This document shows, piece by piece, positions 1-64,000 of a stretch of DNA of 64,000 bases (the first letter of the stretch is position 1; each line of letters begins with the position of its first letter). A model generated the notes under the pieces. It searched no databases, had not been told where the DNA came from, and saw only the letters and a program-made list of their open reading frames with translations. The position numbers were made by a program, and so were the translations under genes. This DNA is from Candidatus Dormiibacterota bacterium (lineage in GTDB: Bacteria > Chloroflexota > Dormibacteria > Aeolococcales > Aeolococcaceae). The stretch spans positions 64,001 to 128,000 of the forward strand of contig OY970355.1 in NCBI GenBank assembly GCA_963718525.1, read 5' to 3'.

Positions 1-477
1 CGCCCCTATTTCATCCAGCCGACGGCCGAAGGGCGGCACATCTACGTGTTCGCGCTGGACTCGGTTTCGCACGAGGTTCGATCCTGGCGGCTCGACCGGA
101 TCCGCTCCGCTCGCCTGCTGCCCACGACGTTCTCGGTCCCGACCGACTTCGACATCGACACGGTGCTCGGGGCCGCGTGGGCGATCTGGCAGGGTCCGGG
201 TGGCGACCGTGTGGTGCTGCGCTTCTCGCCCGAGGCGCGCCAGTGGGTCGATGAGAGCCCATGGCCCGCCCACACGCAGCGCCTCGACCTGCCCGGCGGC
301 GGGATCGAGATTCGACTTGACGTCACGGGCGAGGTCGAGATGCGCCCATGGTTGATGCGCTGGGGAGCCAACGTCGAGGTGCTCGAGCCGGCGTCGCTAC
401 GCCGCCACATCGCGGAGTCGCATGCGGCCGCGGCGGCACTGTACGCGTCGAGTCCAGGCAAACGGGGTAAAACGTGA
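1..477 (+). CDS. WYL/WCX-domain transcriptional regulator (5' partial)
   Basis: Open from base 1 (RPYFIQP...IYVFALD...VRSWRLDRI = WYL core), followed by a WCX-like tail [18 protein letters not shown]. Confidence 0.9.
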
Positions 478-902
478 GCACCATGGAAGACAAGGTCACC
501 CTCACCGACAAAGTAACCCTCACGGACGACGAGTGGCGTCAGCGCCTGACGCCTGAGCAGTATTCGGTCCTTCGCAAGGCGAGCACCGAGCGCCCCTTCA
601 CCGGGCAGTACGTCCACGTGGACGATAAGGGCGTCTACAAGTGCGCCGGCTGCGGCGCCGAACTGTTCAGCTCGGACACCAAGTTCAACTCCGACACGGG
701 CTGGCCGAGCTTCTTCGCTCCGCTCACTGACTCGGCGGTCCAGGAGCATCGGGACTGGAGCATGGTGATCCCGCGCACGGAGATTCGCTGTGCGAAGTGC
801 GGCGGTCATCTCGGCCACGTCTTCCCGGACGGCCCGGAGCCCACCGGTCAGCGCTACTGCATGAACTCCTGCGCGCTCAAGCTGGAGAAGTCGGCGGGCT
901 GA
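474..902 (+). CDS. msrB: Peptide-methionine (R)-S-oxide reductase
   Basis: [49 protein letters not shown]; GTGA overlap with WYL gene. Confidence 0.97.
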
Positions 903-2941
903 TGCCGCCCGGGCCCTCGCCTCGGGCTCGCGCGGTCCTCGAGCAGACCTTCGGATTCGCGGACTTCCGGCCGGGACAGGCCGATGTCGTCGCGGCCACC
1001 GAGTCTCGGCGGGACGTGCTCTTCGTGGCACCGACCGGCTCGGGGAAGAGCATCGCGTACTGGGTGCCGGGGATCGCGGGTGGCGGCCTCACCATCGTGG
1101 TGTCTCCGCTCATCGCGCTGATGGTCGATCAGGTCGCACGGCTGATCGAGCTCGGTGTCCCGGCCGCGTGCCTGCACAGCCAGGTGTCAGCGGCCACCCG
1201 CGCTGAATCGTTGCGCGCGGCCGCAGCCGGCGAGCTGCGCTTCCTCTATCTCGCCCCGGAGCGCCTCGGCGCTCCCGGGTTCCTCGACAACCTCAGGAAC
1301 CTCACGGTCGATCGCTTCGTCGTCGACGAAGCGCACTGCATCTCGAGCTGGGGCCACGACTTCCGTCCCGATTACAGGCGGCTCGGCGACGCCATCGCCG
1401 CCTGCGGCCGGCCACCGGTCGGCGCATTCACCGCAACGGCAACGCCGCGGGTGCGCGACGACATCGCCGCCAGCCTCGGCCTGCAGATGCCAGTCGAGCG
1501 CGTCACCGGGTTCGTGCGCGACAACCTGACCATGTCGGTGGTTCGCTGTCGGGGGGCCGCGGACAAGCGCGACGCACTGCTGAGCCTTGTGCGCCGCGGC
1601 GAGGGCCGTGCGCTGATCTACTGCGGGAGCAGGCGCAGCACCGACGAGGTCACGGACCTGCTCGCCGGCGCAGGGGTCGCGGTGGCCGCCTATCACGGCG
1701 CCGTCGACGGGGATACCCGGCAGGCCGTCCACGAAGGGTTTACCGCCGGCAGGCTCCAGGCGATCGTCGCCACGTCCGCATTCGGCATGGGGGTTGATTT
1801 CCCGGACATCCGCAGGGTCATCCACCACGATTTCCCCGGGAGCCTCGAGGAGTACTACCAGCAGGCGGGTCGCGCCGGGCGGGATGGCGAACCATCCGAA
1901 TGCATCCTCCTGTACTGCCCCGCCGACCGTCAGCTCCAGGAATTCTTCATCGAGCAGGCCTACCCCGAGCGAGATGCCGTCCGCGCCGTGTATCGCGAGC
2001 TCCTCCGCGAGGGCAGGGATGCCATCGAGGACTGGCAGGCTCGTGGGGTGGCGGTCAACGCGGCTCGCGCCGCGCTCGATCTGCTCCGGCGAACCGAGGT
2101 GGTGCAGCCCGACGGCAGCATTCGACGCCTCACCGGGCCGCCGGTCGACTTCGAGGAGCAGACGCTGCTCAAAGCCAACGCGTACGCGCGCGTGAACCAG
2201 GTCATGGAGTACGCGGCGTCACGTGGCTGCCGGCATGCACGCATCGCGGACTATTTCGGCGAGCAGGGCGTGGCCCGGACGTGCATGGCGTGCGACAACT
2301 GCCTCGACAGCAATCGTGCGTCGTACATCGCAGTCGAGAGTGCCCACGTCACTGCGGCGCTCGGGTGCGTGGCGCGCTTCGACGGTCACCTTGGCGGCGT
2401 TCGCATCGCATCGATCCTGCGTGGTTCCACGGATGCCTGGACGGCTTCGCGCTCGTGGGTCTCGGACCTGCAGTGGTTCGGCGCGCTCCGCGGCTGGGAG
2501 CTGGAAACCATCCGCGGGTTGCTCGAGCGGCTGGTCGAGCTCGACTGCATCACTCGTGGACACGGCGAGAAACCAACCCTTGGCATCACGCTCCGTGGCA
2601 CCGCTGTACTGCGCGGCGAGGAGAAACTCGATGTCGACGTGCGTGCCGCACGGTCGCCGCGCAGAGGCTCCCGAAGTCCGGCAGCCGCGACAGCGGGGGC
2701 GACGATGACGCCCGATGTTGCCGCACGGTTCGAGGCGTTACGGAGCTGGAGGCTGGAGGTGGCTCGACGCACGCAGGTGCCGCCGTACGTCGTCTTTCAC
2801 GACAGGACGCTGGCCGAGATCGCACACCGCCGGCCGTCGTCAGCCGCGTCGCTCGCGGCAATTCCCGGGGTTGGACCGGCCAAGCTCGACCGCTATGGAG
2901 AGTCCCTACTTGCGGTTCTGTGTGACGGTGGTGAGTCCTAG
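902..2941 (+). CDS. recQ: RecQ family ATP-dependent DNA helicase with RQC and HRDC domains
   Basis: PTGSGKS, DEAHCISSWGHDFRPDY, YYQQAGRAGRDG, CDNC Zn site, HRDC PPYVVFHDRTL; ATG 902 overlaps the msrB stop (TGATG). Confidence 0.95.
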   Translation: MPPGPSPRARAVLEQTFGFADFRPGQADVVAATESRRDVLFVAPTGSGKSIAYWVPGIAGGGLTIVVSPLIALMVDQVARLIELGVPAACLHSQVSAATRAESLRAAAAGELRFLYLAPERLGAPGFLDNLRNLTVDRFVVDEAHCISSWGHDFRPDYRRLGDAIAACGRPPVGAFTATATPRVRDDIAASLGLQMPVERVTGFVRDNLTMSVVRCRGAADKRDALLSLVRRGEGRALIYCGSRRSTDEVTDLLAGAGVAVAAYHGAVDGDTRQAVHEGFTAGRLQAIVATSAFGMGVDFPDIRRVIHHDFPGSLEEYYQQAGRAGRDGEPSECILLYCPADRQLQEFFIEQAYPERDAVRAVYRELLREGRDAIEDWQARGVAVNAARAALDLLRRTEVVQPDGSIRRLTGPPVDFEEQTLLKANAYARVNQVMEYAASRGCRHARIADYFGEQGVARTCMACDNCLDSNRASYIAVESAHVTAALGCVARFDGHLGGVRIASILRGSTDAWTASRSWVSDLQWFGALRGWELETIRGLLERLVELDCITRGHGEKPTLGITLRGTAVLRGEEKLDVDVRAARSPRRGSRSPAAATAGATMTPDVAARFEALRSWRLEVARRTQVPPYVVFHDRTLAEIAHRRPSSAASLAAIPGVGPAKLDRYGESLLAVLCDGGES

Positions 2942-2986
2942 GCGGTCGCTACCCGATAGATCAGCAGGACGAGCTTCACCGCATCC

Positions 2987-3469
2987 TCAGCGTACGGCCT
3001 TTTTCACAAGCGCCGTGATCTTTGCCTCTTCGGTGGCAGTCAATTTGGTGAGCGCGTACTGAATCGGCCACATCGCGCCGTCATCGATCTTCGCCTTGTC
3101 GCTGAAGCCGACCGTCTGATATCTGACCTTGAACTTTCCGGCGTTCTGGAAGTAGCAGATGACACTGCCGTCCTTGGTGTAGGCGGGCATTCCGTACCAG
3201 GTTTTCGGTGCCAGGTTCGGCGCCGCGGCCGTGATCAGCGCATGAACCTTTTTTGCGATGGCCCGATCCGGCTCCTGCATCCTGGCGATCGCCGCGAGCA
3301 AGTCGGTTTCGCCATCCGCCCTGGCCGCCTCCGCCTTCAGCTCCCGGACGCGCTCGCGCGCCGCGGCCTTCTCTTCAGGACTGAATCCTTTTGACGCTGT
3401 AGCGTTCGCGGTTGTGCGCTTTGCGGGTTTCTGCGTGCCTTTGGTCGTCGTTTTGGTTGGCGCCATCAA
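2987..3469 (-). CDS. DUF1801 (YdhG-like) protein
   Basis: PKTWYGMPAY...CYFQNAGKFKVRYQTVGF...GAMWP; GAGGAG RBS. Confidence 0.85.
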   Translation of the reverse strand: MMAPTKTTTKGTQKPAKRTTANATASKGFSPEEKAAARERVRELKAEAARADGETDLLAAIARMQEPDRAIAKKVHALITAAAPNLAPKTWYGMPAYTKDGSVICYFQNAGKFKVRYQTVGFSDKAKIDDGAMWPIQYALTKLTATEEAKITALVKKAVR

Positions 3470-3583
3470 TCGCGCTCCTCTCCATGGTTTGACGAGAACA
3501 CCTTGAGTGTATGGACCCGGACGAGCATGCGCTCGACATCCACCTCACGCGCATCCATCATGAGCAATTGCCCCAGTAGCGGG

Positions 3584-4090
3584 TCAGGAAATAGGGTCGG
3601 CGACCTCGTTGAGGGACGGAATGTTGCATGTAGCAGCGATTCCCCGCCGCGAGAAATACTTCTGGTGGTAGTCCTCGGCGTCCCAGAACCGTGCCGCCGG
3701 CACAATCTCGGTGACGATCGGGCGCCGGTAGCGCCCCAACTCGTCCATCCGCTTCTTCGACGCGACCGCGGCAGCCTCCTGCTCCGGTGAGTGGAAGAAG
3801 ATCACCGACCGGTAGTTGTCACCGACGTCGGGTCCCTGGCGGTTCAACTGCGTGGGGTCGTGATTCATCCAGAAGATGTCCAGCAACGTGTCGTAGCTGA
3901 CACGTGCGGGGTCGAACGTCACCTCGACCGCCTCCGCGTGCCCGGTGCGATGCGAGCACACCGCCTCATACGAGGGCGCCTGCGTGAAGCCGCCCGTGTA
4001 GCCGACCTTGGTCCGGGTGACGCCGTCGACCTGTTCGAACACCGATTCCACGCCCCAGAAGCATCCCGCACCGAATGTCGCAGTTTCCAT
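3584..4090 (-). CDS. msrA: Peptide-methionine (S)-S-oxide reductase
   Basis: GAGCFWGVE, TGHAEAV, HDPTQLNRQGPDVG, AEDYHQKY. Confidence 0.97.
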   Translation of the reverse strand: METATFGAGCFWGVESVFEQVDGVTRTKVGYTGGFTQAPSYEAVCSHRTGHAEAVEVTFDPARVSYDTLLDIFWMNHDPTQLNRQGPDVGDNYRSVIFFHSPEQEAAAVASKKRMDELGRYRRPIVTEIVPAARFWDAEDYHQKYFSRRGIAATCNIPSLNEVADPIS

Positions 4091-4123
4091 GGTGCGAGTA
4101 TGCCTCGATCCCACCTCAGCCAA

Positions 4124-5404
4124 TCACGAGGCCGAGAGCGCCAGCTTGACCTGCCCGGTCGCATACACCGGCGGCCAGACCACGACGCTCTGACGAGGCG
4201 CCTGCCATTGCCACACCACCGCAGCCGCCCTGGTGTTCTGCCCGAGCTGGCCGGGGGCGGTCGAGAAGAGCACGCCGCCGCCGTTGGGGAGGCTGCCGCT
4301 CGGCAGATCGAGCGCACGCGCCGCAGCGGCGATGCTCTGCGCGCCTCCGTCTCCCGCACGTTCGAGGACGTCGGCAAAGAGCACCCAGGCTGCGCTGAAG
4401 CCGGCGATTCCCTCCTCGTCGGGCGCCGCCTGTCCGGTGTGCTGCTTCCAGAGCGCCGCGAATCGGTTGTAGAGCGCCCTCGCCTGAGGATCGAGGGCGC
4501 CCGGGTTGAAGTTTCCCTGGGGACGATCAGAGGCGAACACCCCGACCGCGGCCGAGCCGAGGACGTTGCCGAAGTCCTGGTCGCACTGCGCCATGGTCGT
4601 CCCCATGAACACCTTCACCTGCAGTCCCGCAGCGAGGAATGCCCGGCGAAACGCGATGCCGTCCTGGATGTGCGACGACAGCACGAGAATGTCAGGCTTC
4701 TCAGCCGCGAGCGCCCGCATCACCGGCGCCCAGTCGGGCGTGTAGGGGTTGTAGACGAACTCACCGGCGATGCTCAGCCCTCCGGCCTGGAGCGCGCTGC
4801 GCGTGGCGTCGGCAACCGAGTGGCCGTACTCGTCATCCGCCGTGACGAAGGAGACGCGAATCTTGTCGATGGGGACGCCCATCCGCGGCACCAGCTCGTC
4901 GAGCATGAACGTCCCGGAGTTGGCACCGAGCTCGGCACCGTTGACTCCGACGCGGAAGATCAGGGGCGATCCCTGTCCGGTCACCCGGTCGGCGACAGCG
5001 CCCGTCTCCCAGTACACCAGGCCGGCGCCCGATACCGCGGCCGCGGCCGGGATCGACAGCTGCGACGAGTATGCGCCAATCACGACAGGAACTCCGTCGT
5101 TGCGCAGGCTCGCAACGGCAGCGGGAATCTGCGCCTGGTCCTCGACGTCACGCACGTCGAGCGAGATCGGGCGGCCGGCGATGCCACCCGCTGCGTTGAC
5201 CATCGCCGCCGCGAGTGAGGCCCCGAGGTACTCGTCGGTCGAGCCGGGCGCCGTGCTGCCGGACAGCGGGAAGATCGCCCCGATGCGCAGCGGAACGGGC
5301 CCCGCCGCTGCCACCGCCGCACACGCCGCGGCGAGCAGGGCGAGGATCAGAGCACCGACCAAGCCGAACGAACGGGTGCGTGCAGCGCGGGGCTCCCCTG
5401 GCAC
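4124..5404 (-). CDS. ABC transporter substrate-binding protein (LivJ-like lipoprotein)
   Basis: Signal/lipobox LLAAAC, LRIGAIFPLSG, VVIGAYSSQLS, DDEYG. Confidence 0.85.
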   Translation of the reverse strand: MPGEPRAARTRSFGLVGALILALLAAACAAVAAAGPVPLRIGAIFPLSGSTAPGSTDEYLGASLAAAMVNAAGGIAGRPISLDVRDVEDQAQIPAAVASLRNDGVPVVIGAYSSQLSIPAAAAVSGAGLVYWETGAVADRVTGQGSPLIFRVGVNGAELGANSGTFMLDELVPRMGVPIDKIRVSFVTADDEYGHSVADATRSALQAGGLSIAGEFVYNPYTPDWAPVMRALAAEKPDILVLSSHIQDGIAFRRAFLAAGLQVKVFMGTTMAQCDQDFGNVLGSAAVGVFASDRPQGNFNPGALDPQARALYNRFAALWKQHTGQAAPDEEGIAGFSAAWVLFADVLERAGDGGAQSIAAAARALDLPSGSLPNGGGVLFSTAPGQLGQNTRAAAVVWQWQAPRQSVVVWPPVYATGQVKLALSAS

Positions 5405-5464
5405 CGGCCGATCTTAGCCCGCGACGCCGCGTCGCGGCGTCCAGCAGGTGGCCGGGTGCCCGGG

Positions 5465-6235
5465 CTATCCGGTCGTGTCCCCCATCAGGGTGACCAGTTC
5501 GTCGTGGAGCAACCCGTTGGTCGTGATCACGTTGCCCGAATCGATGCGGACGGCGCCGTCGAAGTCGCTGAATCGCCCGCCGGCCTCCACCATGATCACC
5601 TGGGTCGCGGCGACGTCCCATGGGTTCACCCACGCCTCCACGGCCACGTCGATGACTCCTTCCGCGACCAGCATGTGGGACCAGAAATCACCGAATGCGC
5701 GGACCACACGGGCGCGCTCGAGCACCGTGCGGAAGCCGCGCTCGCCACGCCGCGTCGCGAAGTCACGCACGTCGGTGCACGACACGTACGCGTCCTCCAG
5801 GGTCGAGGTTCGCGAGACGTGGATGCGCTGCCCCGAGCCCATGTACGCACCCTGACCGGTGGCCGCCCACCAGCGGCGCCCCAATGCAGGCGCCGAGACC
5901 ACGCCACACACCGCGCGGTCGCCGCGCATGAGCGCGATCAACGTTGCCCAGACGGGGACGCCATTGGCGTAGTTCACCGTCCCGTCGATGGGATCGATGA
6001 TCCACCGCCACTCCGCGTGACCTTCTCCGCCGAATTCCTCGCCCACGATCTCCTGACCCGGGCGTAGTCGCCCCAGCGCGTCGCGGAGCGCCTGCTCGGT
6101 GGTGCGGTCCGCGTCGGTCACCGGCGTGCTGTCCGGTTTCGTGTCGACGCGCAGGTCAGGGGCGCGGAAGCGCGCCGACGTGATCGCATCGGCGATGTCG
6201 GCGAGTTCCAGCGCGACCTCGAGGTGGGATGACAT
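5465..6235 (-). CDS. hisN: Histidinol-phosphatase (inositol monophosphatase family)
   Basis: KPDSTPVTDADR, GEEFG, WIIDPIDGTVNY, GDFWSHMLVAEG, NPWDVAA. Confidence 0.88.
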   Translation of the reverse strand: MSSHLEVALELADIADAITSARFRAPDLRVDTKPDSTPVTDADRTTEQALRDALGRLRPGQEIVGEEFGGEGHAEWRWIIDPIDGTVNYANGVPVWATLIALMRGDRAVCGVVSAPALGRRWWAATGQGAYMGSGQRIHVSRTSTLEDAYVSCTDVRDFATRRGERGFRTVLERARVVRAFGDFWSHMLVAEGVIDVAVEAWVNPWDVAATQVIMVEAGGRFSDFDGAVRIDSGNVITTNGLLHDELVTLMGDTTG

Positions 6236-6300
6236 CCGAGCGCATAGTGTCGCGATCCGCGCCGGCCCGTGCTCGACCGCCGCGCCAATACCATGCGTGG

Positions 6301-6999
6301 ATGGCCGGCACCACGACATCCTTCGCGATCCCCGCCAGCACGGTTGCGATGCTCCGCGATGTCGAAGGTGGGGTCGAGGTCTGCATGCTCCGCCGTCCGG
6401 CTCGAAGCAGCTTCGCCGCTGGCGCCTTCGTCTTTCCGGGTGGTGCGGTCGACGCTGCCGACGGTGCGGACGATCAGGCCTACGCGGTCGCCGGTGTCCG
6501 CGAAGTGCTCGAGGAGGTCGGCATCCTCATCGGTGGACCCGCACCGGGTTCCGCATCGGGCGACCTCGCCGCGCGGATCAGCGCCGCTCGCTCGAAGCTG
6601 CTCGCGGGCGGGAGCCTCAACGATGTCCTGCGCGAGAACGACCTGGTGATCGCCACCGATCAGCTCATCTACATCGGGCACTTCATCACGCCACCGAGTG
6701 AAGGCCGCCGCTACGACGCGCGTTTCTTCGCGCTTGCGGCGACAGGCGATCAGGTCGTCCGGGTGCATGCGGCGGAGGCGGTCGAGGGTGGCTGGCACCG
6801 TCCCGAATCGATGCTCCGCCTCGAATACCCGGCGCTGATGCCCCCGACCCGAATGCTGTGTCACGAGTTCGCTCGCCTGGGGTCGGTCGACGCGATCCTG
6901 GGGACGCTTGGCGCGCACCCGATCGAGGTGACCGACATCACCCCGAAGGTCGTCGAACGATGGATGGGCCTCCACCGCGAGCAGGGGGCTTCCTCTTGA
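6301..6999 (+). CDS. NUDIX hydrolase (Nudt19-like)
   Basis: FVFPGGAVD...AGVREVLEEVG Nudix box; ITPPSEGRRYDARFF. Confidence 0.88.
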   Translation: MAGTTTSFAIPASTVAMLRDVEGGVEVCMLRRPARSSFAAGAFVFPGGAVDAADGADDQAYAVAGVREVLEEVGILIGGPAPGSASGDLAARISAARSKLLAGGSLNDVLRENDLVIATDQLIYIGHFITPPSEGRRYDARFFALAATGDQVVRVHAAEAVEGGWHRPESMLRLEYPALMPPTRMLCHEFARLGSVDAILGTLGAHPIEVTDITPKVVERWMGLHREQGASS

Positions 7000-7808
7000 A
7001 GGCACCCACCCGGGTCCTCGCGCCCAACCCGTCGGTGTTCACCGGTCGGGGCACGAACACATACCTCGCGGGCGACGAGTCGCTCGTGTGCATCGACCCG
7101 GGACCTGATGATGACCGGCACCTGGCCGCCATCATCGCGGCCGCCGTCGAGCGGCCGGGCCGGATCACCGCGATCGCGCTGACGCATTCACACCCGGACC
7201 ACCGCCCCCTGGCCATGCGCCTCGCAGCAGAGACCGGCGCCCCGGTGTACTGCTTCGATCCGTCTGCTGGAGAGGAGAACGCCACCAAGGTGGTCGACGG
7301 CGAGGTGCTTCGGCAAGGTGACCTCGAGCTGATCGCAGTGCACACGCCCGGACACACTCGCGACCACCTCTGCTTCTTCGACCCGCACGCACGCGCGCTC
7401 TACTCCGGCGACCACATCCTCAACGGCACCACGTCCGTCGTCCACCCCGGCGACGGCGACATGTCGGACTACATCGATTCGCTGCGGCGCGTGCAGGCAC
7501 TCCAACCGCTGACCATCCTCCCCGGCCATGGCGAGCGTGTCGACGACGCCCGTGCGCTGATCGACGAGTACATCGCCCACCGGCTCGAGCGTGAGGCACA
7601 GGTGATCGCCGCCGCCCGGGGACGGACCGCATTCACGCCGATGGACCTCGTGCCCGCGTTGTATGTGGGCTACCCGGTTGAGGTGTACCCGCTCGCGGCG
7701 TGGACGGTCCAGGCGCACCTGGACAAGCTGGTACGCGACGGCCTGATCGATCGCCTCGACGACGGGGCAGCCACCGAAACGCCTCGATACCTCGCAACCC
7801 CGGCGTGA
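6996..7808 (+). CDS. MBL-fold metallo-hydrolase (LACTB2-like)
   Basis: APNPSVFTGRGTNTY, THSHPDH, TPGHTRDH, GDH, PGHG; TTG start overlapping NUDIX stop. Confidence 0.9.
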   Translation: MKAPTRVLAPNPSVFTGRGTNTYLAGDESLVCIDPGPDDDRHLAAIIAAAVERPGRITAIALTHSHPDHRPLAMRLAAETGAPVYCFDPSAGEENATKVVDGEVLRQGDLELIAVHTPGHTRDHLCFFDPHARALYSGDHILNGTTSVVHPGDGDMSDYIDSLRRVQALQPLTILPGHGERVDDARALIDEYIAHRLEREAQVIAAARGRTAFTPMDLVPALYVGYPVEVYPLAAWTVQAHLDKLVRDGLIDRLDDGAATETPRYLATPA

Positions 7809-7811
7809 CGG

Positions 7812-8984
7812 TCAGCGCCGCCGAACCTTTCCCAGGGCAGTGCGATCGAGCTGATCGACGATGATCAGTTCACGCGGGAGCTTGTGCCGAGCGATCGTCT
7901 CGGCAGCGTGCTCGCGCAGGGACTCGAGCGTCGGCGGGTCGGAGCGGCGCCGGGGCACCACCCGCACCACGACTCGCTGTCCCCACTCCCGGTCGGGGCT
8001 CCCCGATACAAGCACAGACGCCACGGCGGGGTGGCTCGAGAGGACGGACTCGACCTCCGCCGGCCAGATCTTCTCGCCCCCACTCACGATCACGTCGGCC
8101 AGCCGTCCGTGGACGCGCACCGTTCCATCGCTTCCAACCTCGCCCGCGTCGCCGGTGCGCAGCCAGCCGCCGGGCTCAAACGCGGCAACCGAAGCGGCTT
8201 CATCGAGCCGATAGCCGCGCATCAGCGTCGGTCCGCGAATGAGCAGCTCGCCCCAGCGCGCGGCGCGTACCTCCACCCCGGCAAGCGGCCTGCCGGCGTA
8301 GACGACACCGCCGCACGTCTCGGTCATGCCATAGGTCGCCACGACCCTCACTCCGGCGTCAGCCGCCCTGGTGACGAGGTCCGCATCCATGCCGGAGCCG
8401 CCGACCAGGATCGCCCGGAAGCGCCCGAGATCGGCGCGGGCATCGAGCAGGCGCATGAGCTGAGTCGGGACCAGCGAGGTGAATCGGACGTCGCCAAGCC
8501 GGGTGACGACGGATCGGGTGAGGCGCCGGCGGAACGTGATCGGCGCGCCGAGCAACAGATGACGCTCGGGCACGAGGAGGCCTCCGATGTGCGCAAGGGG
8601 CAGGCAGGAGAGCCACCGGTCCTCGGGGCGCGCATCGATCGCAGCCGCCGACGCTGCGACCGCGGCCTCCAGGGCAAGCGCCGGAAGCTCGGCAAGCCGT
8701 GGCTGCCCCGACGTTCCCGACGTGGCGATCACCACGGCGACGTCGGGGTCGATCGCAATGCCGTCGAGACGGCGAACTCCGTTCTCGTCGGCGATCACGG
8801 TGGGCTGGGAGATGTCGACGAGCGCGGCGCGCTCTGGACCGGACGATCGGAGATCGATCGGAAGAATCGCCGCTCCCACCCGGCGGGCGTGGCGGAGGAC
8901 CGGCAGCCACCCGGCGCCCGGCTTGAGCGCCACGGCCGCAAGGTCGCCTGCACGTAGCGCGCGACGAAGATCGGAAGCGGTCAT
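7812..8984 (-). CDS. menE: O-succinylbenzoate-CoA ligase
   Basis: [33 protein letters not shown]; adjacent to men genes. Confidence 0.88.
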
Positions 8985-9061
8985 CCGCCGAGCGTAGCGC
9001 GACGCCCGTCCCGACCCTGGCGGGCTACCATCGAGAGCGATCGATTCGAGTTCATCGTGAG

Positions 9062-9887
9062 GTGCATGTCATCGTGGAGTGGGTCGCGGCCGGCGAGTGG
9101 GAGGACATTCGCTACGACACCGCGGGCGGCATCGCCAAGCTCACCATCAATCGCCCCGAGGTGCGCAATGCATTCCGGCCCACGACGCTGTTCGAGCTGA
9201 ACTCGGGCCTTCGAGATGGCCCGCGACGACCCGGCGATCGGGGTCATCGTGCTCACCGGCGAGGGAACCAAGGCGTTCTGCTCGGGGGGCGACCAGCGCG
9301 TTCGCGGCGACGACGGCTACCGTGATCCCGCGGGCGTCGGCCGGCTCAACGTGCTCGATCTACAGGTGCAGATCCGGCGCCTGCCCAAGCCGGTCATCGC
9401 CATGGTGGCCGGCTACGCGATCGGCGGCGGCCATGTCCTCCACCTGGTTTGCGACCTCACCGTCGCCGCCGACAACGCGCGCTTCGGCCAGACCGGGCCC
9501 AAGGTCGGCTCGTTCGACGCCGGGTACGGGGCCGGGCTTCTCGCCCGAACCATCGGGCTCAAGCGTGCCAAGGAGATCTGGTTCCTCTGCGAGCAGTACG
9601 ACGCCGCCACCGCCGAGCGCTGGGGACTGGTCAATCGGGTCGTGCCCCTGGACAGGCTCGAGGAGGAGACGGTCGCGATGTGCAACCGCATCCTCGAGAT
9701 GAGCCCGCTCGCGCTCCGCCTGCTGAAGGCCGGCTTCAACGCCGACACCGACGGACTTGCCGGGGTGCAGCAGCTCGCCGGCGACGCCACCCTGCTCTTC
9801 TACATGAGCGAGGAGGCCCAGGAAGGTCGCGACGCCTACGTCGAGAAGCGCAAGCCGGACTTCGCGAAGTTTCCCCACAGGCCGTGA
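9062..9887 (+). CDS. menB: 1,4-dihydroxy-2-naphthoyl-CoA synthase (apparent +1 frameshift at ~9200, likely sequencing error)
   Basis: [12 protein letters not shown] in one frame; [20 protein letters not shown] in the next. Confidence 0.93.
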
Positions 9888-10783
9888 TCGCCGAGGCGGC
9901 GCCCAGGCCGGGTCCGCTCGCCGTCTGGTGGATCGGCGCGAGACCGCGAACCCTGGTGGCGGCGATCGTGCCCGCGCTCGTCGGGGCGTCGTGGGCAGGA
10001 CGGAACGCGATCTCGATCCCGCGCTCGTTGCTGGCACTTGTCGTGGCCGTCGCGCTGCAGATCGGCGTGAACTACGCGAACGACTACTTCGACGGAGTCG
10101 GCGGTGTCGATACCGCTGCACGCATGGGGCCGCGCCGCATGGTCGCGTCGGGACTCGCGCCCCCTCGTGCCGTTGCGGCGGCGGCGATCGTGATGGTGAG
10201 CATCGCCGCTGTTGCGGGCATCGTCCTCGCCGTGCTCACCACGCCGTGGTTGATCGCCGCAGGTGCTCTGTCGGTGCTCGCGCTGGTGCTGTACTCGGGG
10301 GGCCCGAGGCCGTATGCGGCAAGCGGTCTGGGCGAGGTCGCCGTCTTCGTGTTCTTTGGGCTCGTCGCAACCTGCGGCACGGCATTCGTTCAGCAGGTTC
10401 GGCTTGATGCGAGCGTGCTCTGGCTCGCGGTCCCGGTCGGGTTGCTGGCGTGCGCGCTCCTCATGGTCAACAACCTGCGCGACATTCCGACCGATACCGC
10501 GGTCGGCAAGCGCACGCTCGCGGTTCGCGTCGGGGCGGAACGAAGCCGGAGCCTGCTCATCGCCACCGTGCTCACCGCGCTCGTGCTCCCGTCGGTCGGT
10601 GCACTGGTGCGTGAGCTCCCGTGGACCGTCGCGGTGACATTGGTGATCCTCCCACTCGCGGTGGGGCCACTCCGGGTGATCCGCACCGCCGAGGGTCGCG
10701 CGCTCGTGCCCGCGCTCATCGGCATCACACGGCTCCAGCTGATCTTCGGTGTCGTGCTCGCCGGGGCGCTGCTCGCATCGTGA
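9884..10783 (+). CDS. menA: 1,4-dihydroxy-2-naphthoate prenyltransferase
   Basis: [32 protein letters not shown]. Confidence 0.93.
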
Positions 10784-11637
10784 GGCGGCTCCGCTTCAGC
10801 ATCGCGCTGCGCCACCCGGTGATGGGCGTTACCACGCGCAGCGGGTATCTCATCGAAGGTCCGGCGGGATGGGGCGAGTGCTCGCCGCTGCCGAGCTGGA
10901 ACGAAGCGGAGCGCGACGCGGCCGAGCGGTCGGCACTCGAAGCCGCAACGTTGCCGTTCCCCGCCGCCGTACGCCATCGCGTCGGCGTCAACGCGATGAT
11001 CCCGCGCGTCGCGCCCGACGTGGCCGCTGAGCTCGCGCTCACCTCTGGATGCGGCACCATCAAGATCAAGGTCGGGGACGGCGAGTCGGTCGACCGGGTG
11101 GCCGCGGTCCGTTCCGCATGCGGACCCGCTGTGCGCATCCGTCTCGACGGGAATGGTGCCTGGGATGTCGAGACCGCGCTCCGCATGCTGGCGCGACTCG
11201 CCGTCTATGACATCGAGCTCGCAGAGGACCCCGTCGCATCGCTCGAGGAGCTCGCGACGCTGCGCGGCCGCGCCGGCATGCCCGTGGCGGCCGAATCGTG
11301 CATCAGAACGACGGACGACGCCCGTCGTCTCAACCAGCTCGAGGCCGCGGATGCAATCGTGCTCAAGCCGCAACGCATCGGCGGGGTGCGCGAGGCACTG
11401 CGGGCGGCCGACGCCGGCGGCGTGCCGGCGATCGCGTCGAGTGCTCTCGAAACATCTGTCGGACTCGCCGCGGTTGTCGCACTCGCCGCATCACTGCCCG
11501 ACGCGCCATTTGCACACGGCGCCGGCACGGCGCTGCTGCTCGCATCCGACGTCGTCGCCGACCCGCTCATCCCCGCCGACGGCTGGCTGATACCGCGCAG
11601 ACCATCCGTGGACCAGCAGCTGCTCGTTCACGCATGA
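10780..11637 (+). CDS. menC: o-succinylbenzoate synthase
   Basis: GWGECSP, KIKVG, RLDGNGAW, EDP, SSALETSVG (enolase superfamily). Confidence 0.9.
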   Translation: MRRLRFSIALRHPVMGVTTRSGYLIEGPAGWGECSPLPSWNEAERDAAERSALEAATLPFPAAVRHRVGVNAMIPRVAPDVAAELALTSGCGTIKIKVGDGESVDRVAAVRSACGPAVRIRLDGNGAWDVETALRMLARLAVYDIELAEDPVASLEELATLRGRAGMPVAAESCIRTTDDARRLNQLEAADAIVLKPQRIGGVREALRAADAGGVPAIASSALETSVGLAAVVALAASLPDAPFAHGAGTALLLASDVVADPLIPADGWLIPRRPSVDQQLLVHA

Positions 11638-13350
11638 CCGATCCCGGCGAAGGCGACATCGCGCTCGCGTGTGTCACGACATTGCTCCACGAGCTCGTCC
11701 GGGGCGGTGTCGAACACATCTGCATGACGCCTGGATCGCGATCAACGCCGATCGCAATTGCAGCGGCTCGTCATCCCGGGATCACCCTGCACGTGCACGT
11801 CGACGAGCGGTCGTCGGCATTCTTCGGACTGGGAATCGCCGCCGCGTCGGGACGGCCGGTGGCGATGTTCTGCACGTCAGGAACCGCAGCCGCAAACCAC
11901 CTGCCCGCGGTCGTCGAAGCGAGCATGGCGCGTGTGCCGATCATCGTGATGACCGCCGACCGGCCCCCCGAGCTGCACGGTGTCGGCGCCAATCAGACCA
12001 TCGATCAGCAGAACCTGTTTGGCGGTTTCGTCAAGTGGTTCTGCGACACCGGCGTGCCTGTTGCAGGTGAATACGAACGTCATCGCTGGTCGCGAATCGG
12101 GGTCCAGGCGATCGACCAGTGCGTCCGCCTTCCTCCGCCAGGGCCGGTGCATTTGAATCTGCCCTTTCGCGAACCGCTGCTGCCGAGCGACAACGCGATT
12201 GACGTTCCCCCGGTTGATGACACGCCCGCCACGCTGAGAGACTCAGCCGCATCGCGCATGCCCGCCTTCCTCCGCGAGGTGAGCACCGGCCACAGGGTGG
12301 CGATGATCGCGGGGCGTCTGCGGGTCGCGCCGTCCGGGCTGGTCGAAGCGTGCGCCGAACGAGGCTGGCCGTTGCTCGCCGAGCCACTTTCGGGACTTCG
12401 CAACGCGGGTCGGGGCGGCGCACTCTCGGCGGGGACGTTGCTCGCCGCCGATGCGGACTTCCGGGAGCGCCACCACCCCGATCTCATCATCCAGGTCGGT
12501 GCGGCTCCAACTTCGCGCGGTGTGCAGGAGTTGGTCCGAAGCGCCGACCGGCTGCTCATCGTCGATCCGGATCAGCTGGTGGCCGATCCCGATCGTCGCT
12601 CCACGCTGACCGTCCACGACGATCCGTCCGACGTCGCGGCTGCGCTGCATGCAACCACGGCGTCACTTCCAGCAACGCGACCGCAATGGCTCGACGAGTG
12701 GCACGAGGCCGATCGAGCCGTGCGCCACGCCGTTGACGCGCTGCTCGAACTCGTGGGACGAGGCCTTCGAGGGACGGGTCGCGCGCGACGTCGCTGCTGC
12801 AATCCCGGACGGCGGGGTGCTCGTTGCGGGATCGAGCATGCCCGTTCGCGATCTCGACATGTACATGCGCCCGCGCGACGGCCTGCGAGTTCTGGCCAAT
12901 CGTGGCGCCAGCGGCATCGACGGCCTGGTGTCGACAGCGTTCGGCGTCGCCGAGGTCAGCGGCCCGACCTACGCGCTGCTCGGCGACCTGTCGATGCTCC
13001 ACGATGCATCGGGGTTGCTCTGGGGCGCGCGACGCGGCCCGGGGGCCGTGCTCGTGGTCGTCGACAACGACGGCGGAGGTATCTTCTCGATGCTCCCGCA
13101 GGCATCGCTGCCGGATGAAGAATTCGAGCTGCTGTTCGGAACGCCGCACGGGCTCGACCTCGAGGCCATCGCACGTGCCGCCGGCATCGGTGTACGCACA
13201 GTCGACCGCGCCGGCGTCGTGATCCCGGCGATTCGCGAAGCGGAGACCTCGGGTGGCGTGCAGATCGTCAGAGTTCGGGTGGATCGCCGGCGCGCGGTCG
13301 AGTTGCGCGCCGAAGTGTCGCGCGCCGTCTCGACCGCGCTCGCCCCCTGA
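11634..13350 (+). CDS. menD: SEPHCHC synthase (apparent +1 frameshift at ~12748)
   Basis: [30 protein letters not shown]; C-terminal [25 protein letters not shown] in shifted frame. Confidence 0.93.
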
Positions 13351-13357
13351 GCGGCGC

Positions 13358-14542
13358 TCAGTCCTGGGCCGGCTCCACTCCGAGGGCACGAAGTCCGACC
13401 CCGAACTTCGCCTCTGTCTCGAGCTCCTCCGAAGCGGGCTCCGATCCCGCCACGATCCCGGCGCCGGCGTGGAGCCGCGCGGTCGACCCTGAGACCTCGG
13501 CACAGCGGAGCGTCAACGCCCACTCCCCGTCGCCCTGGGCGTCGACCCACCCCACGAGCCCGGCAAAGAAACGGCGGTCGAAGGTCTCGAGGCGGGAGAT
13601 CAGCGCTGCGGCGGACGCCTGCGGCGTCCCGCAGACCGCGGGGGTGGGATGGAGTGCCGCGGCGATGGTCAGGGCGTCAGGAGCGTCGGGTTTGAGCGTT
13701 CCCTTGATGGCGGTGTGGAGGTGCCAGAGGGTCGCCGTCGAGGTCAAGCCTGCCTCCCCATCGACGGCGAGGTTCGAGCAGAACGGCGCCAGCGCATCTG
13801 CCACCGCCTCGGCCACCAGGCGGTGCTCGCGCTGCTCCTTGACGGCGTTGAGCAGGTGGCCTGCAATCTCACGGTCCCGCGTCCGATCCAGGGATCGCCG
13901 CGCCGTGCCCGCCAGCGGATCGCTGAACACCTTTCGTCCCTTTCGCCGGACGACGAACTCGGGCGAGGCGCCCACCAGGTGCGAGGCGCCTCCGGGAAGT
14001 GCCACGAGGAACACGAACGCTCCGGGCTCTTCGGAGTTGAAGCGCCGTGCGACCAGGCGAGGAGCGATCGGTTCGTCGGCTTCGACGAGCAGGGTTCGCG
14101 CCAGGACCACCTTTTCGACTTCCCCCGCGGCGATCGCCTCGAGCGCGAGCTCGACCGCGGCCTCGTATTCGACGGGGAGCGGTTCGGGCACCAGCGCGGT
14201 GACCGTCCATCCGGGAGGCGGCACACCCTCGCCGCGCGCGGGCACGCCACGGACCACTCGCTCGGGGACGTGCAGCATCGCGTCGCAGCTGCCTGCATAC
14301 GGCAGCGCCCCCAAAGCGATCCCGAGCCCGTGGCTCTCGCCAAGCGCGTCCTGAGTCAGCGCTGCGGCGCGACCCACGTGGTCGGGGCCGGCGCTCACGT
14401 GGATGCCGCGAGACTCACCCGCGGCGGCGAGACCGTACGTTCCGTGCTGGAGCACCACACCCGACCCGTCTCGGTACCACTCGAAAAGGTCGCCGGCGGC
14501 TGCCGTGGCGGGGAGACCCGGCGCAGGGCGGACGGCGCTCAC
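13358..14542 (-). CDS. menF: Isochorismate synthase
   Basis: KVVLAR, GASPE, PLAGT, KEQREH, LHPTPAVCG, AGAGIVAGS. Confidence 0.92.
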   Translation of the reverse strand: MSAVRPAPGLPATAAAGDLFEWYRDGSGVVLQHGTYGLAAAGESRGIHVSAGPDHVGRAAALTQDALGESHGLGIALGALPYAGSCDAMLHVPERVVRGVPARGEGVPPPGWTVTALVPEPLPVEYEAAVELALEAIAAGEVEKVVLARTLLVEADEPIAPRLVARRFNSEEPGAFVFLVALPGGASHLVGASPEFVVRRKGRKVFSDPLAGTARRSLDRTRDREIAGHLLNAVKEQREHRLVAEAVADALAPFCSNLAVDGEAGLTSTATLWHLHTAIKGTLKPDAPDALTIAAALHPTPAVCGTPQASAAALISRLETFDRRFFAGLVGWVDAQGDGEWALTLRCAEVSGSTARLHAGAGIVAGSEPASEELETEAKFGVGLRALGVEPAQD

Positions 14543-15228
14543 CGTCTGACCCCGATCAGCAGTTGCGCGGCACCCATCCCCAACTGCACCCGCCGGACAC
14601 GAGTGAAGCCGGCATCCGTGAGCAGCCGCACGAGCTCGTGGGGCGGCGGGAGATACGCGGTCGATGCCGGCAGGTATTCGTAGGCGCGACGGTCGGAGAG
14701 CAGCCCACCCACTCTCGGGACGATCCGGCGGAAGTAGAGTGAGTGCATCCGGCGCACAAGGGGGTTCGGCGGCTCCGACACCTCGAGGAAGACGGCGCGC
14801 CCGCCCGACCGGATCACACGCCCGGCCTCGCGAAAGCACTCGGCGATGTCCACGACATTGCGGAGGGCGAAGCCGCTGATCGCTCCGTCCACCGCACCGT
14901 CGCGCAGCGGCAGCCGCAGGGCGTCCGCACGGAGCAGCGGCGCCGAGGTGTGCGCCTTCGCGAGCATGCCCGCGGCCATGTCGACTCCGACGGCACGCAG
15001 CCCGAACCGGCCGGCGAGCCTGCACAGATCCCCGGTCCCGCACCCGAGGTCGACGACGCGAGCTCCGGGTTCCAGGAGGAGCTCGCGCACCGCCCGACGG
15101 CGCCAGCCCGCATCGAGCCCGAGGGTCATGACACGGTTCACCAGCTCGTAGCGAGGCGCGATGCGGTCGAACATCTCCTCGACGGCTCGCGCCTTCCGCT
15201 CGCCGATGGGAAGTTCGGCCGCGGTCAC
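14539..15228 (-). CDS. menG: Demethylmenaquinone methyltransferase
   Basis: MFDRIAPRYELVNRVMTLG, DLGCGTGD, FALRNV, AYEYLPAS. Confidence 0.92.
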   Translation of the reverse strand: MTAAELPIGERKARAVEEMFDRIAPRYELVNRVMTLGLDAGWRRRAVRELLLEPGARVVDLGCGTGDLCRLAGRFGLRAVGVDMAAGMLAKAHTSAPLLRADALRLPLRDGAVDGAISGFALRNVVDIAECFREAGRVIRSGGRAVFLEVSEPPNPLVRRMHSLYFRRIVPRVGGLLSDRRAYEYLPASTAYLPPPHELVRLLTDAGFTRVRRVQLGMGAAQLLIGVRR

Positions 15229-15337
15229 GAATCCACTCTAACAAGCGCTCCCCACACGGCGAGCCCGATGGGCCCACGGTTCGGCACGGTACGGAGTCGT
15301 TCGCCGCCGACGCGGACTTCGTCTACCCTGGCACCCA

Positions 15338-16111
<774 letters not shown>

Positions 16112-16133
16112 CACCATCCTCCGGCGCTGACCG

Positions 16134-18672
16134 ATGCTCGGCATCAGCCTGCGAAGCCTGCTCTCCCACAAGCTCCGGCTCGCGCTCACCACGATTGCGG
16201 TCATCCTCGGCGTCTCATTCGTCGCAGGCACGTTCATCCTCACCGACACGATCAACGCAACCTTCACGAGCATCTTCGCGACCGCGAATGCCGGTGTTGC
16301 GGTGACGGTGCACGGGCGCCCGATCGCGGGGCAGTCAGGCGGCATCGGCGGCGGTCAGAACCATCCAGTCCCCACCTCGCTGCTCGCTACGGTGCGATCG
16401 GTTCCCGGAGTCCAGAACGCCGTCGGCAGCCTCTTTCGCGAAGGTGCGACGCTGATCGGGCACGACGGCAAGCCGATCGGCGGCAACGGGCCGCCGACAT
16501 TCGGCGCCAGTTGGATCACCGACAGTGCCATCTCCCCGTATCACCTGCGCAGCGGCACGGCCCCGACGCAGGCGACTGACGTCGTCGTCGATGCCGGCAC
16601 CGCGGCCCAGAACGGGCTTGCGGTGGGGCAGTCGCTGCCGATCGTGTTCCTCGGAGGAGTCGAGGAGCACTTCACGATCACCGGCATCGCCGGGTACGGA
16701 TCGTCAGACAACCTTGCCGGGGCAACGATCGCGCTGTTCACCGAATCCACCGCGCAGCGAGTGCTGGAGGGTCAGAACAAGTACGACAGCATCCTGGTCA
16801 GCGCGCAGAGCGGAGTCACGGACGTCGTGCTCAGAGAGCACATCGCGGCGGCGCTGCCCAGCTATGCGGTGGCGGAGACCGGGCAGCAGGCGGCCGCGGC
16901 CGCGGAGCAGAGCACCGAGTTCGACCATCAGCACGTTCATCGGCACGCCACTCCTCGTCTTTGCCTTCATCTCGTTGTTCGTGGGCAGCTTTCTCATCAT
17001 CAACACCTTCAACATTCTCGTCGCGCAGCGCACCCGCGAACTGGCGCTCCTGCGCGCGCTCGGTGCCACGCGAGCCCAGGTGATGACGTCCGTGCTGGTC
17101 GAGGCGGCGGTGACCGGGTTGGTGGCATCGATCCTCGGCTTCGTTGTCGGCATCCTGATTGCGCGAGCTCTGCTGTCGGTCTTCGGCTCGGCCTCGACGG
17201 GCGCAGTGACGTTGCTGCCGCGCACCTTCATCATCGCGGTGCTCGTCGGCACGATCGTCACCGTCATCGCCGCAAGCCTGCCGGCGCGACGAGCGACGCG
17301 CATCGCGCCGGTCGCCGCGCTCGCGGAAGCGCTCCCTGAGACCCAGCCGCTGCCGCGACGCCGGATCGCGGTTGGTCTGGTGATCTTCGTCATCGGGTGC
17401 GCCGCCCTGGTGATCGGACTCTTCACGTCCGCCGGATCCAAGCTGCAGCTCATCGGCGCCGGCTTCCTCGGGGTCTTCCTCGGAGTTGCGCTGCTCGCTC
17501 CGTTGCTGGTCGTGCCGGTCGCGACGGTGCTCGGTTGGCCGGTGGCCCGCATTCGCGGAGCACCCGGGATCCTGGCCGGGCAGAACGCGAGGCGCAATCC
17601 GCGCCGCACGGCGCTCACCGCCGCCGCATTGATGATCGGGCTCGCGCTGGTGACCTGTGTCGCCGTGCTCACCAACTCGGTGCGCGTCTCCACCAACGAT
17701 GCGATCGAAGGCGCATTTCGCGCGGACTTCATCGTGTTCACGCAGGGCCCGGACTTCAATACCCAGGCGGCGCAGGCCCTGCAACAGGACCCCCGCCTCC
17801 GCGATGTCACCGAGGTGCGCGGCACATCGGTGATCATCAAGGGAAGTTCGCAGGGTATCGCCGCCATCGACCCCGCCAACCTCGGCAGCGTCCTCACCCT
17901 GAGCATGGTGTCGGGAGCGGCGTCCTCGATCGCCTCGACGAACACGGCGATCGTCGACTCCACGGAGGCGGTCGCCTCCGGTGTGCACATCGGTCAGCTC
18001 GTGACCTTCAACTTCCCGCAGGGCGCAAACGTCCCCGTCCGTATCGGAGGCATCTATACCGCCAACGCACTGGTGAGCGGGTACGTGGTCTCGCTCGCGA
18101 CGATGGCGCCGAACGTGCCGACGGCGCGTGACTCCATCGTGCTCGCCAACGCCGCAAACGGGGTGTCATCGAGTCAGGCGGAACGGGCGCTCCACCAGGA
18201 TGTGCACGCGTTTCCGCTGTTGATGGCGATGAGTCGCGCGCAGTACCGTACGTTCGTGGGCGCGTCGCTGGACAGCTTCCTCAATCTCATCTACACGCTC
18301 CTGGCATTCGCGATCATCATCGCCGTCCTGGGCATTGCAAACACGCTGATCCTCAGTGTTCTCGAGCGCACTCGCGAGATCGGCCTGTTGCGGGCGCTCG
18401 GGATGACACGCTCACAGACGCGGTCGATGGTCCGCTGGGAGTCGGTCATCATCTCGCTCCTCGGAGCCGCGCTGGGCCTGGCCGTCGGGCTGGGCCTCGG
18501 CGTCGCCGTGAGCGGGTCGTTGGGCGCGCTTGGGATCACCGAGATCGCGGTCCCCGGCGAGAACCTGATCGTCTACGCGATCATCGCGGGAGTGTTCGGT
18601 GTCGTTGCCGCCATCTTCCCGACGATTCGCGCATCACGCGTCGACATCCTTCGCGCAATCACGACCGAGTAG
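16134..18672 (+). CDS. FtsX-like ABC permease (apparent +1 frameshift at ~16920)
   Basis: INTFNILVAQRTRELALLRALGA and ERTREIGLLRALG FtsX domains; N- and C-terminal halves in different frames. Confidence 0.9.
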
Positions 18673-18679
18673 GCCTTCG

Positions 18680-19777
18680 TCAGCGCGTTCGCTGCCGCGC
18701 CGCTGCGCGTTCCCAGCGCTGCTCGATGCGCCCGAATCGCCATATGGCGAGCGCCCCTGCCCAGGTGATCACGAACAGCCCGACGATGATGAAGCCGGCC
18801 TCGTTGATGTTGAAGCTCGACATGAAGGCCCAGAACCCACCGGAGAGGTTGAGCTGAGCCGCGAGCAGTCCAAAGATCTCGATGGTGCCGATCAACATCG
18901 CGACCGCAACCGAAAGACCCGTGATCGTGATGTTGTAGTAGACCTTGCGCACCGGCCTCGAAAATGCCCACCCGTAGGCGAAGTTCATGAAGGAGCCGTC
19001 GAGCGTGTCGAGGGTGGCCATGCCGGCTGCGAAGAGGATCGGCAAACTCAGCACCGCGTACCAGGGAAGTCCGGCGGTCGCGGCGCCGGCCGTGGCAGCC
19101 AGGAGCGCCACCTCGGTGGCGGTGTCGAAGCCAAGCCCGAAGAGCACACCAACCGGGTACATCTGCCATGGCTTGCGGATCGAGCGCATCAGCTTGCCGA
19201 AGAACCGTGTCATCAGCCCGCGCGCGTTCAGCTGCTGTTCGAGTTCCTCGTCGTTGTACCGACCGCGGCGCATCTCGAGGAAGACCTTCACGATCCCGAC
19301 CAGGATCACCAGGTTGAGGAATGCGATCAGGTACAGGAAGATGCCCGACACCAGGGTTCCGATGATCCCCCCGAAGGTCGCGACGGTCGAATTCGGGCTG
19401 CTGAGCTGACCGATGATGGCCCGGGCGGCGAACGTCAGCCCGATCCCGAGGCCGAACACCACTGAGGAGTGGCCGAGGGAGAACCAGAACCCGACGGAGA
19501 GGGGACGCTTGCCCTCGGACATGAGCTTGCGGGTCGTGTTGTCGATCGCCGAGATGTGATCCGCGTCAAACGCGTGGCGGAGGCCGAGGGTGTATGCCGT
19601 CACGGCGACCCCGATGCCGAGGAATTTCGAGTGCTCGGGGAGGATGGCGATGATGAACACGCCCCATCCGACGACGTAGAGGCCGATGATGAAACCAGCC
19701 ATGCCGCCCACCCGAGCCCACTCCCGGGGGGTTAGCGCACCGCGGATCCGGGCCAGGCGAGACGCCGTCGCGGCCAT
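18680..19777 (-). CDS. HoxN/HupN/NixA nickel/cobalt transporter (NiCoT)
   Basis: LGLRHAFDADHISAIDN, FSLGHSSVV, GLGFDTATE. Confidence 0.95.
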   Translation of the reverse strand: MAATASRLARIRGALTPREWARVGGMAGFIIGLYVVGWGVFIIAILPEHSKFLGIGVAVTAYTLGLRHAFDADHISAIDNTTRKLMSEGKRPLSVGFWFSLGHSSVVFGLGIGLTFAARAIIGQLSSPNSTVATFGGIIGTLVSGIFLYLIAFLNLVILVGIVKVFLEMRRGRYNDEELEQQLNARGLMTRFFGKLMRSIRKPWQMYPVGVLFGLGFDTATEVALLAATAGAATAGLPWYAVLSLPILFAAGMATLDTLDGSFMNFAYGWAFSRPVRKVYYNITITGLSVAVAMLIGTIEIFGLLAAQLNLSGGFWAFMSSFNINEAGFIIVGLFVITWAGALAIWRFGRIEQRWERAAARQRTR

Positions 19778-19906
19778 GGGCTTCCTCCTCAGGGTCCTTC
19801 CACGTCAGCCGCTTCAGGATATCAAAACGCGACCAGCATGCAACAGCGAACAGCAGCCAGGTGCGTTGTCCAGGCGATGGTGCGCGGCGGCAGCTATTCT
19901 TGGAAC

Positions 19907-20362
19907 ATGAGCAGCACCGTCGATGAACTGGTCGCCCAGCTCAGGGATGGCGGTTCGCGTGTCACGACCGCCCGGCGCCTGGTCCTCACCGCGCTGGTGA
20001 GCGGGGCGCACCATCCGACCGCCGAGGAGTTGCTGGTCGAGGTGCGGACCCTCGCGCCCGACGTCCACGCCTCGACGGTCTATCGAAACCTCGAGGAGCT
20101 CGAGCGGCTCGGGGTCGTGGTGCACACCCATCTCGGCCACGGGCCGGCGACCTATCACCTGGCGACCGAGGCACATGGACACCTCGTCTGTGAGATGTGC
20201 GGAGCCACCCTCGAGGCGCCCGAGGACCTGTTCGAGGCGATGGCTCAGGGCGCAAAGCGCCGCCTCGGGTTCGAGCTCCGCCCGTACCACTTCGCGGTGC
20301 TCGGCGTCTGTGCCGAGTGCGCTGCAAGTGCCCGGGAGGCAAAGGCTCCGTCAGTGGGCTGA
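19907..20362 (+). CDS. Fur family transcriptional regulator
   Basis: HPTAEE, STVYRNL, HGHLVCEMC, GVCAEC. Confidence 0.93.
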   Translation: MSSTVDELVAQLRDGGSRVTTARRLVLTALVSGAHHPTAEELLVEVRTLAPDVHASTVYRNLEELERLGVVVHTHLGHGPATYHLATEAHGHLVCEMCGATLEAPEDLFEAMAQGAKRRLGFELRPYHFAVLGVCAECAASAREAKAPSVG

Positions 20363-21289
20363 CCGCTCCCCACCCGGCACGAGGCGCTCGACTCTCAGGT
20401 ACTCCGCCGGCGCGTGGTCAACCTGAAGGGTCGTGTGCTCGACGTGGAAGCGCTCCTCCAGAAAGCGCTCCAGCTCGAGACGGATCGCATGGCAATCGTC
20501 GTTGGGATGCACCAGCACGTGGGCGGAGAGCGACGGGAAGCCCGAGGTGAGCTCCCAGACATGCAGGTCGTGGACGTTGACCACGTGCGGGTGTGCGGCG
20601 AGTGCGCCACCGATCACCTCCGGGTCCAGGTCGGCCGGCGACGCCTCGAGGAGGACCCGGCCCGCCTTGCCGAGCAGCCGGACGCCGGCGTACACCATGA
20701 GCCCGGCAACCACCACGGAGGCGATCGCGTCTGCGCGTTCGAAGCCAGTCGTGACGATCACGACGCCGGCGATGAGCGTCCCGATGAGCGCATAGAGATC
20801 GGTGAGGATGTGCCGAAAGCTCGCCTCGATGTTGAGGCTGCGCCGATCTGCGTGCGAGAGCTGTCGGGTGACCGCGAGGTTGACCGCGATACCGGCGAGT
20901 GCGATGACGATGACGGCGCCGCCCTCGACGGGCAGTGGCGCCGCCAGGCGGAGCACGGCCTCGAACACGAGGACCGCCGCGAGCACCAGGAGCGTCGCAC
21001 CGCTGATCAATGCACCGAGCACCTCGGCTCGCTTGAGACCGAAGGTGAGGCCACCCTTCGGCGGCCGTTGGGCGAGGCGCAGCGCGACCAGCGAGACGCC
21101 GAGCGCCGCAACGTCGGTGAGCATGTGCGCAGCGTCGGAAAGGAGGGCAAGAGACCGGGCGACGACCGCGACCGCGACCTCGAGTGCGATGAAGACCCCG
21201 ATCAGGCAGAGCGCGGCGACCAGCGGCCACTCATCGCCGCGCGGAGCGGCCTCCGGATGGGCCGGGTCAGGCCCGTGATCGTGCATCAC
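20351..21289 (-). CDS. Cation diffusion facilitator (CzcD/ZitB-like)
   Basis: SLALLSDAAHMLTD, HILTD, HDLHVW, HTTLQ. Confidence 0.93.
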   Translation of the reverse strand: MMHDHGPDPAHPEAAPRGDEWPLVAALCLIGVFIALEVAVAVVARSLALLSDAAHMLTDVAALGVSLVALRLAQRPPKGGLTFGLKRAEVLGALISGATLLVLAAVLVFEAVLRLAAPLPVEGGAVIVIALAGIAVNLAVTRQLSHADRRSLNIEASFRHILTDLYALIGTLIAGVVIVTTGFERADAIASVVVAGLMVYAGVRLLGKAGRVLLEASPADLDPEVIGGALAAHPHVVNVHDLHVWELTSGFPSLSAHVLVHPNDDCHAIRLELERFLEERFHVEHTTLQVDHAPAEYLRVERLVPGGERSAH

Positions 21290-21295
21290 CTCACC

Positions 21296-22126
21296 CTACT
21301 CCGCAGTTCGGGGAGCCACGGCCCACCACACGGTGACGACGGGTTCGATCGGCGGCTTCACGGACCAGAACGCGCCGTCGTGCACCAGGCGTTCGCCGAG
21401 CGCGTCGGCGACCTCTGCATCCTGCGCAGCGTTGAGGCAGAGGCGGCGGCGAATCCACGCAACCGCATCCTCGCGTCGCTCGAAGCCTCCGGGTCGTCGC
21501 GATGAGACCTCGGCGTGCCTGCGCGCCGGCAGTCCGATGTGTCGGAGCACGGCGACAACGTCATTGGCGTCCGGACGATTCGGGCGCGGCAGTGCATGAA
21601 ATCGCCACCACAGATCCGCCATCCACGCGGTCGGGTGCCGGCTGGTGATCTCCATGACAACGCGCCTGCGTGCATGGGTCGACAGCGCCAGGGCAAACGG
21701 AGCAAGGTCGGCGACGTTGTACGCGACGTGATTGCAGACCACGACGTCGGCCTCCGGCGCGCGTTCCGCCACGGCCGGCCACTCGCCTTCGATGGTCCGA
21801 GCCGTGACCCCGCGACGGCGCGCCTGAAGCGTGAATTCGGCGAGCATTGCAGCGGACGAGTCGACGCCGGTCACCAGCGCGCATCGCGGCCCGAGTGGCA
21901 GCGATGCCGATCCTGCGCCAACGCCGACATCGAGGATGGTGCCTCCAGCCGGCAGCGCATCAAGCGCTCGACGATTGGAGTAGGAAAGGTCTCCGGACGT
22001 CGCCAGCTCGGCTCGCGAACGGAAGAGTGCCGTGGGGAATCCCCATGGTGACTCTGGGGCGGCGGTGAGGATGGCGTCGGGCAACGCCCACTCGCGCATC
22101 GCTGTTCGCCATCCTTCTGCGTCCAC
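21296..22126 (-). CDS. Class I SAM-dependent methyltransferase
   Basis: ILDVGVGAGSAS, GVDSSAAML, DVVVCNHVAY; start uncertain. Confidence 0.85.
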   Translation of the reverse strand: MDAEGWRTAMREWALPDAILTAAPESPWGFPTALFRSRAELATSGDLSYSNRRALDALPAGGTILDVGVGAGSASLPLGPRCALVTGVDSSAAMLAEFTLQARRRGVTARTIEGEWPAVAERAPEADVVVCNHVAYNVADLAPFALALSTHARRRVVMEITSRHPTAWMADLWWRFHALPRPNRPDANDVVAVLRHIGLPARRHAEVSSRRPGGFERREDAVAWIRRRLCLNAAQDAEVADALGERLVHDGAFWSVKPPIEPVVTVWWAVAPRTAE

Positions 22127-22206
22127 ATATCGATGATGAGCGAAGGCCCCTTGCGACGCCAGCCGCAGCGGCAACCTCAATCGAGAGACGCCGGAGTGTC
22201 CTTTGG

Positions 22207-22509
22207 TCAGAGGGCGTGCACCGCGGCTGCCGTGGCGCATGCGGCAATCACGACAACCAAGAAGGGCGCACGAATCGACACCAGGATCACCGCCACTGCC
22301 AGTCCGGCCGCACGCGAATCCAGCACCAGATGGTTGCCGGTGGCGAACACCGCGACGGCGATCAGCGCGCTCAGCAAGGTGACGGGGAGAGCTTCAAGAG
22401 TCCGCTGCGCCGGCTTCGTCTCCAATAGACGCGTTGGCACGACGAATCCCGCGAGCTTCAGCGCTGCGCACCCCGCCGACGCGATGAGCACTGCGAGCCA
22501 GAGCTTCAT
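22207..22509 (-). CDS. azlD: AzlD family branched-chain amino acid transport protein
   Basis: Small hydrophobic ORF (LPVTLLSAL...DSRAAG) overlapping the azlC stop. Confidence 0.8.
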   Translation of the reverse strand: MKLWLAVLIASAGCAALKLAGFVVPTRLLETKPAQRTLEALPVTLLSALIAVAVFATGNHLVLDSRAAGLAVAVILVSIRAPFLVVVIAACATAAAVHAL

Positions 22510-23225
22510 CGGTCGAGCACCAGGAGCAGTGCAACCGCCGTCAGGCCACCGATGAGAATCGGCGCGCCGACCGGTACGACCGGGACCGTGACCAGGGCGA
22601 TGAGCCCCGCGCCGAGCGCCACCAGACGCATGCGCGCGGTGTTGAGGCGGGGTCCGAGCAGTGCGATGAAGGCGGCCGGACCCGCAACATCGAGACCCGT
22701 CGCCGCAGGCGAACCGAGCGCGTTGCCCACCAGAGCGCCCGCAATCGTCGATGCGTTCCAGAGCACGTATACGCTGAGCGCGGTCGTCCAGAACGCACGC
22801 GCCGAGTGGCCGCCTCGTGCTTCGCTCACCGCCATCGCGGTGCTCTCGTCGATGGTGACCTCCGCCATCAGGAAACGCCGCCAGCGCGTGGGACGCAGCA
22901 GGGTATTGATCCGCGCCCCATACAGGCCGTTGCGCACGCCGAGCAGCAGCGCCGTCCCCACCGCCGAGAAGTACGACCCGCCAGCGCCGATGATGCTGAC
23001 CAGCGCGAACTGCGATGCGCCGGAGAAGAGCACCAACGACAGCACACACACCTGCAGCAGGCTCAGGTGTGCTTCGACCGACACCGCCCCAAACGACAGC
23101 CCGAACGGCGTGACGCTCACACCGATGGTCAGCGCGCGATTGCGAATCCGCCGTTCTGCGGACTGGAGCGTCGCCGCGTCCGGCGGGTCGTCTTGAAGCT
23201 GGTCATTGCGCGGGGGCTGGGACAT
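22506..23225 (-). CDS. azlC: AzlC family permease
   Basis: FSGASQFA, LLGVRNGLYG, TIDESTAMA. Confidence 0.88.
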   Translation of the reverse strand: MSQPPRNDQLQDDPPDAATLQSAERRIRNRALTIGVSVTPFGLSFGAVSVEAHLSLLQVCVLSLVLFSGASQFALVSIIGAGGSYFSAVGTALLLGVRNGLYGARINTLLRPTRWRRFLMAEVTIDESTAMAVSEARGGHSARAFWTTALSVYVLWNASTIAGALVGNALGSPAATGLDVAGPAAFIALLGPRLNTARMRLVALGAGLIALVTVPVVPVGAPILIGGLTAVALLLVLDR

Positions 23226-23295
23226 GCGGCAGCGCAAGCCTAGGCAATCCGCCGGTCCGCTGAGCCCGTGGAAGCGACGCCGCCGGGGAGCATGA

Positions 23296-23345
23296 CGTCA
23301 AGATTTCGGTGAACTTGACGCCGGAGTGCTCATCCTGCACAGTAA
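23296..23345 (+). promoter_or_regulatory. Inverted repeat CGTCAAG-N11-CTTGACG overlapping a TTGACG -35 upstream of tauE
   Basis: Perfect 7-bp arms at 23296-23302 and 23314-23320; TTGACG-N17-CACAGT. Confidence 0.5.
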
Positions 23346-23390
23346 TGCGAGAGCGTCAAACGCGGCAGGGGACTCGGGAGGGACGCGGGG

Positions 23391-24353
23391 GTGCATATCG
23401 ATCTCTATGTGGCGCTGGCTGGGCTGATCGTCGGTTTCGCCGTGGGTCTCACCGGGATGGGCGGGGGTGCGCTGATGACCCCGATCCTGGTGCTGCTCTT
23501 CGGCATCGCACCGCTGGCCGCGGTCTCGAGCGACCTGGTGGCCTCGCTGATCATGAAGCCGGTCGGCGCCGCGGTCCACGCGGGCCGGGGCACGGTGCGC
23601 TGGAACCTCGCCGGGTGGCTGGCGATCGGGTCGGTGCCCGCGGCGTTCCTCGGCGTGGTCTTCCTGAAATCGATCGGGCACGGGACCCGGGTGCAGACCG
23701 TGGTGAGCATCGCGCTCGGCATCGTGCTCCTGATCGCGGTCATGGCCCTGCTCCTGAAGCTGTACCTCGATCACCGCAACGGCACGTCGCGCGGGGACGA
23801 GCGCCTGGTGATCAAGAAGCTGCCGACCCTGGCGATCGGTGCGTCGATCGGCTTCATCGTGGGCATCACCTCGGTCGGCTCGGGGACCCTGGTGATCGTG
23901 CTCCTGCTCTTCCTCTACCCGCGCCTGCGAGGCTCGCAGATGGTCGGCACCGACCTCGCCCAGGCGATCCCGATGGTGGGCTCGGCGGCGCTGGCGCACA
24001 TCGTCTTCGGCGACTTCAAGCTCGGCCTGACGCTCTCGATCCTGATCGGGAGCATTCCCGGGGTCCTGATCGGTGCGAGTGTCTCGTCGTACGCGCCGAC
24101 GGCGTTCCTGCGCGGTGCGCTGGCGGCGGTGCTGCTGGTCTCCGGGCTCAAGCTGGTCAACGTGCCGACCCTGGCGATCGGGGTGGTGCTGCTGGTCTCG
24201 GTGCTGGTGCTCGGCGCCGCCTGGCTCTACGTCCGCGCGAGTGGCCGGACCCTCCGCGAGCTCTCCGGCGAGAGCAATCAGCATGGGCTCACGGCGCGCG
24301 ACTTCTCCGAGGAGCCGGCGATGCAGCCGGCCGGCTCGCTCACCGAGGCATAG
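23391..24353 (+). CDS. Sulfite exporter TauE/SafE family protein
   Basis: GLTGMGGGALMTP, GITSVGSGT, VGTDLAQA. Confidence 0.9.
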   Translation: MHIDLYVALAGLIVGFAVGLTGMGGGALMTPILVLLFGIAPLAAVSSDLVASLIMKPVGAAVHAGRGTVRWNLAGWLAIGSVPAAFLGVVFLKSIGHGTRVQTVVSIALGIVLLIAVMALLLKLYLDHRNGTSRGDERLVIKKLPTLAIGASIGFIVGITSVGSGTLVIVLLLFLYPRLRGSQMVGTDLAQAIPMVGSAALAHIVFGDFKLGLTLSILIGSIPGVLIGASVSSYAPTAFLRGALAAVLLVSGLKLVNVPTLAIGVVLLVSVLVLGAAWLYVRASGRTLRELSGESNQHGLTARDFSEEPAMQPAGSLTEA

Positions 24354-24374
24354 CCCGTCCGGTCACACCCGCGC

Positions 24375-25193
24375 TCAGACGGAGGGCGGTCCGCTCCTGA
24401 GGCGATCCCGAATCTCGAGCATTCGCTCGTCGCTGTGGTGTGGCATCGCCCAGCGGGTCTCGAGCCACCACGTCGCGCCGGCGTCTGCCCACGGGCGCAC
24501 CCGCGCCGCCGCGGCAGCAGGACCGCCGGTCGCGGACTCGCCGTCGATCACCACCTCGAGATCGTCACGCCCTCGCTCGGCGAGCCAGGCGCGCATGTCG
24601 CGAACATCGTCCGGTGAGCCGTCGCGACCGGGAATCTCGATCTGCGGGACCACGCCGTCGCAGCGCAGCACGCGCCGCATCGATTTCGGCCTCGGCCACA
24701 CGCCCGCAACCCAGATCGGGATTCGCGCCTGCACCGGCCTGCCGACCTCGGTGAGGTCGGTGCGATCGCACTCGTAGTGGTAGTGCCTGCCGTGGTACTT
24801 CGTCCCACCGTCCCACAATGTCCGGATCAGGTCGATGCCCTCATCGAGGTACTCGGCCCGCATCGGCAGATCGATGACCTCGCCGGTGAGCGGCAGGTCC
24901 GTCGCGATCGCGCCGAGCCCGACGGTGAGGATCGCTCGCCCGGCGGAGAGCTGATCGAGCGTGGCAACCTGGCTGGCCACCTTCCACGGACGCCGCCACG
25001 GCAGCGGGGTCAGCAGCGTTCCAAGCATGACCCGGGTGGTCCGCGCCGCCATGGCCGCCAGCAGGGTCCACGCGTCGACGCCGTACGCGGCCTCCCAGAC
25101 GAAGACGCCGTCCCACCCCGACTCCTCGGCCACGATCGCCTGTTCAAGTTGCTGCGTCGCCGTCCCACCCGGGAGGACCACTCCGAACTTCAT
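24375..25193 (-). CDS. LLM class flavin-dependent oxidoreductase
   Basis: AEESGWDGVFVWE, DAWTLLAAMAARTTRV, RRPWKVASQVATLDQLSAGR. Confidence 0.9.
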   Translation of the reverse strand: MKFGVVLPGGTATQQLEQAIVAEESGWDGVFVWEAAYGVDAWTLLAAMAARTTRVMLGTLLTPLPWRRPWKVASQVATLDQLSAGRAILTVGLGAIATDLPLTGEVIDLPMRAEYLDEGIDLIRTLWDGGTKYHGRHYHYECDRTDLTEVGRPVQARIPIWVAGVWPRPKSMRRVLRCDGVVPQIEIPGRDGSPDDVRDMRAWLAERGRDDLEVVIDGESATGGPAAAAARVRPWADAGATWWLETRWAMPHHSDERMLEIRDRLRSGPPSV

Positions 25194-25282
25194 GCTCTCG
25201 CTCCGTGTGTCTTCCTGGACCGCCGCCGCGCCCCCAAAGCCGTGCGCCGGCCCCTTTTCGCGTAGCCGACCGTATAACCGAT

Positions 25283-26461
25283 ATGCGGAGGACATCGCTC
25301 GGACTGCTCGCCGTCGTCGCGGCGACGGCGATTCTGGCTTCTTGCTCGCTTCCCGGCGTCTCGACGAGCCCGACGGCCGCATTCACACCCACCCCTTTGC
25401 CCTCGACCGCGCCGACCGCGACGCCGGTCGTCTGCACCAACCAGAGCGTGCTTGCCACCTGGAGTCTCGATCGGCTTGCTGAGCAGACCCTGGTGATCCC
25501 CGTCGCTGAAACAAACGTCGCGGCGGTGACCTCGGAGGTCGCTGCCGGCGCCGGTGGCGTGATCCTCTTCGGGTCGTCCGCGCCATCGACCCTGTCCACC
25601 AGCCTGCGCACGCTCGCCGCCGCCGCAGCCGGCGGCGTCGCCCCCTTTGTGATGACCGACGAGGAGGGAGGCGCGGTGCAGCGCATGGCGAACCTGGTCG
25701 GCTCGATGCCTTCGGCGCGGCAGATGGCCGCCACGATGTCGCCGGCGCAGATCCGTCAGCTCGTCACCGCTGTCGCCCTGCGCATGCATGCCGCCGGCGT
25801 GACAATGGACCTGGCACCGGTCCTCGATCTCGACAACGGTCAGGGACCGAACAACCGCGATCCGGACGGCACCCGATCGTTCAGCCTCAATCCCACCGCG
25901 GCGGCGGCAGACGGAATCGCCTTCATGCAGGGGCTGCAGGCGGGCGGCATCGTGCCGGTCGTCAAGCACTTCCCGGGGCTCGGTCAGGCGTCGGGCAACA
26001 CGGACGTCGCGCCCGCGAGCACCCAACCGTGGAGCTCGCTGCAACGCGCCGGCCTGCTCCCATTCGAGAGCGCACTTGCGTCCGGCGCTCCTGCGGTGAT
26101 GATCGCCAATGCAACGGTCCCCGGTCTCTCGGCGCTTCCGGCGAGCATCTCGCAGGTGGTCATGACCACCGTGCTGCGCGACCAGCTTGGGTTTCAGGGC
26201 TTGGTGATGACCAACTCGCTTTCCGCCGGTGCGCTCGCCCACATCGGCTATTCGGTTCCGAAAGCGGTGGTGGCAGCGATCTCCGCGGGTGCCGACATGG
26301 TGCTCTACACGGCGGCAGCCGCGCAGGTGGCGTCACTCACCAGCGCAACTGTGGCGGCTCTGGTTGCGGCGGTCAACGCCGGCACGCTCACCCGCGCGCG
26401 TCTGACAGGAGCTGTCGCGAACGTCCTCGTCGCAAAGAACGTGCACCTCTGCGCCGGCTGA
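25283..26461 (+). CDS. GH3 beta-N-acetylhexosaminidase-like lipoprotein
   Basis: Lipobox LASC, DEEGGAVQR, APVLD, KHFPGLG; nucleophile position reads TNSL. Confidence 0.87.
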   Translation: MRRTSLGLLAVVAATAILASCSLPGVSTSPTAAFTPTPLPSTAPTATPVVCTNQSVLATWSLDRLAEQTLVIPVAETNVAAVTSEVAAGAGGVILFGSSAPSTLSTSLRTLAAAAAGGVAPFVMTDEEGGAVQRMANLVGSMPSARQMAATMSPAQIRQLVTAVALRMHAAGVTMDLAPVLDLDNGQGPNNRDPDGTRSFSLNPTAAAADGIAFMQGLQAGGIVPVVKHFPGLGQASGNTDVAPASTQPWSSLQRAGLLPFESALASGAPAVMIANATVPGLSALPASISQVVMTTVLRDQLGFQGLVMTNSLSAGALAHIGYSVPKAVVAAISAGADMVLYTAAAAQVASLTSATVAALVAAVNAGTLTRARLTGAVANVLVAKNVHLCAG

Positions 26462-26546
26462 GCATTCGACCGGTTTCCGGCGCTCGACCCGTAGAAAGAG
26501 TGTGACACCCGCCGCCGCGCAGTCTGACCAGCCGTGGTCAACTGCA

Positions 26547-26899
26547 ATGATCGATCAGCATCTCGACGATCGCAGCGTGAGCTTTGAGGCTGAATTAAGG
26601 CCCCTGCTCGGGGTTGCGATGCGCCTCGCCACCGCGCTGCGCCTCGAGCGGAATGACGCCGAGGACGCCGTGCAGGAGGCGGCGCTGCGGGCGTGGAGGT
26701 CGCGCCGGAACCGGCGGTCGGGGACGGACCTCCGTCCCTGGTTTCTCGCGATTGTCGCCAATCAATGTCGCGAGACTCGCCGCGTTGCTGGGCCTCCGTT
26801 CTTCGTTTCGCCGACCCGCCCGAGCGAGCGACCGTCGCTGCCATCGACGCAACGGGAAGCCTTGACATGGCCACGGCGCTGCGCTCAAGGGCTACGTGA
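26547..26899 (+). pseudogene. Truncated ECF sigma-70 factor (region 2 only; frameshift ~26785; region 4 absent)
   Basis: DAEDAVQEAALRAW...PWFLAIVANQCR, then shifted frame ending LDMATALR. Confidence 0.75.
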
Positions 26900-27240
26900 A
26901 CCTCCAGGGAGTCATCGGCGGGCGAGTGGTCCAGCTCGGCGTCACACACAGCGCGGGCGGTCCGCTGCTCAACAACAACAATGGCACCCTCCCGATGGTG
27001 CGACTGCTGTTACTGCGTCCCGGTGGGACTGCGTATGTCGCATTCGAGGACTCCGATGTCCCCAACGGCCCAACACCGTGCTCGTCGACGCAGACGTTGC
27101 TGATCACCCCACCGCAGGGCGGCCACTCCGTATCGCTGACCGGCACACCGGTCTCGTTGTGTGGCGGTTTCCGCGCCAAGCTCTGGATCGATATCGCGCC
27201 GGTGAGCGGGACCCCGTACTACAACACCAAGATCGCCTGA
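26880..27240 (+). pseudogene. C-terminal fragment of DUF4232-like extracytoplasmic protein
   Basis: ALKGYVNL...LLRPGGTAY...C...LLITPP...C; no signal peptide or N-terminus. Confidence 0.55.
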
Positions 27241-27377
27241 CCGGACTCTTCCGGCCTGGCGCCCGATCGTGATTGCGTACGTCGGCGCGGGGGCGGGGAT
27301 CCTGCGCAGCGCTGCTAGGATGGGCCGCCTGCATCGCCGCATCGGTGGCACGGACCGATATACGACGGGGGTGATCG

Positions 27378-28166
27378 ATGATCCACGGTGCTGTACGGAT
27401 TGCGTCTATCGCGCTCGTGAGCAGCGCGCTCGCAGTAACCGTCAACGCGCATCCGGCGAGCGCGGCTCACGCTGTCCTGCACCAGGATCAGCCGAGGTCG
27501 CCGTCATCACGCAGCGGCGCCTGGTGGGGAATCGACACCGTCGGCAACGTGCAGACGGGCAACATCATTGCGCAGACCAGGACGGACCTCGGCGCGCCGC
27601 AGTTCGTGGGGCGATATCTCATCTACAGCACCGAGCTTTCGAGTGCCGAGGCCGCATACATCCATCAGCAGGGGCTCTCGATATTGCTCATCGACGATCC
27701 GAATCGCGCGTTCACCTCCGGATCCACCGACGCGCAACAGGCAATCGGGCAGGCTCGCGCGCTCGGCGTCGCTCAGGGTGTCGCGATCTTTCGCGACGTC
27801 GAAACGAGCGATCCCATCTCCGCGACATACATCGGCGCATACACGGCCGCCTTCGCGGGCTCGGGATACGTCACCGGCTTCTACGAGAATCCGATCAACG
27901 GCGCATTCTCCGGCGCGTACTGCTCGCTGGTTGCCAGCAATCCAGCCGCGGTGAAAGGTGTCCTGCTCTTCTCAAGCGAGCCCGAGCACACTGGCAGCGA
28001 TCCTCACCGCGCGGCTCGGCCGCACTATGGACCGAACGTTCCGCCGTGCGCCAACCACACAGCCGCCTGGCAGTACCTGGAACGCGGACTCTTTCCCCCG
28101 GGGACCTGGCCCAACGTCGACGTCGACGAGCTGCCGTCGCGTTTCGCGCACGTGCTCTGGGCCTGA
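27378..28166 (+). CDS. Secreted DUF1906/GH25-like glycoside hydrolase
   Basis: Signal peptide; WGIDT, FVGRYL, AIFRDVE, TGFY, AWQY, NVDVD. Confidence 0.65.
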   Translation: MIHGAVRIASIALVSSALAVTVNAHPASAAHAVLHQDQPRSPSSRSGAWWGIDTVGNVQTGNIIAQTRTDLGAPQFVGRYLIYSTELSSAEAAYIHQQGLSILLIDDPNRAFTSGSTDAQQAIGQARALGVAQGVAIFRDVETSDPISATYIGAYTAAFAGSGYVTGFYENPINGAFSGAYCSLVASNPAAVKGVLLFSSEPEHTGSDPHRAARPHYGPNVPPCANHTAAWQYLERGLFPPGTWPNVDVDELPSRFAHVLWA

Positions 28167-28200
28167 TCACAGCTGACCGGACCGGCCCCCGGCGCACGGA

Positions 28201-28434
28201 CTAGCAGTCCGCGCAGGGGGTCAGATCGGTCGGGGCGCCATCGCCGGCGCGGCGGTAAACGAGCACGACATCCCGGGGAGCCCAGAAGGCTGTCCAGGCC
28301 CGGGCAAGGCGTCCCGGACCGAGGAGCCGGCGGCGCTCGCGACGCTGCTGGGCGCGAGTCCGAGCCATTATCGCGCTCATCATGTGCTCCTGCTCGGCAA
28401 CCTGAGCCATCTCGAGAAGCTGGGGTCCATTCAT
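28201..28434 (-). CDS. Small hypothetical protein with C-terminal CxxC
   Basis: GGAGG RBS before ATG 28434; divergent from CGNR gene. Confidence 0.55.
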   Translation of the reverse strand: MNGPQLLEMAQVAEQEHMMSAIMARTRAQQRRERRRLLGPGRLARAWTAFWAPRDVVLVYRRAGDGAPTDLTPCADC

Positions 28435-28453
28435 CGTTGTGTCCTCCGTTTGA

Positions 28454-28528
28454 GTAACCATCCAAAGTGGTTTACTGGTAACAGTGTATCGCGCCGTGCA
28501 TCACTTGTCAAATGCTTATACTGGTAAC
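28454..28528. promoter_or_regulatory. Two related 29-bp operator-like boxes ending TACTGGTAAC
   Basis: GTAACCATCCAAAGTGGTTTACTGGTAAC (28454-28482) and ATCACTTGTCAAATGCTTATACTGGTAAC (28500-28528). Confidence 0.6.
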
Positions 28529-28554
28529 GATGATGACCGAGGGAACGCCCTGAC

Positions 28555-29127
28555 ATGAGCGGCACGGACCACCGCGACCCGGCCCCCGGATCGCTCGCTC
28601 TCGTACAGAAATTCATCAACAGCACGGAGATGCCGGACGGCGAGGACGAGCTGCGCAGCGCCGCCCTGGCTGAGCGTTGGTTGCGCGACGTGGCCGGGAC
28701 CGATCTCACGGTGTCGGACCGCGATCTCGGCCGGCTGGTCGCCACACGCGAGGCGCTGCGGGATCTGCTCGAGGCACACACAGGTGAGAACGTCGATCCG
28801 ACCGTGGCTGTGAGGCTCGAGAAGCTCCTCGGTCATGCGCCGCTGCGGCCGATCGTCAGCGCACGGGGAGCCACCCTTGCAGTCGACTGCCGGGGGGTCG
28901 ACAGCTTTCTCGGGATGGTCTCGACCGCGATCGTCGAGGCGACGCTGATGGGCACATGGGAGCGCTTCAAGGTCTGCCGCGCCAACTCGTGCCGTTGGGC
29001 CTTCTATGACCACTCCAAGAACGGCCGTGGCTGTTGGTGCTCGATGCAGGTCTGCGGTTCTCGGGAGAAGGCCAAGACCTATCGGGCCCGGCAGCGCGCT
29101 GGGACGGGGCAGCCGCAACCGGGCTGA
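28555..29127 (+). CDS. ABATE/CGNR zinc finger protein
   Basis: FINS...REALR; KVCRANSCRWAFYDHSKN...WCSMQVCGSR. Confidence 0.9.
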   Translation: MSGTDHRDPAPGSLALVQKFINSTEMPDGEDELRSAALAERWLRDVAGTDLTVSDRDLGRLVATREALRDLLEAHTGENVDPTVAVRLEKLLGHAPLRPIVSARGATLAVDCRGVDSFLGMVSTAIVEATLMGTWERFKVCRANSCRWAFYDHSKNGRGCWCSMQVCGSREKAKTYRARQRAGTGQPQPG

Positions 29128-29133
29128 CCGCCG

Positions 29134-30843
29134 CTACAGCTCGGCGACGATCTCCTTCGCGGCACGCTCGCCCGTCTCGATGGCGCCGTCGAGGAACCCC
29201 TGGTTGTTGATCGACGTGTGCTCGCCGGCGAAGTGGACCCGTCCCTGGGGCGCAGCGGCGATCGGACCGTAGGTCGCGTACTGGCCGACCTTGTAGAACG
29301 AGTACGCACCCCTGACCCATGGATCGCGAGCCCAGTGATCCTCGTAGGCGGCGCCGGTGAACGCGTCGCGGGTGCCGGGAAAGATCGGGTCGATTCGATC
29401 GAGGAACCAGCCGACGTCCTTCACCGGGGAGGGTCCGTGGGCCCCACCGGTCAGCGTGTCGCGGCCGGTGCTTGCGCCGGGGAACGCAAGCAGCAGCGCG
29501 GGGGCGCCATGCCGGCCACGTGGGACGGAGTCGTCCCAGCAGACGTCGAAGCTCTGCCAGTCGGTGTACGCAACCCCGTTGAACCCGTGCCGCGCCCAGG
29601 TCTTCTCGGCGACCTCGACGTGGATCTTTGCGTTGGATCCCATGCCGAAGGTGTCGACGACCCGAACCTTTCTCGCGTCGAAGCCGGCTCGGTTCAAGTC
29701 GACTTCGCGCAGCAGCGTGAACGGCAGCGCGAGCGCAACATGGTCCGCGACGACGTCGGTCGTCGTCCCGTCGACCTCGAACGTCAGCGTGTACGACCCG
29801 TCGCTGTTCTCCCGGAGCGCGACCAATCGGTGACCGAGCCGCAGCGTCTCTGCGGGGAGTTGCGCGGCCATGCCGTGCACCAGCTGATCGTTGCCACCGA
29901 CGATGTGCCACTTCTCGTCGTACCCGGGCAAGGGGTCGAGTGATGTGCGCGGGTTCACCCCGGTGAGCCCGATCAGGTCGAGTGCCGATTGATCGCCCGG
30001 ATCCCCACCGTTTTCGGAGACCGTGTTGGCGAGCATCAGCCGGCCGAACCGCGATGCGCTGCCGATTGGTGTCTCATCCAGCCATTCCGGCGCCGAGAGA
30101 CCGTCAAGACGCGCGAGGCCTGGCTCGGTGTTCGATTCCGTGACCGCGTCATGAAACGCCTTGTAGCCAAAGGCCCGCCAGTCGTTGCTCGCCTCCGCGT
30201 ACGTGTAGTAGGCGCCGTCGAACCAGTACACCTCGGGCAACCCCTGCAACTCGCCACCGTTGTAATCCTCGAGCTGCAATCCGAGCTCCGCCGCAAGGTC
30301 GAGAGCCGCGTACTGGTTCGAGTCGATGAACGCTCCGCCGTGCTCGGTGATCAATCCATTCGAGAAGTAGTCACGCAAGGTCCAGCAGCGGCCCCCGATA
30401 CGCTCCGCGTGGCCTTCGTAGAGGGTCGAGCGGATGCGATGGCGTGTCCACAGCAGATGGCTGCAGCGCAGGCCGGCCAGCCCAGCGCCGACGACGGCGA
30501 TGCGTGGCATCTGGCCCGTCGACGTGGAACGCGCCGACGCCAGCACCCGGGTCGCCGCGGGCCCGAACGCCACGCCTGCGCCCGCGAGTGCGGCACCGCC
30601 CAGGAAGCGGCGGCGCGATACGGGCCGGTTGAGCACCGTCCGCTGCTCGAGTTCCTCGAGAACCGCATCGACGGGAAGCCTGCGTGCGTCCGCCAATGCA
30701 TTGAGCGCAAACAGGCGCCGGAGGTTCGCGGTCAGCTGCGTCCGCGCCGACTGCCTGCCACGAGCGTAGCCCGGGTAGCGTTCCCTCACGTCCACCCCCT
30801 GGATTGGTGACGATTCCTCGGCTGCAGGATAGCCAACGCACAT
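29134..30843 (-). CDS. Flavin monoamine oxidase family protein
   Basis: SRRRFL twin-arginine-like motif, GAGLAGL, GGRCWT, HFAGEHT, GFLDGAIETGERAA; start uncertain. Confidence 0.9.
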   Translation of the reverse strand: MCVGYPAAEESSPIQGVDVRERYPGYARGRQSARTQLTANLRRLFALNALADARRLPVDAVLEELEQRTVLNRPVSRRRFLGGAALAGAGVAFGPAATRVLASARSTSTGQMPRIAVVGAGLAGLRCSHLLWTRHRIRSTLYEGHAERIGGRCWTLRDYFSNGLITEHGGAFIDSNQYAALDLAAELGLQLEDYNGGELQGLPEVYWFDGAYYTYAEASNDWRAFGYKAFHDAVTESNTEPGLARLDGLSAPEWLDETPIGSASRFGRLMLANTVSENGGDPGDQSALDLIGLTGVNPRTSLDPLPGYDEKWHIVGGNDQLVHGMAAQLPAETLRLGHRLVALRENSDGSYTLTFEVDGTTTDVVADHVALALPFTLLREVDLNRAGFDARKVRVVDTFGMGSNAKIHVEVAEKTWARHGFNGVAYTDWQSFDVCWDDSVPRGRHGAPALLLAFPGASTGRDTLTGGAHGPSPVKDVGWFLDRIDPIFPGTRDAFTGAAYEDHWARDPWVRGAYSFYKVGQYATYGPIAAAPQGRVHFAGEHTSINNQGFLDGAIETGERAAKEIVAEL

Positions 30844-30879
30844 GCGTCACGCAGGCGTTCGCCGGCCCTCCGTGTGTCG

Positions 30880-31737
30880 TCAGACCTCGCGGCGGTGAAG
30901 GCTCCACGCGGTCAGCGCCACGATCGCCACCACCCAGCACAGCGTCCACCCGAGGAACGCAGCGGACGGCGGCGACTGGACGAAGAACGGATTGCCGGCC
31001 CGCTCGGTCGTCGCCCCGAGCACGGTCCTGTACAGCACGGGCTCGAGCTCGTAGACGGAGCCACGCCAGAGCGCGTCGGTGGGCAGAAGCAGCTGGCTGA
31101 TGGTTCCGGCGTTCTTGATCGCGTTGCTCCCGAAGACATCACCGATGGCGCCGGCGATCCCGCCGATCCACGCGAGGAAGAACAGCACGAGGCTGATCAC
31201 CCCCGCCGTCATGCCGGACAGCCGCGTGCTGATCAGCAGCGCGAGGGACATGACCACGATTCCCTCGCCGCTCAGATACAGCGCCAGGCCGACCGGACCC
31301 GGCGGGACGTAGCTCGTGGTGAACCCAACAACCGTGAGCTCGAGCGCCGTGGTGGCGGCGACATAGATGACGATGAGCGCGGCAAGACCGAGCCACTTGC
31401 CGAGGACCACCTGGTACCTGCTCAGGGGTCGCGCCAGCATGGACAGGGCCACCCCCGACTCCAGCTCGCTGGAGATCGCGGGCGAGGCGACGACCACAGC
31501 GCTCAGGGCAAGCACGGCACTGAACATGAACTCGACCAGGACGAGGACCTGCGAGGTCGCCAGGTGCAGCTCGGTGCTGGGGATCGGGCTCCCGTCGGGG
31601 TTGGTGAGGGTGGTCAGATGTTGAAATCCCCAGCCTGTGAGCCCGATCACGATCACGGTGAGGATGGCGAGCGCCAGCAACAGCTTCCTGCGCGCGGCCT
31701 CACGAATCGTGAGCCGCGCGATGGTCAGCGCTGCCAT
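30880..31737 (-). CDS. ABC-2 type permease
   Basis: TIREAARRK, ELESG...LARPLSR...LGKWLG. Confidence 0.88.
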   Translation of the reverse strand: MAALTIARLTIREAARRKLLLALAILTVIVIGLTGWGFQHLTTLTNPDGSPIPSTELHLATSQVLVLVEFMFSAVLALSAVVVASPAISSELESGVALSMLARPLSRYQVVLGKWLGLAALIVIYVAATTALELTVVGFTTSYVPPGPVGLALYLSGEGIVVMSLALLISTRLSGMTAGVISLVLFFLAWIGGIAGAIGDVFGSNAIKNAGTISQLLLPTDALWRGSVYELEPVLYRTVLGATTERAGNPFFVQSPPSAAFLGWTLCWVVAIVALTAWSLHRREV

Positions 31738-32681
31738 CTCGCGTGCTCGGCATCGAGGAGCGCCAGGAACCGCTCCTCGAGCGTCTGGCGCACCGGCTCC
31801 ACTGCGTACACTCTCGCCCCGCTCGCCACGACCTCGGCCACCAGCTCGGGGACCAGATCGACGTCGACGCCATCGACGACGAACCACCCTTCGTGCTCGG
31901 CGAGTGCGCCACGGCGCGCGAGTGCGGCCCTCCCCGTCTCGTTCAATCCGGTGAGACGCATCCGAACCCCGCCGGTCCCGAGCAGCTCGTCGAGACGTCC
32001 GATGGCCAGGACACGACCGTCGGAGACGACGGCGGCTCGGTCGCAGATCTGCTCCACCTCCCCGAGCAGATGCGAGTTCAGAAAGACCGCGCAGCCCCGA
32101 TCGCGAAGGTGCCGGATGATCGTTCGGGTGTCGGCCCGGCCAACCGGGTCGAGCGCGGACGTCGGCTCATCGAGGATCACCAGCTCCGGGTGACCGAGCA
32201 GCGCCACACCAAGTCCGAGGCGCTGCTGCATGCCCTTCGAAAACGTCTCCACCCGGGCATCGGCGTGGCCGCTCAGGCCGACGGTCGTGAGCGCTCCCGA
32301 GATCTGTGCCGGCCAATCAGCGCGAGGAACGCCCGCGAGCCGGCAGTGGAGACCGAGGACCTCGGCAGCACTCAGCCACCCCTGGTAGCGGAAGAGCTCC
32401 GGCAGATACCCCACGCGCCTTCGCGTGTCGCGATCCCCTGCGGGACGGCCGAGCAGCCACGCCTCCCCGCCGGTGGGCCGGCTGAGGCCGAGCAGCAACT
32501 TCACGGCGGTCGTCTTGCCGCTGCCGTTCGGTCCGAGGAATCCGAATACCTCTCCTCGAGGCACGGCCATGGTGAGCCCGGCGAGCGCGACTGACGCACC
32601 GTAATGCTTGGTGAGCTCGAGGGTGCGCACCGCCTCGCCATCCACCGGTGGCGGGGGCGGGGCCGCGCCGCGCGGCATCAA
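31725..32681 (-). CDS. ABC transporter ATP-binding protein
   Basis: GPNGSGKTT, FSKGMQQR, LDEPTSALD. Confidence 0.93.
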   Translation of the reverse strand: MMPRGAAPPPPPVDGEAVRTLELTKHYGASVALAGLTMAVPRGEVFGFLGPNGSGKTTAVKLLLGLSRPTGGEAWLLGRPAGDRDTRRRVGYLPELFRYQGWLSAAEVLGLHCRLAGVPRADWPAQISGALTTVGLSGHADARVETFSKGMQQRLGLGVALLGHPELVILDEPTSALDPVGRADTRTIIRHLRDRGCAVFLNSHLLGEVEQICDRAAVVSDGRVLAIGRLDELLGTGGVRMRLTGLNETGRAALARRGALAEHEGWFVVDGVDVDLVPELVAEVVASGARVYAVEPVRQTLEERFLALLDAEHARWQR

Positions 32682-33793
32682 TGGGTCGTGCGGGCGATGC
32701 CGAGCACCTGGTTCGAGGTCATCGTTCCGGCGACCGCATACACGACGCCATTGTGTTGCCAGACGACGGCGCTGCCCAGTCCTGTCGCGTCCCCGATGAG
32801 CAGCCCGCGGGCGCCGTTGATGCTCACCGTCGAACCGGTGGCGAGGTCGACAGGGATCGGCACGGGGATGGTCTGCGTGGGATCGCCGATCGCGCGGATC
32901 TCGGAAGCCACCCCCGCGGGAATACCGGGCACGCTCAGCAGGTAGGCCTCGAGTTGCCTGGCGGTCACACCGGTGGATGTCACCATCGGCACCCTTGACG
33001 CGACCACGACCACTGCTTCACCGGTCGGCACGGTGCCACCGTGGAGGAGGGTTGCGGGATCCACCCCGTAGGAGACCACCACGGCGGGCGAGATCAGGAC
33101 GGACAGGGTGCTGCCGTCCAGCCCGGCCGGCATTGCCGGCAACTGCCCCCCGGCTCGGGCAGCCGCCGCCCTCGCGAGGTCCGCGTTGAAGGTGAACGCC
33201 ACGACACCACCCGAGATGACGGCGAACTTCGCCACCGGAGAGGTCCCGGCGGGAAGATCCGCGACGACTGGCGCGCTGATACCTGCCGCGGCACCTGCGG
33301 CCGCGGCGTCGGGCTCGGCCTGGTAGGCGATCGTCGGCCCGCCATTGACCGTTCCATAGCTCGTGAGACCCGCGAGCGAGCGGACATCGGCCGCGGTGAC
33401 GGGGACGGCAGCAAGCTGGGTCGGCGTAAACAAGCTGAGGAAGTCCTGGGCCGCCCCGGTCGCAACCAGCAGGACGCTGGCCAGACCGGCGACGGCGACC
33501 CCTGTCAGGACGCGGCTGGTGCGCGCGCTTCGGGTCCGCAGCGGTTTCGCAGATCGCTGCGTGGTCGCGCCGGCTCCGGCAGCCTCACTGCCCGACAGGC
33601 GCGAGCGGGCCGCGGCCACGTCGACGACGGGATCGTTCGACGCCAGCAGTGCCTGGACCGCCGTGGCGTCGGTGCTCATGCGTTGCAGCCGCCCAGCACA
33701 GCGAGCGCACGACGCAACATGCGCACGGCTCGCCGCGTCCGCGGCAACCGGCTCGTCGAGTGAACGGCGCAGCGTGCCGTCAGACGGGTGCAT
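32678..33793 (-). CDS. Zinc-binding membrane anti-sigma factor
   Basis: HVASCARC (HxxxCxxC) motif, TM helix, extracytoplasmic domain; follows ECF sigma. Confidence 0.8.
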   Translation of the reverse strand: MHPSDGTLRRSLDEPVAADAASRAHVASCARCAGRLQRMSTDATAVQALLASNDPVVDVAAARSRLSGSEAAGAGATTQRSAKPLRTRSARTSRVLTGVAVAGLASVLLVATGAAQDFLSLFTPTQLAAVPVTAADVRSLAGLTSYGTVNGGPTIAYQAEPDAAAAGAAAGISAPVVADLPAGTSPVAKFAVISGGVVAFTFNADLARAAAARAGGQLPAMPAGLDGSTLSVLISPAVVVSYGVDPATLLHGGTVPTGEAVVVVASRVPMVTSTGVTARQLEAYLLSVPGIPAGVASEIRAIGDPTQTIPVPIPVDLATGSTVSINGARGLLIGDATGLGSAVVWQHNGVVYAVAGTMTSNQVLGIARTTH

Positions 33794-34349
33794 CACCAAC
33801 CTCCTTGCGAAAGCGCGCCTCCGCGCGCCGCAGTCGTGTTCCCACCGCGTTCACCCCGATGCCCAGAGCCGACGCCATCTCGGCGTAGCTCAAGCCGCTG
33901 TAGCGCAGGGCGAGGATCGTCGCGTGGCGCTCCGGGATCCGGGCCAGTGCGGCGCGCACGGCCCGGGTGGTCTCCGCCGCTTCGACGGCGGCCTCTGGAT
34001 CGTATGCCGGCGGTGGGTCCGTGGCATAGCGCTCCTCGCGCACGGCTCGCCGCCGGTTGCCGCGGATCACGTTCAATGCCGCGTGTGCCGCGGCGGTCCG
34101 CACCCAGGCGACCGCCTGGGCGCCGGGGCTGTCACCGAATCTGCGGTGGAGGTCGAGGAAGACCTCCTGGGCGACGTCTTCAGCCGCATCCGGATCACCC
34201 AGCACCCGCCGGGCGATCGCCGCGACCTTCGCGTACTCCTCGTCGAACAGCCTGTCGAAGCTCGTGGGCCGCACCCCCACCTCGGTCGAACGGGAGATTC
34301 CAGTCAACAACTGACGTCCGAAGGCAGGGATGGCGGAGAACTCGACCAC
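33780..34349 (-). CDS. ECF RNA polymerase sigma factor
   Basis: DAAEDVAQEVF, LRYSGLSYAEMA...VGTRLRRA. Confidence 0.92.
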   Translation of the reverse strand: MVEFSAIPAFGRQLLTGISRSTEVGVRPTSFDRLFDEEYAKVAAIARRVLGDPDAAEDVAQEVFLDLHRRFGDSPGAQAVAWVRTAAAHAALNVIRGNRRRAVREERYATDPPPAYDPEAAVEAAETTRAVRAALARIPERHATILALRYSGLSYAEMASALGIGVNAVGTRLRRAEARFRKEVGDAPV

Positions 34350-34385
34350 ATCATGTGAAGCACCGCGGGCCCCGGGTTTGTGACA
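34350..34385 (-). promoter_or_regulatory. Possible autoregulated ECF promoter (TGTCACA -35-like)
   Basis: TGTCACA on minus strand ~30 nt upstream of the sigma ORF start. Confidence 0.35.
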
Positions 34386-34434
34386 CCAAGCGCCGTAGTC
34401 GCGCCGGATGCGGCGGTGAGTACCCTTCCGCCTG

Positions 34435-35946
34435 ATGTCCGAAGCCCTGACTCATCGTCTGCGACGCATCACGCCCGGGCAGGTGCTGGTGACCTCTGCG
34501 TTCGTGGTGATCCTCTGCGTCATCGTGCGCAGGGGCGGTGACCCGGACATCTTCTGGCACCTCGTCACCGGCCAGTGGATGGTCGATCACCACCAGATCG
34601 TCTCGCACGATCTGTTCACGTTCACCGTTGCCGGCAAGCAGTGGATCGATCCCGAGTACACGACGGAGATCATCGCCTACCTGGTCTTCAAGGTTGGCGG
34701 TCTCACCCTCGTATCGCTCGCATTCGGCGCGGTGACCTTCATCGGGTTCCTGCTCATATGGCGCCGTGTGCGGCTCGAGATGGCCAACATGGTCGTCGCC
34801 GCAGTCGTCATCGGCATCGCGGGCCTGGCCGGCGCAGCGGTCTGGGGACCGCGTCCGCAGATGATCACCTTCACCTTCACCTGCCTCGAGTTGCTGTGGC
34901 TCGACAGGTATCTCCGCGGCAAGTCGCGGGCGATCTACTGGCTGCCTCTTGTGATGATCGCGTGGGCAAACCTGCACGGCGGGTTTCTCTTCGGTCTCGT
35001 GCCGGTTGGCGTCGCCGCGTTCGCCGAAGCCGTGCACTGGGCGCGTCGGGTGGACGGTGACCTGCACAAACGCCGAACCCGAAACCTCATCCTCGTGTTC
35101 GTCGGGTGCGTCGTCGCCGCTGCGGTGAATCCGAACGGGATCCACCTCTACGGGTACGTCATCCAACCGCAATTCTCCGGCGTGCAGCAGAGCTTCATCG
35201 CCGAGTGGCAATCGCCGAACTTTCACGTTCTCCAGGAACGCGGCTTCGAGCTGATGCTCCTCCTGGTCCCGATCGCATTCATCTTCCGCCGCCCCTCCCT
35301 GTGGGAGGTGTTGCTGACCCTGACCGTCTCCTACCTTGCGCTCTCCGCCGTGCGTCACTCCGCACTGTTCGTCGCAGCGGAAACGCCTTTGCTCATCTGG
35401 TCGTTCTCGGCGGGATGGGAGCGAATGGCACTCGCCGGCCATGTGCGCACGCGGACGGCTCGGTTGGGCAGAGACCTGGCCGTCGGTGCGGTCGCAGTCC
35501 TGGTCGTCGCCGTCCTCGGCACCGCGTATTTCGTGCATGGAACGCTGTCCAATCAGGCGCGCGCCACCGCGGCGAACTTCCCGGTGGGTGCGTCCGATTG
35601 GCTGGCGGCGCACCCGGCCGTCGGGACCCACATGTTCAATCAGTACGGGTGGGGCGGATACCTCATCGACCGCTTCTACCCGCAGACCAACCGGCGCGTG
35701 TTCTCCTTCGGCGAAGCGACGCTGCTCGGCACCACCGTGATGCAGCAGGTGGCCGACGTGGAAACCGGCAACTCGGATTGGCAGCAGATCTTCGCTGAGT
35801 GGAACATCGATTACGTCATCGATGTCCCGGGGGCTCCGGCGGTGCTGGCCCTGGAGGTCGATCCGCAGTGGACCAAGGTCTACGACGACGGGTTCGCCGT
35901 GATCATGGTGAAGAACTCAGAACTGGCTGCGGCCCCACACGGATAG
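34435..35946 (+). CDS. Polytopic membrane protein, GT-C-like glycosyltransferase
   Basis: DPDIFWHLVTGQW, RPQ, WANLHGGF, FNQYGWGGYL. Confidence 0.75.
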   Translation: MSEALTHRLRRITPGQVLVTSAFVVILCVIVRRGGDPDIFWHLVTGQWMVDHHQIVSHDLFTFTVAGKQWIDPEYTTEIIAYLVFKVGGLTLVSLAFGAVTFIGFLLIWRRVRLEMANMVVAAVVIGIAGLAGAAVWGPRPQMITFTFTCLELLWLDRYLRGKSRAIYWLPLVMIAWANLHGGFLFGLVPVGVAAFAEAVHWARRVDGDLHKRRTRNLILVFVGCVVAAAVNPNGIHLYGYVIQPQFSGVQQSFIAEWQSPNFHVLQERGFELMLLLVPIAFIFRRPSLWEVLLTLTVSYLALSAVRHSALFVAAETPLLIWSFSAGWERMALAGHVRTRTARLGRDLAVGAVAVLVVAVLGTAYFVHGTLSNQARATAANFPVGASDWLAAHPAVGTHMFNQYGWGGYLIDRFYPQTNRRVFSFGEATLLGTTVMQQVADVETGNSDWQQIFAEWNIDYVIDVPGAPAVLALEVDPQWTKVYDDGFAVIMVKNSELAAAPHG

Positions 35947-35950
35947 GGCC

Positions 35951-37351
35951 GTGACCGATCCCGTTCATCCGGCCGTTCGCGACGCTGCGCCGGCCGTGTT
36001 CTGGCTCGACGACCCACGCGCGCCCACGCCGCAACCGCCACTCGACCGCCACGTCGAGTGCGACCTCGCGATTGTCGGAGCGGGGTTCACGGGCCTGTGG
36101 TCGGCGCTGATCGCGAAACAGCGGAACCCGGCACTCGAGGTCGTCGTCCTCGAGGCACGGCACGCCGCGGCGGCTGCGTCCGGTCGCAACGGCGGATTCT
36201 GCGACGCAAGTCTCACGCACGGTTTTGCCAACGGCCTCAGCAGGTTTCCCGGCGAGATCGACACGCTGGAGCGGCTCGGCCTCGAGAACCTCGACGCCAT
36301 CGCGTCGACCGTGCGCGAGCATCACATCGACTGCGATTTCGAGCGAACCGGCATGATCGACGTGGCGACCGCGTCCTGGCAGTACGACGAGCTCGTGGCC
36401 CTTGCGGAGCAGATGCGCGCTCATGGATATCGCGTCGACGTTCTCGGTCCTGAAGCGATGCGCGCCCAGGTCGCATCGCCGTCGTATCAAGGCGGATTGT
36501 GGATCCACGATCGCACCGCCGTCGTCAATCCCGCACGGCTTGCCTGGGGCCTGCGCCGTCTCTGTCTTGACGCCGGCGTGCGACTCCACGAGGACACCCC
36601 GGTGGTACGGCTCCGCGCCGCGACGGAGCGGATGCAGCTGACCACCGATCACGGCGCCGTGTCCGCCCGGCGCGTGGCGCTCGCCACCAATGCCGATCGT
36701 CCGCTGCTTGCACGCCTGCGCCCGTTCATCCTGCCCGTGTATGACTACGTGCTCGTCACCGAGCCACTGACCCCCGCGCAAGTTGCGTCAATCGGATGGA
36801 CAGATCGCCAGGGTGTCGCGGACAGCGGGAATCAGTTCCACTACTATCGCCTGACGGCAAACTCTCGGATTCTCTGGGGCGGCTACGACGCGATCTATCA
36901 CTTCGGGAATCGTGTTGACGTCGAGCTCGAGCAGCGTGGCGCGACCTTCGACAAGCTCGGACACCACTTCTTCGCCACGTTCCCGCAACTGGACGGCGTG
37001 CGTTTCACGCATCGATGGGGCGGTGCGATCGACACGTGCAGCCGCTTCTGCGCCTTCTGGGGGATGAGCCACCAGGGGCGGGTCGCGTATGCCCTTGGAT
37101 ACACCGGGCTCGGAGTTGGGGCGTCACGCTTCGGCGCCCAGGTGATGCTCGATCTCCTCGAGGGACGGCGCACCCAGCGCACCGCGTTGCGCATGGTTCG
37201 CACCCGTCCCCTGCCCTTCCCGCCCGAGCCATTCCGCTACGGCGTGGTCCAGTTGACGCGCTGGTCGCTGGACCGCGCCGACCGCGACCAGGGACGTCGC
37301 AATCCCTGGCTCAGGGCGCTTGACGCCGCCGGTCTCGGCTTTGACTCTTAA
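35951..37351 (+). CDS. FAD-dependent oxidoreductase (DadA/PuuB-like)
   Basis: IVGAGFTGLWSA, ASGRNGGF, GYTGLGVGASRFG. Confidence 0.9.
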   Translation: MTDPVHPAVRDAAPAVFWLDDPRAPTPQPPLDRHVECDLAIVGAGFTGLWSALIAKQRNPALEVVVLEARHAAAAASGRNGGFCDASLTHGFANGLSRFPGEIDTLERLGLENLDAIASTVREHHIDCDFERTGMIDVATASWQYDELVALAEQMRAHGYRVDVLGPEAMRAQVASPSYQGGLWIHDRTAVVNPARLAWGLRRLCLDAGVRLHEDTPVVRLRAATERMQLTTDHGAVSARRVALATNADRPLLARLRPFILPVYDYVLVTEPLTPAQVASIGWTDRQGVADSGNQFHYYRLTANSRILWGGYDAIYHFGNRVDVELEQRGATFDKLGHHFFATFPQLDGVRFTHRWGGAIDTCSRFCAFWGMSHQGRVAYALGYTGLGVGASRFGAQVMLDLLEGRRTQRTALRMVRTRPLPFPPEPFRYGVVQLTRWSLDRADRDQGRRNPWLRALDAAGLGFDS

Positions 37352-37407
37352 TGCGTTCAAAAGGTTAAGAAGTCCCTAAAAACTTCATGGCGTGTACTAT
37401 CCGGGGC

Positions 37408-37482
37408 ATGAAGGAACGCCGTTCAGCCGCACTCGATCCGCTGCCCGACCGCTCCATCCGCGGCCGCCGCTTGAGCGCATGA
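37408..37482 (+). CDS. Putative 24-aa leader ORF coupled to MMPL
   Basis: TACTAT-N7-ATG; MKERRSAALDPLPDRSIRGRRLSA; ATGA overlap with MMPL start. Confidence 0.3.
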   Translation: MKERRSAALDPLPDRSIRGRRLSA

Positions 37483-39749
37483 CCAGCCGGGCCTTCGCGT
37501 CGATCGGGAACTTCTCGGTTCGATTCCGCTGGCCGATCGTGATCGGGTGGGTGTTGATCACGATCGTCTCGGTCAAGGCCTTCCCCGGCCTCTCCGACGT
37601 GGCCAAGGATTCGCAGAGCAGCTTTCTCCCCGCCAGCTCACCATCGGTGCAGGCGGAGAACCTCGCGCAGCCGTTCCAGAACTCGAAGCAGGGCATCGCG
37701 ACCCTCGTCGCCGCGCGAGAGAGCGGCGTGCTCACGGCGTCGGACCTGCAGGAGATCAGCACACTCGAAGCGCGGATCCGGGGCCTCTCCGGGGTGACAC
37801 ACGTGCAGGACTTCGGGCTCTCTCCCGACAAGCATGCGGAGCAGGCTCAGGTGGTCACCGACCTGCCGCCCTTCAGCGCGGGAACCGAGGCGATCACCCT
37901 GGTCAAAGCCATCCGCGCGACGTTTCCCAGCGACGCGTCCGGCCTTCAGGTTCACCTCACGGGAACGATCCCCGGATTCGTCGATCAGCAGAGTCAGTCG
38001 AAGAGCTCGCAGGGCTCCGTGCAGGAATTTTCGCTGCTCTTCATCATCGTCCTGCTGCTGATCGCGTTTCGGGCGTTGCTCGCGCCGCTGATCACCCTCC
38101 TGCCCGCCGCGCTCGTGCTTGCCCTTGCCAGCCCGGTCATCGCCGGAGCAACCCACTTGGGGGTGCAGGTGTCGGCGATCACGCAATTCATCCTCATCGT
38201 TCTCGTGCTCGGAGCGGGAACCGACTATGGCCTGTTCCTCGTCTTCCGAATGCGCGAGGAACTGCGCCGAGGCCTGGAGCCCAAGGACGCGGTTCGCCGT
38301 GCGGTGGCGACGGTCGGGGAGTCGATCACGTTCAGCGCGCTCATCGTGATGGCAGCGCTGATGTCGCTGATCATCGCGCAGTTCAGCTTCTATCAGGCGC
38401 TCGGTCCCGCGCTCGCGATCGGCATCGCACTGATGCTCATCGCGGGTCTCACACTCCTTCCTGCCCTGCTCGCGATCTTCGGACGCGCAGTCTTCTGGCC
38501 GTCACGTGCCCGGCTCGACGAGAACCCGCGCGCAAACATCTACGGCCGCATCGCCGCCGTCGTGGTTCGCCGTCCGATGCCGGTCGCGGTCATCGGTACG
38601 GTCATCTTCGGAGCGATCGCCTTCGGACAGCTCGGCACCACCACCGCCGGATTCGCCGACCAGTCAGCTCCGACCGGCACCAACTCGGCTGCCGGTGACA
38701 CGCTCATCGCCGAGCATTACGGCAGCGCGAACCTGAACGCGACCGAGTTCCTCTACAAGTTCGGTACGCCAATCTGGACCCACGCTGACGATCTGCAGAC
38801 GATCCAGACGGCGCTGCAGTCGGGCGGCGGTTTCGCCACGGTCGAGGGACCGCTTGCATTCTCCGGTCAGGCATTGACGCCGGCGGCACTGGTAGCCATC
38901 CACGAGCACGGCAGCACGCTCGCCACCGAGGCGCTTTCGCGTTTCGTCAGTCCGGACGGCCGCACCGTTCAGTACATCGGCGTCGAGCAGGGTGGGGCTG
39001 CCGCACCGATCAAGGCCATCCCCGCGCTCCGCACGCTCGCCGACCGTTCCGGTGCCGAAGTGCACACCGTGGCCCAGGGTGTCTTCGGCATCCAGCCCTT
39101 CGCGTATGACGTGAATCAGCTGTCCTCATCGGATCTCTGGCACATCATCCCCGTGGTCGCCGTGCTGATCGCCATCCTGCTCGCGATCGTCATGCGCAGC
39201 CTGGTCGCGCCGTTCTACCTGGTCACGAGTGTTCTGCTCTCTTATCTCGCGGCGCTCGGACTGACCGCGCTGATCTTCGTCCACTTCGGCGGTCAGAGCG
39301 GCATCAACTTCGTGCTGCCGTTCCTGATGTTCGTCTTCCTCATGGCCCTGGGGTCGGACTACAACGTGCTGGTCATGACACGAATACGTGAGGAGTCGCA
39401 TCACCTTCGGACCGGTGAGGCGGTGCGCAGAGCGATCGGTGCCACCGGCACCACGGTCACCACCGCGGGCCTCATCCTCGGTGGCACGTTCGCCGTGCTC
39501 GCTTTCGCCGGCGGCGGCGCGTCAGGCGGATCCCAGATTCAGCAGATCGGCTACGGCGTGGCCTTCGGTGTGGTGATGGACACGTTCGTGGTACGCACCA
39601 TCCTGGTTCCTGCAATCGTCGTGCTGCTGGGGCGGCGCAACTGGTGGCCGTCAGGTCTGTGGCGCCAGGGCGAACCGGCGCTCACCCCCGCCCTGACCCC
39701 ACCCGCGCCGGAACCGACACCGCCGCTGCAGACGACATCAACCCGTTAG
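37479..39749 (+). CDS. MMPL family (RND) transporter
   Basis: GAGTDYGLFLVFRMREE, ALGSDYNVLVMTRIREE, DTFVVRTILVPA. Confidence 0.93.
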   Translation: MTSRAFASIGNFSVRFRWPIVIGWVLITIVSVKAFPGLSDVAKDSQSSFLPASSPSVQAENLAQPFQNSKQGIATLVAARESGVLTASDLQEISTLEARIRGLSGVTHVQDFGLSPDKHAEQAQVVTDLPPFSAGTEAITLVKAIRATFPSDASGLQVHLTGTIPGFVDQQSQSKSSQGSVQEFSLLFIIVLLLIAFRALLAPLITLLPAALVLALASPVIAGATHLGVQVSAITQFILIVLVLGAGTDYGLFLVFRMREELRRGLEPKDAVRRAVATVGESITFSALIVMAALMSLIIAQFSFYQALGPALAIGIALMLIAGLTLLPALLAIFGRAVFWPSRARLDENPRANIYGRIAAVVVRRPMPVAVIGTVIFGAIAFGQLGTTTAGFADQSAPTGTNSAAGDTLIAEHYGSANLNATEFLYKFGTPIWTHADDLQTIQTALQSGGGFATVEGPLAFSGQALTPAALVAIHEHGSTLATEALSRFVSPDGRTVQYIGVEQGGAAAPIKAIPALRTLADRSGAEVHTVAQGVFGIQPFAYDVNQLSSSDLWHIIPVVAVLIAILLAIVMRSLVAPFYLVTSVLLSYLAALGLTALIFVHFGGQSGINFVLPFLMFVFLMALGSDYNVLVMTRIREESHHLRTGEAVRRAIGATGTTVTTAGLILGGTFAVLAFAGGGASGGSQIQQIGYGVAFGVVMDTFVVRTILVPAIVVLLGRRNWWPSGLWRQGEPALTPALTPPAPEPTPPLQTTSTR

Positions 39750-39772
39750 CGACCGAGCCAAAGGACGAAACC

Positions 39773-40552
39773 ATGAGTGCCACCACAGATTTGCAGACCG
39801 CGCTGCGCTCGTCGCATCGCCGCCTCCAGGATGCGACGCGTCCACTGTCGGACGAAGAGATCGCGGGTCCGTCGTACTGCAGGGACTGGTCGACAGCGCA
39901 GGTGCTGTCGCATATCGGCAGCGGCGCGCAGATCTTCGGACTCCTGCTCGACGCCGGGCTCGACGGCGCCGAGTCCCCCGGCCGCGAGGAATTCGCAAAG
40001 ATCTGGGACGTCTGGAACGCGATGACCCCAACCGACCAGGCGCGCAACAGCGTCAGCGCCGACGCGGCGTTCCTGGACCGCGTCGCAGCCGTACCCGCGG
40101 ATGAGCTCGACGCCATGCAGATGACCCTGTTCGGAGGCCCGGCGGACGCCACCAGGTTGCTTGGGATGCGCCTGTCCGAGCATGCGATCCACACCTGGGA
40201 CGTCATCGTCATCCGTGACCCGGATGCCGAGGTCGCCGGCGACGCCGTCTCGTGGATGGTCGACTGGCTCGACCCCGTCGCGCGTCGCTCGGGGAACACG
40301 CAGAGTGGACCGCTCGACGTCGATATCACGACCACCGACCCCGCTCGGGCGTTCCGGCTCTCGGTGTCGGACACGGTGAAGCTCCTTCCAGCCGGCTCGG
40401 ACATGCCGCGCGCGTCGGCGACGGTGCGGATGCCCGCGTCAGCCCTGGTCCGGCTCGTCTACGGCAGGCTGGACCCAAAGCACACGCCTGCCGCGGTCGA
40501 GGCCGACGGGATCGAGCTGGACACGCTGAGGAGCATCTTCCCGGGGTTCTGA
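39773..40552 (+). CDS. Maleylpyruvate isomerase family (MDMPI/DinB-like) enzyme
   Basis: PSYCRDWSTAQVLSHIG, RLSEHAIHTWD. Confidence 0.85.
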   Translation: MSATTDLQTALRSSHRRLQDATRPLSDEEIAGPSYCRDWSTAQVLSHIGSGAQIFGLLLDAGLDGAESPGREEFAKIWDVWNAMTPTDQARNSVSADAAFLDRVAAVPADELDAMQMTLFGGPADATRLLGMRLSEHAIHTWDVIVIRDPDAEVAGDAVSWMVDWLDPVARRSGNTQSGPLDVDITTTDPARAFRLSVSDTVKLLPAGSDMPRASATVRMPASALVRLVYGRLDPKHTPAAVEADGIELDTLRSIFPGF

Positions 40553-40577
40553 CCCGAGCTCCTACGGCTCGTGTCAG
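40549..40577. terminator. Hairpin between convergent genes
   Basis: CTGAC-C-CGAGC / GCTCG-T-GTCAG stem; no U-tract. Confidence 0.35.
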
Positions 40578-40580
40578 GGG

Positions 40581-41366
40581 CTACGGCCGATCATCCTCCG
40601 GGTAGCTGCGACGGCTCCGCGCAAGCATCGCGACGGCGATGATGATCAGCACGGTCATGCCGAGGGCAACGATGCCGGAGCCCCAGTTCAGGCCGCCGCG
40701 AGCGTGCGACACCCCGAGCCAATCCGCGTACGACGCGCCAAGGGGCCTGGTGAGGATGTATGCGAACCAGAACGCGAAGATCGCGTTCAGGCCGAACCAC
40801 CTGTGCGCCACCGCCGGTATCGCGATCAGCACCGTGAACACGAGGCCGGAGACGAAGAAGCCGAGGTGGAAGGTCGTCGCGGTCATGTCGCCCACGGCGG
40901 TACCCAGCGCGAAGGTCGCCATGACGGTGAGCCAGTAGAACGCCTCGCGACGTTGCGTGTTGATGGTGTGAATGGAGAGCGTGTGCTCGCTCGAGTACCA
41001 GATCAAGAAAACCGCGGTGAGCACGACCGCGAAAAAGATGCTCGAAACGAAATAGGGAATCCCGAGCTGAATGTGCAGAACGTCGGCGGCCATGGTGCCG
41101 AAGATTGCGACCATCACGACCGCGAGCCAGTAGATCCAGGGTTGATACCGGGGCGCCGCGAATTGGATCGCCAGGGCGATGACCAGCCCGACAAACCCGA
41201 GCATGACGGCGACAACAGGTGGGAGCTGGTGCACCAGTGTGTCGGAGGTCGCCTCTCCCATGCCGGTGGTCAGCACCTTTGTGATCCAGAAGCCTATGGT
41301 GACCTCGGGCACCTTGCGGAGCAGACGGCGCTGAACCGCGGGAAATCGGCGAAGATCCATCACCAT
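40581..41366 (-). CDS. COG4705 / DUF347-repeat membrane protein
   Basis: KVPEVTIGFWITKVLTTGMGE, FALGTAVGD, AYILTRPLGAS. Confidence 0.88.
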   Translation of the reverse strand: MVMDLRRFPAVQRRLLRKVPEVTIGFWITKVLTTGMGEATSDTLVHQLPPVVAVMLGFVGLVIALAIQFAAPRYQPWIYWLAVVMVAIFGTMAADVLHIQLGIPYFVSSIFFAVVLTAVFLIWYSSEHTLSIHTINTQRREAFYWLTVMATFALGTAVGDMTATTFHLGFFVSGLVFTVLIAIPAVAHRWFGLNAIFAFWFAYILTRPLGASYADWLGVSHARGGLNWGSGIVALGMTVLIIIAVAMLARSRRSYPEDDRP

Positions 41367-42267
41367 GCTGGAGCTTAATCACCTCAGCAAGCGGTTCGGA
41401 TCGCTCGAGGCTCTCCACGATCTCAGCTTCACCGTAAGCGAGGGTGAGATCTTCGGCTTCGTCGGAGCCAACGGCGCGGGCAAAACCACCGCGATGCGGG
41501 TGGTTCTCGGTGTCCTCGAAGCCGATTCCGGGAGCGTGAGCTGGGACGGCTCGCCGATCACCTTCGCGGCCCGGCGGCGCATCGGCTATATCCCAGAGGA
41601 TCGCGGGCTGTATCCGAAGATGCCCGTGATCGCGCAGCTCCAATACTTCGGACAGCTGCACGGGCTCAACCGGAGAGCCGCTCGCGAAGCGTCGACCGCG
41701 TTGCTCGAGCGGCTCGGACTCGCCGATCGAGCCAAGAGCCAGCTTCAGAGCCTCAGCCACGGCAACCAGCAACGGGTGCAGCTCGCCGCGGCCCTGGTGT
41801 TCGCGCCCGACCTGCTCGTCTTCGACGAGCCGTTTGCAGGTCTGGACCCGGTGGCCGTCGATGTGATGACCGACGTGCTGCGGTCGGAAGCTGATGCGGG
41901 GAAGCCTGTCGTCCTCTCGAGCCACCAGCTGGATATCGTCGAGCGGGTCTGTGACCGCGTCGGGATCATCAACCACGGACGGATGGTCGCCACCGGAACC
42001 GTCGCGGAGCTGACCGACCGCGGGCCGTTGCGCTTCTGGGTGGACGTTCCCGGCGCAGTCGCCCGCTGGTATGGCGACGTCCCCGGTGTGACGCTGGTCG
42101 AGCAGGACGGCTCGCGCTGGCTGCTCGAACTCGCCGACGGTGCGAGTGAACAGGCGGTGCTGCGGAAGGCCCTGACACTCGGCCCGGTGCACGAGTTCCG
42201 TCGCGATCGACCGGCGTTGACGCAGTTGTTCCGCGACGTCATGAGTGGGACGGCGATCAATGGATAG
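41365..42267 (+). CDS. ABC transporter ATP-binding protein (NatA/YhaQ-like)
   Basis: GANGAGKTT, LSHGNQQR, DEPFAGLDP. Confidence 0.92.
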   Translation: MLELNHLSKRFGSLEALHDLSFTVSEGEIFGFVGANGAGKTTAMRVVLGVLEADSGSVSWDGSPITFAARRRIGYIPEDRGLYPKMPVIAQLQYFGQLHGLNRRAAREASTALLERLGLADRAKSQLQSLSHGNQQRVQLAAALVFAPDLLVFDEPFAGLDPVAVDVMTDVLRSEADAGKPVVLSSHQLDIVERVCDRVGIINHGRMVATGTVAELTDRGPLRFWVDVPGAVARWYGDVPGVTLVEQDGSRWLLELADGASEQAVLRKALTLGPVHEFRRDRPALTQLFRDVMSGTAING

Positions 42268-43444
42268 TCAGAAGTTGATCCGGGTGATCGCAGCGCGCGA
42301 GTTCGTGACCCGCATTCGAACGCGGGTCTTCGCGATCTCGACCGTGCTGGTGCTCATCGGGGTTGGCGCCTACATCCTGCTCCAGGCATATGTGTTCAAC
42401 CAGTCGACGACGACGTCGCTCGATGTCGGATTCGTCGGAGCCGCGCAGTCGATCGCGGCACCGGTGCGCGCCGAGGCATTGAGTTCTGGGGTGACCGTAA
42501 CCGTCCATCCCTACACGTCGGAAGCGGCCGGACAGGCGGATGTACAGAGCGGCACCCTCAACGCCCTGGTCAGCGGATCCGGAGCCAGTACCATCGTGTC
42601 TGTTCAGTCGACGGTCGATCCGACACTGCTGACGGCCCTCAACGACCAAACCCGCCAGCAGGTGCTGAGCCATTACCTGACACAGCATGGTCTTCCCCCA
42701 AGCGACGTCATCGACCAGCTCGCGTTCTCGGTGAGCGTCAACGAGCTCTCGCCCGTCAACGCCGCGCGACTGGAACAGATCGTCATCGGCCTGCTGGTTG
42801 CGGGAACGCTCTACGTCACCGTGCTCGCCTACGGTCAGTTCGTCGCGGCCGGAGTGATCGAAGAGAAGTCGAACCGAATCGTCGAGATCCTGCTCGCGAC
42901 GGTGCGACCGTGGCAGCTCATGTTGGGCAAGATCATCGGCATAGGCCTGGTGGCGCTCGTGCAGGTCGGGCTCGTGGCCGGTGTCGCCCTGGTGCTCGCC
43001 AGTGCCACCAAGCTGGTGTCGATCCCGACACTCAGTGTCGATGTGGTCATCAGTGGCGTGGTGTGGTTCGTGCTGGGCTACCTGATGTATGCACTGCTCT
43101 TTGCTGCTGCGGGCTCGATGGTGTCTCGCCAGGAGGAGGTGTCCGGCGTGGCGTTGCCGGTGATTCTCTTCCTCGTCGCTGCGTGGATCCTCGCACTCAC
43201 CGTCGCCGCGCCCGATCCCGGGAGCACGGCGACCACCGTCTTCTCGTTCATCCCGCTGTTCTCGCCGGTGATCATGCCAGTGCGAATCGCGGCGGGGGTT
43301 GTGCCTTTCTGGCAAGTCGCAGTCAGCGTGGTCGTCGTTCTCGCGACGATCTACCTCCTGGCAGCGTTCGCGGGTCGGATCTACCGCAATTCGGTACTGC
43401 GCACCGGGGGCCGCGTCAAGCTCGCTGAAGCCCTGCGGCGGTAG
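42260..43444 (+). CDS. ABC-2 permease (NatB/YhaP-like)
   Basis: GVIEEKSNRIVEILL, LMLGKIIG. Confidence 0.9.
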   Translation: MDSQKLIRVIAAREFVTRIRTRVFAISTVLVLIGVGAYILLQAYVFNQSTTTSLDVGFVGAAQSIAAPVRAEALSSGVTVTVHPYTSEAAGQADVQSGTLNALVSGSGASTIVSVQSTVDPTLLTALNDQTRQQVLSHYLTQHGLPPSDVIDQLAFSVSVNELSPVNAARLEQIVIGLLVAGTLYVTVLAYGQFVAAGVIEEKSNRIVEILLATVRPWQLMLGKIIGIGLVALVQVGLVAGVALVLASATKLVSIPTLSVDVVISGVVWFVLGYLMYALLFAAAGSMVSRQEEVSGVALPVILFLVAAWILALTVAAPDPGSTATTVFSFIPLFSPVIMPVRIAAGVVPFWQVAVSVVVVLATIYLLAAFAGRIYRNSVLRTGGRVKLAEALRR

Positions 43445-43448
43445 GAGC

Positions 43449-45308
43449 TCAGGCGAGCGCCGATTCAGCGGGATCCGCGCCGGCCAGCTCACGAAGCGAC
43501 ATCGGGGCGACAGCGATGCGATCGCGCCCGTCTCGCTTCGCCTGGTACATCGCATGGTCGGCAGCCGCGACCACATCGTCGAGCTCCTGTCCATGATCGG
43601 GGAACACTGCGACGCCGATTGATGCGGTGACACGCGCGATCTCCGACGTCGGGGCGCGCAGTTCCGCGATCGCCGACTGCAGCGCCTGAGCAACCCGCAT
43701 CGCGCCGTCGACCGTCGAATTGGTCAGGACGATCAGAAACTCCTCGCCGCCATACCGGACTGCGTAGTCACTGTCGCGAACCACGCGACGGATGGCGCGC
43801 GCCACCGCGCGGAGCACTGAATCCCCGGCGGCGTGTCCAGCGCTGTCGTTGACCTGCTTGAAGTGGTCGAGGTCCAGGAGCAGGATGCCGACGCCCGCAC
43901 CAGTCCGGAGGCTCTGGGCCATGACCCGCGGTCCCATGTCCCGCCACCAGCGGATGTTGAACAACCCGGTCAGCGCATCAGTCAGGGCTCGCCGTTCCAG
44001 CTCGCCGTACATCTGGGCGTTGCTCCAGGCCGCCGCGGTGACGAAGCCCAGCAGCGCGCACCGCTCGAGATCCTCCTCTGTGAACGCGTCGAGCCCGTCG
44101 CGCCAGATGTCGATGACCCCGAGGCGCTGATCACCCGCTACCAGCGGAATGGCGAGCAGGGATTCCGGTTCACGAGCGGTGCCCGGAATGGTCGAGGCGG
44201 CAGGGTGCGAGTCGGTGTCCGCGCACCGGTACGGCTGTCCGCGCGCAAACGCCCAACCGGTGATGCCTTCGTTCAGGGACACCTCCATCTTGAGGAACCC
44301 CTCGGTTCCAGCGCCGGCAAGAACGCGGGGGCGGAATCGGTGACGTTCCCAGTCCGCTTCGAAGATGGCGAGCCGATCGGCTGCCGTCACGCGACTGAGA
44401 CGTTCCGCGGCGATCTCGAGAATGCGCTCCGGGTCGTGTTCGGCCTGAAGCGTCCGAGCGGCATCCACGAGAAATCGGGCAAAGCTTCGATCGTCGAGCG
44501 TGCCGTCGCCAGCCACCGGCAGCGGGGTCATCTCGATCGGCGCGCGCAGCGTGTCGCCGCGCTCCCGGAAGACCCGGACCTCGCGGCGCTGGAACCAGGC
44601 GACCGGCACCACCTCGTCCATCGGCTGGGCCAGCCCGGCATCGACGACGAGCGGATGTGCGAGATGGGGCCCGACGCCGTACTGGACCCCGAGTTCGGCC
44701 ACCGCGGAGGCTGTTCCCTTGCTGTCGATGCCGCGCGCGACGATGCGGCCTCCGAGCCGGGCGACATACACGACGGCTGCCGCGAGGTGGGCCTTGGCCA
44801 CCTCGTTGTCATTCAGGCCGGCGGGCACAGACGCGTCGAGAAAGACGAAATCCGGTCGGAGATCAGCGATCAGCCGCCGATCGAGCGCTGGTGACAGGAC
44901 CCCGTCGACCGCCAGCAGGAAGCCGAGATCACGGAGTGCCAGGAGGCGTCGCAGCCCCGCGTCGTCGAGATCGGCGTCGATCTCGCTGTGGATGATCCAG
45001 CCGATCTCAGCGGGGTTCACATGATGGTGCTGCGCCATCGCCGCTAGATTGAGATCGTTCGCGGCCAGCACATCGCGGTGCAGCGGAACGAGCAGGACGG
45101 CCGGACCGGTGTGCTGCGCGAACGCCAGGGCGGAGGGGATGAGCGAGCCCGATGGGAGCGCGGCTGGGCGCGGGAGCGCCTCATACCCCAGGTCGACGCG
45201 GTCGATGAGGTCGATCACCGGCTGCAGCGCCACTCCGGTTCCTGCCGGTTTGACGGCACGATCCGACGCAACGCCGCCCATCACTGCAGATTTCAAGCTG
45301 TCCCCCAC
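43449..45308 (-). CDS. Degenerate EAL-GAF-GGDEF diguanylate cyclase
   Basis: YEALPR but lacks DDFG loop and EG(I/V)E; GAF; DLDHFKQVND, RDSD I-site, YGGEEF. Confidence 0.9.
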   Translation of the reverse strand: MGDSLKSAVMGGVASDRAVKPAGTGVALQPVIDLIDRVDLGYEALPRPAALPSGSLIPSALAFAQHTGPAVLLVPLHRDVLAANDLNLAAMAQHHHVNPAEIGWIIHSEIDADLDDAGLRRLLALRDLGFLLAVDGVLSPALDRRLIADLRPDFVFLDASVPAGLNDNEVAKAHLAAAVVYVARLGGRIVARGIDSKGTASAVAELGVQYGVGPHLAHPLVVDAGLAQPMDEVVPVAWFQRREVRVFRERGDTLRAPIEMTPLPVAGDGTLDDRSFARFLVDAARTLQAEHDPERILEIAAERLSRVTAADRLAIFEADWERHRFRPRVLAGAGTEGFLKMEVSLNEGITGWAFARGQPYRCADTDSHPAASTIPGTAREPESLLAIPLVAGDQRLGVIDIWRDGLDAFTEEDLERCALLGFVTAAAWSNAQMYGELERRALTDALTGLFNIRWWRDMGPRVMAQSLRTGAGVGILLLDLDHFKQVNDSAGHAAGDSVLRAVARAIRRVVRDSDYAVRYGGEEFLIVLTNSTVDGAMRVAQALQSAIAELRAPTSEIARVTASIGVAVFPDHGQELDDVVAAADHAMYQAKRDGRDRIAVAPMSLRELAGADPAESALA

Positions 45309-45472
45309 ATTGGTTCTCCGGTCAGCACCGTTCCCCCGTAGGCCCCGTCACACCTTCGCACCGAGCGTCCGACAAATCTGTCTCGCTAGCAGGCCCGGCG
45401 TCACGCGGCTTCTCGCGGCTGCCCGGATGGGCAACCCCAACTCACGACTCACCTTCACGCGGCGGAGGAGCG

Positions 45473-45504
45473 GGACGCCGCCGTCCAGCGTGTCGGCGGC
45501 GTCC
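45473..45504. other. Perfect 11-bp GC hairpin
   Basis: GGACGCCGCCG-10 nt-CGGCGGCGTCC. Confidence 0.6.
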
Positions 45505-45574
45505 ACTACCCACTCCGATCTCACCTGGGGGCGCTCGCGGTTCAGCGGCACACCCCGTCTGGTTCGAATTCCGA

Positions 45575-45709
45575 CTAGTGCACGTGCACCAATGCTTGCG
45601 GCGTGTCGTTGAGTGTCGACGCCGACGCCGCAATGGTCGCCGTCCCCAACGTGAGACTTGCGACTGCGATCACGATCCCCAGTCTGACCCAGCGGTTCAG
45701 CCTACCCAT
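45575..45709 (-). CDS. 44-aa secreted peptide precursor
   Basis: GAGGAGG RBS; MGRLNRWVRLGIVIAVASLTLGTATIAASA-STLNDTPQALVHVH with Sec signal and A-S-A site. Confidence 0.7.
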   Translation of the reverse strand: MGRLNRWVRLGIVIAVASLTLGTATIAASASTLNDTPQALVHVH

Positions 45710-45935
45710 GACGATCCTCCTCAGGACGGTGCCCCTTTTTGACGGTAGGGACATTGTCTTAAGACCACTGCGACGCCCTGCCCTCCCAAGCGGTGACGGG
45801 GTGGTTACGCGGGACTTCGCAACGTATGGCCGAGTTCGGACGGCCCGAGGTCCCACATCTCGGTCCGCTATTGATGTCGCCCTGCGACATGCTCGTCACC
45901 GGGTCCGCGGTTGGCGCGTCCGATCCTGCGACGAA

Positions 45936-48419
45936 ATGCAGCAGGAAACGGGCCATGCCTACTCGTCGCGGCGCGCGCTGCGTACGCTCTCGCAGCTCAG
46001 CCGCAGCATCGCGCGGGCCGAGTTGCGAGACGAGCTGCTCGAACTCACCGGCGGCTGCCTCCGCGACCTCGGATTCCGCAGCTACCTGGCCGAGCTCGAG
46101 GGCGATCACATCAGGTTGCTCGCCGATCCGATCGAAACCGAGTCGCTCGCCCGCGTCGAGACGATCCTCGGTCAGCCGCTGAGCAGCCTCCACCTTCGAA
46201 CCAGTGCACTCCCCTGCGTGCACGCCGCGGCTTCGAGACGCTCACCGGCGACCACCACCGACCTGGCTTCGGCGTTCATGAGCCTGGTGCCGCACCTCTC
46301 GGGAAGCGAGCGGACCGCCCTGCAGCACGAGATCGGTTCGGGTCCGTTCACTGCCGTCCCGGTCGAGCGTGGCGACGACCTGCTCGGCGTGCTGATCACC
46401 TGGTGCACCGGACGCGAGGCGCTCGACGCGCTGCCATTCCTCCAGGTGGTGGCGGCCCAGCTGGGACCGGCCTGGAGGCGCCTCGGTGAGGCCCTCCTTC
46501 CCACACCGGTGCGTGACGATGAGCCCGGGACGACGCCGGACCTGATCCGGGGGCTGATCGACTCGGGCGGCATTCGTCCGGCAATGCAGCCGATCGTCCG
46601 GCTGCTCGACGGCGTCACGCTCGGGTATGAGTTGCTCTGCCGCATCAACCCCGGGGCGGGCCCGCAGGTCCCGAGCGCACTCTTCGACGCTGCGGGTGAT
46701 TCGATGGAGAAGGCCCTGGATGAGGCATGCATCCGCGCCGGCCTGGCGGGCAGCATCCACACGCTGCCCGCGACCCTGTTCCTCAACGTGATGCTGCCGA
46801 CGCTGGCGCAGCCCAACGCCGCGGTGCGGCTGGCCAAGTTCGCGGAGGATGCCGGCGTCCGACCCGAGCACGTGGTCCTCGAAGTGAGCGAGCGCGTCCC
46901 CGTCCCCAACGTCGCTCGTCTGCGTCGCGTCGTGGCCGACCTTCGCTCGCGCGGGTTTCGTATCGCCATCGATGACGCCGGCGCCGGCCACGCAAGCATG
47001 CTGGTGATCGCCGAGGTTCGCCCCGACTTCATCAAGATCGACCGCGACCTCATTCGCGGCGTTCACTCAAGCGATTCACGCCGCGCCCTCGTGGTGTCGA
47101 TGCTCTCGTTCGGCACGCACATCAACGCGCGCATCATCGCCGAGGGCATCGAGACCGAGGCCGACCTCAAGACCCTGATGGACCTCGGCGTGCAATTCGG
47201 CCAGGGCAACGTCCTCAGCGAACCGGTGATTCTCGGCGAGCCGGCAGTCGAGGGCGCCACCCTCGTGCAGCCGTCATGGTTCGCAACACGGCGCGTCGAG
47301 TGCTTCCCCGCGACAGTCGAGCCGGCCGCCCCGAGCCATGAGCCGCCCCGCCGCCGGCCCCACCCCGCGCTGCCGGCGCCGGAGAGCCTTCCCCACGCGC
47401 TCAGCCGCGCCGCGCTGGCACTGCAGGCTGAGCATGATCCGCAGCGCATCCTCGCGGCGATTGCCGAGCAGTTGCAGCGCGTTGTGCCGGTCGACGACCT
47501 GTCGATCTACGAGGCGGATCACAATCACCATCGCTTCGTCGCCGCCTTCGCAACCGGCCGTCAGGCCGCCGAGATCATGGCCGACGTCTTCTCACTGTCC
47601 GTCGGCGTCAATGGTTGGGCCTTTGCGCTCGGCACGCCGCAGAATCTCGGCAACGCGGGTGCACACCCGGCAGCGGCCGCAGTGCCGAACACGCCGTTCG
47701 AGCACGAGTCACTGTTGTTGATCCCGCTCATGGCCGGCGACCACAAGCTCGGCATGCTCAACTGCAGGCGGATGGGGCTCAACCGATTCACCGACGAAGA
47801 CCTCGAGACGGCGACGCTGTTCGGACACACCGCGGCGATGGCGTGGCACAACGCCCAGCTCTACCAGGAGCTCGCACGGCGCGCGGCCACCGACGGTCTC
47901 ACGGGTCTGTACAACAGCCGTTGGTTGCGTGAGGCGGGCGAACTCGAGATCGCGGACTGCCGGCGACGCGGGATGCCGCTCAGCGTTGTGCTGGTCGACC
48001 TCGATCACTTCAAGACGGTCAACGACAGCGGCGGTCACGCTGCCGGCGACGCGGTATTGCAGCGCGTCGCCGCCGAGCTGCGGCGCATCACCCGTGCGGG
48101 CGACGCCGCTGTCCGACTTGGCGGCGAGGAGTTCATCCTCGTGCTCAGAGACGCCGATGGGTCGGGCGCAGCGCGCGTCGCGGCCGATCTTCGTCGGGCG
48201 CTGCGCAACGTCCCGATTCCGGCTGCGTGCTCCGGGATCGACCACGTCACCGCGTCGATCGGGATCGCCAGTTTCCCGGACCAGGGGTCGCGGCTCGAGG
48301 ATCTGATCCGTGCCGCCGATATCGCCATGTATCAGGCCAAGCGCGAGGGCCGCGACCAGGTCAGGCTCTCGCTTTTGGCGTCAGTCACCGAGCCGGTAGC
48401 GGAGGACGCGATCGCCTGA
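45936..48419 (+). CDS. GAF-EAL-GAF-GGDEF bifunctional phosphodiesterase/diguanylate cyclase
   Basis: ELLCR, LFLN, LEVSE, IDDAGAG, IKID, AEGIE, GQG; RAGD I-site, LGGEEF; start uncertain. Confidence 0.9.
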   Translation: MQQETGHAYSSRRALRTLSQLSRSIARAELRDELLELTGGCLRDLGFRSYLAELEGDHIRLLADPIETESLARVETILGQPLSSLHLRTSALPCVHAAASRRSPATTTDLASAFMSLVPHLSGSERTALQHEIGSGPFTAVPVERGDDLLGVLITWCTGREALDALPFLQVVAAQLGPAWRRLGEALLPTPVRDDEPGTTPDLIRGLIDSGGIRPAMQPIVRLLDGVTLGYELLCRINPGAGPQVPSALFDAAGDSMEKALDEACIRAGLAGSIHTLPATLFLNVMLPTLAQPNAAVRLAKFAEDAGVRPEHVVLEVSERVPVPNVARLRRVVADLRSRGFRIAIDDAGAGHASMLVIAEVRPDFIKIDRDLIRGVHSSDSRRALVVSMLSFGTHINARIIAEGIETEADLKTLMDLGVQFGQGNVLSEPVILGEPAVEGATLVQPSWFATRRVECFPATVEPAAPSHEPPRRRPHPALPAPESLPHALSRAALALQAEHDPQRILAAIAEQLQRVVPVDDLSIYEADHNHHRFVAAFATGRQAAEIMADVFSLSVGVNGWAFALGTPQNLGNAGAHPAAAAVPNTPFEHESLLLIPLMAGDHKLGMLNCRRMGLNRFTDEDLETATLFGHTAAMAWHNAQLYQELARRAATDGLTGLYNSRWLREAGELEIADCRRRGMPLSVVLVDLDHFKTVNDSGGHAAGDAVLQRVAAELRRITRAGDAAVRLGGEEFILVLRDADGSGAARVAADLRRALRNVPIPAACSGIDHVTASIGIASFPDQGSRLEDLIRAADIAMYQAKREGRDQVRLSLLASVTEPVAEDAIA

Positions 48420-48445
48420 CCAACTGCGCGACTCGCGCACGTCGG

Positions 48446-50043
48446 CTAATGAATGCCCCCCTCCTGCGGGGGCTTTGCCATTCGTCGTGCCGGGTGCGCA
48501 ACCAGGGTGTACAGGGCACCGAGGACGACGATGATGACGACGATGACCAGCGTGATCCAGTCGTAGTTGAACAGCGCGCCTCTCGGGCTGGTGATCCCTG
48601 ATGGGAGCAGGATGTTCACCAGCATGACCACGAGCCATACGCATCCCGCCACCATCACGGGAATTGCCCAGGCGCCCAGCCGGAACGCTCCCTGCGCCTG
48701 CCAGCCGCGCAGCCTGGCGATCAGCGCCGCAATCACCACCAGCAGGAACGACAGGTAGATTCCGGATACGGCGAACGACACCAGGAGAAAGAGCGCGTTC
48801 ACCTTCGCCGGGATGGTGATGAACGCGATTGTGATGTTCGATGAGGGTGTGAAGCGCGCGAGCACCGCGAACAGCGCGGGGATGACCGCCGCAACCAGCA
48901 GTGCATTCACCGGGGTCCTGAAGCGCGGTGACACGTGCGCGAGACTCCGGCTCGCGGGTAGCGCCCGGTCGCGGCTGTACGAGTAGATGAGCCGTGCGGC
49001 TGCAGCCTGAATCGCCAGGCCGCAACTGAAGAAAGCGAAGCACACGACGAACAGCGCGACGTCCTGGATGAACTGGCTGGAGACGTTCGAACCGATCAGA
49101 AACGGCACGCCACCAGCCACGGTCTGACCGAGCCCGTGTGCACCTGCGGGGATCGCGAGCAGCAATGCCCCGACGAGCACGAAGCTGGTCACCCCCGCGG
49201 TGAGCAGCGACGAGATGATCGCCCGCGGCACGCGCTTCGATGCCTGGACGACCTCCTCGGCTACGTCCCCTGCCGAACTCGAAACCGTAGAAGATGTACA
49301 CGTGCGCCAGGATGGCGACGAACGCAGCCCCGAGCCACCAGTGCCCGCCGAAGTCAACGCCGAGAGGATTCGTTGTCGCGGTCTCGGTGCCCTGGGTGGT
49401 GAAGAGGTAGTCGAACCCGTGGTGAAAACCGGTGATCGCCAGCATGATGGCGATCCCGAATGTGCCGATGATCTCGAAGTAGACACCGATCTGTGAGATG
49501 CGTCCGAGGAAGTTGACCCCGCCGACGTTGAACGCGAGCTGAATCACGATCAGCACGACGGTGAAGATGAGGATCTGATTCGGGTCTGTCGAGTTGAAGT
49601 TGGTGTGGAAGATGTTGTTGAGGAGCGGGGCGGCGTAGATGACCAATCCCGTGTCCACAGATGCTACGGTCATGATCAGCGCCCAGCCGTAGATCCATCC
49701 AACCCACCAGCCGTAGCCCGGTCCGATCAGATTCTTGCCCCATTGGAACAGGGCACCCGCGATCGGGTAGTGGCTGCCAAGCTCGGCGAAAACGAGCGCC
49801 ACGAAGAGCTGACCCAGGACCACGATCGGCAGCAACCAGATGTATCGCGGGCCGCCGGCTCCCACGCCGAGCACGAACAGCGAATAGATGCCGACGACCG
49901 GTGAGATGTAGCAGAACGCGACCGCGAAGTTCTCGAACAGGTTGAGGAACTCGGCGCAACTCCTGCCGGTACCCGAACGTGGCAAGTTGGGCGGCATCCA
50001 CGTCAGCCGCATCCGGGGTGGAGACAATGGTTTCGCCACTCAT
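48446..50043 (-). CDS. APC family amino acid/polyamine permease (two apparent +1 frameshifts at ~49950 and ~49277)
   Basis: FGYRQELRR, FENFAVAF, AELGSHYPIAG, GFE/SAGDVAEE split over three frames. Confidence 0.88.
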
Positions 50044-50163
50044 GTGCGCCTCCTCCGTGCCTGACCGCCCCAGCAGGCGGCACGCGGCCGGAAGTATCGA
50101 TCAGCGGCTATGGCATCCGCAAGGGTCGTCGCACACGGCCGCTCCGATACCGTAACCGCGGCC

Positions 50164-51003
50164 ATGCCCCTCCCCCTCTCGCCGCTGACGGCCATGGCGT
50201 CCGCTGTCACCCTGGGCATCGCCGACTTCACCGGCGGGTTCGCGGGAAGGAGAAGCAGCGCACCGAGCGTCGCCCTTGCCGTGGAATCGGTCGGCCTTGT
50301 CGCAGTGCCACTCGCGTGTGTGCTCCTCCCGCACGGCTGGGACGCGCAGGCCGCACTCCAGGCGTTCGCCGGCGGGGCTATTGGTGGACTGGGCCTGGTG
50401 GCGTTCTATCGCGCCATGTCGTTGAACCTCATCGGCGTGGTCGCCCCGATCACAGGATTCGTTGCCGCAGCCCTGCCGGTCGCGGTGGGACTGATCGGCG
50501 GCGATCACCTCGCACTCTGGCAAATCGGCGGCGTTGCCGTCGGGCTCGTCGCACTCGTGCTCATCAACGGTCCCAGCCGCGACGTCGCAAGCAACGCGCG
50601 GGTGGGCGTGACCCTCGCGCTGTTCGCCGGAGTTGCCTTCGGTCTTTTCTTCATCCTGTTCCACGCCGCAAGCCACGCGGGCGTGACCGCATTCGTGAGT
50701 GGACGGTTCGGCTCGGCCGCCGCCGCCGTCGGCACCGCACTGGTGACCAGGACTGAACTCGTGGTCCGGCGGAGCGTGCTTCGCATCATCGCGATTGGCG
50801 GACTCTTCGACGGAACCGGCGTCGTGCTCTATCTCTACGCGACGCACTCGGGGCTGCTGTCGGTGACCGCGCTGCTCACCTCGTTCTATCCCGCGTTCAC
50901 CGTGCTCTGCGCGCGCCTCTTCACCCACGAGCGCATGACGCCGCTGCAGTCGCTGGGTGCGGCGCTCGCGGTCATCGCGATTGCGATGATCGCCATACCC
51001 TGA
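50164..51003 (+). CDS. EamA/DMT family transporter
   Basis: ADFTGG, FYRAMS...VVAPI, SFYPAFTV...ERM. Confidence 0.88.
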   Translation: MPLPLSPLTAMASAVTLGIADFTGGFAGRRSSAPSVALAVESVGLVAVPLACVLLPHGWDAQAALQAFAGGAIGGLGLVAFYRAMSLNLIGVVAPITGFVAAALPVAVGLIGGDHLALWQIGGVAVGLVALVLINGPSRDVASNARVGVTLALFAGVAFGLFFILFHAASHAGVTAFVSGRFGSAAAAVGTALVTRTELVVRRSVLRIIAIGGLFDGTGVVLYLYATHSGLLSVTALLTSFYPAFTVLCARLFTHERMTPLQSLGAALAVIAIAMIAIP

Positions 51004-51014
51004 CGGCGATCAGC

Positions 51015-53105
51015 TCACCCGATGGCGCGACGTATGAATTCGAGCGCGAGCAGCAGGAGATTCTCAGCGATCGTCTCGTCGCTCGCCATGTGCGTCGCGC
51101 CGCTGAGAGGAAGCACCGTGTGCTCGCGTCCCGCCGCAAGCAGTGCGCCGGAGAAGCGCAGTGTGTGAGCAACCACGACGTTGTCGTCACTGAGCCCGTG
51201 GATGAGCATGAGGGGGCGAGTCAGCCGGGCTGCGTCAGCAACCAGCGAGACCGCCGCATAGTTCGCCGGCTCGACATCGGGATGCCCCAGGTAGCGCTCC
51301 GTATAGTGCGTGTCGTAGAGGTGATCGTCGGTGACCGGAGCGCCCGCGACCGCCACATTGAAGACATCGGGCCGTCGCAGCACCGCCAGCGCGGCCAGAA
51401 AGCCGCCGAACGACCAGCCCCGGATCGCGACCCGAGCCAGGTCCAGATCCGGCCACTCCGCCGCCGCGGCAACCAGGCCGTCCACCTGGTCCTCGAGCAC
51501 TGGTGCCGCGTAGTCGCCGCGGATCGACCGAGCCCACTGCGGCCCGCCGCCCGGCGTGCCCCGCCCGTCGATCACGAGCACCGCAAACCCCTGGTCCGCG
51601 AACCACTGCGATTCCAGGTAGCCGCTCGCCGATGCGGTCACCTTCTGAGCTCCGGGACCGCCGTACGGATCGAGCAGCACCGGGAGCTTGCGGCTGCCGG
51701 GCTGGTGCCCGTTCGGCAGAACAAGCGCGGCGCGGAGGCCGCGATCACCGAGGGTCGCGAGGCGCACATTGACTCCGATCACCGGGGTCTCGGCGACGGA
51801 TTCGATCGTTCTGACATTGCGGCCATCGCGATGCACAGTCACTCGAACGCCGGGGTGGTCGAGATCCTGAGATGACAGCACGGTGGTGCCCCCCGACGTG
51901 CGAGCTCGCCACACACCCGGGGGGATGCCCTCCGGTTGAAACTGCGCGACGCCGTCCGCGCGTGACCACGTGTACACGCCCACCTCGGTGGGGATGCGCG
52001 AGGCCCTGAAGATGACCACGTCGCCGTCGACATCGAGAACGTCACGCACCTCGAGCTCCGGACTGGTGACCGGCTCGTCCCCGATGAGCAGTCGCTTCGC
52101 ACCGTCGCGGTCGGCGGTCCAGACCAGCGTCCCGTCGGGCAGCGTGGCGGGCACCCCGGTGACGATGTCGACCCACGCATCGTCGATGTCCTCGCGAACC
52201 ACCGACGTCGTGCCCGTCGACGTCTCCACCTCGAGGATCCGCATGGTGCGCTGGTCGCGGCTCTGCACCACAACCAGAAGACCATGCTCCGACCAGTCCA
52301 CCGTGGTGACGTACTCGAAGGCGACGCGATCCCAGTCCACCTCAACCGATCCCGAGCCGTCGACGGCGACGATGTGCAGCGTGACGTCCGCGTTGTCGGT
52401 CCCCGCCGCCGGATAGGCGACCGCGACCGGCGGGCGATCGGGATTGGCCGGATCCGCGATGAACCAGCGGCGAACTCGTGCGACGTCGACGCGGGCCGCG
52501 AGCACGCGAGACCCGTCGGGAGACCACCAGTACCCGCTCTGGCGCGACATCTCCTCAGCGGCAACAAACTCCGCGAGCCCATACGTGACGTCGTCGTTCT
52601 CCGGGCTCTTCAGCACGCGGGGTTCGTCGCCGTCGGTTCGCGACACATGGAGTGCGCCCGCTTCGACATACGCGATACGTGCGCCCGTCGGGTCGACGCG
52701 CGGGTCGATGGCCCGGCCGCTTGCCGCAAGTTCCGTCGCGGCGCCGGAGGCCACGTCCACCACGTAGATCCGTCCCGCGAGGTCGAATGCAACTCGGGTC
52801 ACGTCGCGGTTGGCGGAAAACCGCACGATCCCACCCGAGGATTCGCGCGCGCGCTCGCGACGCATCCGCTCCTCGGCGGGAACCTCGTCAACGTCGACCT
52901 GTGCCAGCGCGGCCGGGTCCACGATGAGGCGTTCCGTGCCGCTGTCCAGGTCGAACTGCCAGAGACACGTGGATGGATCCGTGCCGCTCCGCGTGCGCAG
53001 GAACAGCACACGCCGGCCATCCGGTGCGATGACGAAGTCTCGGGGCACGCCGAGGGCAAAGCGATGTGTCCGTGCCTGCTGTCGGGGAAAGCTCGTCTCG
53101 TTCAC
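51015..53105 (-). CDS. S9 family dipeptidyl peptidase IV-like peptidase
   Basis: YWWSPDG, YGGP, GWSFGG, HGLSDDNV, catalytic His in GATH. Confidence 0.93.
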   Translation of the reverse strand: MNETSFPRQQARTHRFALGVPRDFVIAPDGRRVLFLRTRSGTDPSTCLWQFDLDSGTERLIVDPAALAQVDVDEVPAEERMRRERARESSGGIVRFSANRDVTRVAFDLAGRIYVVDVASGAATELAASGRAIDPRVDPTGARIAYVEAGALHVSRTDGDEPRVLKSPENDDVTYGLAEFVAAEEMSRQSGYWWSPDGSRVLAARVDVARVRRWFIADPANPDRPPVAVAYPAAGTDNADVTLHIVAVDGSGSVEVDWDRVAFEYVTTVDWSEHGLLVVVQSRDQRTMRILEVETSTGTTSVVREDIDDAWVDIVTGVPATLPDGTLVWTADRDGAKRLLIGDEPVTSPELEVRDVLDVDGDVVIFRASRIPTEVGVYTWSRADGVAQFQPEGIPPGVWRARTSGGTTVLSSQDLDHPGVRVTVHRDGRNVRTIESVAETPVIGVNVRLATLGDRGLRAALVLPNGHQPGSRKLPVLLDPYGGPGAQKVTASASGYLESQWFADQGFAVLVIDGRGTPGGGPQWARSIRGDYAAPVLEDQVDGLVAAAAEWPDLDLARVAIRGWSFGGFLAALAVLRRPDVFNVAVAGAPVTDDHLYDTHYTERYLGHPDVEPANYAAVSLVADAARLTRPLMLIHGLSDDNVVVAHTLRFSGALLAAGREHTVLPLSGATHMASDETIAENLLLLALEFIRRAIG

Positions 53106-53156
53106 CCCGAAATGGTTGCGCAGTGGCTCGCCGGTTTGTCAGCCGCCCGGCGCGCC

Positions 53157-54143
53157 TCAGGGGATGGTCAGGACGAGGGCTCCCTGGACCTTTCCCTCTC
53201 GCAGCCGCGAGAGCGCCGTGTTCGCCTGGTCGAGCGGCAGCGTCTCAACCTGGGCGCGCACCGGAATCCGATGCGCGAGGGCCAGGAATTCACGGCCATC
53301 CTGACGGGTGAGATTGGCAATGGACCTCACCACGCGCTCTCCCCACAACAGGTCGTAGGAGAACGACGGAATGTCGCTCATGTGAATTCCCGCGCACACG
53401 ACGGTTCCACCCTTGCGAACAGCACCAAGGGCGAGCGGGACGAGCGCACCGACCGGCGCGAAGATGATCGCCGCATCGAGCTCCTCGGGCAGCGCCTGGT
53501 CCGTACCGCCCGCCCATTCGACACCGAGATGCCTCGCGAATTCCTGCGTGTCGCTGTCGCCCGGCCTGGTGATGGCGAAGACACGCCGTCCCTGGTAGCG
53601 GGCCACCTGAGCGATGATGTGCGCCGACGCGCCGAACCCATAGAGGCCAAGGCGCACGCCGTCTCCGGCTGCGTTGAGTGACCGGTAGCCGATGAGTTCC
53701 GCGCACAGGAGCGGCGCCGCATCGACCGGGCTGTACGAGCGGTCGACCGGGAAGCAGAACCGCGCGTCGGCAACCGCGTATTCGGCGTAGCCCCCATCGA
53801 TGTCGTAACCGGTGAAGCGCGCGCGGTCGCACAGATTCTCGCGTCCGGTCGTGCAGTACTCGCAGACCCCGTCGGTCCAGCCCAGCCAGGGGATGCCGAC
53901 ACGATCGCCGGCGCTCACGCTCTCCACGCCGGAGCCGCATTGCACGACGTCGCCGATGATCTGATGACCGGGAATGAGCGGTAGCTTGGGATGGGGCAGT
54001 TCCCCGTCGACGACATGCAGATCGGTCCGGCACAGAGCGCACGCGCCGATCTTCACGAGTACCTGTCCCTCGCCCGGCTCCGGTTCGGCAACAGTGGTCG
54101 CTCGCAAGGCGCGCCCGGGTGCATCGAGAACCATCGCCCGCAT
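53157..54143 (-). CDS. Zinc-dependent alcohol dehydrogenase family protein
   Basis: CRTDLH, PGHQIIG, CEYC...ENLC, YGFGASAH. Confidence 0.92.
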   Translation of the reverse strand: MRAMVLDAPGRALRATTVAEPEPGEGQVLVKIGACALCRTDLHVVDGELPHPKLPLIPGHQIIGDVVQCGSGVESVSAGDRVGIPWLGWTDGVCEYCTTGRENLCDRARFTGYDIDGGYAEYAVADARFCFPVDRSYSPVDAAPLLCAELIGYRSLNAAGDGVRLGLYGFGASAHIIAQVARYQGRRVFAITRPGDSDTQEFARHLGVEWAGGTDQALPEELDAAIIFAPVGALVPLALGAVRKGGTVVCAGIHMSDIPSFSYDLLWGERVVRSIANLTRQDGREFLALAHRIPVRAQVETLPLDQANTALSRLREGKVQGALVLTIP

Positions 54144-54244
54144 GACAACCATGGTAGTTCTCATGCCTCAGGCGGCAGACCGAGGTAACGGTTCAGCAAC
54201 CCGGCGCGTCCGGAAGGCCATGCCCACCGCAAACTCGATCTTCA

Positions 54245-55690
54245 ATGGCGGAAGTTGTCGAGCGGAGCCAGCTCAGCCTGCCCGCGCCCGAAGCCTCCTC
54301 GGAACGTCAGGGTGGGTACCGGCCGGACGCCCACGCCCGGGTGCTCGGAGTGCTCGTCCTGCGTGCCGGGGCGGCGGCCGCGGTGATCGCAGCCGTGATC
54401 ACCTTCGTGATCGCACCCATTCGGGGCACATTCGCAGGTGAGTTCGAGGACTTCGCCGCCTATCTGGCCGCGGCACGTTCTGTCGTGCACCACACCGACC
54501 TGTACTGGCAGTTCATTCACCAGCCGCCGAACGTCGCCCTGTCGGGGTTCGACTACCCGCCGGTTGTCGCATTCCTCGTGCAGCCGCTCGCGTGGATTCC
54601 AGCGAGTTCGGCGGCCACCCTCTGGCTGTGGCTGACCATCGCGTGCACCGCCGCCGCCGCGTGCATCGCAGCTTTCACCCTCCTGCCGCGTGGCTGGCCG
54701 CGCATCGAGATCGCGGCGCTCGTCACCTGTGTCTTCTCGGCGGCAACGTACAACTACTGGCACGGTCAGATGAACCCGGTGATCTTCCTGCTGCTTGCAC
54801 TCGCCGTCCACGCGTGGGTGCACGGCCACCAGACGCGCTTCGGTGTGCTGATCGGCATCGCCGCGTCGATCAAGCTCGCCCCGATTCTCCTGATCGTCCT
54901 GGTGATCCGACGCAGGTGGTGGCGTGCTGGAGCGGCATGTGCCGTCACCGTGGCCGTCGGCCTGGCGCTCGGCGTAATGACGCTTGGAGTCTCGACGCTG
55001 CGTGAGTACGTCACCCACGTGCTCCCCGTGCTGTCAGCCCAGGATGGGTGGCTGTACAACCAGTCGATCAGCGGCATCGTGAGCCGGCTCTTCGGGCACG
55101 CCGTGCTTGTCCCGCAGGCGGGATCGCTGCTGATCAGCATCATCACCTACGCGGTGCTGGCGGCGATGCTGGGGCTGCTCGTGTTCTCCGTATCGCCCGA
55201 GGTTCGCAACCGGCAGGTGAGCGGTGCGGAGTTCGCTGCGGGGACGCTGCTGATGCTCCTCGCCAGCACCATCACCTGGTACGCACATTACGTCAACGCG
55301 ATCATCGTCGTGTTCGCGGTTGTCGCGCTTGTTGTGCTGGGTAGGGAGTGGCGCCCTCGCGCGCTCGTCTGGTCGACCGTGGCGTTCGCTCTGGCCGTCG
55401 GGGTTGTCGCTCCCATCCTGATCGCCAACGTGACGTCGGCGGCGCAGCTGACCATGCTGAGTCACACGCCCTGGTGGTGGCTGCTCATGCAGGTGGCCTC
55501 GCTGCCTGCGCTGACGGCGACAGCACTCTTCGTGGCATTGACAGGGAGGTTGCGACGGAATGCGGCATCGGCCACCGCTCCGAGCGCCCAGACTGCATCC
55601 CCAACCGCGGGCGCGCTCCAAGCCCTGGCGAGATCATGGTTTCCGAGATCTTCACCTTTCCGCAAGGGTGCCCCGAGTAGTGTGCTCGGC
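54245..55690 (+). CDS. Glycosyltransferase family 87 (DUF2029); no stop before the next gene
   Basis: DFAAY, DYPP, HGQMN, SIKLAP, YNQS; frame runs on to 55978. Confidence 0.85.
55650..55683 (+). promoter_or_regulatory. Promoter motif CTTCACC-N5-GCAAGGG-N9-TAGTGT
   Basis: Second copy at 60431-60464 with identical spacing. Confidence 0.6.
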
Positions 55691-55978
55691 ATGGCGCGAC
55701 CATCCCAGTTGGATTACGCCCGCCTCCGAAGAGACCACGGCCTTGCCCGCGCGCGTCGGCTGACCGTCTACTCCGCGGTGGGGGCCACCGCGTTCACCGG
55801 CGTCTTCGCCCTGGTGGCCGCCACCAGCTTGCCGGGACATTCGGTGACCACGTCGCCCGCGGCACAGCCCGGGTCCACCGATAACGGCGGCACCACGCAA
55901 CCCGGACTCAGCCCGCCGGTCCAGCAACCTCAGTACGCATACGGCGGGGCACCGGTAGCGGTATCCGGCGGATCCTGA
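55691..55978 (+). CDS. Small membrane-anchored protein ending in VSGGS (putative flavinylation substrate)
   Basis: One TM helix, Pro/Thr/Gln linker, C-terminal SGGS; heads redox operon. Confidence 0.7.
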   Translation: MARPSQLDYARLRRDHGLARARRLTVYSAVGATAFTGVFALVAATSLPGHSVTTSPAAQPGSTDNGGTTQPGLSPPVQQPQYAYGGAPVAVSGGS

Positions 55979-55991
55979 CCGGACACGTCCG

Positions 55992-57011
55992 TTGCTAGCG
56001 GCCCTCGCCGGACCCACCCCGATGTGGTACGCGACGCGTGCCAGCGGGTACACCGCGCTGCTGCTGCTCAGCGCGAGTGTCGTGCTGGGAGTTCTGACGT
56101 CGTCTCGCGAGACCCGTCGCGACTGGCCTCGGTTCGTCGTCCAGTCGTTGCACCGCAACATCTCGCTGCTGGTCGGTGTGTTTCTGGTCATCCACATCCT
56201 GACGTCGGTGATCGACCCGTTCGCGAAGCTCAATCTCCTCGACGCGTTCATCCCCTTCGTGGCAACCTACCGGCCACTGTGGCTCGGCCTGGGTGTCGTC
56301 GGGTTCGAGTTGCTGATCGCGATCACGGCGACGAGCCTCATGCGCCATCGTCTCGGCTGGCGGTCGTGGCGGTTCGTCCATCTTTTCGCGTATGCCAGCT
56401 GGCCGGTTGCCGTCGTGCATGGACTCGGCACCGGGACTGATACGAAGTCGCTCTGGGCGCTGCTGCTCGTCGCCGTGTGCGTCGTTGCGGTGGTTGGGGC
56501 GGTCACGTGGCGGCTCGCCAACGCAGGTCGGAGATACATCGCCCTCCAAGTCGTGGGCATCGCTGGCAGCGTGGCCGCGACCGGCGTGCTCGTCGCGTGG
56601 ATGGCCGTCGGTCCGCTGCAGCATGGGTGGGCCAAGGCAGCAGGCACGCCGGCGGATCTGCTGGCGGGGCCGGGAGGCACGCCCACAGCCACGTCGCCCC
56701 CTGCCGCCGCGCTCACCGCGGGACTGAACGACCCGCTCGCCGGCACCCTCGTGCGCTCGACAACCAATGCAACCGCAACGCTCACCGATACCCGCGATCG
56801 CACGCTGATGGTCCTGATCGTCGCCAACGCTGATGGCACCGGAACGCTGACCGTCACCAGGTCCGGGGTGGAGGTGTGCCGGGGTGCCGCGACGATCGGC
56901 AACACCGCTGTCACCGCACCCTGTGGCTCGGTGATCGCCACCGTCCAGGTCGTCGACCAGGGCAACGGCGCAATCTCCGGGACGCTCACGACCCAGAAGG
57001 CGACCGCGTGA
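55992..57011 (+). CDS. Ferric reductase-like (MsrQ-like) transmembrane heme protein
   Basis: WYATRASG, LHRNISL...IH, WRFVH...VVHGLGTGTD. Confidence 0.88.
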   Translation: MLAALAGPTPMWYATRASGYTALLLLSASVVLGVLTSSRETRRDWPRFVVQSLHRNISLLVGVFLVIHILTSVIDPFAKLNLLDAFIPFVATYRPLWLGLGVVGFELLIAITATSLMRHRLGWRSWRFVHLFAYASWPVAVVHGLGTGTDTKSLWALLLVAVCVVAVVGAVTWRLANAGRRYIALQVVGIAGSVAATGVLVAWMAVGPLQHGWAKAAGTPADLLAGPGGTPTATSPPAAALTAGLNDPLAGTLVRSTTNATATLTDTRDRTLMVLIVANADGTGTLTVTRSGVEVCRGAATIGNTAVTAPCGSVIATVQVVDQGNGAISGTLTTQKATA

Positions 57012-58297
57012 CCGCTCCCACCGACGCCGCTGACACAGCGCAGCGCCTCCTCCCTCCTCGTCCCGTGCCGGAAGACCTCGACGCCCACCTGGCTGCCTTC
57101 GGCCCCCGGCCGCGTGTCGACCCGATCGCCATGATCGACGCGCTCGATGAGAGCGGACTTCGCGGACGCGGCGGCGCCGACTTTCCGACCGGCGTGAAGT
57201 GGGGCGCGGTGAAGGAGCACGTAGCCGCCCGGGGCGGCGACGCGGTCGTGGTGGCGAACGCCGCCGAGTGCGAGCCCGCGAGCTTCAAGGACCGGTTCCT
57301 GCTGACCCACCGGCCTCACCTCGTCCTCGACGGCCTCGAGCACGCTGCCGAAGCCGTCGGCGCTCGAAGGGTGGTCATCTTCACGACGCGCGCACACGGC
57401 GACGTCGAAGCCGGCCTCCGCGCAGCAATCACGGAGCGGAGACGTCGCGATGGGAACGAGACGTTCATCGAGGTCCAGGTCGGGCCGAACCGATACGTCG
57501 CGGGTGAGGAGACCGCGCTGATCTCGCGTATCTCCGGGCATCTCGCCAAACCGAAGGTTGTTCCTCCACGCCCGTTTCAGAGCGGGGTCGATCGCCTGCC
57601 CACGCTCGTTCAGAACGTCGAGACCCTCGCTCATGCGGCGCTCGTCGCCCGATTGGGTGCTTCGTGGTTTCGGTCTGCGGGCACCCGACGGTCGCCCGGG
57701 ACGGCACTTCTGACCGTCAGCGGCGCGGTGCATACGCCGGGCGTGGTCGAGGTGGCCTGCGATTCGACCGTTGGAGAGATCGTCGATCGCGCGGGCGGCG
57801 CCGACAGCGAGCCCGCAGCGGTGTTGCTCGGCGGGTACTTCGGCCGGTGGGTCGCTGCAGACCGGCTCTGGAATCAGACGATCGACGCCGATTCGCTGCG
57901 ATCGGTTGGTGCCACGCTCGGCGCCGGGGTGCTCGTCGTCGCCCCGGCCACGACCTGTGGGATCAGCGAGACCGATCGTGTCCTGACCTTTCTCGCCGGC
58001 CAGAGCGCTGGACAGTGCGGCCCATGTCACGTCGGCCTGCCCGCGGTCGCCGACACCTTCCACAAGGTCGCCACCGGCCGAGCACGCCCGGCTGCGCTCG
58101 ACCTGCTCGTGCGTTGGTCGCACGACATTCGGGGCCGAGGCGCCTGCAGGCATCCCGACGGAGCGATGCTCTTTCTCGCCAGCGCGATGGACGTCTTTGC
58201 CGCCGATCTCCGGCATCACCTCAGGCACGGAGCCTGCCGGTTCTCGGGCCAGCCCGCGTCGCTGCCCGTGCCCCCGACCGAGGCGGGCTGGTGGTGA
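57008..58297 (+). CDS. NuoF-like NADH/FMN-binding Fe-S protein
   Basis: SGLRGRGGADFP, NAAECEPASFKD, YVAGEETAL, QNVETL, SAGQCGPC...C. Confidence 0.9.
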   Translation: MTAPTDAADTAQRLLPPRPVPEDLDAHLAAFGPRPRVDPIAMIDALDESGLRGRGGADFPTGVKWGAVKEHVAARGGDAVVVANAAECEPASFKDRFLLTHRPHLVLDGLEHAAEAVGARRVVIFTTRAHGDVEAGLRAAITERRRRDGNETFIEVQVGPNRYVAGEETALISRISGHLAKPKVVPPRPFQSGVDRLPTLVQNVETLAHAALVARLGASWFRSAGTRRSPGTALLTVSGAVHTPGVVEVACDSTVGEIVDRAGGADSEPAAVLLGGYFGRWVAADRLWNQTIDADSLRSVGATLGAGVLVVAPATTCGISETDRVLTFLAGQSAGQCGPCHVGLPAVADTFHKVATGRARPAALDLLVRWSHDIRGRGACRHPDGAMLFLASAMDVFAADLRHHLRHGACRFSGQPASLPVPPTEAGWW

Positions 58298-58533
58298 GAG
58301 TTCGTCTGCGCGTGGATCCGATCAAATGCAAGGCACACGGCATGTGCGGCGAGCTGCTTCCGGAGCGCATCCGCATGGATGACTGGGGCTACCCGGTGAT
58401 CGACCAGCGCGTGCTCCCCGACGACCTCCTCGACCTCGCCCGTCGTGCGGTCGCCGACTGCCCTCGCACGGCTCTACGGCTCGACCCTCTCGACGATCCG
58501 GGTGCGCGAGAGCGGCCAGACGACCCCGACTGA
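58291..58533 (+). CDS. Ferredoxin ([3Fe-4S]-type)
   Basis: CKAHGMC...DDWGYP...CP. Confidence 0.88.
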   Translation: MVRVRLRVDPIKCKAHGMCGELLPERIRMDDWGYPVIDQRVLPDDLLDLARRAVADCPRTALRLDPLDDPGARERPDDPD

Positions 58534-59694
58534 GGTTCCCCCGCCCGGAACGTCGTCGATGTGCCAGTGGCCCTTCGTCGCTTCCACGACGGCGTTGCCG
58601 ATGGCGAGGCCGAGCCCGGCTCCGTCACCCTCGCTGGTGCCACGGCGAAACCGCTCGAAGATCCGCTCCCGCCGCTCTGCGGGAATGCCTGGACCCGTGT
58701 CGCTCACCGTCAGGCGCACGTGGTCACGCTCGGTCACCGCTGCGATCGTCACCGTCCCTCCGGCACGCGTGTATCTGCACGCGTTGTCGAGGAGCACACC
58801 GATCAGGCGATCGATCCAGTCCGCAGGTGCATCCACGAGGGCGAGCCTGGCTCCGTCGCTTCGATTCTCGAGGTGGAGTCGAGCGTGTTCCGCGATGGGA
58901 ACGAACCGTTGCACGCCCACCTCGGCGGCGGTGGTGAGATCCACGGGCTCGGTCATCGGCTCCGGGGGAAAGGCGTCGAAGCGCGCGAGCCAGAGGAGAT
59001 CGTCGACGATCATCCGCATCCGATGGGTCTCATCCGCTACCCGGCGGAGCGTCGCGTCGTCACCGCCATTGCTTTCGAGATTCGCGAGCGCGAGCGTTGT
59101 CTCCGCCTCGATCACGGCCAGCGGCGTGCGAAGTTCGTGCGAAGCGTCGGCGGTGAATTCGAGCTGGCGCAGGCGCGCTCGTTCGCTCGGTCCGGCGCTC
59201 TGCCGCCCGACCACGAGCGCACCGGCGAACACGAGGATGAGCAGGACCGGGGTCACGACGGCCTCGGTGATGAGGAGTGCTGTGAGCGCGTGCGCTTCGT
59301 TGCCGAGACTGACGGCGCCGATGAGCCTGCCGTTTGGAATCGCCGCACCTGCGACCAGAACGTCAGCGCCCGCAATGTGCGTCTCCGTTGGCGACGACGC
59401 GCTGAACGCGCTCTTGGGGAGCGATGGGGCACCCGCCGAGGCCGCAAGAACATCACCCGACGTGCTGAGCCGCCAGACGAGCACGGGGTCGTCGACATCC
59501 GGCTCGTCGAGATGAGGGATCGGTTCCTGAGCAAGATGCGCGAGCTCGGCGGTGAGCCGGGACGTGGCGGTCGATCGCAGCGTCTGCGCCACGATCACAT
59601 CGATCGCCACGCAGAGCGCCAGGGTCAATCCGGCGACGACCGCGGTGGTGATGAGCGCGATCCGCAATGCACGGCCGGACAGCAGCGTTGTCAC
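58474..59694 (-). CDS. Two-component sensor histidine kinase
   Basis: Two TM helices, DASHELRTPL, LLDNACRY, DTGPGI, GAGLGL. Confidence 0.93.
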   Translation of the reverse strand: MTTLLSGRALRIALITTAVVAGLTLALCVAIDVIVAQTLRSTATSRLTAELAHLAQEPIPHLDEPDVDDPVLVWRLSTSGDVLAASAGAPSLPKSAFSASSPTETHIAGADVLVAGAAIPNGRLIGAVSLGNEAHALTALLITEAVVTPVLLILVFAGALVVGRQSAGPSERARLRQLEFTADASHELRTPLAVIEAETTLALANLESNGGDDATLRRVADETHRMRMIVDDLLWLARFDAFPPEPMTEPVDLTTAAEVGVQRFVPIAEHARLHLENRSDGARLALVDAPADWIDRLIGVLLDNACRYTRAGGTVTIAAVTERDHVRLTVSDTGPGIPAERRERIFERFRRGTSEGDGAGLGLAIGNAVVEATKGHWHIDDVPGGGTSVGVVWPLSRTRIVERVEP

Positions 59695-60365
59695 GAGGAC
59701 CGCTCCACGAGCCGGTAGCCGACGCTTCGCACTGCTTCCACCCTGACCCCCGCGCCGGCCAGCTTCGCCCGCAACCGCGTCACGTGCACGTCAATGTTGT
59801 TGGATGCAATGGGGTTGAGCGCGTCCGACCACGCATGGTGTGCGATGGCGTCGCGGCTCACCACTGCCGGGCTTCGGCGCACGAGCAGCTCGACGATCGC
59901 GTACTCGGTCGGCGTGAGCGCCACCGGCGTGCCGCTCACCCACGCGGCTCGCGTCGCCGGGTCGATGGTGAGCCCGGCGGCGCGGAGGCGCACGCCAAGC
60001 GTGGCCGGCGGGCGGCGCATCAGGGCTCGGAGCCGGGCGAGCAGTTCCTGGAAGTCGAACGGCTTGACCAGGTAGTCATCACACCCGGCGTCGAGACCGC
60101 GTATACGGTCTGACGGCGTGTCGCGAGCGGTGAGCATGAGCACCGGAGTGGCGAGGTTGCGTGCGCGGATCGCGGTCACCACGTCGATGCCATCCATCAC
60201 CGGCATGCGCCAGTCGACGACAGCCGCCACGTACTGATGCAGCAGGATCAGGTCCAGTGCCTCATCGCCTCGAGCGGCGATGTCGACCGTGTAGCCGGCG
60301 GAGCGCAACCCGCGCTCGAGGACGTCGCGCAGCTTCGCGTCGTCTTCAGCGACGAGGACGCGCAT
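59691..60365 (-). CDS. OmpR family response regulator
   Basis: VAEDD, DWRMPVMDG, LTARD, KPF, VRSVGY. Confidence 0.94.
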   Translation of the reverse strand: MRVLVAEDDAKLRDVLERGLRSAGYTVDIAARGDEALDLILLHQYVAAVVDWRMPVMDGIDVVTAIRARNLATPVLMLTARDTPSDRIRGLDAGCDDYLVKPFDFQELLARLRALMRRPPATLGVRLRAAGLTIDPATRAAWVSGTPVALTPTEYAIVELLVRRSPAVVSRDAIAHHAWSDALNPIASNNIDVHVTRLRAKLAGAGVRVEAVRSVGYRLVERSS

Positions 60366-60430
60366 CGAGGAGTGTTGTCGAGGACGGGCGAGACCGGTAC
60401 ACGCGCGTTGAGCGTACTCCGAGACTGCGC

Positions 60431-60464
60431 CTTCACCGTTTTGCAAGGGAACGCGCGATACGCT
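60431..60464 (+). promoter_or_regulatory. Promoter motif CTTCACC-N5-GCAAGGG-N9-TACGCT
   Basis: Matches 55650-55683; 6 nt upstream of in-frame GTG 60471. Confidence 0.6.
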
Positions 60465-60470
60465 GCCGGG

Positions 60471-61028
60471 GTGAGGGCGAAGCATCCATTGATCAATCGA
60501 ACCCTGGCATTCGCGCGTGTGGATTGGGCGCCGTCGCACCGCCAGCCGACCATCGCGCGGCTGGCAGTCGCGACCATGATCGCCGTCGCCGGCTCGCTGG
60601 CCGCTGACGCGCTGCTGGTCGCGATCGGCACGCACGTCCTCCCGACCACCGCCGGGTATGGACACTTCCGGTTCAACGACTACGCCAAGCTCACGATCAT
60701 CGGCGTGCTGGTCGGCGCCGCGGGGTGGCCGGTGGTGACCCACATCAGTTCCGCGCCGCGATGGCTCTACGGCTGGCTGACCATCCTGATCAGTCTCGCG
60801 CTCTTCCTTCCTGATGCATGGCTGCTGGTCCGCGGTCAGCCACCGAGGGCGGTCGCCGTGTTGATGGCGATGCACGTTGCGATCGCGGTGGTCATCTATT
60901 GCGCGATGGTGTTTGTCGCGCCGATCCGCACACTCCGCAGCCGGACGGATCGAGCTATCCCAATGCCGGCCGAGCCGTCAGCAGACCGAGCGACGACGTC
61001 TCCAGCCGGCCGGCCTGCCTCGCGCTGA
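60471..61028 (+). CDS. Small membrane protein (DUF6069-like)
   Basis: About four TM helices, LFLPD, LMAMH. Confidence 0.7.
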   Translation: MRAKHPLINRTLAFARVDWAPSHRQPTIARLAVATMIAVAGSLAADALLVAIGTHVLPTTAGYGHFRFNDYAKLTIIGVLVGAAGWPVVTHISSAPRWLYGWLTILISLALFLPDAWLLVRGQPPRAVAVLMAMHVAIAVVIYCAMVFVAPIRTLRSRTDRAIPMPAEPSADRATTSPAGRPASR

Positions 61029-61782
61029 GCTGCCCGTCGCTGACGAGGCGCTGCAGCACATAGGTCATTCGCGCTTCCGCGGCGGCGAGGTGGCGTAGCG
61101 GATCGAGTGAGCTGGGGGCCTGGACGATTCCCGCGAGCATCGCGGCCTGGGGCCAACTCAGTTGGGATGGTGTGACACCGAAGTAGCCGTGACTTGCAGC
61201 GCTGATGCCATAGAAGCCGTGGCCGAAATAGACCTCCGAGAGATACATCGAGAGGATGGCGCCTTTGGTGTAGTGTGTGTCGAACTCCAGCGCAAGTGAT
61301 ACCCGCCGCACGCGTCCCCAGAAGCCGCCGGTGACCGCCGGATACAGCATGTGCGCAAGCTGCATCTCGATGGTGCTGCCACCGAGGTCCTTGCCCGTGA
61401 CAAATCCCCAGAAGGCACGCAACAACGCCACGTCATCGACGCCGTTGTTCGAATAGAAGGTCTCATCCTCGGCCGCGACGAGCGCTTGTGCGATGCGTTC
61501 TGCGGGAGCGATCGCCGTAGGCGCCGACCCACGAGCCCGGTCACCGGCGGCAACGATCGAAGGCGCCGTCGCCACGTTGGGGTCGGTCACGACATTGACT
61601 TCGAGCGCGATGGCGATTGTGTTGAGGCACACGAGCACGACACGGACCCAACGACGGACGTGTCGGTGTCGCGCCGAAGGTCCCACTGTTGCCGCTCCCT
61701 CGGGTCGAAGGGTTGGGCGTGGAACTGGGGCTTCGGGTGCCGAAACAGACGGGTCTGGGGTTATGACCACCGACATGATCAA
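60955..61782 (-). CDS. Monofunctional peptidoglycan transglycosylase (GT51)
   Basis: AEDETFY.NNGVD, GGSTIEMQL, MYLSEVYFG, AMLAGIVQAP. Confidence 0.88.
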   Translation of the reverse strand: MIMSVVITPDPSVSAPEAPVPRPTLRPEGAATVGPSARHRHVRRWVRVVLVCLNTIAIALEVNVVTDPNVATAPSIVAAGDRARGSAPTAIAPAERIAQALVAAEDETFYSNNGVDDVALLRAFWGFVTGKDLGGSTIEMQLAHMLYPAVTGGFWGRVRRVSLALEFDTHYTKGAILSMYLSEVYFGHGFYGISAASHGYFGVTPSQLSWPQAAMLAGIVQAPSSLDPLRHLAAAEARMTYVLQRLVSDGQLSARQAGRLETSSLGLLTARPALG

Positions 61783-61907
61783 CCGTGGCTCGGCGCAATC
61801 GGTGCGCCATCCTCTCTCGGAGGAAACGGTAACCGGCCGGTCCCGTTTCGGTCCAGCGCCAGGGACCGCCTGCCCGCCGCTTCAGTGCTCGGCGAGCAAC
61901 CCGCGCG

Positions 61908-62912
61908 CTATGGCGGCGGCGGACCCGCGCCGGACCGGCGCCGCATGTCCGCGTAGTGACGCCGCCAGATCAGCCTGTGGATCGGAATCCAGCGCGGAAT
62001 ATCACGCAGTCCAGGGATGAACGGGAGCAACAGGAGCAGGGCGGTCAGCAGCAGCATCACCCCGACCACCGCGAGGTCGGTGTTCGCCGAGCTGATCCCC
62101 AGAAAGCCGGTGGACGAGTTGAAGGGCGGGATCTGGTACCACATCGTGTAGAGCCAGAGCCACGCCGAACCCGGATAGCGGCCGGTCTCGTTCATCACAC
62201 CCCAGTCGCTGCCGATGAGCTTCTGCTGTGTCGCGAGGTCGGCGATGTAGCCGCCGTCATCGAGAAAGAGCAGTGGCCGGGAGAAATCGGTCTGGTAGAA
62301 GTGGTCGCTGGTCAGGAGCAGCGCATCCAGGCCACCGGACCTGGCCAGGGTGAGCATGCGATCCATCAGCACCGAAACCGGGCCGAAGTCTCCGGACGGC
62401 ACGGTCACGGTCCCGTCCGAGGCCACGGTCGCCGTGCCAAGCGCGGTCGTGTAGCTCGTGAGCCACTTCTGCTGCTGATCACCCGACGCCGCCTTGTACG
62501 TAGTCAGGGCCGAGGCGAGCGCGGCATCCCCCGCGGTCGCCTGGGTGAGCGGCTGGAGCACGAAGTCGTTGGGTGGGTTGATGGGAACGTGCACACCCGC
62601 CCACGACTGCGGAGCCAGCGGGCCCCAGCTCTGCACCGATCCGCTTCCCGAGTTATAGGGTGCTCCGTACCCGGCGACGATCGTCGTACCGGCGAGCTCC
62701 CCAGTTGCTGTCGTGAGGAAATCCACTGGATCCGCCTTCGACCAGGTCTGCAGGGTCACGGACGGCACGTCCGGCGATGAGAGCACCGCCGAGAGAATGA
62801 GCACCACTCCCAGGACGCCGATCATCGCGAAGGTGACCTCCTTGAGGAGGTCATAGGGCATCATCGGGACCCCGCGGTAGTAGGTCTTCTTGTCGACCTT
62901 CGACGCCTTCAC
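61908..62912 (-). CDS. Cytochrome b partner membrane protein (subunit IV-like with large extracytoplasmic insert)
   Basis: PYDLLKE+TM, long soluble loop, AWLWLYTMWYQIPP+TM; GTGA overlap with cytochrome b. Confidence 0.7.
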   Translation of the reverse strand: MKASKVDKKTYYRGVPMMPYDLLKEVTFAMIGVLGVVLILSAVLSSPDVPSVTLQTWSKADPVDFLTTATGELAGTTIVAGYGAPYNSGSGSVQSWGPLAPQSWAGVHVPINPPNDFVLQPLTQATAGDAALASALTTYKAASGDQQQKWLTSYTTALGTATVASDGTVTVPSGDFGPVSVLMDRMLTLARSGGLDALLLTSDHFYQTDFSRPLLFLDDGGYIADLATQQKLIGSDWGVMNETGRYPGSAWLWLYTMWYQIPPFNSSTGFLGISSANTDLAVVGVMLLLTALLLLLPFIPGLRDIPRWIPIHRLIWRRHYADMRRRSGAGPPPP

Positions 62913-63586
62913 GGCGCCACCTGGAACGGATCGTCGATTGGCCGAACCACGCCCTTCGCCCGCACCTGGATGATGTGGAGCACCACCAGGAGAGTCACGC
63001 CGATCGGGAACAGCATCACGTGCAGCCCGTACATCTGGCCGAAGTTGAGGGCGTTGAACAGTCCACCGAAGCCCGTCGAGTTGATCGCGTCCTTGGCGTT
63101 GATCGCGATCCACTGGGAGTCGAAGTTCTGCTGGACGACGTATCCGGTGAACGCGGTCCCGATGCTGATGGCGAAGATCACGACTCCCACCATCCAGGTC
63201 TTGGCTCTGCCGTCACGCCAGCCGGCGCCCCAGAACTGGCCCCAGAGATGGAGCACCATGAAGATGAAGAACATCTGGACCGACCAGAAGTGAATGCTGT
63301 TGAAGAAGTGCCCGACCGACGACACATGCCACCACGCGGAACCGAAGAATGCGAGCACGACGCCGCTGAGCACCACCCAGAACAAGGCGGCGATGGTGAC
63401 GACGCCGAAGACGTAGACCCACGAGCCGATGTACGCCGGCTGCTTGGTTGGGAGCAGTTCGGTGATCGGCAGCGTCTTCTCGACGCGCCGGCGGACGGAC
63501 GCAGTCCACCCACTCTCATTTTCAGCGGCAGGTGCCTCCGGCGCTGCGATCTGGTCGACGGGCTCAAACGCCTGCTGCTCAGTGAT
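62909..63586 (-). CDS. Cytochrome b N-terminal (b6-type) protein
   Basis: Heme His pairs H-X13-H and H-X14-H; AFTGY; start uncertain (ATC after AAGGAG). Confidence 0.88.
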   Translation of the reverse strand: MTEQQAFEPVDQIAAPEAPAAENESGWTASVRRRVEKTLPITELLPTKQPAYIGSWVYVFGVVTIAALFWVVLSGVVLAFFGSAWWHVSSVGHFFNSIHFWSVQMFFIFMVLHLWGQFWGAGWRDGRAKTWMVGVVIFAISIGTAFTGYVVQQNFDSQWIAINAKDAINSTGFGGLFNALNFGQMYGLHVMLFPIGVTLLVVLHIIQVRAKGVVRPIDDPFQVAP

Positions 63587-63728
63587 CGCGGGGCTCCTTC
63601 GGCCGGTGCGTCGGGAACGGCGCGATGAGTGCAAGCACGAAGAGCAGCACCATCACGCAGATGAGGATGAAGTTCGGCAGCGAGATGAGAATGAAGCCCC
63701 AGTGAATGTAGGGCGCCGGCGCATCCAT
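63579..63728 (-). CDS. 49-aa single-pass membrane protein heading the cytochrome b operon
   Basis: GGAGG RBS; MDAPAPYIHWGFILISLPNFILICVMVLLFVLALIAPFPTHRPKEPRDH; absent from ORF track. Confidence 0.75.
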   Translation of the reverse strand: MDAPAPYIHWGFILISLPNFILICVMVLLFVLALIAPFPTHRPKEPRDH

Positions 63729-64000
63729 TGGCAGCCTCCGTTTCAGATCGGGATTGTCAAATGCGAGTGTGTGGTTCGACGTGCGCTACTTGGAAGGGTC
63801 GGATGTCGGCGGATCAGGGTGACATGCGCCATCGCGGTGTGTGACCAATGACCTTGCTACAATACGTCCTGGCGCGCCCAATGCACCGGGCCACGTCGCT
63901 CGGAAGCGCCACCCGACCGCGTCGAACGTCGACGCGGCCCCTGAGATATCCCAACGTGTCGGCTACGATACGCGCGTGCTGATCCATGATCGGTACGGTT

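Follow-up and report, generated by a model that had tools for sequence, protein, structure and literature searches.

Within the window, meaning the whole stretch of 64,000 nucleotides that was analysed, a reading frame of only 44 codons lies between two genes for c-di-GMP enzymes. The question it raises is whether it is a gene and, if so, what a small and apparently exported peptide might have to do with these enzymes. The original prediction had described a 44 amino acid frame with a GAGGAGG ribosome binding site, a signal-like N-terminus (basic, then hydrophobic, then A-S-A) and a tail of 14 residues with HVH at its end, all of which can be read directly on the minus strand. Its placement between two c-di-GMP enzymes was confirmed with Pfam: EGG1 follows downstream on the same strand as the small gene, here called pep, and EGG2 is divergent from it (Table 1). 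For comparison 42 genomes of one genus of uncultured peat-soil bacteria were used, which are MAG-grade save one closed genome.

Table 1. Position of pep, its neighbours and the conserved elements around it in the window
Feature	Position	Strand	Basis or remark
EGG1, degenerate EAL/GAF/GGDEF, 619 aa, GTG start	43449..45308	-	Pfam; start from alignment
Conserved block immediately 5' of EGG1	45309..45386	-	In every aligned locus, with or without EGG2
Long GC-rich hairpin, GGAG.G.G..GGACGCCG-loop-CGGCGTCC.GCTCCTCC	45464..45516	-	Alignment and consensus fold
Small conserved hairpin	45527..45556	-	18 nt past pep stop; 14-locus consensus fold
pep, 44-codon gene	45575..45709	-	ATG...TAG; full length in 26/42 genus genomes
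pep ribosome binding site, GAGGAGG	45716..45722	-	6 nt before ATG
Promoter/operator-like block ending GGTCTTAAGACAAT, with perfect palindrome GTCTTAAGAC	45753..45811	-	18-locus alignment
Second conserved block, TGTCGCAGGGCGACATCAAT on pep strand	45870..45889	-	About 45 nt 5' of EGG2 start codon
EGG2, weakly GAF-like/EAL/GAF/GGDEF, 827 aa	45936..48419	+	Pfam; divergent from pep

The pep reading frame

The translation of pep, MGRLNRWVRLGIVIAVASLTLGTATIAASASTLNDTPQALVHVH, consists of a basic n-region, a hydrophobic core, A-S-A, a variable core of about 10 amino acids and an invariant C-terminal HVH. With 114 open reading frames of at least 30 amino acids in 12 kb as the chance background, a size of 44 codons is by itself uninformative. 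What lifts pep above chance is the conservation of ribosome binding site, ATG, length and stop, found in all 24 intact orthologues and paralogues, together with purifying selection in its frame. GAGGAGG stands 6–7 nt 5' of the ATG in 20 of 20 loci compared. Among the six frames the dN/dS over codons 1–30 was lowest for pep with 0.18, the mirrored antisense frame yielding 0.26 and the other four at least 1. Along the gene, dN/dS was 0.19 in the signal part, 0.83 in the variable core and 0.25 in the tail, and the variable columns of the signal part were distributed over the three codon positions as 16/9/26 of 31. Synonymous changes (CAC/CAT and GTG/GTC/GTA) leave HVH unchanged. The codons for VHVH had also been considered as a conserved DNA palindrome (GTGCACGTGCAC), a candidate that was rejected as variants break the palindrome yet retain HVH. 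Full length in 26 of the 42 genomes and carrying the lowest dN/dS of six frames, pep is the genuine small gene it had been taken for, selected as a protein.

Gene callers annotate pep as a 44 amino acid hypothetical protein (23 of 27 clusters have this length). A profile search against 1.84 billion representatives of any length gave just four clusters, of 44–79 amino acids, which disposes of the possibility raised earlier that the frame is a truncated larger protein. No family match was obtained in Pfam, nor in NCBIfam at E up to 10, the best look-alikes in the ESM Atlas (0.80–0.85) were unnamed clusters below the meaningful level, and a scan of the own genome for small signal-like frames ending in H-x-H returned pep alone. 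Two EGG2-containing genomes, G010 and G011, have a frameshift of 1 nt in pep, which may be a long-read assembly error or real; for G010 an assembly error is possible because EGG1 is split there as well.

The neighbouring enzymes

Both EGG1 and EGG2 contain EAL and GGDEF domains scoring above the gathering score, with 150 and 155 bits for the two GGDEF domains. The GGDEF domain of EGG1 has the sequence GGEEF with an RxxD site. Its EAL match is partial, covering profile positions 126–236 only (48.5 bits), and as read from the sequence it lacks the DDFG, K and EGxE/QG residues typical of EAL domains. In EGG2 the EAL domain is full length (153 bits), and its GAF and GGDEF matches are complete as well. 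The N-terminal 200 amino acids of EGG2 gave a weak GAF-like match (E 0.0035, 18 bits versus a cut-off of 28.6), a profile of this region found no matches among PDB sequences at E up to 1, and an AlphaFold2 model of the N-terminal 205 amino acids, with a mean pLDDT of 46.9, was too poor for a fold search. A frame of 938 amino acids (45603–48419) had been a candidate for a longer EGG2 overlapping pep antisense. It was rejected, its start being unconserved and the frame broken by 1-nt indels; that it is open across pep is explained by its sharing third positions with pep. These indels occur just 5' of the ATG at 45936 in 6 of 18 aligned loci, and because they directly precede it this ATG, and not 45603, is taken as the start of EGG2.

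No membrane segment was found in EGG1 or EGG2, the Kyte-Doolittle maximum of EGG2 being 1.44, so that an exported peptide would need import or an intermediary to reach them. The conserved unit around pep contains neither a transporter nor a peptidase. Genes for such enzymes are frequent in this organism, the 33 GGDEF domains in its 3.3-Mb genome giving the base rate for a GGDEF neighbour. Two EGG paralogues of the own genome have no small signal-peptide frame upstream. One of them is adjoined by a divergent four-helix membrane protein.

Export features and the putative mature peptide

The N-terminus of pep has three arginines among its first 9 residues, followed by a hydrophobic stretch (maximum of 2.03 in a 19-residue Kyte-Doolittle window), A-S-A and STLNDTPQALVHVH. 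The residues at -3 and -1 are small in every variant observed (A-S-A, V-H-A, A-H-A, V-S-A). By inspection this looks like a Sec-type signal with a signal peptidase I site, and pep probably enters the Sec pathway and is cut after A-S-A, releasing a peptide of 13–15 residues. The own genome encodes two Peptidase_S26 matches and seven SBP_bac_5 peptide-binding proteins, none of them at the locus; their presence would be necessary, not sufficient, for an export and uptake route. HVH is the sole invariant portion of the mature region. The near-neutral variable core (dN/dS 0.83) is more in line with a spacer in front of HVH than with different pherotypes, and as this core is almost neutral, HVH alone could carry information.

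The same features may be read as those of an uncleaved membrane microprotein, held by its hydrophobic stretch as a signal-anchor. HVH would then lie outside and the N-terminus in the cytoplasm, where its conserved nine-residue segment MGRLxRWVR would bring soluble EGG2 to the membrane or modulate it there. The hydrophobic core of about 20 residues is enough to span a membrane, and the n-region is constrained like that core (dN/dS 0.18), with W7 invariant and R3 and R6 nearly so. Such a protein would also explain the co-occurrence with a cytoplasmic enzyme that is described below, with no need for re-import. Against this, the small-residue rule at -3/-1 survives three different replacements, as is predicted for a cleavage site, the core is rich in Gly, Ala, Ser and Thr like that of a signal peptide, and nine residues make a very small interface. 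Small membrane proteins are known to tune sensor kinases, but the example of MgrB, which acts on PhoQ, has a membrane protein as target, and EGG2 lacks a membrane segment. A membrane microprotein is hence regarded as fairly unlikely.

Conserved elements around pep

The block upstream of pep, for which a role as promoter or operator is presumed, contains an exact 14-mer found in 40 of 41 genus genomes besides the window's own, and solely at this locus or at two paralogue loci. It is retained 5' of EGG1 in all 15 EGG2-less genomes. As it stays there where pep is gone, pep probably lies within the leader of EGG1, and the two genes are probably on the same transcript behind this shared block. A simple promoter and terminator scan of positions 44800–46400 and 45000–46200 found none, and Rfam gave no family at E up to 1 over pep and leader in these ranges. 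The palindrome GTCTTAAGAC in the block was rejected as a regulon marker: it has three genomic sites, the other two of which fall inside coding regions or at their ends, and a recurrent copy with one mismatch maps to the region around the stop codon of a conserved gene. The second block, in front of EGG2, was lost along with EGG2 and is absent from the EGG2-less loci aligned.

Two conserved hairpins follow pep. In the small one the pairs are mostly invariant and support from covariation is weak. The long one begins about 60 nt past the pep stop, has no U-tract and pairs its GGAG tract with CUCCUCC; in its inner stem G/C swaps on both arms were judged by eye. It was retained at 9 of the 15 EGG2-less loci and lost at 6. 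Lying between pep and EGG1, it might act as a terminator or an attenuator or be a site of RNA processing.

A location of pep in the EGG1 leader and in front of two hairpins fits a leader acting in cis, in which translation or membrane targeting of pep would control the hairpins and the expression of EGG1 and would be needed only alongside EGG2. It also fits that 5 of 6 genomes of an EGG2-less clade keep the ribosome binding site and an open frame of 31 codons while its residues drift, as in a sequence-independent upstream frame. For a leader peptide, however, there would be no need to conserve a signal sequence, a cleavage site and HVH, and the hairpins, 18 nt and about 60 nt past the stop, are out of reach of a terminating ribosome. 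Around pep neither a terminator nor an Rfam family was found, and no alternative RNA pairing for attenuation was seen at pep and EGG1, what was observed being the shared block and the conserved hairpins. Of the two paralogues of pep, G009:C91 bears on this point too: it has the block and an intact frame but faces convergent genes, so that it has nothing downstream to regulate. A function of pep as a cis-acting leader is considered unlikely.

Coupling of pep to EGG2

The original prediction had the peptide exported, processed, re-imported and then read as a pheromone by the GAF domains of the neighbouring enzymes. An evolutionary tie to a c-di-GMP enzyme is there, and the partner is the divergent EGG2 with its full EAL domain, not the co-oriented EGG1. 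EGG1 persists in about all of the 42 genomes, pep present or not: orthologues with 76–91% identity occur in 37 including the window's own, fragments in 3, and none in 2. Orthologues of the N-terminal domain of EGG2 (at least 69% identity) are found in exactly those 26 of the 42 genomes which hold pep. In 15 of 15 EGG2-less genomes examined pep has been deleted or shortened or evolves neutrally, with at least five distinct routes of decay. Six have a 31-codon form which has lost its hydrophobicity and, in one case, its stop; this form has a dN/dS of 0.81 and variable sites at the three codon positions of 13/12/16. Two further loci carry degenerate pep frames, in two genomes the upstream block is fused to the last pep codons, in three an internal deletion extends to the hairpin, in one pep is wholly deleted and in one other it is deleted with the hairpin retained. 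All 15 have an intact block separating pep from where EGG2 had been, thus the lesions in pep are separate from the deletion of EGG2. On a tree of 38 genomes, built on the neighbouring gene EGG1 and not a species tree, at least five state changes were counted, and independent pairs agreed in five of five cases (sign test p=0.0625). Linked loss is partly expected because pep and EGG2 adjoin. Maintenance of pep is coupled to EGG2, not to EGG1. A further association with c-di-GMP genes comes from one paralogue of pep, which also has the upstream block and is flanked by a PAS-GGDEF-EAL gene on one side and a nucleotide cyclase/AAA_16/TPR gene on the other. Around the second paralogue, G009:C91, the 7.4 kb examined contain no gene of cyclic-nucleotide metabolism.

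Since His-x-His motifs bind metals and HVH alone is invariant in the mature region, the peptide might be an extracellular binder of Cu, Ni or Zn, or another export product unrelated to c-di-GMP, and its link to EGG2 merely physical, at a deletion-prone spot. Co-loss of adjacent genes is indeed common. The distinct lesions with the intact intervening block in 15 of 15 genomes speak against this, as does the frame that lost its hydrophobicity and drifted in six genomes (dN/dS 0.81), which indicates relaxed selection rather than collateral deletion, and the conserved unit has no metal transporter or regulator. This explanation is judged quite improbable. Decay of pep upon loss of EGG2 would also be expected of a membrane peptide resembling a type I toxin, held in check by a factor from the EGG2 locus such as an antisense 5' leader, and harmful and rapidly destroyed once EGG2 is gone. 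A small hydrophobic peptide with a single helix and a structured mRNA would suit this role, and the three separate deletions in G017 versus its close sister G016 (branch lengths of about 0.035) look faster than neutral decay. The antisense promoter and RNA are, however, purely hypothetical, the promoter scan having found nothing, the conserved cleavage site and polar HVH tail are not known as features of type I toxins, and both paralogues of pep lack an EGG2-like neighbour in divergent orientation. A toxin is therefore very improbable.

Covariation of the tail with a GAF domain had been suggested as a sign of recognition. In 11 genomes none was found with either GAF region of EGG2: distances in the variable core of pep and in the N-terminal, GAF-like domain gave a partial r of -0.23 (permutation p 0.89), and those with the central GAF, which is almost invariant, a partial r of 0.015. 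Prediction of a complex of full-length EGG2 with pep scored 0.00 in two runs without controls, which says nothing either way.

Comparison with known systems

In the RRNPP systems (Phr-Rap, PapR-PlcR, AimP-AimR) a precursor of about 40–45 amino acids with an N-terminal Sec-type signal and an active C-terminal end is read by a TPR receptor. The size and layout of pep are similar, as is its location beside the gene of a cytoplasmic signalling protein without which it is not maintained. The neighbours of pep, however, have only EAL, GAF and GGDEF domains and no TPR by Pfam, and are candidate receptors; a single pep paralogue adjoins a TPR protein (cyclase/AAA_16/TPR). There are no Opp genes at the locus, and co-diversification of the pherotype kind between the pep core and EGG2 was not found in the 11 genomes. 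Secretion monitors such as SecM, MifM and VemP, which regulate Sec or YidC components, resemble pep in being small upstream frames that start with a signal for export or membrane insertion, end in a conserved motif and precede RNA hairpins ahead of the next gene. They differ in that the gene 3' of pep encodes the diguanylate cyclase EGG1 and not export machinery, that pep has no known arrest motif, and that stand-alone paralogues of pep exist.

Extracellular signals which set c-di-GMP through a GGDEF-EAL enzyme are known from BDSF-RpfR in Burkholderia and NspS-MbaA in Vibrio. The signals there are a fatty acid and polyamines, whereas pep is a ribosomal peptide, and MbaA, unlike the soluble EGG2, sits in the membrane and has a partner in the periplasm. 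Another comparison is offered by DbfQ-DbfRS of Vibrio cholerae, where a small exported protein is reportedly encoded beside, and acts on, a signalling system of the biofilm lifestyle (PMC12714742), much as pep lies beside EGG2. The target of DbfQ is reported to be a two-component sensor, part of which is periplasmic (PMC12714742), whereas EGG2 is soluble and pep is far smaller.

Proposed mechanism and significance

The explanation preferred here, put forward tentatively and at somewhat less than an even chance, is an exported peptide which feeds into c-di-GMP turnover controlled by EGG2. The promoter-like block common to pep and EGG1 would drive pep, with the two conserved hairpins separating both genes. 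Its translated product would be exported via Sec and cleaved after A-S-A, and the released 13–15-mer would consist of a loosely constrained Ser/Thr/Pro/Gln spacer and the invariant His-Val-His. Free or metal-loaded through HVH, the peptide would serve as an autocrine or population signal, the level of which would reach EGG2 directly after re-import or via a go-between and shift its balance between c-di-GMP synthesis and breakdown. It would be useful only together with the cytoplasmic EGG2, and in the EGG2-less genomes examined pep has decayed. Export, cleavage, co-transcription with EGG1 and sensing by EGG2 are each proposed from the sequences compared. With pep in the leader of the second cyclase gene, production of the signal and c-di-GMP synthesis would be co-expressed. 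The more specific version, in which soluble EGG2 itself senses the Sec-exported HVH peptide after its uptake, perhaps complexed with metal, as a cell-to-cell or autocrine signal, has a low probability. If true, a peptide quorum signal would for the first time lead straight into c-di-GMP turnover with no transcription factor or kinase in between. The titles and abstract openings returned by a full-text literature search mentioned neither peptide sensing by diguanylate cyclases or phosphodiesterases nor c-di-GMP signalling in Dormibacterota.

For most bacterial GGDEF/EAL enzymes the input signals are unknown, and pep is a concrete candidate input or partner for one of them, which can be synthesized. 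The at least five independent losses of EGG2, each followed by decay of pep, form a natural knock-out series of the kind which typically precedes biochemical pairing. A peptide acting on EGG2 would, if true, constitute a new receptor class for peptide signalling in a poorly known uncultured phylum, and pep as a membrane partner or a leader peptide would still be a new control of a c-di-GMP enzyme pair.

Coding Evidence for the Small Gene

The original prediction of a 44-codon open reading frame with a GAGGAGG ribosome-binding site between the genes of two c-di-GMP enzymes was confirmed by sequence and Pfam annotation. The small gene is called pep here; EGG1 is the enzyme on the same strand and EGG2 the divergent one. 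As the DNA has 66% G+C and the listing around pep contains 114 frames of at least 30 amino acids in 12 kb, a frame of this length is unremarkable, and it is conservation, not length, which decides that pep is a gene. Ribosome-binding site and ATG were retained in 20 of 20 loci examined, and length and stop codon in 24 distinct intact sequences; two genomes have an HVHF ending. Pooled Nei-Gojobori analysis of 23 orthologues yielded a dN/dS of 0.19 for the signal part (codons 1–31, dS 0.54), 0.83 for the variable core, and 0.25 for the xHVH tail. Over codons 1–30 the pep frame had the lowest ratio of all six (0.18), followed by the antisense frame sharing its third positions (0.26), with the remaining four at 1.0 or more. 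This mirrored antisense frame, though mostly open, lacks a conserved start and does not run on into EGG2. Conservation of HVH as a DNA palindrome (GTGCACGTGCAC) was rejected, since CAC and CAT as well as GTG, GTC, and GTA alternate among genomes and HVH is hence conserved as protein. Pep is protein-coding, with purifying selection on its signal-like N-terminus and on HVH.

All comparison genomes except the window's own are MAG-grade and 61–92% complete. G010 and G011, both few-contig assemblies, share a 1-nt frameshift in pep at the identical position, which may be an assembly error or decay; EGG1 is also split in G010. EGG1, EGG2, and flanking genes are broken into several frames in the few-contig assemblies G003 (L017), G006 (L026), and G010 (L034), a pattern typical of long-read indel errors and relevant to the G010 frameshift, whereas the locus of G011 (L032) is unsplit.

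Features of the pep locus (window coordinates)
Feature	Position	Strand	Description
EGG1	43449-45308	-	Pfam: GGDEF (150 bits), GAF, match to only the C-terminal half of the EAL profile
EGG1 5' block	45309-45386		conserved, directly before EGG1 GTG start
67-codon GTG frame	45348-45551	-	starts within long hairpin, crosses variable spacer
Long GC-rich hairpin	45464-45516		after small hairpin; GGAG-containing arm pairs with invariant GCUCCUCC
Small hairpin	45527-45556		after pep stop codon
pep	45575-45709	-	ATG-to-TAG frame, 44 codons, product MGRLNRWVRLGIVIAVASLTLGTATIAASASTLNDTPQALVHVH
Ribosome-binding site GAGGAGG	45716-45722	-	6 nt 5' of pep ATG
Promoter-like block	45753-45811		upstream of pep; strongly conserved, ends in GCGTCGCAGTGGTCTTAAGACAAT, contains perfect palindrome GTCTTAAGAC
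Related motif TGTCGCAGGGCGACATCAAT	45870-45889		~45 nt upstream of EGG2 start codon
EGG2	45936-48419	+	Pfam: complete EAL (153 bits), GAF, GGDEF (155 bits); 827 aa
S9 peptidase gene	51015-53105	-	dipeptidyl-peptidase-IV/prolyl-oligopeptidase family; 5 kb from pep, whose tail contains Pro

Distribution

Searching the window's own genome together with 40 relatives (41 in all) gave full-length copies of pep within the same genus only. With a profile run against 117 genomes of the family, the gene was detected in the window's own genome and in 25 of the 41 others of the genus; none of 75 genomes from 21 other genera gave a full-length match, four of them having weak partial matches to the hydrophobic part only. 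A word-indexed search of 5.8 billion proteins retrieved 27 clusters of 38–70 amino acids, all at least 65% identical and, where named, called "hypothetical protein." That pep might be a truncated larger secreted protein was checked with a profile search of all 1.84 billion representatives without length filter; only four clusters of 44–79 amino acids were found, which shows pep to be a protein in its own right rather than a fragment of a larger one, and its family to be very narrow. Pfam, NCBIfam, and Rfam contain no family for pep or its leader. The records of the 19 related loci in species-representative genomes are all titled as Candidatus Dormibacterota or Dormibacteria MAGs. For cluster P0021, NCBI gives a "Candidatus Saccharimonadales bacterium" MAG as the source, as opposed to Dormibacterota in the titles of the related genome records (L119–L137), probably by a binning or labelling error. 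The unpublished genomes G036 and G100 entered only tallies outside the genus, namely in the 41-genome search, the search for the 14-mer GGTCTTAAGACAAT and probably the 117-genome search, and their omission changes nothing.

Positions 14–40 of the pep profile weakly match (E 0.002–0.009) a small open frame of 49–128 amino acids in 10 genus genomes (e.g., G020:C14:67350-67430, G003:C3:222814-222894, G006:C2:2065949-2066029, and G022:C6:604436-604516). It lies ~94–112 kb from pep in six genomes with both on one contig, was not found in the window's own genome by the profile search, and may be another small signal-peptide gene.

Coupling of pep to EGG2

Orthologues of EGG1 (76–91% identity) occur in 37 of 42 genus genomes, the window's own included, with fragments in three and none in two. 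Orthologues of the EGG2 N-domain (at least 69% identity) occur in 26 of the 42, exactly the 26 which carry pep. The region upstream of EGG1 was read in 15 of the 16 genomes without EGG2. The promoter-like block persists in all 15, where it now adjoins an amino-acid-permease gene or other flanking DNA, and none has the long pep. Five (G118, G004, G014, G126, G129) keep the ribosome-binding site and a 31-codon frame, for example MSRQHGRIGLGGAITVRSRGFGMTSTSVQVH, and G119 does likewise with the stop lost. Short degenerate frames replace pep in G019 and G124; in G017 and G123 the block is joined directly to the last pep codons and the hairpin is also lost; an internal deletion runs from about codon 9 into the hairpin 3' arm in G122, G125, and G008; G005 has lost everything between block and EGG1 5' block, and G132 has lost pep and kept the hairpin. 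These lesions are events separate from the EGG2 deletions, since the block intervening between pep and the former position of EGG2 is intact. That pep encodes an exported metal-binding peptide, its linkage to EGG2 being merely physical, is improbable.

The 31-codon remnant (L082–L086, L088) lies ~40 nt after GGTCTTAAGACAAT, with intact ribosome-binding site and the same stop. It lacks 13 codons of pep, has lost the hydrophobic core in four of five scored (Kyte-Doolittle maxima 0.46–1.08; G118 1.78), and shows a dN/dS of 0.81 with 13, 12, and 16 variable sites by codon position. Possibly it is still translated, as a uORF of the EGG1 leader that acts independently of its sequence.

In an IQ-TREE phylogeny of the EGG1 gene from 38 genomes (G129, a 666-nt fragment, was left out), which is the tree of the adjacent gene and not of the species, the EGG2/pep state changes at least five times, and well-supported branches alone force five. 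Among the sister pairs are G016/G017, G127/G123, and G002/G132. The direction is the same in all of five independent pairs (p=0.0625, the best attainable with five); with the frameshifted pep of G010 and G011 counted as broken, 3 to 5 of 5 agree (4.5 on average) and none is opposite. EGG2-bearing genomes stand on both sides of the midpoint root, which is not an inferred one, and this suggests that EGG2 was ancestrally present and repeatedly lost. Selection on pep lapses whenever EGG2 is absent. The original interpretation is thus supported in part: pep is evolutionarily tied to a neighbouring c-di-GMP enzyme, with EGG2 and not EGG1 as the candidate partner, given co-occurrence in 26 of 26 genomes and the retention of EGG1 without pep. 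Other neighbours (MMPL, MDMPI, DUF347, an ABC-2 pair, amino-acid permease, EamA, S9 peptidase) occur regardless of pep, and no association of the S9 gene with pep was seen.

Leader Region and Paralogues

To define the anatomy of the locus, 18 orthologous loci were aligned and a consensus structure was folded from 14. About 90 variable nucleotides separate the long hairpin from the EGG1 5' block. Hairpin pairs are mostly invariant and hence give thin covariation support; G/C swaps occur on both arms of the long hairpin's inner stem. The 67-codon frame is unlikely to be a gene, since the spacer is indel-rich among relatives. The window's own genome and 40 of the 41 others of the genus contain the exact 14-mer GGTCTTAAGACAAT, always at this locus or two paralogue loci; the sole exception is G121 (71% complete), in which no EGG1 orthologue was found either. 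Another conserved site, GGTCTTAAGACGAT, is found at G000:C1:2675097-2675110, outside the window, and in 23 other genus genomes. In the window's own genome, a conserved gene (...EELSRRHPGS*) has its TAA stop within this site, so coding conservation is probably the explanation and not a second operator.

The promoter-like block has remained conserved even in the clade with a drifting pep frame; it would thus serve EGG1, with which pep is probably cotranscribed. That pep is a cis-acting leader peptide of EGG1 is unlikely. Two further pep copies share upstream block and ribosome-binding site, and the context of one speaks for an ability of pep to act in trans and not just as a leader. This copy (G009:C91, tail ...EPPPPVHVH; related to metagenome cluster P0032) is surrounded by DUF498, SRPBCC, and ABC-2 genes, those it faces being convergent. 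The other (G011:C12, tail ...GPFPPPPPHVH) has both neighbours on its own strand, a PAS-GGDEF-EAL gene 220 nt before it and a nucleotide cyclase/AAA_16/TPR gene 440 nt after it; as a random gene has a GGDEF neighbour ~2% of the time (33 GGDEF domains per 3.3 Mb), this single case is suggestive.

Possible Mechanism

A 938-codon frame from 45603 was rejected as EGG2 because of 1-nt indels directly 5' of the conserved ATG (MQQ...) at 45936, where the aligned loci place the start of the 827-residue protein. Its first 200 residues gave a sub-threshold GAF match alone. Mean p-distances among 11 orthologues were 0.013 for the central GAF, 0.079 for EAL, 0.112 for GGDEF, and 0.193 for the N-terminal region, the most variable part; the nearly frozen central GAF suggests a conserved ligand. 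With 33 GGDEF matches in 3.34 Mb, the window's own genome has a c-di-GMP repertoire that is large for its small size; several of the matches lie in EAL-GAF-GGDEF proteins that share ~40% identity with EGG1 and EGG2.

Pep had been proposed as a pheromone read by GAF domains, detectable as covariation of tail and GAF. None was found in 11 genomes: core distance showed a partial correlation of 0.015 with central GAF distance and of −0.23 with the N-domain (permutation p 0.89). The near-neutral core and missing covariation speak against pherotype-style specificity. With signal peptidase I and seven binding proteins of the Opp/Dpp type encoded in the genome, both export and import are possible, and nothing ties these proteins to the pep locus. 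A hydrophobic segment strong enough to span a membrane is absent from both enzymes (19-residue Kyte-Doolittle maxima: EGG1 1.41, EGG2 1.44), and the soluble EGG2 is the main obstacle to any extracellular route. The maximum of pep is 2.03; an uncleaved membrane microprotein docking on EGG2 via its conserved cytoplasmic N-terminus is unlikely, if the strongest competitor, and a toxin-like peptide is the most improbable.

BDSF-RpfR and NspS-MbaA are systems in which nonpeptide signals act on GGDEF-EAL enzymes. Like RRNPP cassettes, pep would encode a Sec-type propeptide, signal-like by sequence and with its active end C-terminal, beside a cytoplasmic protein on which it depends; unlike them, the locus lacks the defining TPR receptor (Pfam), and no codiversification of pep and EGG2 was found in 11 genomes. 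DbfQ is reported as a small exported protein acting on the adjacent signalling system DbfRS (PMC12714742). Among titles and abstract openings from full-text literature searches, none described a diguanylate cyclase or phosphodiesterase that senses a peptide, or dealt with c-di-GMP in Dormibacterota.

The reading we tentatively place first is that pep, coexpressed with the cyclase EGG1, is exported and then cleaved, and that the released spacer-HVH peptide, possibly metal-loaded, would as signal or cofactor reach EGG2 and, by its level, shift c-di-GMP synthesis against breakdown.
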